Made by a program: the position numbers and the translations under genes. Shown in pieces: positions 1 to 32,000 of a stretch of DNA of 32,000 bases (position 1 is its first letter; every line of letters starts with the position of its first letter). Below the pieces are notes generated by a model that did not search any database, was not told where the DNA came from, and was given only the letters and a program-made list of their open reading frames with translations. The stretch spans positions 82,443-114,442 of the forward strand of contig MKUQ01000022.1 in NCBI GenBank assembly GCA_001898645.1. The letters run 5' to 3'. Source of the DNA: Burkholderiales bacterium 70-64. Lineage in GTDB: Bacteria > Pseudomonadota > Gammaproteobacteria > Burkholderiales > Burkholderiaceae_E.

Positions 1-544
1 GATCGAAGCGGTCATGGCCGACCTCGGCGCACGCCACGGCGGGCTCGATCTGGCAGTCAACAACGCAGGGGTCGCCCCCGGGCCGTGTCCGATCGGAGAG
101 TGCACGCTGGAGGGCTGGCGGCGCGTGATGGACGTGAACCTCGACGGCTTGTTCTACTGCCTGCGCTACGAGATTCCGCAGATGCTGAGGCGGGGCGGCG
201 GAGCCATCGTGAACGTCGCGTCGATCGCCGGGGTCAACGCCGTGAGAGGCACCGGGCCGTACACGGCATCGAAACATGGCGTCATCGGCCTCACCAAGAC
301 TGCCGCGCTGGACTATGCGAAGGCCTCGATCCGCGTCAATGCGGTGGCGCCGGGCTACGTCGAGACAAGGCTGCTGGGACCGAGAGTGGATGCGGCGCGG
401 GAGGCCGCGGCCTCGACGCACCCGATCGGACGCCTGGCGCATGCCGGGGAGGTGGCCGAGATGATCGCCTTCCTGCTTTCCGGACGGGCGAGCTTCGTCA
501 CCGGAAGCGTGCACCTGGTCGACGGCGGCTACTCGGCGCGCTGA
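1..544 (+). CDS. short-chain dehydrogenase/reductase (SDR), 5' end cut by the window edge
   Basis: The frame is open from the window start. It contains NNAG, the catalytic Y-x3-K (YTASK) and the PGYVET motif typical of classical SDRs. Stop TGA is at 542-544. Confidence 0.85.
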   Translation, partial: IEAVMADLGARHGGLDLAVNNAGVAPGPCPIGECTLEGWRRVMDVNLDGLFYCLRYEIPQMLRRGGGAIVNVASIAGVNAVRGTGPYTASKHGVIGLTKTAALDYAKASIRVNAVAPGYVETRLLGPRVDAAREAAASTHPIGRLAHAGEVAEMIAFLLSGRASFVTGSVHLVDGGYSAR

Positions 545-559
545 GTGCCGGCGCGCTGC

Positions 560-575
560 GGCGTGTCGACACGCC
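560..575. terminator. perfect 16-bp palindrome (GGCGTGTCGACACGCC) between convergent genes; possible bidirectional terminator hairpin
   Basis: Read directly. It lies between the SDR stop (544) and the nitroreductase stop (576). There is no U-tract, so this is weak. Confidence 0.3.
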
Positions 576-1295
576 CTAGTCGCTGCCGACCCAGCTCACG
601 ACCTCGCCCAGGGGCGCCCGGCTCGTCCGGAAGCCGTTCGCCGGATGCGCAGTGTCTTCGTATCCGAAGGACACGCCGCAAACCACCCGCCTGTCCTCGC
701 CCAACCCGAAGAAGCGCCGCACGAACCCGGAGTGCGCGGCCAGGGCACCCTGGGCGATCGAAGCCACGCCGAGGCTTTGCGCGGCCAGCATGAAGTTGCT
801 CACCCAGGCGCCGCAGTCGATCGCGCCATAGACGCCGAGCGCCTCGTCGGTCGTGACGATCGCCACGTGCGGTGCCCCGAACAGGCGGAAGTTCTCGCGT
901 TCCTGACGCCTCCTGCCCTCGAGGTCGGCGCGCTCGATCCCGACGCTGCGGTACAGCTGAAGGCCGCTCTCGCGGCGTCGCTGCAGGTGGACGCCGCGAT
1001 ACTCGCGCGGAAAGGGAAGATCGGTGGCAGGTGCGTTCGAAGCCGCGAACGCCAGATATGCCTGCCGGAACCGCTCGGTGGCGGGCCCGGCGGTCACGAT
1101 CACCTGCCACGGCTGCGCATTGCACCAGGACGCCGTTCGCTGCGCCATCTGCAGGATCCGCTCGATGATCGTCCGGTCGACCTTCTCGCCGCGGAACGCG
1201 CGGCAGCTGTAGCGGGCGGCGAGAAGGCTTTCGAGCGTATCGGCCGCGGCCGGGCTCTCCGGACGGGGCTCGGCACCCGGGGAGTATTCAGCCAT
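576..1295 (-). CDS. nitroreductase family protein
   Basis: 239-aa ORF. The N-terminal RYSCRAF...ILQMAQRTASWCNAQPW pattern is typical of NAD(P)H-flavin nitroreductases. Its ATG overlaps the upstream gene's stop (ATGGCTGA). Confidence 0.85.
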   Translation of the reverse strand: MAEYSPGAEPRPESPAAADTLESLLAARYSCRAFRGEKVDRTIIERILQMAQRTASWCNAQPWQVIVTAGPATERFRQAYLAFAASNAPATDLPFPREYRGVHLQRRRESGLQLYRSVGIERADLEGRRRQERENFRLFGAPHVAIVTTDEALGVYGAIDCGAWVSNFMLAAQSLGVASIAQGALAAHSGFVRRFFGLGEDRRVVCGVSFGYEDTAHPANGFRTSRAPLGEVVSWVGSD

Positions 1296-2673
1296 GGGGC
1301 ACGGCCGCCGCGGCGAGCAGCGCCTGGTGATGGTCCGTCAGGAATCGGGTGTAGACGCTGCCGGCGGCAAAACCTTCGTGGGCGAGAACCGAGCGCAGGT
1401 AGGCGATGTTGTGTCCGACACCCTCGATGCGCGTTTCGGCGAGCGCATCGTCGAGTCGCCGGATCGCTTCGCGGCGCGAGGCCCCCCAGGCGCAGACCTT
1501 CATCAGCAGCGGATCGTAGAAATGGGTGACCGCGTTTCCGGCCCTGTAACCGGTCTCGAAGCGGACGTCCTTCGCGGCCGGGACATCCAGCGCCGCGAGC
1601 TTGCCCGGGCTCGGGATGAAGTTCTTCGCAGGATTCTCGGCGTACACGCGCGCCTCGATCGCGTGCCCCCGGCATGCGACGCGTTCCTGCAGCAGGTCGT
1701 CGCCGGGGGACTCTTCCATCACCAGGCGGATCTGCGCGGCGACCAGGTCGACGCCGGTGATCATCTCGGTGACCGGATGCTCGACCTGGATGCGCGTGTT
1801 CATCTCGAGGAAGAAGAATTCCTCCTTCTCCGCGTCGAGCAGGAACTCGATCGTGCCCGCCCCCTCGTAGCGGCATGCCGAAGCGAGCGCCACGGCCGCG
1901 CGCGCCATCCTGTTGCGCAATTCGTCGCGCACGCCGGGGGCGAGTGCCTCTTCCACGACCTTCTGGTGCCGGCGCTGCAGCGAGCAGTCGCGCTCGAACA
2001 GATGCACGGCTCGCCCGTCGCCGAATCCGAATATCTGGATCTCCACGTGCCGGGCCTGTGCGACGTAGCGCTCGAGGTAGACCGAGCCGTCGCCGAACGC
2101 CTTGCCCGCGAGATCCGAAGTCTTGCCCACCGCATCGACCAGCTCGCCGGGTTCGCCGACGGTGCGCATGCCGATGCCGCCGCCGCCGGCGGAGGCTTTC
2201 ACCAGCAGCGGGAAGCCGACGACCTCGCCTGCCTTCACGATGGCAACGGGATCGTGCGGGAGCTTTCCCGACCCCGGAAGGACCGGTACGCCCGCACTGC
2301 TCGCGGCGACGCGGGCCTGCTCCTTGTCACCCATCAGACGGATCAGCTCCGGCGACGGGCCGACGAAGGCGATGCGGGCCTCCCGGCAGCGCTCCGCAAA
2401 GGCCGGGTTTTCGGAGAGGAAGCCGTAGCCGGGGTGCAGCAGGGTGGCGCCGGTGTCCCGGGCGGCCTGCAACAGCCGCTCTCCCACCAGGTAGCTTTCG
2501 CTCGCGCGCGCCGGGCCGATGCACACGGCCTCGTCGGCCATCTCGACGTGGGGGAGGCCGGCGTCGACCTCGGAATGCACGGCGACCGTCGGAAGATCCA
2601 GCGTGCGTGCGGCCCGGATGATCCGGCATGCGATCTCGCCGCGATTCGCGACGAGCAGCTTGTGTCTCGACAT
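1288..2673 (-). CDS. biotin carboxylase (ATP-grasp, AccC-like paralog)
   Basis: MSRHKLLVANRGEIACRIIRA..., HPGYGFLSEN, the EMNTRIQVEHPVTE signature and a full C-terminal domain, 461 aa in total. Only the C-terminal part of the 978-aa track ORF is real. ATG is at 2671-2673. Confidence 0.9.
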   Translation of the reverse strand: MSRHKLLVANRGEIACRIIRAARTLDLPTVAVHSEVDAGLPHVEMADEAVCIGPARASESYLVGERLLQAARDTGATLLHPGYGFLSENPAFAERCREARIAFVGPSPELIRLMGDKEQARVAASSAGVPVLPGSGKLPHDPVAIVKAGEVVGFPLLVKASAGGGGIGMRTVGEPGELVDAVGKTSDLAGKAFGDGSVYLERYVAQARHVEIQIFGFGDGRAVHLFERDCSLQRRHQKVVEEALAPGVRDELRNRMARAAVALASACRYEGAGTIEFLLDAEKEEFFFLEMNTRIQVEHPVTEMITGVDLVAAQIRLVMEESPGDDLLQERVACRGHAIEARVYAENPAKNFIPSPGKLAALDVPAAKDVRFETGYRAGNAVTHFYDPLLMKVCAWGASRREAIRRLDDALAETRIEGVGHNIAYLRSVLAHEGFAAGSVYTRFLTDHHQALLAAAAVPHG

Positions 2674-2709
2674 TCCACGGCCTGCTTTTCTTTGACTAAC
2701 GAACATTAG

Positions 2710-2736
2710 TTTATAGGCGAATATGTCGTGTTGCAA
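2710..2736 (-). promoter_or_regulatory. candidate sigma70-like promoter for the biotin carboxylase operon (TTGCAA-N15-TATAAA on the minus strand) in an AT-rich divergent intergenic region
   Basis: Read from the sequence. The spacer is short (15-16 nt). The adjacent imperfect palindrome ACTAAC-N4-ATTAGT (2695-2710) could be an operator. Confidence 0.3.
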
Positions 2737-2838
2737 CCGTACCGTCCGCGCTGCGGTCGGTGGTATCCTCTTCGGCGAACGCCCGCGTATCGGGCTGCGT
2801 CGCCCGGTGTTCCGGCACCGGGACTTTTCGAGGCGACG

Positions 2839-3222
2839 ATGTTCAAGATCATCTACTGCATCAGGAAGAAGGCCGGGCTGACGCGCGAGCAGTTCCTGTC
2901 GCATTGGCTGGGCGTTCACGGACCGATCGTCGTCGAGAACCAGGCGGTGCTTCGGATCGCCCGCTATGTCCAGACGGCGCCGCTCGAGCATGATTTCTCG
3001 GCTCGTGTCGAGCGCCGCGGCGTGCTCGATCCGGCCTACGACGGCGTGGCGGAGCTGTATTGGGCCGACGAGACCGATTTCCGCCATGCATTCGCCGACG
3101 GGGAGGCGCTGCGGATCCAGAAGATCCTGGCGGACGACGAACGCAATTTCGTCGATCATGCGGGATCGGCGCGCTGGATCAGCCGGGAGATCGTGGCCGT
3201 TCCCTGCGCGCCGACACGATGA
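2839..3222 (+). CDS. EthD domain protein
   Basis: MFKIIYCIRKKAGLTREQFLSHWLGVHGPIV... resembles EthD-family small proteins. GAGG lies upstream of the ATG at 2839. Confidence 0.7.
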   Translation: MFKIIYCIRKKAGLTREQFLSHWLGVHGPIVVENQAVLRIARYVQTAPLEHDFSARVERRGVLDPAYDGVAELYWADETDFRHAFADGEALRIQKILADDERNFVDHAGSARWISREIVAVPCAPTR

Positions 3223-3258
3223 CCGGCTTTCCCGCAGCCCTTTCGTCGAGCATCCATC

Positions 3259-4257
3259 ATGACCACGATGAACCGCCAGATCCTGCTCGCCAGCCGCCCC
3301 GAGGGCGGCGTCACCCCGGAGAACTTCCGCCTCGTGGAGACGCCGATCCCGGCGGTGGGCGCCGGCGAAGTGCTGGTGCGCAACCATTACCTGTCGCTCG
3401 ATCCGTACATGCGCGGGCGCATGGACGACGCCAAGTCGTATGCGGCCCCTCAGCCGCTCGGCGAGGTGATGATCGGGGGCACCGCGGGCGAAGTGATCGA
3501 GAGCGCCAACCCGAAGTTCGCCGTCGGCGACAAGGTGATCGGCATGCTCGGCTGGCAGCTCTACGGCAAGTCCGACGGCGCCTGGCTGCGCAAGGTCGAC
3601 ACGACGCGCGTGCCGCTCTCGGCATACCTGGGGGTCGTCGGCATGCCCGGAGTCACCGCCTGGTACGGCCTGAACCGGATCATCGCCCCGAAGGCGGGCG
3701 AGACGGTGGTGGTGTCGGCAGCCAGCGGCGCGGTGGGCTCGGTGGTGGGGCAGCTGGCCAGGCGGCTCGGCTGCCGTGCGGTCGGCGTGGCCGGGGGGCC
3801 CGAGAAGTGCCGCATCGTCACCCATGAGTACGGCTTCGATGCCTGCGTGGACTACAAGGCCGGCCGGCTGTACGAGGACCTGAAGGCGGCCACGCCGAAC
3901 GGCATCGACGGCTGCTTCGAGAACGTCGGCGGCGAGGTCTTCGATGCCGTGCTGCGCCGGATGAACGCGTTCGGACGCATCGCGGTGTGCGGGCTGATCG
4001 CGGGCTACGACGGCCGCCCGATCCCCTTGCACAATTTCGCCTCGGTGCTGGTGAACCGGCTGCGGGTGGAGGGCTTCATCGTCACGGAGCACATGGACGC
4101 ATGGCCCGAGGCCCAGCGCGAGCTGGGCGCGCGGGTGGCCGAGGGTGCGCTGAAGTACCGCGAGACGGTTGCCAAGGGGCTCGAGGCCGCACCCGAGGCC
4201 TTCATCGGGCTGCTCAGGGGGCACAACGTGGGCAAGCAGCTGGTCAAGCTGATCTGA
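3259..4257 (+). CDS. NADP-dependent oxidoreductase, medium-chain reductase family (YncB/CurA/leukotriene B4 12-hydroxydehydrogenase-like)
   Basis: 332 aa. LASRPEG.PTPENFRL...LSLDPYMRGRM and the AASGAVGS nucleotide-binding motif. Confidence 0.85.
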   Translation: MTTMNRQILLASRPEGGVTPENFRLVETPIPAVGAGEVLVRNHYLSLDPYMRGRMDDAKSYAAPQPLGEVMIGGTAGEVIESANPKFAVGDKVIGMLGWQLYGKSDGAWLRKVDTTRVPLSAYLGVVGMPGVTAWYGLNRIIAPKAGETVVVSAASGAVGSVVGQLARRLGCRAVGVAGGPEKCRIVTHEYGFDACVDYKAGRLYEDLKAATPNGIDGCFENVGGEVFDAVLRRMNAFGRIAVCGLIAGYDGRPIPLHNFASVLVNRLRVEGFIVTEHMDAWPEAQRELGARVAEGALKYRETVAKGLEAAPEAFIGLLRGHNVGKQLVKLI

Positions 4258-4322
4258 CCCGGGACTGCGCTTCGGCGCCCGGCGGCAGGGCCGGCGAGCG
4301 AACGCAGCGGGAGATTTGCACG

Positions 4323-4472
4323 ATGAAGGACTTCGCAGGCAAGGTTGCGGTGATCACCGGCGCGGGCAGCGGGTTCGGACGCGAGCTCGCGCGCCTGCGC
4401 GACGTGCTCGGGCAGCGCAACCCGAGCGATCCGTTCACCTACAAGCCGGAAGTCGCGCATCGGGTGGGCTAG
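4323..4472 (+). pseudogene. SDR remnant: intact N-terminal Rossmann motif joined to an unrelated short tail (49 codons)
   Basis: MKDFAGKVAVITGAGSGFGRELA is a canonical SDR TGxxxGxG start, but the frame stops after 49 aa with no catalytic region. Confidence 0.45.
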
Positions 4473-4499
4473 GCGCCGAGATCGCACGCTTCGTCGACG

Positions 4500-5438
4500 A
4501 TGCCGCTTGATCCGCAGATCGAGAAGATCCTGTACTGGGCGCAGCGCGCCAAGGCGCCGCCGTACCCGCAGCTCGGCGCCGTGCTCGCGCGCGAGCTGTA
4601 CACCAAGGCATCGGCCACGCTCGACATCATGCCGCCGGCCCTGCACGAGGTGCGCGACCTCGAGCTCGCGCTGCCCGGGCGCACACTGCGCGTGCGCCAG
4701 TACGCGCCCTGGCCGCACAGCTGGGCCGAGCCGCGCCCGGCTCTGCTGTACTTCCACGGAGGGGGCTTCACCATCGGTTCGGTCGACACCCACGACCGGG
4801 TGTGCCGCATGCTGGCGCTCGGCGCCGACTGCCTGGTCTATTCGGTGGACTACCGCCTCGCGCCCGAGCACCCGTTCCCGGCTGCCGCCGACGATGCGTT
4901 CGAGAGCCTGGAATGGCTGCATCGCGAGGCCGGCGCGCTGGGCGTGGATCCGGCGCGCATCGCGGTGGGCGGCGACAGCGCCGGCGGCACGCTGGCGGCC
5001 GCCAGCGCGATCCACGCGCGCGACCGCGGCTGGCCGCTCGCCCTGCAGCTGCTCGTCTACCCGGGCCTGTCGAGCCGCCAGGACACCGATTCCTATCGCC
5101 GCTACGCGCGCGGCTACCTCCTCGACATCGATACCGTGCAGTGGTTCTTCGCGCACCTGCTGCGCGACGAGCGCGACCGCCACGACTGGCGCTTCGCGCC
5201 GCTGCTGGCCGACGACCTGCGCGGCGTGACGCCGGCCTGGATCGGCGCGGCGGAGTACGATCCGCTGGTCGACGAGGATCGCGCCTATGCGCAACGGCTG
5301 CGCGAAGCCGGCGTGGCGGTGACCTTCATCCAGTACGACGGCATGATCCACTCGTTCTTCCAGTACGGCGGATTCGTGCCCACGGCGCGCCAGGCGCATG
5401 CGGACGCCTGCGCGGCGCTGCGCGAAGCGTTCGCATGA
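4500..5438 (+). CDS. alpha/beta hydrolase, hormone-sensitive-lipase-like esterase (fold-3)
   Basis: HGGGF oxyanion motif, GDSAGG nucleophile elbow, 312 aa. Confidence 0.85.
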   Translation: MPLDPQIEKILYWAQRAKAPPYPQLGAVLARELYTKASATLDIMPPALHEVRDLELALPGRTLRVRQYAPWPHSWAEPRPALLYFHGGGFTIGSVDTHDRVCRMLALGADCLVYSVDYRLAPEHPFPAAADDAFESLEWLHREAGALGVDPARIAVGGDSAGGTLAAASAIHARDRGWPLALQLLVYPGLSSRQDTDSYRRYARGYLLDIDTVQWFFAHLLRDERDRHDWRFAPLLADDLRGVTPAWIGAAEYDPLVDEDRAYAQRLREAGVAVTFIQYDGMIHSFFQYGGFVPTARQAHADACAALREAFA

Positions 5439-5448
5439 GGAGAGGGCG

Positions 5449-6564
5449 ATGGGCGAGGGCGCGATCGAGCTGCGCACCGGCGACTGGGCGGCGCTCGGCG
5501 CGCACGCCGGTGCGCTGCGCCACCAGGTGTTCGTGCTGGAGCAGGGCATCGCCGCCGAGCACGAATGCGACGGCCGGGACGCGCTCGCGGTGCATTGCGT
5601 GGCCTACCGCGACGGCCGCCCGGTGGGCACCGGCCGGCTGCTGCCCGACGGGCGCATCGGGCGTATGGCAGTAGTGCGCGACGCCCGCGGCCTGGGCATC
5701 GGGCGGCGCATCCTCGCCGCGCTGGCGGCGGTCGCCGCGGCGCGCGGCGACGCGCGCATCGAGCTGAGCGCGCAGCGGCAGGTCGAGCCGTTCTATCGGG
5801 CGCAAGGCTTCGAGCGCGCCGGCGAACCCTACGAGGAGGTCGGCATCGCGCACGTGAAGATGCGCCGCACCCTGCTGGCGATCGGGCTCGCCGCGGGCAT
5901 GCCGCTCATCAGCGCGCTCGTTGCCCGGCCGGCGTTTGCCGGCGCGCTCGATGCAGTCTCGAGCGCCGACGCCGCCGGCGCCCTGCGGGCGGCGCTCGAT
6001 CGCGGCGCGGCGCAGGCGGTGGCGCAACTCGGGCGCGCCGGCGGCTTCCTGGACAACCCGAAGGTGCGCATCCCCCTGCCCGAGGGCCTGCGCCAGGCCG
6101 AGCGGCTGCTGCGCACCATGGGCTATGGGGGCGAGCTGGACGAGCTGGTCACGGCGATGAATCGCGCCGCCGAGCGGGCGGTGCCCGAGGCGAAGCAGTT
6201 GCTGGTGGCCGCGGTGAAGTCGATGTCGGTGTCCGATGCGAAGGCGATCCTCACCGGCGGCGGCGACTCGGTGACCCGCTTCTTCCAGTCGCGCACGCAG
6301 GCATCGCTCACCGAACGCTTCCTGCCGGTGGTGAGCCGGCAGGTGTCGCGGCTCGGTCTGACGCAGCGCTACAACGCGCTGGCCGGGCAGGCCGCCAAGC
6401 TGCGCCTCGTCGACCAGCGCGATGCATCGGTCGAGCGCTACGTCACCACGCGCGCGCTCGACGGCCTGTACCTGATGATCGGCGAGGAAGAGCGCGCGAT
6501 CCGGCGCAACCCCGTGCAGGCCGGATCGAAGCTCATCGAGCGGGTGTTCGGCGCGATGCGCTGA
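5449..6564 (+). CDS. GNAT N-acetyltransferase domain reading in frame, with no stop, into a DUF4197-like secreted protein
   Basis: The GNAT core (RLLPDGRIGRMAVVRDARGLGIGRRIL...FYRAQGFE...IAHVKM) is followed in the same frame by MRRTLLAIGLAAGMPLISALVARPAFA and a DUF4197-like body. GAGGAGAGGG lies upstream of the ATG at 5449. Confidence 0.6.
   Translation: MGEGAIELRTGDWAALGAHAGALRHQVFVLEQGIAAEHECDGRDALAVHCVAYRDGRPVGTGRLLPDGRIGRMAVVRDARGLGIGRRILAALAAVAAARGDARIELSAQRQVEPFYRAQGFERAGEPYEEVGIAHVKMRRTLLAIGLAAGMPLISALVARPAFAGALDAVSSADAAGALRAALDRGAAQAVAQLGRAGGFLDNPKVRIPLPEGLRQAERLLRTMGYGGELDELVTAMNRAAERAVPEAKQLLVAAVKSMSVSDAKAILTGGGDSVTRFFQSRTQASLTERFLPVVSRQVSRLGLTQRYNALAGQAAKLRLVDQRDASVERYVTTRALDGLYLMIGEEERAIRRNPVQAGSKLIERVFGAMR
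5860..6564 (+). CDS. DUF4197-like periplasmic protein with signal peptide (alternative internal start of the same frame)
   Basis: The ATG at 5860 begins a typical Sec signal peptide (positive n-region, hydrophobic core, AFA cleavage-like site). 234 aa is the usual size for this family. Confidence 0.55.
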   Translation: MRRTLLAIGLAAGMPLISALVARPAFAGALDAVSSADAAGALRAALDRGAAQAVAQLGRAGGFLDNPKVRIPLPEGLRQAERLLRTMGYGGELDELVTAMNRAAERAVPEAKQLLVAAVKSMSVSDAKAILTGGGDSVTRFFQSRTQASLTERFLPVVSRQVSRLGLTQRYNALAGQAAKLRLVDQRDASVERYVTTRALDGLYLMIGEEERAIRRNPVQAGSKLIERVFGAMR

Positions 6565-7351
6565 GCGCCCGGAAGCGCGCGCGGCGGTCGCCGGTGAGGC
6601 TGGGCGCCGGCTCGCCCGGCGTCCAGCTGCGTTCGAGAGTATCGATGCGCCCGTCGCGGCGCACCGCGACCAGGGACGAGGCGCGCGTGCCGTAGCCCAG
6701 ACCGGGCGCCGAGATCATCGCCGGCGCCAGGATGCGCTCGCGCGCCAGCCCGACCCCGGTGTCGGGCAGGGCCTCGTCCGGCGGCACCGAGCGGTCGGAC
6801 AGCGCCTCCAGCAGCACCGTGTCGACGGGCTCGCGCGGATCGTCCAGCACCTCGCGCAGCCGCCCGCTCAGGTTGCGCACCTTGGGCCAGGGGGTGTCGA
6901 GCAGGTGGTTCGACAGGCCGTGCACGCCGGGCGGGATCTCGAGCACGCGCTGCGGATGCCGGTTCGAGACGTACAGTGCCGGGCGCGCTGCGGCCGGATC
7001 GAAAAGGACCAGGTTGAAGCCCGCGTAGTCGTCGCCGCGCGCGGCCACCTGCGCGGCATACTCGTCGATGGGGATGGGGCTGCCGACGAAGCCGCTGACC
7101 AGCTCGCCGCGCGAACGGCGTCCCGGCGGCATGCCGGGCTCGCGCACGTTGGTCACTGCCGCCAAGCGGCCGCCGCGATCCACGGCCAGCCAACTGCCGC
7201 CGGCCACGCGGTCGCGCCCACCCCATACCCCCGGGCGATCGGCCCACCAGGCCGCGGCGTCGGCGGCGCGGCCGTAGAGCTCGTCGCGATTGGCCGCCAG
7301 CAGCAGGACGAACTCGTCGTGGGCGTCGAGGGCGAAGGCGATCAGGCACAT
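6533..7351 (-). CDS. NRDE family protein (DUF833 / TANGO2-like)
   Basis: MCLIAFA... N-terminus and the AANRDE motif. 272 aa. The 3' end overlaps the convergent DUF4197 gene by 32 nt. Confidence 0.8.
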   Translation of the reverse strand: MCLIAFALDAHDEFVLLLAANRDELYGRAADAAAWWADRPGVWGGRDRVAGGSWLAVDRGGRLAAVTNVREPGMPPGRRSRGELVSGFVGSPIPIDEYAAQVAARGDDYAGFNLVLFDPAAARPALYVSNRHPQRVLEIPPGVHGLSNHLLDTPWPKVRNLSGRLREVLDDPREPVDTVLLEALSDRSVPPDEALPDTGVGLARERILAPAMISAPGLGYGTRASSLVAVRRDGRIDTLERSWTPGEPAPSLTGDRRARFRALSASRRTPAR

Positions 7352-7358
7352 CGCGGAC

Positions 7359-7670
7359 TCAGGCGCTCCACTCGAACACCTCGGCGAAACGCTCCCCGGT
7401 GACGAGCGCGTCGAGCCCGAGGGCGCGGGCGTCGGCCGCGAGCGCCTCGATGAAGGCCGCGCAGCGGTCGGCGGCTAGCGGCTCGTAGGACTCCAGCCAG
7501 GTGCGATAGCGGCCCTCGGGCTCGTCGCGCCAGCCGAAGCGCGCCTGCACGCCGTGCGCGGCAGCTGCCCGCCCGACGAGCGCGGCGAGCGCGCGGCGGC
7601 ATTCCTCGTTACGGGCCGGATCGGCGCGGAACCAGACCAGCACCACGCAGACCGATGGGGTCGCGCTCAT
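7359..7670 (-). CDS. small conserved protein (DUF4936-like)
   Basis: 103 aa. Its ATG overlaps the ygfZ stop (ATGA at 7667-7670). The family call is from memory of this gene neighbourhood. Confidence 0.55.
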   Translation of the reverse strand: MSATPSVCVVLVWFRADPARNEECRRALAALVGRAAAAHGVQARFGWRDEPEGRYRTWLESYEPLAADRCAAFIEALAADARALGLDALVTGERFAEVFEWSA

Positions 7671-8800
7671 GGTGCCCGTTCGCTCGCGTAGGGGAGCGGC
7701 TGCAGCAGGATCGGCCGGTCGCCGGTACGCAGGTCCGCCGCGGCTTGCGCGCCCGCCGCCTGGGCCTCGAAGAGGAAATCGGTGCCGCCGCCGGGGGCAG
7801 GCGCGGCCAGCACCACCTTGCCGACCGGCTCGCCGCTGCCTGCGCGCACCTCGGCGCCCGGGGCGGGCGGTGCGCCGGCGGCATGCCCGAGGAACAGGCG
7901 CCGCTTGACCTTGCCCAGGTAGTGCGCGCGCGCGACGATCTCCTGCCCGGGGTAGCAGCCCTTGTCGAAGCTCACGCCGCCCACGGTGTCGAAGTCGATC
8001 ATCTGCGGCACGAACTGCTCGACCGTCGCCGGCACCACGCGCGGGATGCCGCTGCGCACGTCGGTCCAGCGCCAGGCCGCCGAATCCACCGGCCGCAGGT
8101 GCTCGAGCAGGCGCGCCCACGCGGCCGGCAGCGACTCGACGGGCATCACCGCCAGCCAGCGCGCCAGCGGCGGGGCATCGGGCCCCGCGGCGATGGGCGG
8201 CAGGCCGATGGCCGAGATCGTCGCCCCGGCGCCGGCCTGCTCGCCCTCGACGCGGCGATGGGCGACCTCGAGCGGTGCGGGCGCCGGCAGGCCCAGCGCC
8301 GCCAGCGCGGCCGGCGCCTGGCGCCCGCACAGGCCGAGCACCGCCGCGGCATCCGAGCGGTCTTCGAGGCGCACCTTGGCGCGCAGCACGAACATCGCCA
8401 GCCGCTTGCGCACCGCCTCGGCGAGCGGGCGCGACAGGATGGCCCGGTATTCGGAGCCGTCGCGCCAGACGAGCAGGGTGGCGAGCAGCCGGCCCTTGGG
8501 CGTGCAGTAGCCGTGCCAGCGCGCCTGCGCGGGCGGCTGGTGCTCGATGTCGTTGGTGGTCTGGGAGTGCAGGAAGCGCGTGGCATCCTCGCCGTGCACG
8601 GCCAGCAGGCCGTGATCGGACAGCGGGGCCACGGCGCCGGCGGCGAGCCGCTCGAGCGAGGCCGGCGTGCCCGCTGCCGCATCCGTGGTGCCGAAACGCG
8701 CCTGGGGTCCGTAGTCGTCCTCGTAGCCCTCGGCGCCGCAGGCTGCCAGCATCGGGGGCAGGCGGGTTTCGTCCGGCATGGAAGGAGAAGCGGCGAGCAT
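7667..8800 (-). CDS. ygfZ: folate-binding protein YgfZ (aminomethyltransferase-like)
   Basis: FLHSQTTNDI motif and the C-terminal KGCYPGQEIVAR motif characteristic of YgfZ/CAF17. The start is uncertain (ATG at 8800, 8779 or 8752). Confidence 0.8.
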   Translation of the reverse strand: MLAASPSMPDETRLPPMLAACGAEGYEDDYGPQARFGTTDAAAGTPASLERLAAGAVAPLSDHGLLAVHGEDATRFLHSQTTNDIEHQPPAQARWHGYCTPKGRLLATLLVWRDGSEYRAILSRPLAEAVRKRLAMFVLRAKVRLEDRSDAAAVLGLCGRQAPAALAALGLPAPAPLEVAHRRVEGEQAGAGATISAIGLPPIAAGPDAPPLARWLAVMPVESLPAAWARLLEHLRPVDSAAWRWTDVRSGIPRVVPATVEQFVPQMIDFDTVGGVSFDKGCYPGQEIVARAHYLGKVKRRLFLGHAAGAPPAPGAEVRAGSGEPVGKVVLAAPAPGGGTDFLFEAQAAGAQAAADLRTGDRPILLQPLPYASERAP

Positions 8801-8855
8801 GGCTGATCCCGGGGGAGGGCGGATTATTATAGGCACCCCCTGCCACGCCGAGGCG

Positions 8856-9893
8856 ATGACCGTAGTGTTCAAAGGCCGATCCGCACGCGTGCTGCTCGCG
8901 CTGCTCGGGCTGGCGCTGGCCGTGCTCGCCTGGGGCTGGTACAGCTTCCGCGTGGCACCGCTGACGTTCGCCGCTTCGCCGGTGCGCTACACCGTGGCCA
9001 AGGGCGCCAACGTGCGCACCATCGCCGCCGGTCTGCGCCAGCAGGGCATCGCCATCTCGCCGACGCGGCTGTGGCTGTGGTACCGGCTGCGCGGCTACGA
9101 CGGACGGCTCAAGGCCGGCACCTATGCGTTCGCCGCGCCCCTCACGGTCGACGAGCTGCTCGGCAAGCTGGTGCGCGGCGATGTCCTGATGACCGAGATC
9201 CGCTTCGTCGAAGGCTGGACCTTCCGCCAGATGCGCGAGGCGATCGACGCCAACCCCGATCTCGTCCACGACACGCGCGGCGTCGACGAGGCGGAGCTGC
9301 TGCGCCGCGTGGGCGCGAGCGTCGCCCGCAGCGTGGATGCGAGCGTCGACCGCGCCGAGGGGCTGTTCTTCCCCGACACCTACGCCTTCTCCCCCGGCGC
9401 GAGCGACCTGGAGATCTACCGCCAGGCCCATCGCCGGCTGCAGCAGGCGCTGCAGGCCGCCTGGGACGCCCGCACCGGGCAGCTGCCGTACCGCGATCCC
9501 TACGAGGCGCTGGTGATGGCCTCGATCGTCGAGAAGGAGACCGGGCACGTCGACGATCGCGGCAAGGTGGCGGCGGTGTTCGTGAACCGGCTGCGCCGCG
9601 GCATGCTCCTGCAGAGCGATCCCACCACGATCTACGGCCTGGGCGAGCGCTTCGACGGCAACCTGCGCAAGCGCGACCTCCAGGCCGATACGCCGTACAA
9701 CACCTACCTGCGCCCCGGCCTGCCGCCGACGCCGATCGCGCTGCCCGGCAAGGCGTCGATCGAGGCCGCGCTGCGTCCGGCCGACGTCTCGGCGCTGTAC
9801 TTCGTGTCGCGCGGCGACGGCACCAGCGAGTTCTCCGACGACCTGCCCAGCCACAACCGGGCGGTCTCGCGTTACCAGCGCGGCGGGCGATGA
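8856..9893 (+). CDS. mltG: endolytic murein transglycosylase MltG (YceG family)
   Basis: N-terminal TM segment, the ...FPDTY... and ASIVEKET motifs, and YNTYL..GLPPTPI. GAGG lies before the ATG at 8856. Confidence 0.9.
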   Translation: MTVVFKGRSARVLLALLGLALAVLAWGWYSFRVAPLTFAASPVRYTVAKGANVRTIAAGLRQQGIAISPTRLWLWYRLRGYDGRLKAGTYAFAAPLTVDELLGKLVRGDVLMTEIRFVEGWTFRQMREAIDANPDLVHDTRGVDEAELLRRVGASVARSVDASVDRAEGLFFPDTYAFSPGASDLEIYRQAHRRLQQALQAAWDARTGQLPYRDPYEALVMASIVEKETGHVDDRGKVAAVFVNRLRRGMLLQSDPTTIYGLGERFDGNLRKRDLQADTPYNTYLRPGLPPTPIALPGKASIEAALRPADVSALYFVSRGDGTSEFSDDLPSHNRAVSRYQRGGR

Positions 9894-10498
9894 AAGGGCG
9901 CTTCATCACGTTCGAAGGCATCGATGGGGCCGGCAAGAGCACCCATATCGGCTGGTACGTGGAGCGGCTGCGTGCGCTCGGCCGGGAGGTGGTGCACACG
10001 CGCGAGCCCGGCGGATCGGCGCTCGCCGAGTCGCTGCGCGAGCTGCTGCTGCAGCGCCCGATGCCGCTCGCCAGCGAGCTGCTGCTGGTGTTCGCGGCGC
10101 GCCAGGACCACCTCGAGCAGCGGATCCGGCCCGCGCTGGCGGCCGGCAAGTGGGTGGTCTGCGACCGCTTCACCGATTCCACCTACGCCTACCAGGGCGC
10201 CGGGCGAGGCGCGCCGCTCGAGCGCATCGCCTGGCTCGAGGCCTGGGTGCACGGCGACCTGCAGCCCGATCGCACCTACCTGTTCGACCTGGACCCGGCG
10301 CTCGCCGCGCAGCGGCGCGCGGCGCACGCCCCCGATCGCTTCGAGGCCGAGGACACGGCCTTCTTCGAGCGCGTGCGCCAGGGCTACCGCCGACGCGCTG
10401 CCGCCGACCCCGAGCGATTCCGCATCCTGGGAAGCGATCGCAGTCTCGAAATACTTCGTGAATTACTCGAAGAAGATATCGTATCAATCTGTAAATAA
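9890..10498 (+). CDS. tmk: thymidylate kinase
   Basis: MKGRFITFEGIDGAGKST P-loop and REPGGS. ATGA overlap with the mltG stop. Confidence 0.95.
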   Translation: MKGRFITFEGIDGAGKSTHIGWYVERLRALGREVVHTREPGGSALAESLRELLLQRPMPLASELLLVFAARQDHLEQRIRPALAAGKWVVCDRFTDSTYAYQGAGRGAPLERIAWLEAWVHGDLQPDRTYLFDLDPALAAQRRAAHAPDRFEAEDTAFFERVRQGYRRRAAADPERFRILGSDRSLEILRELLEEDIVSICK

Positions 10499-11538
10499 TG
10501 AATTTCGACTGGCTTACCCCGGCCTGGGAATCGGCCTTGGCGCAACGCCGGCGCCAGCATCACGCGCTGCTCCTCCACGGCCCGGCCGGCATCGGCAAGT
10601 CGGCCTTCGCACAGGCGCTGGCGCAGGCGTGGCTGTGCGAGGCGCCCCTGGCCGACGGCGCGGCCTGCGGGCGCTGTGTAGCCTGCGGCTGGTTCGCCCA
10701 AGGCAACCACCCCGACTTCCGGCTGCTCGCGCCGGCCGCCGCGGAAGAGGCGGAGGCGGCCGACGGCGCGGAAGCGGGCGGCCGGCAGCCGGGCAGGGCG
10801 GGTGCGAAGTCGGCCAAGCCCTCGCGCGACATCCGCATCGACCAGGTGCGTGCGCTCGAGCGCTTCGTCGGGGTGGGCGGGCACCGCGGCGGCTGCAAGG
10901 TGGTGCTGATCGACCCGGCCGACGCGCTCAACGCCGCGGCGGCCAATGCACTGCTCAAGACCCTGGAGGAGCCCAGCGGGGCCACGCGCTTCGTGCTCGT
11001 CACCGATCGGCCCGACGCCCTGCCGGCCACGGTGCGCTCGCGCTGCGCTTCGCTGGCCCTGCCGATGCCGCAGGCCGAGGCAGCGATCGCCTGGCTGGTC
11101 GCGGAGACCGGTGCCGACGAATCCAGCGCGCGCACCTGGCTGGCGGCCGCCGGCGGCGCGCCGCTGCGAGCGCGCCGATTCGCCGATCCCGCCGAATCGG
11201 CCACCCATCGGCTGATCATGGAGACGCTGGCCGGCCTCCCCGAGACTGGCGTGGTACAGGCGGCCGAGGCGTTGACGGGCATCGAGGCGGCGGTCTGGCT
11301 GGGCGTGCTGCAGTGCTGGGTCGCCGACCTGCAGCGAGTGCGCGCGGGCGCCGGGCCACGCTTCTTTCCGGAACGCGCCGGTCGGCTCGGTGCGCTGGCG
11401 CGCGCGAGCAGCCCGGCCGCACTGGACCGGCTGGCCATGCAGCTCAGCGCGCTGGCACGAGCGGTCGATCATCCGCTCAACCCGCGCCTGCTGATCGAGG
11501 ATGCGCTGCTGCGCGTGCGGGCCGCCTTGGCCGGCTGA
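10498..11538 (+). CDS. holB: DNA polymerase III subunit delta prime
   Basis: HALLLHGPAGIGK, C-x-x-C zinc module (CGRCVACGW), LLKTLEEP. The start overlaps the tmk stop (TAATG). Confidence 0.9.
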   Translation: MNFDWLTPAWESALAQRRRQHHALLLHGPAGIGKSAFAQALAQAWLCEAPLADGAACGRCVACGWFAQGNHPDFRLLAPAAAEEAEAADGAEAGGRQPGRAGAKSAKPSRDIRIDQVRALERFVGVGGHRGGCKVVLIDPADALNAAAANALLKTLEEPSGATRFVLVTDRPDALPATVRSRCASLALPMPQAEAAIAWLVAETGADESSARTWLAAAGGAPLRARRFADPAESATHRLIMETLAGLPETGVVQAAEALTGIEAAVWLGVLQCWVADLQRVRAGAGPRFFPERAGRLGALARASSPAALDRLAMQLSALARAVDHPLNPRLLIEDALLRVRAALAG

Positions 11539-11599
11539 ACGCCAGGAGCAGGACGACGGCACCCCGGAATCGACCGGGGCGTGGGGGAGAGACCGGACC

Positions 11600-12097
11600 A
11601 TGAGTACCAGCGCCAACGACGTCTTCGGCTCCCCGAGCGCGCCGGTGCTCGACCCCATGACCGCCCCGCAGACCGGCAGCGGACCCGCGACGGGCGGGAT
11701 CGGCCTGGCCCCGGCCACCGGCACGCTCGCTCCGGCGGGCGCGGCAGCGGCGCGCGGCGCCAAGCGCCCGGGGGTGGTGCAGCTCGCGATCCGCGAGAAG
11801 GCGGCGCTCTACGCGGCGTACATGCCGTTCATCGACGGCGGCGGGCTGTTCGTGCCGACCACCCGCGCGGCCCACATCGGCGACGAGCTGTACCTGATCC
11901 TTTCGCTGATGGACGAGCCCAGCAAGCTGCCGGTGACCGGCACCGTGGTGTGGCTCACGCCGGCCGGCACCCCCGGCCGCCAGCAGGGCCTGGGCATCCA
12001 GTTCACCAAGGACGAGGCCGGCACGCGTGCGCGCAGCCGCATCGAGGATCTCCTGGGCGGGGCCCTGAAGGCCAACCGGCCGACCCACACGATCTGA
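11600..12097 (+). CDS. pilZ: PilZ domain protein with a ~55-aa low-complexity N-terminal extension
   Basis: The C-terminal 110 aa (LAIREKAALYAAYMPFIDGGGLFVPT...GIQF) resembles type IV pilus PilZ. The position after holB is conserved. GGGGGAGAG RBS. Confidence 0.75.
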   Translation: MSTSANDVFGSPSAPVLDPMTAPQTGSGPATGGIGLAPATGTLAPAGAAAARGAKRPGVVQLAIREKAALYAAYMPFIDGGGLFVPTTRAAHIGDELYLILSLMDEPSKLPVTGTVVWLTPAGTPGRQQGLGIQFTKDEAGTRARSRIEDLLGGALKANRPTHTI

Positions 12098-12199
12098 TCC
12101 GGACGCCGCCGGGCGACGCGCCTGTCGGCCGGGACGCGCTCCCGGAGCAGGGCGGAGCGCCGGGGCGCCGCCGCGCACCCGCCGATACAATGTGCGGCG

Positions 12200-12994
12200 A
12201 TGCTCGTCGATTCCCACTGCCACCTCGATTTCCCGGAGCTCGCACCGCGCCTGGACGAGGTGCTCGCGCAGATGGCCGCCCACGACGTCGGCCATGCGCT
12301 GTGCGTGTGCGTGGCGCTCGACGACTTCGAGCGGGTGCTGGGCGTCGCGCAGCGCGACGCCCGCCTGAGCGCCTCGGTCGGCGTGCATCCCGACAGCCCG
12401 CGCACGCGCGAGCCGGACGTGGACACGCTCGTCGGTCTGGCCGCCCATCCGAAGGTGGTGGCGATCGGCGAGACCGGCCTCGACTACTACCGCACGCAAG
12501 GCGACACGGAATGGCAGCGCGAGCGCTTTCGCGTCCACATCCGGGCGGCCCGACGCTGCGGCAGGCCGCTCATCGTGCACACCCGGGCCGCCGCCGCCGA
12601 CACCATCCGGCTGATGCGCGAAGAGGACGCCGGAGCGGCCGGCGGCGTCATGCACTGCTTCACCGAGGACTGGGACACCGCCCGCGCCGCGCTGGACCTG
12701 GGCTTCCACATCTCGTTCTCCGGCATCGTGACGTTTCGCAGCGCCGCGGCGCTGCGCGAGGTGGCCGCGAAGGTGCCCGCGGATCGCCTGCTGGTCGAGA
12801 CCGACTCGCCCTACCTCGCCCCGGTCCCCCATCGCGGCAAGACCAACGAACCGGCCTACGTACGCTTCGTGGCTGCCTGCCTGGCGGAGCTGCGCGCGGT
12901 TTCACCGGCCTGCATCGCCGATATCACCACGGAGAATTTTTTCAATCTTTTCATGAATGAACGAAGAATTATGGATGTGAAACATGAGATTTGA
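12200..12994 (+). CDS. TatD family metal-dependent hydrolase (YcfH-like)
   Basis: MLVDSHCHLDF, GETGLDY, HCF..., ETDSPYL motifs. Confidence 0.9.
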   Translation: MLVDSHCHLDFPELAPRLDEVLAQMAAHDVGHALCVCVALDDFERVLGVAQRDARLSASVGVHPDSPRTREPDVDTLVGLAAHPKVVAIGETGLDYYRTQGDTEWQRERFRVHIRAARRCGRPLIVHTRAAAADTIRLMREEDAGAAGGVMHCFTEDWDTARAALDLGFHISFSGIVTFRSAAALREVAAKVPADRLLVETDSPYLAPVPHRGKTNEPAYVRFVAACLAELRAVSPACIADITTENFFNLFMNERRIMDVKHEI

Positions 12995-13790
12995 CCGGGT
13001 GCGCCGCCGGCTCTTCGGCGGGGCGCTGGCGCTGGTCCCGCCCCTGTGGGCCGGCGCGCAGGCCGCCCGCCCACCGGCCGCCGCGGCGCGATCCGGCCGC
13101 AGCGGCGAGGCCGGTCCCGAGTTCTGGGACGCCCTGCAGCGCGACGACGTCGATGCGGTGCAGACCTACCTGCTGCGTGGGGTCGACACCAACGTCCGTC
13201 ATCCCGAGCTCGGCCCGGCGATCGTGGTGGCGGCACGCGAAAGCGCCTGGAAGACGCTGGCGCTGCTGGCCGGCCTCACCGGCACGCGCGTCGATGCGAC
13301 CAATCGCCTGAACGAGACGGCGCTGATGCTCGCCGCCCTGCGCGGCAATCTCGCCGCCGTGAAGCTTCTGGCGAGCCGGGGCGCCGAGATCAATCGCCCG
13401 GGCTGGACGCCTCTGCACTATGCGGCCACCGGCGGCAACGTCGAGGTGATCCGCTTCCTGCTCGAGCACGACGCCTACATCGACGCCCAGTCGCCCAACC
13501 GGAGCACGCCGCTGATGATGGCCGCCCGCCAGAAGCACCCCGACGCGGTGCGCCTGCTGGTCCAGGCCGGCGCCGACCCGACGGCGCGCAACCAGAACGG
13601 CCTGGATGCCGCCGAGTACCTGCAGCGCGAGGGCGAGACCGAGCTCTCGGGCTGGCTGCGCGAGCGTGCCGCCGACTACAACCGGCGCTATGGCACGCTC
13701 GAGCGCCCGCGCACGGTCGAGATGATCGAGGAAGAGAAGCGCCGCGCCCGGCAGCCCAGGGAGCCGCGCCTGCCGGGCGTGCGCGACTAG
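12984..13790 (+). CDS. secreted ankyrin-repeat protein
   Basis: Signal-peptide-like N-terminus. At least 3 ANK repeats (NETALMLAALRGNLAAVKLLASRGAEIN, GWTPLHYAATGGNVEVIRFLLEHDA, RSTPLMMAARQKHPDAVRLLVQAGADP). Confidence 0.85.
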   Translation: MRFDRVRRRLFGGALALVPPLWAGAQAARPPAAAARSGRSGEAGPEFWDALQRDDVDAVQTYLLRGVDTNVRHPELGPAIVVAARESAWKTLALLAGLTGTRVDATNRLNETALMLAALRGNLAAVKLLASRGAEINRPGWTPLHYAATGGNVEVIRFLLEHDAYIDAQSPNRSTPLMMAARQKHPDAVRLLVQAGADPTARNQNGLDAAEYLQREGETELSGWLRERAADYNRRYGTLERPRTVEMIEEEKRRARQPREPRLPGVRD

Positions 13791-13869
13791 GGCGTATCAA
13801 CGCGCCCTGCCGGGGCGGACAGGCCCTCGAGCGCGGCCCCGGGGCCGGGGAGGGCTCGCGCGGCCGCGC

Positions 13870-14676
13870 TCAGAGCGCCGCATCGAGGACGAACATCAGC
13901 CCGAAGCCGACGAACAGCGCCGCAGTGGCGCTGTCGCCGAAGCCGCTGCGATGCGTCTCGGGAATCACCTCGTCGCTGATCACGAAGAGCATCGTGCCGC
14001 CGGCGAAGGCCAGCGCCCCGGGCAGCAGATGCTGCGAGATCTCCAGCAGGCCCGCGCCGGCCATGCCGCCGACCACTTCCACCAGGCCGGTGAGCGCGGC
14101 GATCCCGAGCGCATGCAGGCGGCCGTAGCCGAGGCCGGCCAGCGACATCGCCACCGCCAGCCCTTCGGGGAGATTCTGCAGCCCGATGCCCAGCGTCACG
14201 CCCAGGCCGATGGAGGCATCGCCGCTCGCCGCGCCGACACCGATCGACAGCCCCTCGGGGAAGTTGTGTACGGTGATCGCCAGCACGAACAGCCATACGC
14301 GCGTCAGCCGCTCGCGCCCGTGCTGGTATCCCTCCGGCCCCTTGGCGAAATGCTCGTGCGGCACCCACCGGTGAGCGGCCGCCATCAGCAGGCCGCCGGC
14401 GGCCATCGCCCCCACGACGCCCAGGGCCGCGGGCACGCGGCCGCCGAGCACCCCCTCGGCCAGCCGGAAGCTCGGCAGCAGCAGCGAGAAGACCGTGGCG
14501 GCCAGCATCACCCCGGCCGCGAAGGCCAGCATCGCATTGTTCACCCGCGGCGACAGGCCGTGCAGCACCAGCACCGGCAACGCGCCGATCGAGGTCGCCA
14601 GGAAGCCGCCGGTCAGGCTGGCGACGAAGGCCAGCAGCAGCGGCGAGGCTGCGGAGAACACGTCGCCGGCGGGCAT
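13870..14676 (-). CDS. ZIP family metal cation transporter (ZupT-like)
   Basis: 268 aa, multi-TM, with HNFPEGL and LQNLPEG motifs. Confidence 0.85.
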   Translation of the reverse strand: MPAGDVFSAASPLLLAFVASLTGGFLATSIGALPVLVLHGLSPRVNNAMLAFAAGVMLAATVFSLLLPSFRLAEGVLGGRVPAALGVVGAMAAGGLLMAAAHRWVPHEHFAKGPEGYQHGRERLTRVWLFVLAITVHNFPEGLSIGVGAASGDASIGLGVTLGIGLQNLPEGLAVAMSLAGLGYGRLHALGIAALTGLVEVVGGMAGAGLLEISQHLLPGALAFAGGTMLFVISDEVIPETHRSGFGDSATAALFVGFGLMFVLDAAL

Positions 14677-14833
14677 CGGGGGAGGTCGGCTTGCGCCCGG
14701 TGTCCCGGGCGATCCATTATTGGGTTTCGTTCGACGGGCGGTCCACGGCAGGGAGGTTATCAGGAAGCGCCCGATCCGCTAAGGTTTCGACATCTCCCGC
14801 GACCGACGGGACCCACCGCGCAAAGGAAACCCC

Positions 14834-15271
14834 ATGGACGCTCTCGAAAAGTACGCACCGCTGATCGGCCGCCTCGGGCTGGCGTGGCTCTTCGTGCCGG
14901 CCGGCCTCGGGAAGATCGCCGGCTTCTCCGGCACGGCCGGCTACATCGCTTCCAAGGGCCTGCCCATGCCCACGGTGCTGGCGGCGATCGCGCTGCTCGT
15001 CGAGCTGCTCGGCGGCCTGGCCATCCTGGTCGGGTTCAAGACCCGCTGGGCGGCCGCGGCGCTCGCGCTCTTCACGGTGGCGGCCGCGGTGTTCTTCCAC
15101 AACTACTGGGCTTTGCCGGCGGACCAGGCGATGATGCAACAGATCAATTTCAACAAGAACATCGGCATCGCCGGCGGGCTGCTGTTCCTCGTGGCCTGGG
15201 GGGCGGGCGCCTTCAGCCTGGACCAGCGCGGGGTCGATCCGACTCGACGGGCTCCCGGAATGTCGGCATGA
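14834..15271 (+). CDS. DoxX family membrane protein
   Basis: 145 aa, 4 TM. LLGRLGLAWLFVPAGLGKI... is typical of DoxX. AAGGAAA RBS. Confidence 0.85.
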   Translation: MDALEKYAPLIGRLGLAWLFVPAGLGKIAGFSGTAGYIASKGLPMPTVLAAIALLVELLGGLAILVGFKTRWAAAALALFTVAAAVFFHNYWALPADQAMMQQINFNKNIGIAGGLLFLVAWGAGAFSLDQRGVDPTRRAPGMSA

Positions 15272-15630
15272 AGACCCGGATCGAGGTCAAGCGGGTCTAT
15301 CAGCCCGCCGATCCGGCCGACGGCTTCCGGATCCTCGTCGACCGGCTGTGGCCGCGCGGCCTCGCCAAGGAGGCCGCCCACGTCGACCTGTGGCTGAAGG
15401 ACGTCTCGCCGTCGAACGAGCTGCGCCACCGCTTCCATCACGACCCCTCCCTCTGGGAAGAGTTCAAGGCGAGCTACTACGCCGAGCTGGCGCAGGATGC
15501 TGCCGCAGTCGAGCAGCTACGCGCCGTGCTGGCCAAGCACCACGTCGTCACGCTGCTGTTCGGCGCCAAGGAGGAACGCTTCAACAACGCGGTGGCCCTG
15601 CGCGAATTCCTCACCGAAAGAAAACATTAG
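15268..15630 (+). CDS. DUF488 family protein (short form)
   Basis: RILVDRLWPRGL.K......W.K...PS.ELR..FHHDP..W..F motif set. ATGA overlap with the doxX stop. Confidence 0.8.
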   Translation: MKTRIEVKRVYQPADPADGFRILVDRLWPRGLAKEAAHVDLWLKDVSPSNELRHRFHHDPSLWEEFKASYYAELAQDAAAVEQLRAVLAKHHVVTLLFGAKEERFNNAVALREFLTERKH

Positions 15631-15802
15631 AGATCACATGAAATTATCGTCTCAATTATTTGTTTCATAACGAATCTCATAGAGAAATTACCGAGCACCC
15701 GCGAAGGTTGGCCACAAGCCTTCCAGTACCGCGACGCTCCGTCGCAGGGCGGATTGGAATCTCATGTGAAACCTTCATTTCGTCCGCCAGTGGATTGTTT
15801 CA

Positions 15803-16057
15803 TCAGCGATCTGGCTCGCTGATGATCGAGCTGCCGCGCGGTGGTGCGCCATGGGGTATCCCCATTTCGCGCAAGCTGCGCACAGCAGCTTCATGCTGGA
15901 GCTGCAGGAGCTCGGGGACCCACCAGGGCATTTTTCGGCGGCCGGTCAGCCAGTCGCGCACGGTACGAGGATGGCGTCGCAGGCGCCGGGCGATGATTTC
16001 GATCGGCACGCCGTTGCAGTAGGCCGCAGCCTGCTCGGGGTTGCCGCAATTGCGCAT
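15803..16057 (-). CDS. small HTH protein, distant paralog of the two dif-proximal genes at 16144 and 23074
   Basis: 84 aa with strong GC3 coding signal. It shares the core A(R/K)xL(R/H)xxPRTVRxWL...P...LL with those genes. Its only usable ATG (16055-16057) is the CAT inside the GCGCATAA XerC arm of the dif site. No SD seen. Confidence 0.5.
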   Translation of the reverse strand: MRNCGNPEQAAAYCNGVPIEIIARRLRRHPRTVRDWLTGRRKMPWWVPELLQLQHEAAVRSLREMGIPHGAPPRGSSIISEPDR

Positions 16058-16076
16058 AATGTGTGTTATGTCAAAT
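16049..16076 (+). other. dif: dif-like XerC/XerD recombination site A: ATTGCGCATAA-TGTGTG-TTATGTCAAAT
   Basis: Matches E. coli dif GGTGCGCATAA-TGTATA-TTATGTTAAAT at 23/28 positions by eye (XerC arm 9/11, centre 4/6, XerD arm 10/11). Confidence 0.8.
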
Positions 16077-16103
16077 CAAGCGATCTCCAGAACCCTCAAC
16101 CGC

Positions 16104-16135
16104 GGCCGATGGTATCACCATCGGCCTTTCTTTTT
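16104..16135 (+). terminator. rho-independent terminator: 10-bp perfect stem GGCCGATGGT/ACCATCGGCC, 3-nt loop, TTTCTTTTT tail
   Basis: Read directly. It lies 28 nt after dif site A and ends 8 nt before the ATG at 16144. Confidence 0.7.
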
Positions 16136-16143
16136 GCCCGGGC

Positions 16144-16590
16144 ATGATCGGACCACCACGCAACGTCCAGATGCTCTTTCGACGCCTCATCGACAACGTA
16201 GGCGGCCCCAGAACCGCCGCCAAGATCCTGCACGTCACAGCCCGCACCGTAGGCCGATGGATCGCCGACCAAGCGCCGTACCAAGCCGCAGCGCTGCTAT
16301 GGTGGACAAGCCCAATCGGACGCGAGTCGATCGGCATTGACGACCGGAACCTGATCACCACCCTGCGCCGACTCACCGACTCGCTCGACGCCGAGCTTGC
16401 CACCGAGCGAGAACGATGCGCCAACCTCGAAGCAGCGCTCGACGCCGCCACCGGACGCATCGCAGCCAACGACGGGCACGCCTATGGGCGCGGAGCCATC
16501 AACATCGGTTCGACGTTGCCAAGAACAGGATCTCGCGCCGACGCGAGAACCATGCAACAAGCGGCAGCGCCGGATCGAGCAGCCCGTTAG
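16144..16590 (+). CDS. dif-proximal HTH protein, paralog 1 (MIGPPR... family)
   Basis: About 65 of 110 residues are identical to the 23074-23415 product in my ungapped hand alignment. HTH-like GGPRTAAKILHVTARTVGRWI followed by a coiled-coil-like tail. The frame is also open back to a GTG at 16063 inside the dif site. The C-terminal 38 aa overlap convergent rep and may be read-through. Confidence 0.6.
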   Translation: MIGPPRNVQMLFRRLIDNVGGPRTAAKILHVTARTVGRWIADQAPYQAAALLWWTSPIGRESIGIDDRNLITTLRRLTDSLDAELATERERCANLEAALDAATGRIAANDGHAYGRGAINIGSTLPRTGSRADARTMQQAAAPDRAAR

Positions 16591-23481: not shown

Positions 23482-23715
23482 GTGCGCGTCGAAGTCCAGA
23501 AGTGGGGAAACAGCGCCGCCGTGCGTGTCCCTGCTCCGGCGCTGAAAGATGCCGGCATGCAGGTTGGTCAAAGTCTCGAGTTGCGAGTCGAAGGAGGCAG
23601 GCTGGTCCTGGAACCGGCAACCGAAAGCCTCGAAGACCTGTTGGCGAAGATGACGCCGGAGAACCGCCATGGCTTGGCTCTGGAAGGGTCGTCCGTAGGG
23701 GCTGAAGCTTGGTGA
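23482..23715 (+). CDS. mazE: MazE/AbrB-type antitoxin
   Basis: VEVQKWGNSAAVRVPAPAL... SpoVT/AbrB swapped-hairpin motif. GTG start 7 nt after AGGAGA. The stop overlaps the toxin start. Confidence 0.8.
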   Translation: MRVEVQKWGNSAAVRVPAPALKDAGMQVGQSLELRVEGGRLVLEPATESLEDLLAKMTPENRHGLALEGSSVGAEAW

Positions 23716-24053
23716 CGCGAGCTTATGTCCCCGAGCGAGGCGATGTCGTCTGGCTGGACTTCACGCCGCAGGCGGGCCACGAGCAAGCGGGCCGTCGCCC
23801 TGCCCTCGTGCTTTCGCCGGCGGCTTACAACGGGAAGAGCGGCTTGATGCTCTGCTGCCCGCTCACCAACCAGGTAAAGGACTATCCATTCGAAGTGCCG
23901 GTCACGCCTTCCACCGGCAAGGTCAGCGGAGTTGCGCTGGCTGATCAGGTGCGATGTCTCGATTGGCACTCTCGTAATGCCTCGAAGTTCGCGTCGGTGA
24001 CGACGCAGTGTGCTCTGGATGTGAGTGCGAAAGTGAAGCTGCTCCTGCCCTGA
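23709..24053 (+). CDS. mazF: MazF/PemK-family endoribonuclease toxin
   Basis: YVPERGDVVWLDFTPQAGHEQAGRRPALVLSP...CPLTNQVKDYPFEV is a near-textbook MazF/ChpB motif set. The start is TTG 23709 or GTG 23712 (GTGA overlap). Confidence 0.85.
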   Translation: MVTRAYVPERGDVVWLDFTPQAGHEQAGRRPALVLSPAAYNGKSGLMLCCPLTNQVKDYPFEVPVTPSTGKVSGVALADQVRCLDWHSRNASKFASVTTQCALDVSAKVKLLLP

Positions 24054-24097
24054 GTAGTGGCGCGTCGCTTCGCGAGCAACGAAGCCCGGGGCCCGGC

Positions 24098-25840
24098 TCA
24101 TTGTCTCTCGCGCCGCGACCGCGCACGCTCGAGCAGCCGCAGCAGCTCGGGCAGCGGGCGCGTGTTGACCACGTCGCCGCGCTCGATCCAGCCGCGGCGC
24201 GCCTGCCCGACCCCGAAGCGCAGGTTGGCGAACTGCGCGGTATCGTGGGCGTCGGAGTCGATCGCGAGCAGCACGCCCTCGTCCTTGGCCATGCGGCAGT
24301 GCGTGTCGATGAGATCGAGCCGCTCGGGGTGGGCGTTGAGCTCGAGCCATGTGCCCCGCTCGCGCGCCTTGCGCATCACCTGCAGCATGTCGACGTCGTA
24401 GGGCTCGCGCTCGCCGATCAGCCGGCCGCTCGGGTGCGCGAGCAGCCTGACGTGGGGGTTCTCGAGCGCGCGCAGGATGCGGGCGGTCTGCTGCGCGCGG
24501 CTCAGGTTGAAGCGGCCGTGCACGGCAGCGACGACGAGGTCGAGGCCGGCCAGCGCGCTGTCGGGCAGGTCGAGCGCCCCGTCGTCGAGGATGTCGACCT
24601 CGATGCCCTTGAGCACGTGCATGCCGCGCGAGCGCGCATTGAACCGGTCGATCTCCTCGCCCTGCACGCGCAGCCGCTTCTCGTCGAGGCCGTGCGTCAT
24701 GCCCTGGCGGCGCGAGTGCTCGGTGATCGCGAGGTACTCGAAGCCGAGCGCCTTGGCGGCGGCGGCCATGGCCTCGAGGGTGTCGTGGCCGTCGGTGGCG
24801 GTGGTGTGCGCGTGCAGGTCGCCGCGCAGGTCGCCGGGCTCGATGAGCTTCGGCAGCCGCCCTGCCCTCGCCGCGTCGATCTCGCCGCGGTCCTCGCGCA
24901 GCTCCGGCTCGATCCACGGCAGGTCGAGCGCCGCGTAGACCGATTCCTCCGTGTCGCCGGCGATGCGCTCGTCGCCGCGGAACACGCCGTACTCGTTGAT
25001 CTTCAGCCCGCGATCCTGCGCCAGGCGGCGCAGCGTGATGTTGTGCGCCTTCGAGCCGGTGAAGTACACCAGCGCCGCTCCGAAGCTCCCGGGAGCGACC
25101 ACGCGCAGGTCGATCTGCAGGCCCCCGCGCAGCCGCACGCTGGCGCGCGTGGTGCCGCTCGAGAGCACCTCCTCGACCTCGGCGTAGCGGGTGAGCTGCT
25201 CGACCGCCCGGTTCCCCTTGCGCCCCTCGACCAGGATGTCGAGGTCGCCCACGGTCTCGCGCATGCGCCGGTAGCTGCCGGCGACGACCGTGCGCTCGAC
25301 GCCCTTGGCCCGTTGCAGGTGCGCGACCAGCGCATCGGCGTAGTGCCCGGCCACGGCGAGCTTGACGCGGTGCTCCTTCGACAGGTGCGCCGCGACCGCC
25401 GACTCGATCCTGCTTTCGGTCTTCTCGCCGAAACCGGGCAGCGCACGGATGCGGCCGTCGCGTGCGGCGCGCAGCACCTGCTCCGGCGTCTGCACATCGA
25501 GGTCGTGCCACAGCACCGCGACCCGCTTCGGGCCCAGCCCGGGCACCTGGAGCAGCTCGGTGACCGCCGGCGGCATCTCGCGGCGCAGGCGCTCCAGCAG
25601 CTCGCAGGTCCCGGTGGTGACGACCTCGCGGATCTTGCCGGCGAGATCGGCCCCGATGCCGCGCAGCCTGGGGAGGTCGCGGCCCTGCCCGACCATCTCG
25701 CCGACGTCGGCGCCCAGCTCCTGGAGCGTGCGCGCGGCGTTGCGGTAGGCGTTGATGCGGAACACGTTGGCGCCCTGGATCGCGAGCCGGTCGGCGATCT
25801 CGTCGAACACCGCCGCGACGGCAAGATTGCGCACCGGCAT
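24098..25840 (-). CDS. polX: DNA polymerase/3'-5' exonuclease PolX (family X polymerase plus PHP domain)
   Basis: N-terminal HhH pol-beta-like region (FRINAYRNAAR, GIG..LA.KI), GSYRR..ETVGDLDIL nucleotidyltransferase motif, and C-terminal PHP (DLHAHT..TDG, ITEHS, DSDAH). GGGAGGGAAG RBS before the ATG at 25840. The upstream part of the 787-aa track ORF is not credible. Confidence 0.9.
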   Translation of the reverse strand: MPVRNLAVAAVFDEIADRLAIQGANVFRINAYRNAARTLQELGADVGEMVGQGRDLPRLRGIGADLAGKIREVVTTGTCELLERLRREMPPAVTELLQVPGLGPKRVAVLWHDLDVQTPEQVLRAARDGRIRALPGFGEKTESRIESAVAAHLSKEHRVKLAVAGHYADALVAHLQRAKGVERTVVAGSYRRMRETVGDLDILVEGRKGNRAVEQLTRYAEVEEVLSSGTTRASVRLRGGLQIDLRVVAPGSFGAALVYFTGSKAHNITLRRLAQDRGLKINEYGVFRGDERIAGDTEESVYAALDLPWIEPELREDRGEIDAARAGRLPKLIEPGDLRGDLHAHTTATDGHDTLEAMAAAAKALGFEYLAITEHSRRQGMTHGLDEKRLRVQGEEIDRFNARSRGMHVLKGIEVDILDDGALDLPDSALAGLDLVVAAVHGRFNLSRAQQTARILRALENPHVRLLAHPSGRLIGEREPYDVDMLQVMRKARERGTWLELNAHPERLDLIDTHCRMAKDEGVLLAIDSDAHDTAQFANLRFGVGQARRGWIERGDVVNTRPLPELLRLLERARSRRERQ

Positions 25841-26045
25841 CTTCCCTCCCTCTGCAAGCCCCTGAATGATCCGGCGCTCGTCGAGGGAGATCAACCCCAT
25901 GCACCGTGCTCTGCGACGCGGATCGCGGCCGCCCAGCGCTGCCCGATGCGGGCGCCTCCGGCCGGGCGCTTGGCGCCGTACGCAGCCTCGCTGGCCGGCC
26001 CGCGACCGCGCTGCTAGACTTCCCGCGCACACGGAGGATCCCGAG

Positions 26046-27302
26046 ATGCTGCGAAGACTCGCCCTCGCCGGCGCCGCGCTGGCGGCGTTCGGCGTCGCGC
26101 CGGCCCAGGCGGCCTGCACCACCACGATCGGCAGCGTGATGTCGCTCACCGGCTCGCTGGCCGCCCTCGGCCAGGAGATCGCCAAGGGCGCGCAGCTGGC
26201 CATCGCCGACCTGAACGCGGCCGGCGGCGTGAACGGCTGCCAGCTGGCGCTGTCGCTGCTCGACGACCAGACCAACCCGTCGGTGGGGGTCGATGCCGCA
26301 CGCAAGCTGGTCGACGTGCAGCACGTGCCGGCGATCGTGGGCGCACTCTCGAGCGGGGTGAGCGCGGCCATCCTCGCCTCGGTGACGGCCTCGGCCAAGG
26401 TGGTGGAGATCTCGCCCGCCTCGACCTCGCCCTCCTTCACCGAGCTCGCCCAGCAGGGCAAGACGGGCGGCTACTGGTTCCGCACCTGCCCCTCGGACGC
26501 GCTGCAGGGCGTGGCCATGGCCAAGCTGGCGAGCGACGCGAAGCTGAAGAAGGTGGCCGTGCTGTACCTGAACAACGCCTACGGGCAGGGCCTGAGCAGG
26601 GAGTTCTCCCACGCCTTCGAGAAGCTGGGCGGCGCGATCACCCAGAACGTCGCCTACAACCCGAGCCAGCCTTCGTATCGCTCGGAGGTGAACAAGGCGC
26701 TCTCGCCGAAGCCCGAGGCGCTGTTCCTGATCGGCTATCCCGGCGACGGCACCACCATCGCGCGCGAGTGGATCGCCGCGGGCGGCCCGCAGCGCTTCCT
26801 GCTGCCCGACGGGCTGCAGTCGCAGGACTTCGCCAACGACGTCGGCGCGCGCTACCTGAAGGACGTCCTCGGCACGGCCGCCGGCTCGGTCGATACGCCC
26901 TCGCTCGAGACGTTCAGGAAGGGCTACCAGGCCAGGTACGGCGCGCTGCCCGCGCAGCCCTACATCACCAACGCCTACGACGCCACGGTGCTCGTGGGCC
27001 TGGCGATGGCGCGTGCCCGGGCGGCCACCGGAACGGCGATCCGCGACAACCTGCGCAAGGTCACCGATCCCAAGGGCGAGAAGGCCTACGCCGGGGTCGA
27101 GGGCCTGAAGAAGGCCCTGGAGCTGGCCGCCGCCGGCAAGCCGGTGCAGTACGTGGGCGCCTCGGGGCCGCTGCAGTTCGACGCCAACGGCGACATCGAT
27201 GCGCCGATGGTGGTGTGGAAGGTCGACGCCGCGGGCAAGGTCGTTCCGACCGGCATGATGCCGGTCGAGCAGATCGGGGAGCTGCGCGCGCGCATGCGCT
27301 GA
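26046..27302 (+). CDS. ABC transporter substrate-binding protein, branched-chain amino acid (LivK-like, PBP1) family
   Basis: Signal peptide followed by IGSVMSLTGSLAALGQEIAKGAQLAIADLNAAGGVNG. GGAGGA RBS. Confidence 0.9.
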   Translation: MLRRLALAGAALAAFGVAPAQAACTTTIGSVMSLTGSLAALGQEIAKGAQLAIADLNAAGGVNGCQLALSLLDDQTNPSVGVDAARKLVDVQHVPAIVGALSSGVSAAILASVTASAKVVEISPASTSPSFTELAQQGKTGGYWFRTCPSDALQGVAMAKLASDAKLKKVAVLYLNNAYGQGLSREFSHAFEKLGGAITQNVAYNPSQPSYRSEVNKALSPKPEALFLIGYPGDGTTIAREWIAAGGPQRFLLPDGLQSQDFANDVGARYLKDVLGTAAGSVDTPSLETFRKGYQARYGALPAQPYITNAYDATVLVGLAMARARAATGTAIRDNLRKVTDPKGEKAYAGVEGLKKALELAAAGKPVQYVGASGPLQFDANGDIDAPMVVWKVDAAGKVVPTGMMPVEQIGELRARMR

Positions 27303-27304
27303 CG

Positions 27305-28063
27305 ATGCTCGAAGTCGCGCGGCTGGTGAAGGAGTTCGGCGGGCTGCGCGCCGTCGACGACGTTTCCTTCACGCTGCGCGAAGGCACGATCACCGGGCTG
27401 ATCGGCCCCAACGGCGCAGGCAAGACCACGCTGTTCGACACCATCGCCGGCGTGCACCGGCCCGACGGCGGAGAGATCGTCTTCCGCGGCCGGCGCATCG
27501 GCGGCCGACCCCCGCACCGCATCTTCGGCGAGGGGCTGGTGCGCACCTTCCAGATTCCGCGCCCCTTCGCCGGCATGACGGTGCTCGAGAACTGCATGCT
27601 GGTGCCGCAGGCACAGGCCGGCGAGCGCTTCTGGAACAACTGGGTGGCACGTGGGCGCGTACGCGCCCAGGAGCGCGCGATCCGCGAGCGGGCGCTGGAG
27701 ACGCTCGAGTTCGTCGGGCTGGCGCGCCTGCGCGGGGAGTTCGCGCGCAACCTCTCGGGCGGGCAGCAGAAGCTCCTCGAGCTGGCGCGCGTGCTGATGG
27801 CCGAGCCGCGGCTGATCCTGCTCGACGAGCCGGGCGCGGGCGTGAACCCCACCCTGCTCACGGCCATCGTCGAGCGGCTGCGCGAGCTGCACGCGCGCGG
27901 CATCACCTTCCTGGTCATCGAGCACAACATGGATCTGGTCATGAACCTGTGCGACCCGATCCTGGTGATGGCCCAGGGCAAGCTGCTCATGCAGGGCTCG
28001 CCCGAGGCGGTGCGCAGCGACGCCCGCGTGCTCGAGGCCTACCTCGGCGGGGCGCCGGCTTGA
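27305..28063 (+). CDS. ABC transporter ATP-binding protein (LivG-like)
   Basis: Walker A GPNGAGKTT, signature LSGGQQK, Walker B LILLDEP. Confidence 0.9.
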   Translation: MLEVARLVKEFGGLRAVDDVSFTLREGTITGLIGPNGAGKTTLFDTIAGVHRPDGGEIVFRGRRIGGRPPHRIFGEGLVRTFQIPRPFAGMTVLENCMLVPQAQAGERFWNNWVARGRVRAQERAIRERALETLEFVGLARLRGEFARNLSGGQQKLLELARVLMAEPRLILLDEPGAGVNPTLLTAIVERLRELHARGITFLVIEHNMDLVMNLCDPILVMAQGKLLMQGSPEAVRSDARVLEAYLGGAPA

Positions 28064-28803
28064 GCGCGCCGGCGCTCGAGGTGCGGGCGCTGGTCGCCGG
28101 CTACGTGCCGGAGCTCGACATCCTGCGCGGCGTCTCGCTCGAGGTGCGCGAGCACGAGATCGTCACCGTGCTCGGCCCCAACGGAGCAGGCAAGTCCACG
28201 CTGATGAAGACGATCGCCGGCCTCGTGCCGATGCGCGCCGGCACGATCCGCCTGTTCGGGACCGATCTCCCGGGAGTGGCCGCGCACCGCATGGTGCGCC
28301 ATGGCCTGGCCTACGTGCCGCAGGTGGGCAACGTGTTCGCGCGCCTGTCGATCGAGGAGAACCTGGCCATCGGCGCATGCGCGCGCACCGACCGCGCGGC
28401 GATCGAGGAGGACCTGGCGCGCATGTACGCCCTCTTCCCGCGCCTCGGCGAGCGCCGGCGCCAGCCCGCCGGCACGCTCTCGGGCGGCGAGCGCCAGATG
28501 GTGGCCGTAGCGCGCGCGCTCATGGCGCGCCCGCGCGTGCTGATGCTCGACGAGCCGTCGGCGGGGCTCTCCCCGCTGATGGTGGGGACGCTCTTCGCCA
28601 AGGTGCGCGAGGTGCGCGAGGTGCGCGAGACAGGCCTGAGCATCCTCGTGGTGGAGCAGAACGCGCGCGCCGCGCTCGCCGTCTCCGACCGCGGCTACGT
28701 GCTCGCCGAGGGCCGCGAGCGCATCACGGGCGACGCGCACGCGCTGCTCGCCGACCCCGAAGTGGGCGAGCTGTACCTGGGCGCACGGCGCGCGCTGGCA
28801 TGA
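28060..28803 (+). CDS. ABC transporter ATP-binding protein (LivF-like)
   Basis: GPNGAGKST, LSGGERQM, LMLDEPS. The probable TTG start overlaps the upstream stop (TTGA). The start is uncertain. Confidence 0.85.
   Translation: MSAPALEVRALVAGYVPELDILRGVSLEVREHEIVTVLGPNGAGKSTLMKTIAGLVPMRAGTIRLFGTDLPGVAAHRMVRHGLAYVPQVGNVFARLSIEENLAIGACARTDRAAIEEDLARMYALFPRLGERRRQPAGTLSGGERQMVAVARALMARPRVLMLDEPSAGLSPLMVGTLFAKVREVREVRETGLSILVVEQNARAALAVSDRGYVLAEGRERITGDAHALLADPEVGELYLGARRALA
28603..28629 (+). repeat. perfect 9-bp tandem repeat x3 (GTGCGCGAG), in frame (VRE-VRE-VRE) inside the LivF-like gene
   Basis: Read directly. Confidence 0.9.
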
Positions 28804-29693
28804 TCGCCCAGTACGCCGCGGACGGCATCGTGCTCGGGGCCACCCTCGCGCTGGGCGCGATCGGGCTCACCCTCACCTACAACATCCTGCGCTTCGCCAA
28901 CTTCGCGCACGGCGAGTTCCTCACCTTCGGAGCGTATTTCGCGCTGGTGTTCGCCGCCCTCTTCGCCGGCGGCCAGACGCTCGGCCCGCTCACCTTCGGC
29001 TGGGGCTTCCTGGAAGCAGTGGCCGCGGCCGTGGTCCTCACCGGCCTGCTGGCGCTCGTGCTCGATCGCCTGCTGTTTCGCGCCCTGCGGCGCAGCGACG
29101 TCACCGTGACGCTGGTGATCGCCTCGTTCGGCGCATCGCTGATGCTGCGCAACGTGGTGGTGTTCGTCTGGGGCTCGCGTCCCGAGTACTACTCGCGCGA
29201 GATCGCCGTGCGCAGCGAGCTCCTGCCGGGCGTGTTCATGAGCGCCGACGAGGTGTTCGTGATCGGGCTCACCGCGCTGGCCATGCTCGCGCTCGCCCTC
29301 TTCCTCTCGCGCACGCGCCTGGGCCGCGCCATGCGAGCGGTCTCCGACGATCCCGCGCTCGCGCGCGTGTCCGGCATCGACGTGCAGGCGGTGATCCGCT
29401 GGACCTGGCTCATCGGCGGCGGCCTGGCTGCGGTGGCCGGAGCGCTGTTCGGGCTCACCGTCCAGATCTCCCCGGAGATGGGCTTCAACATGATCCTGCC
29501 GATGTTCGCCGCGGCCATCCTCGGCGGCGTGGGCAGCATCCAGGGCGCGGTGCTGGGCGGGCTCGTCATCGGGCTGGCGCAGGCGCTCTCGGTGCCGCTG
29601 ATCGGCGCGGCGTACAAGCCGGCGGTCGCCTTCGCGCTGATGTTCCTGATCCTGCTCTTCTACCCCAGGGGAATCCTCGGAGGACGCACGTGA
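28800..29693 (+). CDS. branched-chain amino acid ABC transporter permease (LivH-like)
   Basis: 297 aa, polytopic. N-terminal GLTLTYNILRFANFAHGEF motif. ATGA overlap. Confidence 0.9.
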   Translation: MIAQYAADGIVLGATLALGAIGLTLTYNILRFANFAHGEFLTFGAYFALVFAALFAGGQTLGPLTFGWGFLEAVAAAVVLTGLLALVLDRLLFRALRRSDVTVTLVIASFGASLMLRNVVVFVWGSRPEYYSREIAVRSELLPGVFMSADEVFVIGLTALAMLALALFLSRTRLGRAMRAVSDDPALARVSGIDVQAVIRWTWLIGGGLAAVAGALFGLTVQISPEMGFNMILPMFAAAILGGVGSIQGAVLGGLVIGLAQALSVPLIGAAYKPAVAFALMFLILLFYPRGILGGRT

Positions 29694-30670
29694 GCGACCT
29701 GGGCGGCCTGCTGTCCTACGGGGTGTTCTTCCTCGCGCAGGCGGCGATCTTCGCGGTCGTGTGCCTGGGGCTGAACCTGCAGTGGGGCTACACCGGCCTG
29801 TTCAACATCGGGGTGTCGGGCTTCTTCCTCGTCGGGGCCTATGCCTTCGCGATCCTGTGCGGGCCCGAGTACCCGATGCGCCTGGGCGGCTTCGGGCTGC
29901 CCTTCCCGGTCGGGCTCGCAGGCAGCGTCGCGGCGGCGGCGCTGGTCGCCTGGGTGGTCGGCATCCCGACGCTGCGATTGCGCGGGGACTACCTCGCCAT
30001 CGTCACCATCGGCATCGCCGCCACGCTGCAGCTGGTGGCACTCAACGCTCAGTGGCTCACCGGAGGCAGCCAGGGCACCGGCGGCATCCCGCGCCCGCTG
30101 CCGGAGGCGGCCGACACCGTGCTCGGGCGCAACCTGCTGATGCTGGCCGTCGTGGCGGCCGTCGTCGTCGCGGTGTACGCGGCGCTCGAGGCCGTGGTGC
30201 GCTCGCCCTGGGGTCGCGTGCTCAAGGCGATCCGCGAGGACGAGACCGCTGCCTCGTCGCTGGGCAAGAACGCCTTCGCCTTCCGCCTGCAGGCATTCGC
30301 GATCGGCTCGGCCATCATGGGCGCGGGCGGTGCGCTCCATGCCAGCTTCATCGGCTTCGTGAGCCCGCAGGACTTCCAGCCCGTCCTCACCTTCCAGGTG
30401 TGGACCATGCTGGTGGTCGGCGGCAGCGGCAACAACCGGGGCGCGGTGCTCGGGGCACTGCTCATGTGGGCGGTGTGGACGCTCAGCGGCAGCCTCGCCC
30501 AGCAATTGCTGCCGGCCGACCTGCAGGTCAAGGGCGGCGCCGCACAGGTGGTGCTGATCGGGCTGGTGCTGATGGCGATGCTGGTGCTGCGGCCGCGCGG
30601 CCTGATCGGCGAGGAGGCGGTGGTGTCGCGCGAGGCCGAAGTGGGCCCCGCGCGCGGGGCCGGCCGTTAG
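29690..30670 (+). CDS. branched-chain amino acid ABC transporter permease (LivM-like)
   Basis: 326 aa, polytopic. LNLQWGYTGLFNIG and LRGDYLAIVTIG motifs. GTGA overlap. GGAGGA RBS. Confidence 0.9.
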   Translation: MSDLGGLLSYGVFFLAQAAIFAVVCLGLNLQWGYTGLFNIGVSGFFLVGAYAFAILCGPEYPMRLGGFGLPFPVGLAGSVAAAALVAWVVGIPTLRLRGDYLAIVTIGIAATLQLVALNAQWLTGGSQGTGGIPRPLPEAADTVLGRNLLMLAVVAAVVVAVYAALEAVVRSPWGRVLKAIREDETAASSLGKNAFAFRLQAFAIGSAIMGAGGALHASFIGFVSPQDFQPVLTFQVWTMLVVGGSGNNRGAVLGALLMWAVWTLSGSLAQQLLPADLQVKGGAAQVVLIGLVLMAMLVLRPRGLIGEEAVVSREAEVGPARGAGR

Positions 30671-30694
30671 CACCGCCGCAACTTGAAGACGTCT

Positions 30695-31300
30695 TCAGGC
30701 GAGCCCTTCCGCCTCGAGCGCGCGCCGCACGGCCGGGCGCTGGGCGACGCGGCCCATGTAGGCGGCGAGGTTGGCGCGCGACGAGATGTCGAGCTTCATC
30801 GGCACGGTCCAGCGGGTGACCACGAACAGGTAGGCGTCGGCCACGGTGAAGTCGTCGCCCATGAGGTACTGCCTGCCCGCCAGCTGCCCGTCGACCCAGG
30901 CGTAGCGGCCCAGCAGCTTCTCGCGGTTGATCGCCTTGGCCTCTTCCGGATAGGCCGGGTTGAACAGCGGGCTGAACTGCTTGTGGATCTCGGCGGTGAC
31001 GAAGTTGAGCCATTCCATGACGCGGTAGCGCGCCATCGTTCCTGCCGGCGGCGCGAGCTTCTTCGCCGGCACCTGGTCGGCGATCCACTGCACGATCACC
31101 GGCCCTTCGGTCAGCCGCTGGCCGTCGTCGAGCTCGAGCAGCGGCACGTAGCCCTTGGGGTTGACGGTGTAGTAGTCGGTGCCGTCCTGCAGCTTGTGCG
31201 TCTTGGTGCTGGCCAGCACGGCCTCGAACGGCAGCCCGGATTCGTGGAGCACAATGTGCGGAGACAGCGAGCAGGCGCCGGGCGAGTAGTACAGCTTCAT
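30695..31300 (-). CDS. glutathione S-transferase (beta-class, GstA-like)
   Basis: MKLYYSPGACSLSPHIVL... with the catalytic Cys, 201 aa. Confidence 0.9.
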   Translation of the reverse strand: MKLYYSPGACSLSPHIVLHESGLPFEAVLASTKTHKLQDGTDYYTVNPKGYVPLLELDDGQRLTEGPVIVQWIADQVPAKKLAPPAGTMARYRVMEWLNFVTAEIHKQFSPLFNPAYPEEAKAINREKLLGRYAWVDGQLAGRQYLMGDDFTVADAYLFVVTRWTVPMKLDISSRANLAAYMGRVAQRPAVRRALEAEGLA

Positions 31301-31326
31301 GAGCAGACCTCCAGGGGAAACCCCGG

Positions 31327-31857
31327 ATGATAGGCTTCTTCACCATCGGACATTCGACGCGGTCGGTCGCCGAGCTCGCAGCCCTGCTGCAGGAGGCCGG
31401 CTGCGACCTGGTCGTGGACGTGCGCACCGTCCCGCGCTCGCGCACCAACCCCCAGTTCAACGGCGATACCCTGCCCGCCGCGCTCGCCGCGTTCGGCATC
31501 GGCTATCGCCACCTGGCCGCGCTGGGCGGCCTGCGCGGCCGGCGCAAGGACGCCCCGCCCTCGCCCAACGGCTGGTGGGAGAACGCCAGCTTTCGCAACT
31601 ACGCCGACTACGCGGCGAGCCCGCCGTTTCGCGCCGGGCTGCAGGCGCTGCGCGCGCTGGGCGAGAGCCACCGCTGCGCCATCATGTGCGCGGAGGCGGT
31701 ATGGTGGCGCTGCCATCGCCGCATCATCGCGGACTATCTGCTGCTCGAGGGCGAGCCGGTGTTCCACATCATGGGGCACGGCAAGATCGAGCCGGCCACG
31801 CCGACGCCGGCCGCGCTCCGCCAGGCCGACGGCACGCTCACCTATCCGCCGCACTGA
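31327..31857 (+). CDS. DUF488 family protein (long form)
   Basis: FTIGHS...DVR..P.S...P.F and the C-terminal CAE..WW.CHRR.IADYL motif. Confidence 0.8.
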   Translation: MIGFFTIGHSTRSVAELAALLQEAGCDLVVDVRTVPRSRTNPQFNGDTLPAALAAFGIGYRHLAALGGLRGRRKDAPPSPNGWWENASFRNYADYAASPPFRAGLQALRALGESHRCAIMCAEAVWWRCHRRIIADYLLLEGEPVFHIMGHGKIEPATPTPAALRQADGTLTYPPH

Positions 31858-31959
31858 GTCGGCCACGGCCGCTCTCCATCCGTCGAGCATCCGGCGGGGG
31901 ATGCGCGAACCCGGGACGACTGGGATACCCTCTCCCCTCGATACGGAACGCCGCGCGCC

Positions 31960-32000
31960 ATGATGCCCCGATTCGCCGCCAACCTCACCCTGCTGTTCAC
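31960..32000 (+). CDS. start of a hydroxypyruvate isomerase-like (Hyi/TIM-barrel) gene, cut by the window edge
   Basis: MMPRFAANLTLLF resembles the conserved Hyi N-terminus (MP.FAANLSM.F). Only 13 codons are visible. Confidence 0.4.
   Translation, partial: MMPRFAANLTLLF

Follow-up and report, generated by a model that had tools for sequence, protein, structure and literature searches.

HTH genes beside dif-like sites in an array of Xer-dependent elements: a known phage module carrying a new protein in a Burkholderiales chromosome

The window, meaning the whole stretch of 32,000 nucleotides that was analyzed, covers the dif site of a Burkholderiales chromosome (MAG), at which Xer-dependent integrated elements (IMEXs, integrative mobile elements exploiting Xer) form an array. 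It contains a complete filamentous prophage of 6,966 bp between two hybrid dif-like sites, attL (site A) and attR (site B), and three small genes encoding HTH proteins. The original prediction had placed three HTH ORFs at the coordinates given below, each of them the first gene beside a dif-like site and reading away from it, and both points were confirmed. The features of the locus are the following:

15803..16057, minus strand: HTH ORF of 84 aa
16049..16076, plus strand: attL (site A), ATTGCGCATAA TGTGTG TTATGTCAAAT
16073..16085, no strand assigned: right half of the inverted repeat, AAATCAAGCGATC
16104..16136, plus strand: terminator-like hairpin (10-bp stem, 7 G-C pairs, then TTTCTTTTT) between attL and the ATG of HTH148
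16144..16590, plus strand: HTH148 (148 aa), attP-adjacent end gene of an intact inovirus
16499..17401, minus strand: rolling-circle replication initiator, rep (PF23343, E 4.5e-15; phrog_3419, E 1.5e-64)
18222..18659, plus strand: putative regulator of 145 aa (weak matches to RepB-RCR_reg and phrog_536)
18649..19710, minus strand: Zot/pI assembly ATPase
19707..20000, minus strand: pVI-like minor coat protein (DUF2523)
20095..21432, minus strand: pIII-like adsorption protein with a TspB-like C-terminus
21806..21997, minus strand: major coat protein, Inovirus coat B (PF05356, E 9e-14)
22335..22634, minus strand: ssDNA-binding protein (phrog_2866, E 6e-23)
22712..22993, plus strand: Cro/CI/YdaS-like HTH gene of 93 aa, the other end gene of the prophage, reading toward attR
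23006..23018, no strand assigned: left half of the inverted repeat, GATCGCTTGATTT
23015..23042, plus strand: attR (site B), ATTTCGATAGC TGTATG TTATGTAAAAT
23018..23045, plus strand: promoter-like match, TCGATA-16 nt-AATAAT (consensus match only)
23074..23415, plus strand: HTH113 (113 aa), chromosomal paralogue of HTH148
23482..24053, plus strand: mazE-mazF toxin-antitoxin pair, following HTH113; the G+C content of its DNA is below that of the host

The prophage has the gene content of the Inoviridae, with a rolling-circle Rep, a ssDNA-binding protein, coat B, pIII-like, pVI, and Zot/pI proteins within ~7 kb, and it qualifies as an IMEX by having no recombinase gene of its own, hybrid dif-like flanks, and a single dif as its empty site. 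Its layout runs from the repressor-like 93-aa gene through attP to the HTH gene, both of these being encoded on the other strand from the structural genes. Neither the prophage DNA nor the HTH148 protein matched any of 50,697 GenBank phage records, and none of the prophage genes encodes a DUF3653 protein.

Comparison with the empty site showed that in attL both the XerC arm and the central region TGTGTG are those of the host, and the XerD arm TTATGTCAAAT comes from the phage; in the lysogen, attL is the site still able to function as dif. In attR, the XerD arm TTATGTAAAAT is of host origin, and the central region TGTATG and the XerC arm ATTTCGATAGC, with 6 of its 11 positions different from those of the host arm, come from the phage. 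The empty site itself was found in metagenome contigs of the same organism (L014, L017, L019, L020, and L022; lysogen contigs are L001, L013, and L015) as a single dif, ATTGCGCATAA TGTGTG TTATGTAAAAT, flanked directly by the 84-aa gene on one side and by HTH113-mazEF on the other; an empty-site contig and one with the phage junction come from one and the same JGI sample, 3300024991. Since the central region remains with the XerC arm in both hybrids, the exchange took place on the XerD side. The circular attP sequence is a reconstruction, and in it the site is bracketed by a perfect 13-bp inverted repeat with the half-sites GATCGCTTG. Exact-pattern scans of metagenome and viral collections did not turn up the circular junction, but they also missed a pattern known to be present in JGI contigs, so that this negative carries no weight. 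No convincing third dif-like site closing the HTH113-mazEF relic or the 84-aa relic was found in the window, GC skew over the 32 kb showed no clear switch marking the replication terminus, with the prophage alone standing out, and Rfam identified no known RNA family within the window.

The three HTH proteins had been regarded as related, which holds in part. HTH148 and HTH113 are paralogues, 58% identical over 113 residues without gaps (E 2e-44), in agreement with the ~59% first estimated, whereas the 84-aa protein resembles them over the HTH core only, with pairwise E-values of 8e-4 and 0.5 and, in a profile-profile comparison, 90.6% probability over 41 columns. The 84-aa protein is a member of a different family, for which structure prediction is confident in the HTH core alone and Foldseek returned generic XRE matches. 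Against its full-length homologues (P0006-P0008, 115-126 aa), the ORF has lost 5-6 N-terminal codons and ~45 C-terminal residues; what remains, cut short at each end, is the relic of the end gene from an older dif-integrating element of PM2-like type. HTH113 is present beside dif in phage-free genomes and is under purifying selection, with a dN/dS of 0.25 against its homologue at the related locus L011. Together with mazEF, which is probably cargo, it forms the left end of an older element. The conserved core of HTH148 comprises residues 1-113, followed by an unconserved tail that overlaps the 3′ end of rep. All three genes are attP-adjacent end genes of Xer-dependent elements, and their place next to dif reflects the insertion of viruses there by the host recombinases, each gene being the end gene of one such virus.

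A search of 1.84 billion proteins gave 87 representatives of the family of HTH148 and HTH113 at E ≤ 0.001, and neither Pfam nor NCBIfam has a model for this family. Its conserved elements are an MxxPP(R/K) start, the HTH, an LLWxxSPxGR motif, a coiled coil, and an AANDP motif. The model of HTH148 (pLDDT > 93 for residues 1-100) has four short helices and one of 47 residues, so that the predicted fold is a Cro-like HTH followed by the 47-residue helix. The best structural match was an uncharacterised Corticoviridae protein (E 2e-4), and matches in the Protein Data Bank were to Cro-like HTHs only; Foldseek comparisons with Xfaso1, N15, and P22 Cro gave probabilities of 0.7-0.9, but E-values of ~1. 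Pfam models of Cro/CI type (XRE) likewise gave sub-threshold matches only (YdaS, P22_Cro). Among single sequences of known phage proteins, PM2 P15 was matched by hhalign at 71% probability (E 3.7e-5) over the HTH, the following motif, and the coiled coil, and XafV at 33% (E 4.6e-4) over the HTH only.

Membership of the XafT/DUF3653 family could not be established originally, rightly so: it was rejected after scans with Pfam, NCBIfam, and PHROGs. The DUF3653 model (PF12375) matched none of the three window proteins at E ≤ 1 and none of 51 members of the HTH148/HTH113 family at E ≤ 0.01; its gathering score is 22.4 bits, and the controls PSB15, PM2 P15, and XafV scored 35, 21.6, and 20.3 bits. 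The model of the VC1465 family Xer recombination activation factor (NF040522) matched none of the three at E ≤ 0.1, and P0007, a relative of the 84-aa family, reached 13.8 bits against a cutoff of 70. An assignment as an excisionase-type directionality factor (HTH_17, TIGR01764) was considered and rejected: HTH_17 gave matches below threshold (14 of 51 members) and TIGR01764 reached E 0.049 with P0110, while an excisionase-like position before a DUF4224-integrase was seen in L023-L026.

The association of these genes with dif far exceeds chance expectation and is seen again in relatives. In a non-random sample of ~13 genomic contexts, with genome loci from the related-locus search for subfamily A6 alone, the HTH148/HTH113 family adjoins dif-like sites in 8 loci, which include sites A and B and L011; in the others (L027/L028 and L036-L039) the gene also reads away from the site. 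These dif-adjacent loci span an inovirus and PM2-like (P2-capsid) phages. A gene immediately beside a dif-like attP in an element without an integrase was found here, in L027, in L036-L039, and in L031-L034, the last being DJR phages in which the 84-aa family stands beside the XerC arm of a TLC-like attP. In one DJR phage contig, L029, no dif-like site could be detected. The HTH148/HTH113 family lies on the XerD-arm side of attP sites with a degenerate XerC arm, and the 84-aa family on the XerC-arm side of attP sites with a degenerate XerD arm. In other inovirus and PM2-like prophages, relatives from both families likewise stand as the first gene next to a dif-like site, but the largest branch of the HTH148/HTH113 family (60 of ~160 collected sequences) occurs in integrase-carrying elements with no dif-like site; in part, this bears out the refuting condition originally set, homologues without dif linkage.

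A very different importance was given to the sites by the proposal that translation starts inside them, so that Xer exchange would swap the 5′ coding ends and rewire expression by design. Both plus-strand genes are indeed in frame, with no stops, with a start codon in the central region (GTG 16063 and ATG 23029, positions 4-6), and the joint chance of an open, in-frame continuation in the three closely related cases of sites A, B, and L011 is ~0.01. For the 84-aa ORF, the ATG is read from the CAT at 16055-16057 of the XerC arm, as its reverse complement; it is the sole ATG upstream of the HTH, although not the only one of the ORF as had been stated, since M43 and M65 are in frame, and a GTG is found at codon 17. 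However, in 5 of the 8 dif-type loci the frame is interrupted by a stop on its way from the site to the conserved start, the extensions over this interval (15, 27, and 52 codons) are unconserved, and the one at site A contains the terminator-like hairpin. Frame continuity into the site, unlike dif adjacency, is not far beyond chance. What is conserved is the MxxPPR N-terminus and its distance to the HTH, with a tryptophan at residue 39-44 in 94 of 116 family members, and this constant position indicates that the true start is the conserved Met and not a codon in the site; the real starts are most likely ATG 16144 and ATG 23074. Homologues of the 84-aa gene start 90-125 nt from the site, and in L011 ~100 bp separate dif from such a homologue, itself frameshifted. 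The ATG that the relic takes from the XerC arm would be there by happenstance, and the gene was wrongly read as initiated by dif. A start of translation within the sites is, for these reasons, very improbable. The associated prediction that strand exchange replaces everything upstream of HTH148 and HTH113 is correct, and it is integration that does so.

The promoter search found no candidate for HTH148 and none in the empty dif, and no Shine-Dalgarno sequence was found upstream of HTH148; the promoter-like match near HTH113 exists in the hybrid attR only and is absent from the empty dif. The terminator-like hairpin just upstream of HTH148, together with this lack of promoter and Shine-Dalgarno sequences, was counted against an Xer role.

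The explanation that we consider somewhat likely to be correct joins four elements: an IMEX array, HTH genes that are attP end genes, starts that lie outside the site, and HTH148 as a candidate recombination helper. Integration would combine the non-degenerate arm of the phage with the complementary arm of the host, so that a working dif would always be rebuilt immediately upstream of the HTH end gene, and successive insertions would leave dif bracketed by end genes reading outward. This geometry could explain the arrangement observed, which a translation start within the site does not. HTH148, which occupies the slot of XafT, XafV, and P15, is predicted to be a DNA-binding dimer that combines a Cro-type HTH with a long coiled coil. 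It would most likely bind to attP or next to it, the core of attP lying between the halves of the 13-bp inverted repeat, and could there assist or direct a tyrosine recombinase, host XerCD in the case of this prophage; in the largest, integrase-associated branch, the relatives would assist the phage integrase instead. It may also regulate the lysogeny operon. In the circular phage the upstream neighbor of HTH148 would be the repressor-like 93-aa gene, from which integration would part it, setting the chromosomal paralogue HTH113 behind the 93-aa gene instead. A function of HTH148 and HTH113 as Xer accessory factors is plausible. A wider proposal is that both represent a new, DUF3653-free class of accessory factors for tyrosine recombinases: host XerCD would recombine dif with an attP having a degenerate XerC arm (a mirrored TLCphi), by XerD-side exchange and through binding to the inverted repeat, in Burkholderiales inoviruses and PM2-like phages, while relatives would serve phage integrases and HTH113 would be a domesticated modulator of entry to and exit from dif. 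This proposal is tentative and probably reaches too far.

HTH148 and HTH113 could instead be ordinary Cro- or P15-type regulators of lysogeny and early operons, their proximity to attP reflecting a conserved order of the module, an explanation that is possible but in our judgement unlikely. The Cro-like fold, the sub-threshold YdaS and P22_Cro matches, and the presence of the family in integrase-type elements agree with it, PM2 P15 and P16 are described as transcriptional repressors, and P15/XafT is termed a transcriptional regulator (PMC12715192). The missing DUF3653 core also favors a regulator and speaks against an Xer role, 22 residues of PM2 P15 having no counterpart in the family. However, both attP-adjacent genes of Vibrio IMEXs that have been tested, XafT and XafV, stimulate Xer recombination, the latter by 10,000-fold (bioRxiv 10.64898/2026.06.12.731946); the degenerate attP arm and the XerD-side crossover accompany the need for an activator in TLCphi; and the inverted repeat brackets the recombination core and not a recognisable promoter. 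The idea that HTH148 acts in packaging or assembly, binding a hairpin packaging signal and having no part in integration, draws on PSB15, the protein that binds the packaging signal and is encoded at this position in phiLf, and on two strong hairpins just upstream of HTH148. It is hardly credible given that no similarity to PSB15 was detected (hhalign probability 0.4%), that the WAGFXF motif, basic membrane-binding helix, and basic tail are all lacking, and that the family is shared by dsDNA icosahedral phages and a chromosomal copy, neither of which has filamentous assembly.

The locus is a known module with a new protein, of an unnamed family, in the slot of the recombination activators of Vibrio phages. 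Experimental cases of Xer activation factors are only two, XafT and XafV, both from Vibrio and both with DUF3653-like segments. New here are a betaproteobacterial phage that has the same module but fills the activator slot with an unannotated protein of a different kind, an attP degenerate in the opposite arm to that of TLCphi, natural lysogen and non-lysogen alleles in the same organism, and a chromosomal paralogue fixed beside dif. If HTH148 directs Xer recombination, DUF3653 is not required for it and searches for IMEX accessory factors should be widened; if the protein does no more than regulate, what remains is a cleanly resolved but otherwise ordinary IMEX array. The geometry of arms and genes gives a simple rule for reading IMEX arrays and predicting which junction stays a working dif.

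In the described systems, RstR/P16, attP, and XafT/P15 form a terminal gene pair around the site, and the P16-attP-P15 lysogeny module has been described only in Vibrio and Pseudoalteromonas (PMC12715192). The proposed position of the HTH genes as counterparts of XafT agrees with the layout of the prophage, which is shared with VGJphi (orf154, attP, orf136, the last being XafV), phiLf (ORF10, attP, PSB15), and PM2 (p16, attP, p15); the 93-aa gene is the counterpart of RstR, P16, orf154, and ORF10. XafT (VC1465) of the Vibrio cholerae satellite TLCphi is also a small HTH protein with a dimerisation element, encoded beside a dif-like attP with one degenerate arm in an integrase-free element that uses host XerCD, and in both cases the crossover falls on the XerD side, the pattern that XerD-first exchange would produce. 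However, XafT has the DUF3653 domain, whose core (W-G-F hairpin) is thought to carry its XerD-activating function, whereas the HTH148/HTH113 family has none and fails both NF040522 and PF12375. The degenerate arm is that of XerD in TLCphi and that of XerC here, the host is a betaproteobacterium, and the family is also found beside integrases. XafT had been taken as the only IMEX-encoded Xer factor, a view outdated by XafV (ORF136 of VGJphi), reported in 2026, encoded immediately alongside attP, and shown experimentally to stimulate XerC-driven integration (bioRxiv 10.64898/2026.06.12.731946). XafV shares the inovirus module, the strand arrangement, and the weak HTH similarity noted above, but it matches DUF3653 weakly and lacks the long coiled coil, and its partner ORF154 has a DUF3693 that the 93-aa partner lacks.

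PSB15 (ORF9 of the Xanthomonas phage phiLf) occupies the same slot after attP and an XRE-type gene in a dif-integrating inovirus; unlike HTH148, it is a DUF3653 protein without an HTH that binds the membrane as well as the packaging signal. PSB15 is dispensable for integration and acts in packaging, which, like the description of P15 as a repressor, was counted against an Xer role. The best remote match of the HTH148/HTH113 family is PM2 P15, which differs in containing the DUF3653 core as a 22-residue segment. As with the P15 module, the family is common to inoviruses and PM2-like phages and stands as an end gene of the prophage. Cargo or hypervariable regions adjoin xafT/p15 (PMC12715192), and mazEF beside HTH113 resembles them.

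The window holds a full inovirus gene set between two dif-like sites, A and B, and the three small HTH ORFs of the original prediction lie where it had placed them.

Features at and between the two dif-like sites of the window (strand given for the HTH ORFs)
15803-16057, minus strand, 84-aa ORF
16049-16076, site A, ATTGCGCATAA TGTGTG TTATGTCAAAT
16144-16590, plus strand, HTH148 (148 aa)
16499-17401, Rep
18649-19710, Zot/pI
19707-20000, pVI (DUF2523)
20095-21432, pIII-like protein
21806-21997, coat protein B
22335-22634, ssDNA-binding protein
22712-22993, Cro/CI-like 93-aa gene
23015-23042, site B, ATTTCGATAGC TGTATG TTATGTAAAAT
23074-23415, plus strand, HTH113 (113 aa)

Both sites resemble published Burkholderiales dif sequences, such as that of Bordetella (AATTCGCATAATGTATATTATGTAAAGT; PMC2731167). 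The prophage gene set between them includes no recombinase gene, and no match to the prophage was found among GenBank phage records. The G+C content drops from about 0.72 to 0.61-0.69 over 15-24 kb of the window. Between 16000 and 23000, the plus-strand GC skew is strongly negative (-0.10 to -0.19) and the AT skew positive, which fits a ssDNA phage with nearly all of its genes on one strand. At its C-terminus, the pIII-like adsorption protein has a match to the Neisseria TspB family (PF05616, E 1e-6), as is also known from Neisseria filamentous prophages.

The organism of the window is also represented by metagenome contigs, of which L001, L013, and L015 contain the prophage and L014, L017, L019, L020, and L022 do not. 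The phage-free contigs carry a single dif, ATTGCGCATAA TGTGTG TTATGTAAAAT, with the 84-aa gene and HTH113 on either side of it, 50 bp apart. Since the organism is represented in JGI sample 3300024991 by contig L014 with an empty dif and by contig L008 with a phage junction, the prophage is polymorphic, and it is probably still active in that population. Read against the empty site, site A corresponds to attL (host XerC arm, host central region, and phage XerD arm) and site B to attR (phage XerC arm, phage central region, and host XerD arm), so that the reconstructed attP would be ATTTCGATAGC TGTATG TTATGTCAAAT; the circular phage junction itself was not found. The central regions differ by one base, TGTGTG (16060-16065) versus TGTATG (23026-23031), and in both hybrid sites the variant remains with its XerC arm, which would place the exchange point on the XerD side. 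The pattern is consistent with XerD-side exchange or with a complete exchange of both strands, which has two outcomes, one of them of this form. Integration of the CTXphi type, in which XerC exchange alone is followed by replication, would predict the opposite pattern, and the observation argues against it. A one-base shift makes the phage XerC arm (23015-23025, ATTTCGATAGC) similar to XerC arms of the GTCGATAA type in Burkholderia dif sites, a reading that would imply a 7-nt central region; a central region of this length is reportedly found in the VGJphi attP.

The reconstructed attP is flanked by a perfect 13-bp inverted repeat (GATCGCTTGATTT / AAATCAAGCGATC; 23006-23018 and 16073-16085) reaching 10 bp past each Xer arm, and integration splits its halves between attR and attL. 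These halves are candidate symmetric binding sites, brought together only in attP, possibly for a dimeric accessory protein; a hairpin in RNA or ssDNA is the other candidate. A similar extension is seen in the attP of L031, a double jelly-roll (DJR, PM2-like) phage. In the betaproteobacterial PM2-like phages L031 (7875-7920) and L034 (1-30), a 10-bp extended palindrome surrounds a TLCphi-like attP with a good XerC arm. L031 is either a concatemer or a circular assembly, since its capsid gene occurs two times.

It had been proposed that the HTH reading frames begin inside the dif-like sites. The codons are as described: CAT at 16055-16057, in the XerC arm, reads on the minus strand as the ATG of the 84-aa ORF, and HTH148 and HTH113 can be read in frame, with no intervening stops, from GTG 16063 and ATG 23029, respectively. 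Nevertheless, translation probably does not start there. The Met of MxxPPR is residue 1 in 10 of 11 diverse homologues, and a conserved tryptophan falls at residue 39-44 in 94 of 116 family members. The putative N-terminal extensions (15, 27, and 52 codons) are unconserved, that of site A containing a terminator-like hairpin and T-run (16104-16136; hairpin 16104-16126, then TTTCTTTTT), and a stop closes the frame between site and start in 5/8 dif-type loci. The three open cases are close relatives, and their joint chance of about 0.01 is not persuasive as evidence for starts in the site. The hairpin is strong and leaves no room for a recognisable promoter between attL and the HTH148 ATG; a similar hairpin with T8 behind it lies upstream of the slot homologue in L034 (about 75-125).

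HTH148 and HTH113 share 58% identity over 113 ungapped residues (E 2e-44), in agreement with the predicted ~59%, but the relationship extends to the 84-aa protein only across the HTH core (pairwise E 8e-4 and 0.5; profile-profile probability 90.6% over 41 columns). The 84-aa protein is annotated at NCBI in the Burkholderiales MAG GCA_017307875.1. Full-length members of its family (P0006-P0008) have 115-126 aa and the N-terminus MRYPNxRYGNP; the window copy has lost 5-6 codons at its N-terminus, and its last ~45 residues are missing in all reading frames. In the related contig L011, the gene is still about 100 bp from dif and is frameshifted. Together, these losses and the L011 comparison identify the 84-aa ORF as an apparent relic whose ATG would be supplied by the XerC arm by chance.

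The HTH148/HTH113 family is rare, with 87 representatives (E <= 0.001) among 1.84 billion proteins, and Pfam, NCBIfam, and PHROG hold no family for it, giving sub-threshold generic HTH matches only. Its members share an MxxPP(R/K) start, the HTH (RTVxRWL), AP..A..LLWxxSPxGR, a long heptad-like helix, and (A/S)AN(D/E)P. The AlphaFold model (pLDDT above 93, residues 1-100) has four short helices and one of 47 residues. Among solved structures it matches, weakly, solely Cro-like HTH domains; among predicted viral structures, the best match is an uncharacterised Corticoviridae protein (E 2e-4, TM 0.67). HTH113 is not decaying, as its comparison with the L011 homologue shows (dN/dS 0.25, dS 0.34).

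Dif linkage of homologues holds for part of the family, at the following loci:

Dif-linked relatives of HTH148/HTH113
L011, dif-type, site identical to site A
L027/L028, PM2-like prophage (P2 capsid), ATTGCGCATAA TGTGCA TTATGTCAAGT, 135 nt upstream of the gene
L036, L039, PM2-like prophages of Curvibacter and Rhodoferax MAGs, A(C)T(T/A)AACATAA TATACA TCGT(A/G)TCAA(T/A)T
L037, L038, free-phage forms, attP with degenerate XerC arm

L037 and L038 have a CI-like gene with weak DUF3693 similarity upstream. Around the attP core of L037 there is a perfect 14-nt direct repeat, CGATTTTGTCAGTG (4158-4171 and 4278-4291, 120 nt apart), imperfect in L038, which may represent arm-type sites. The linkage fails in the largest branch (60 sequences), whose members follow the order Phage_CRI rep, 102 aa, family gene, DUF4224, and tyrosine integrase in Simplicispira, Rhodoferax, and Giesbergeria; no dif-like site was found in these integrase-type elements, nor in the PM2-like contig L029. 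The elements are small, about 6 kb (L023 4729-10725; L024; L025; L026), with no recognised Zot or capsid gene, and may be satellites or integrative rolling-circle plasmids. The association with integrases suggests either that the family assists tyrosine recombinases generally, as accessory or directionality factors, or that it acts in plain transcriptional control.

In every dif-type case, each family adjoins the well-conserved arm of its own attP. The 84-aa family in the PM2-like phages L031-L034 adjoins the XerC arm of ACTTCGCATAA TTTATA TTATTCGAGTC, an attP whose XerD arm is degenerate, and a CI-like gene lies on the opposite side. When an element integrates, a working dif would thus be restored immediately upstream of this gene, and repeated insertions would leave dif flanked on both sides by genes of this kind that point outward, as at the empty site. 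The same scheme would explain why HTH113 and mazEF follow site B. HTH113 would be the end gene of an earlier insertion; the mazEF toxin-antitoxin pair 3' of it (23482-24053), in DNA of lower G+C and also present in phage-free genomes, is probably cargo of this older element, whose far end is past detection. HTH148 would act at attP as a dimeric DNA-binding protein. Integration would part it from the 93-aa gene and place HTH113 behind that gene. A sigma-70-like match (TCGATA-16 nt-AATAAT, 23018-23045), to which the phage contributes its XerC arm and the host its XerD arm with flank, occurs in the hybrid attR only and is absent from the empty dif (L014). Given this re-pairing and the attR-only match, recombination could swap HTH148/HTH113 expression, and rewiring through transcription rather than through start codons is a reasonable hypothesis.

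Four established systems have the module of repressor-like gene, attP, and small HTH gene, among them VGJphi (orf154, with HTH_3 and DUF3693, then attP and orf136), phiLf (ORF10, DUF3693, then attP and PSB15), and PM2 (p16, attP, p15). XafT activates XerD and helps with synapsis (PMC6744903, PMC9226527), and XafV (ORF136) raises VGJ attP integration 10,000-fold, both genes being immediate neighbours of attP (bioRxiv 10.64898/2026.06.12.731946). PSB15 binds the packaging signal and is dispensable for integration (bioRxiv 10.1101/2024.03.19.585677), and for P15 of PM2 a repressor function is described (PMC1950889); in Vibrio, cargo typically adjoins xafT or p15 (PMC12715192). The HTH148/HTH113 family is remotely similar to P15 (hhalign 71%, E 3.7e-5) but lacks its 22-residue DUF3653 core, resembles XafV over the HTH only, and shows no resemblance to PSB15. 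It therefore falls outside XafT/DUF3653, as originally suspected, while occupying the same slot. [quoted passage not shown]
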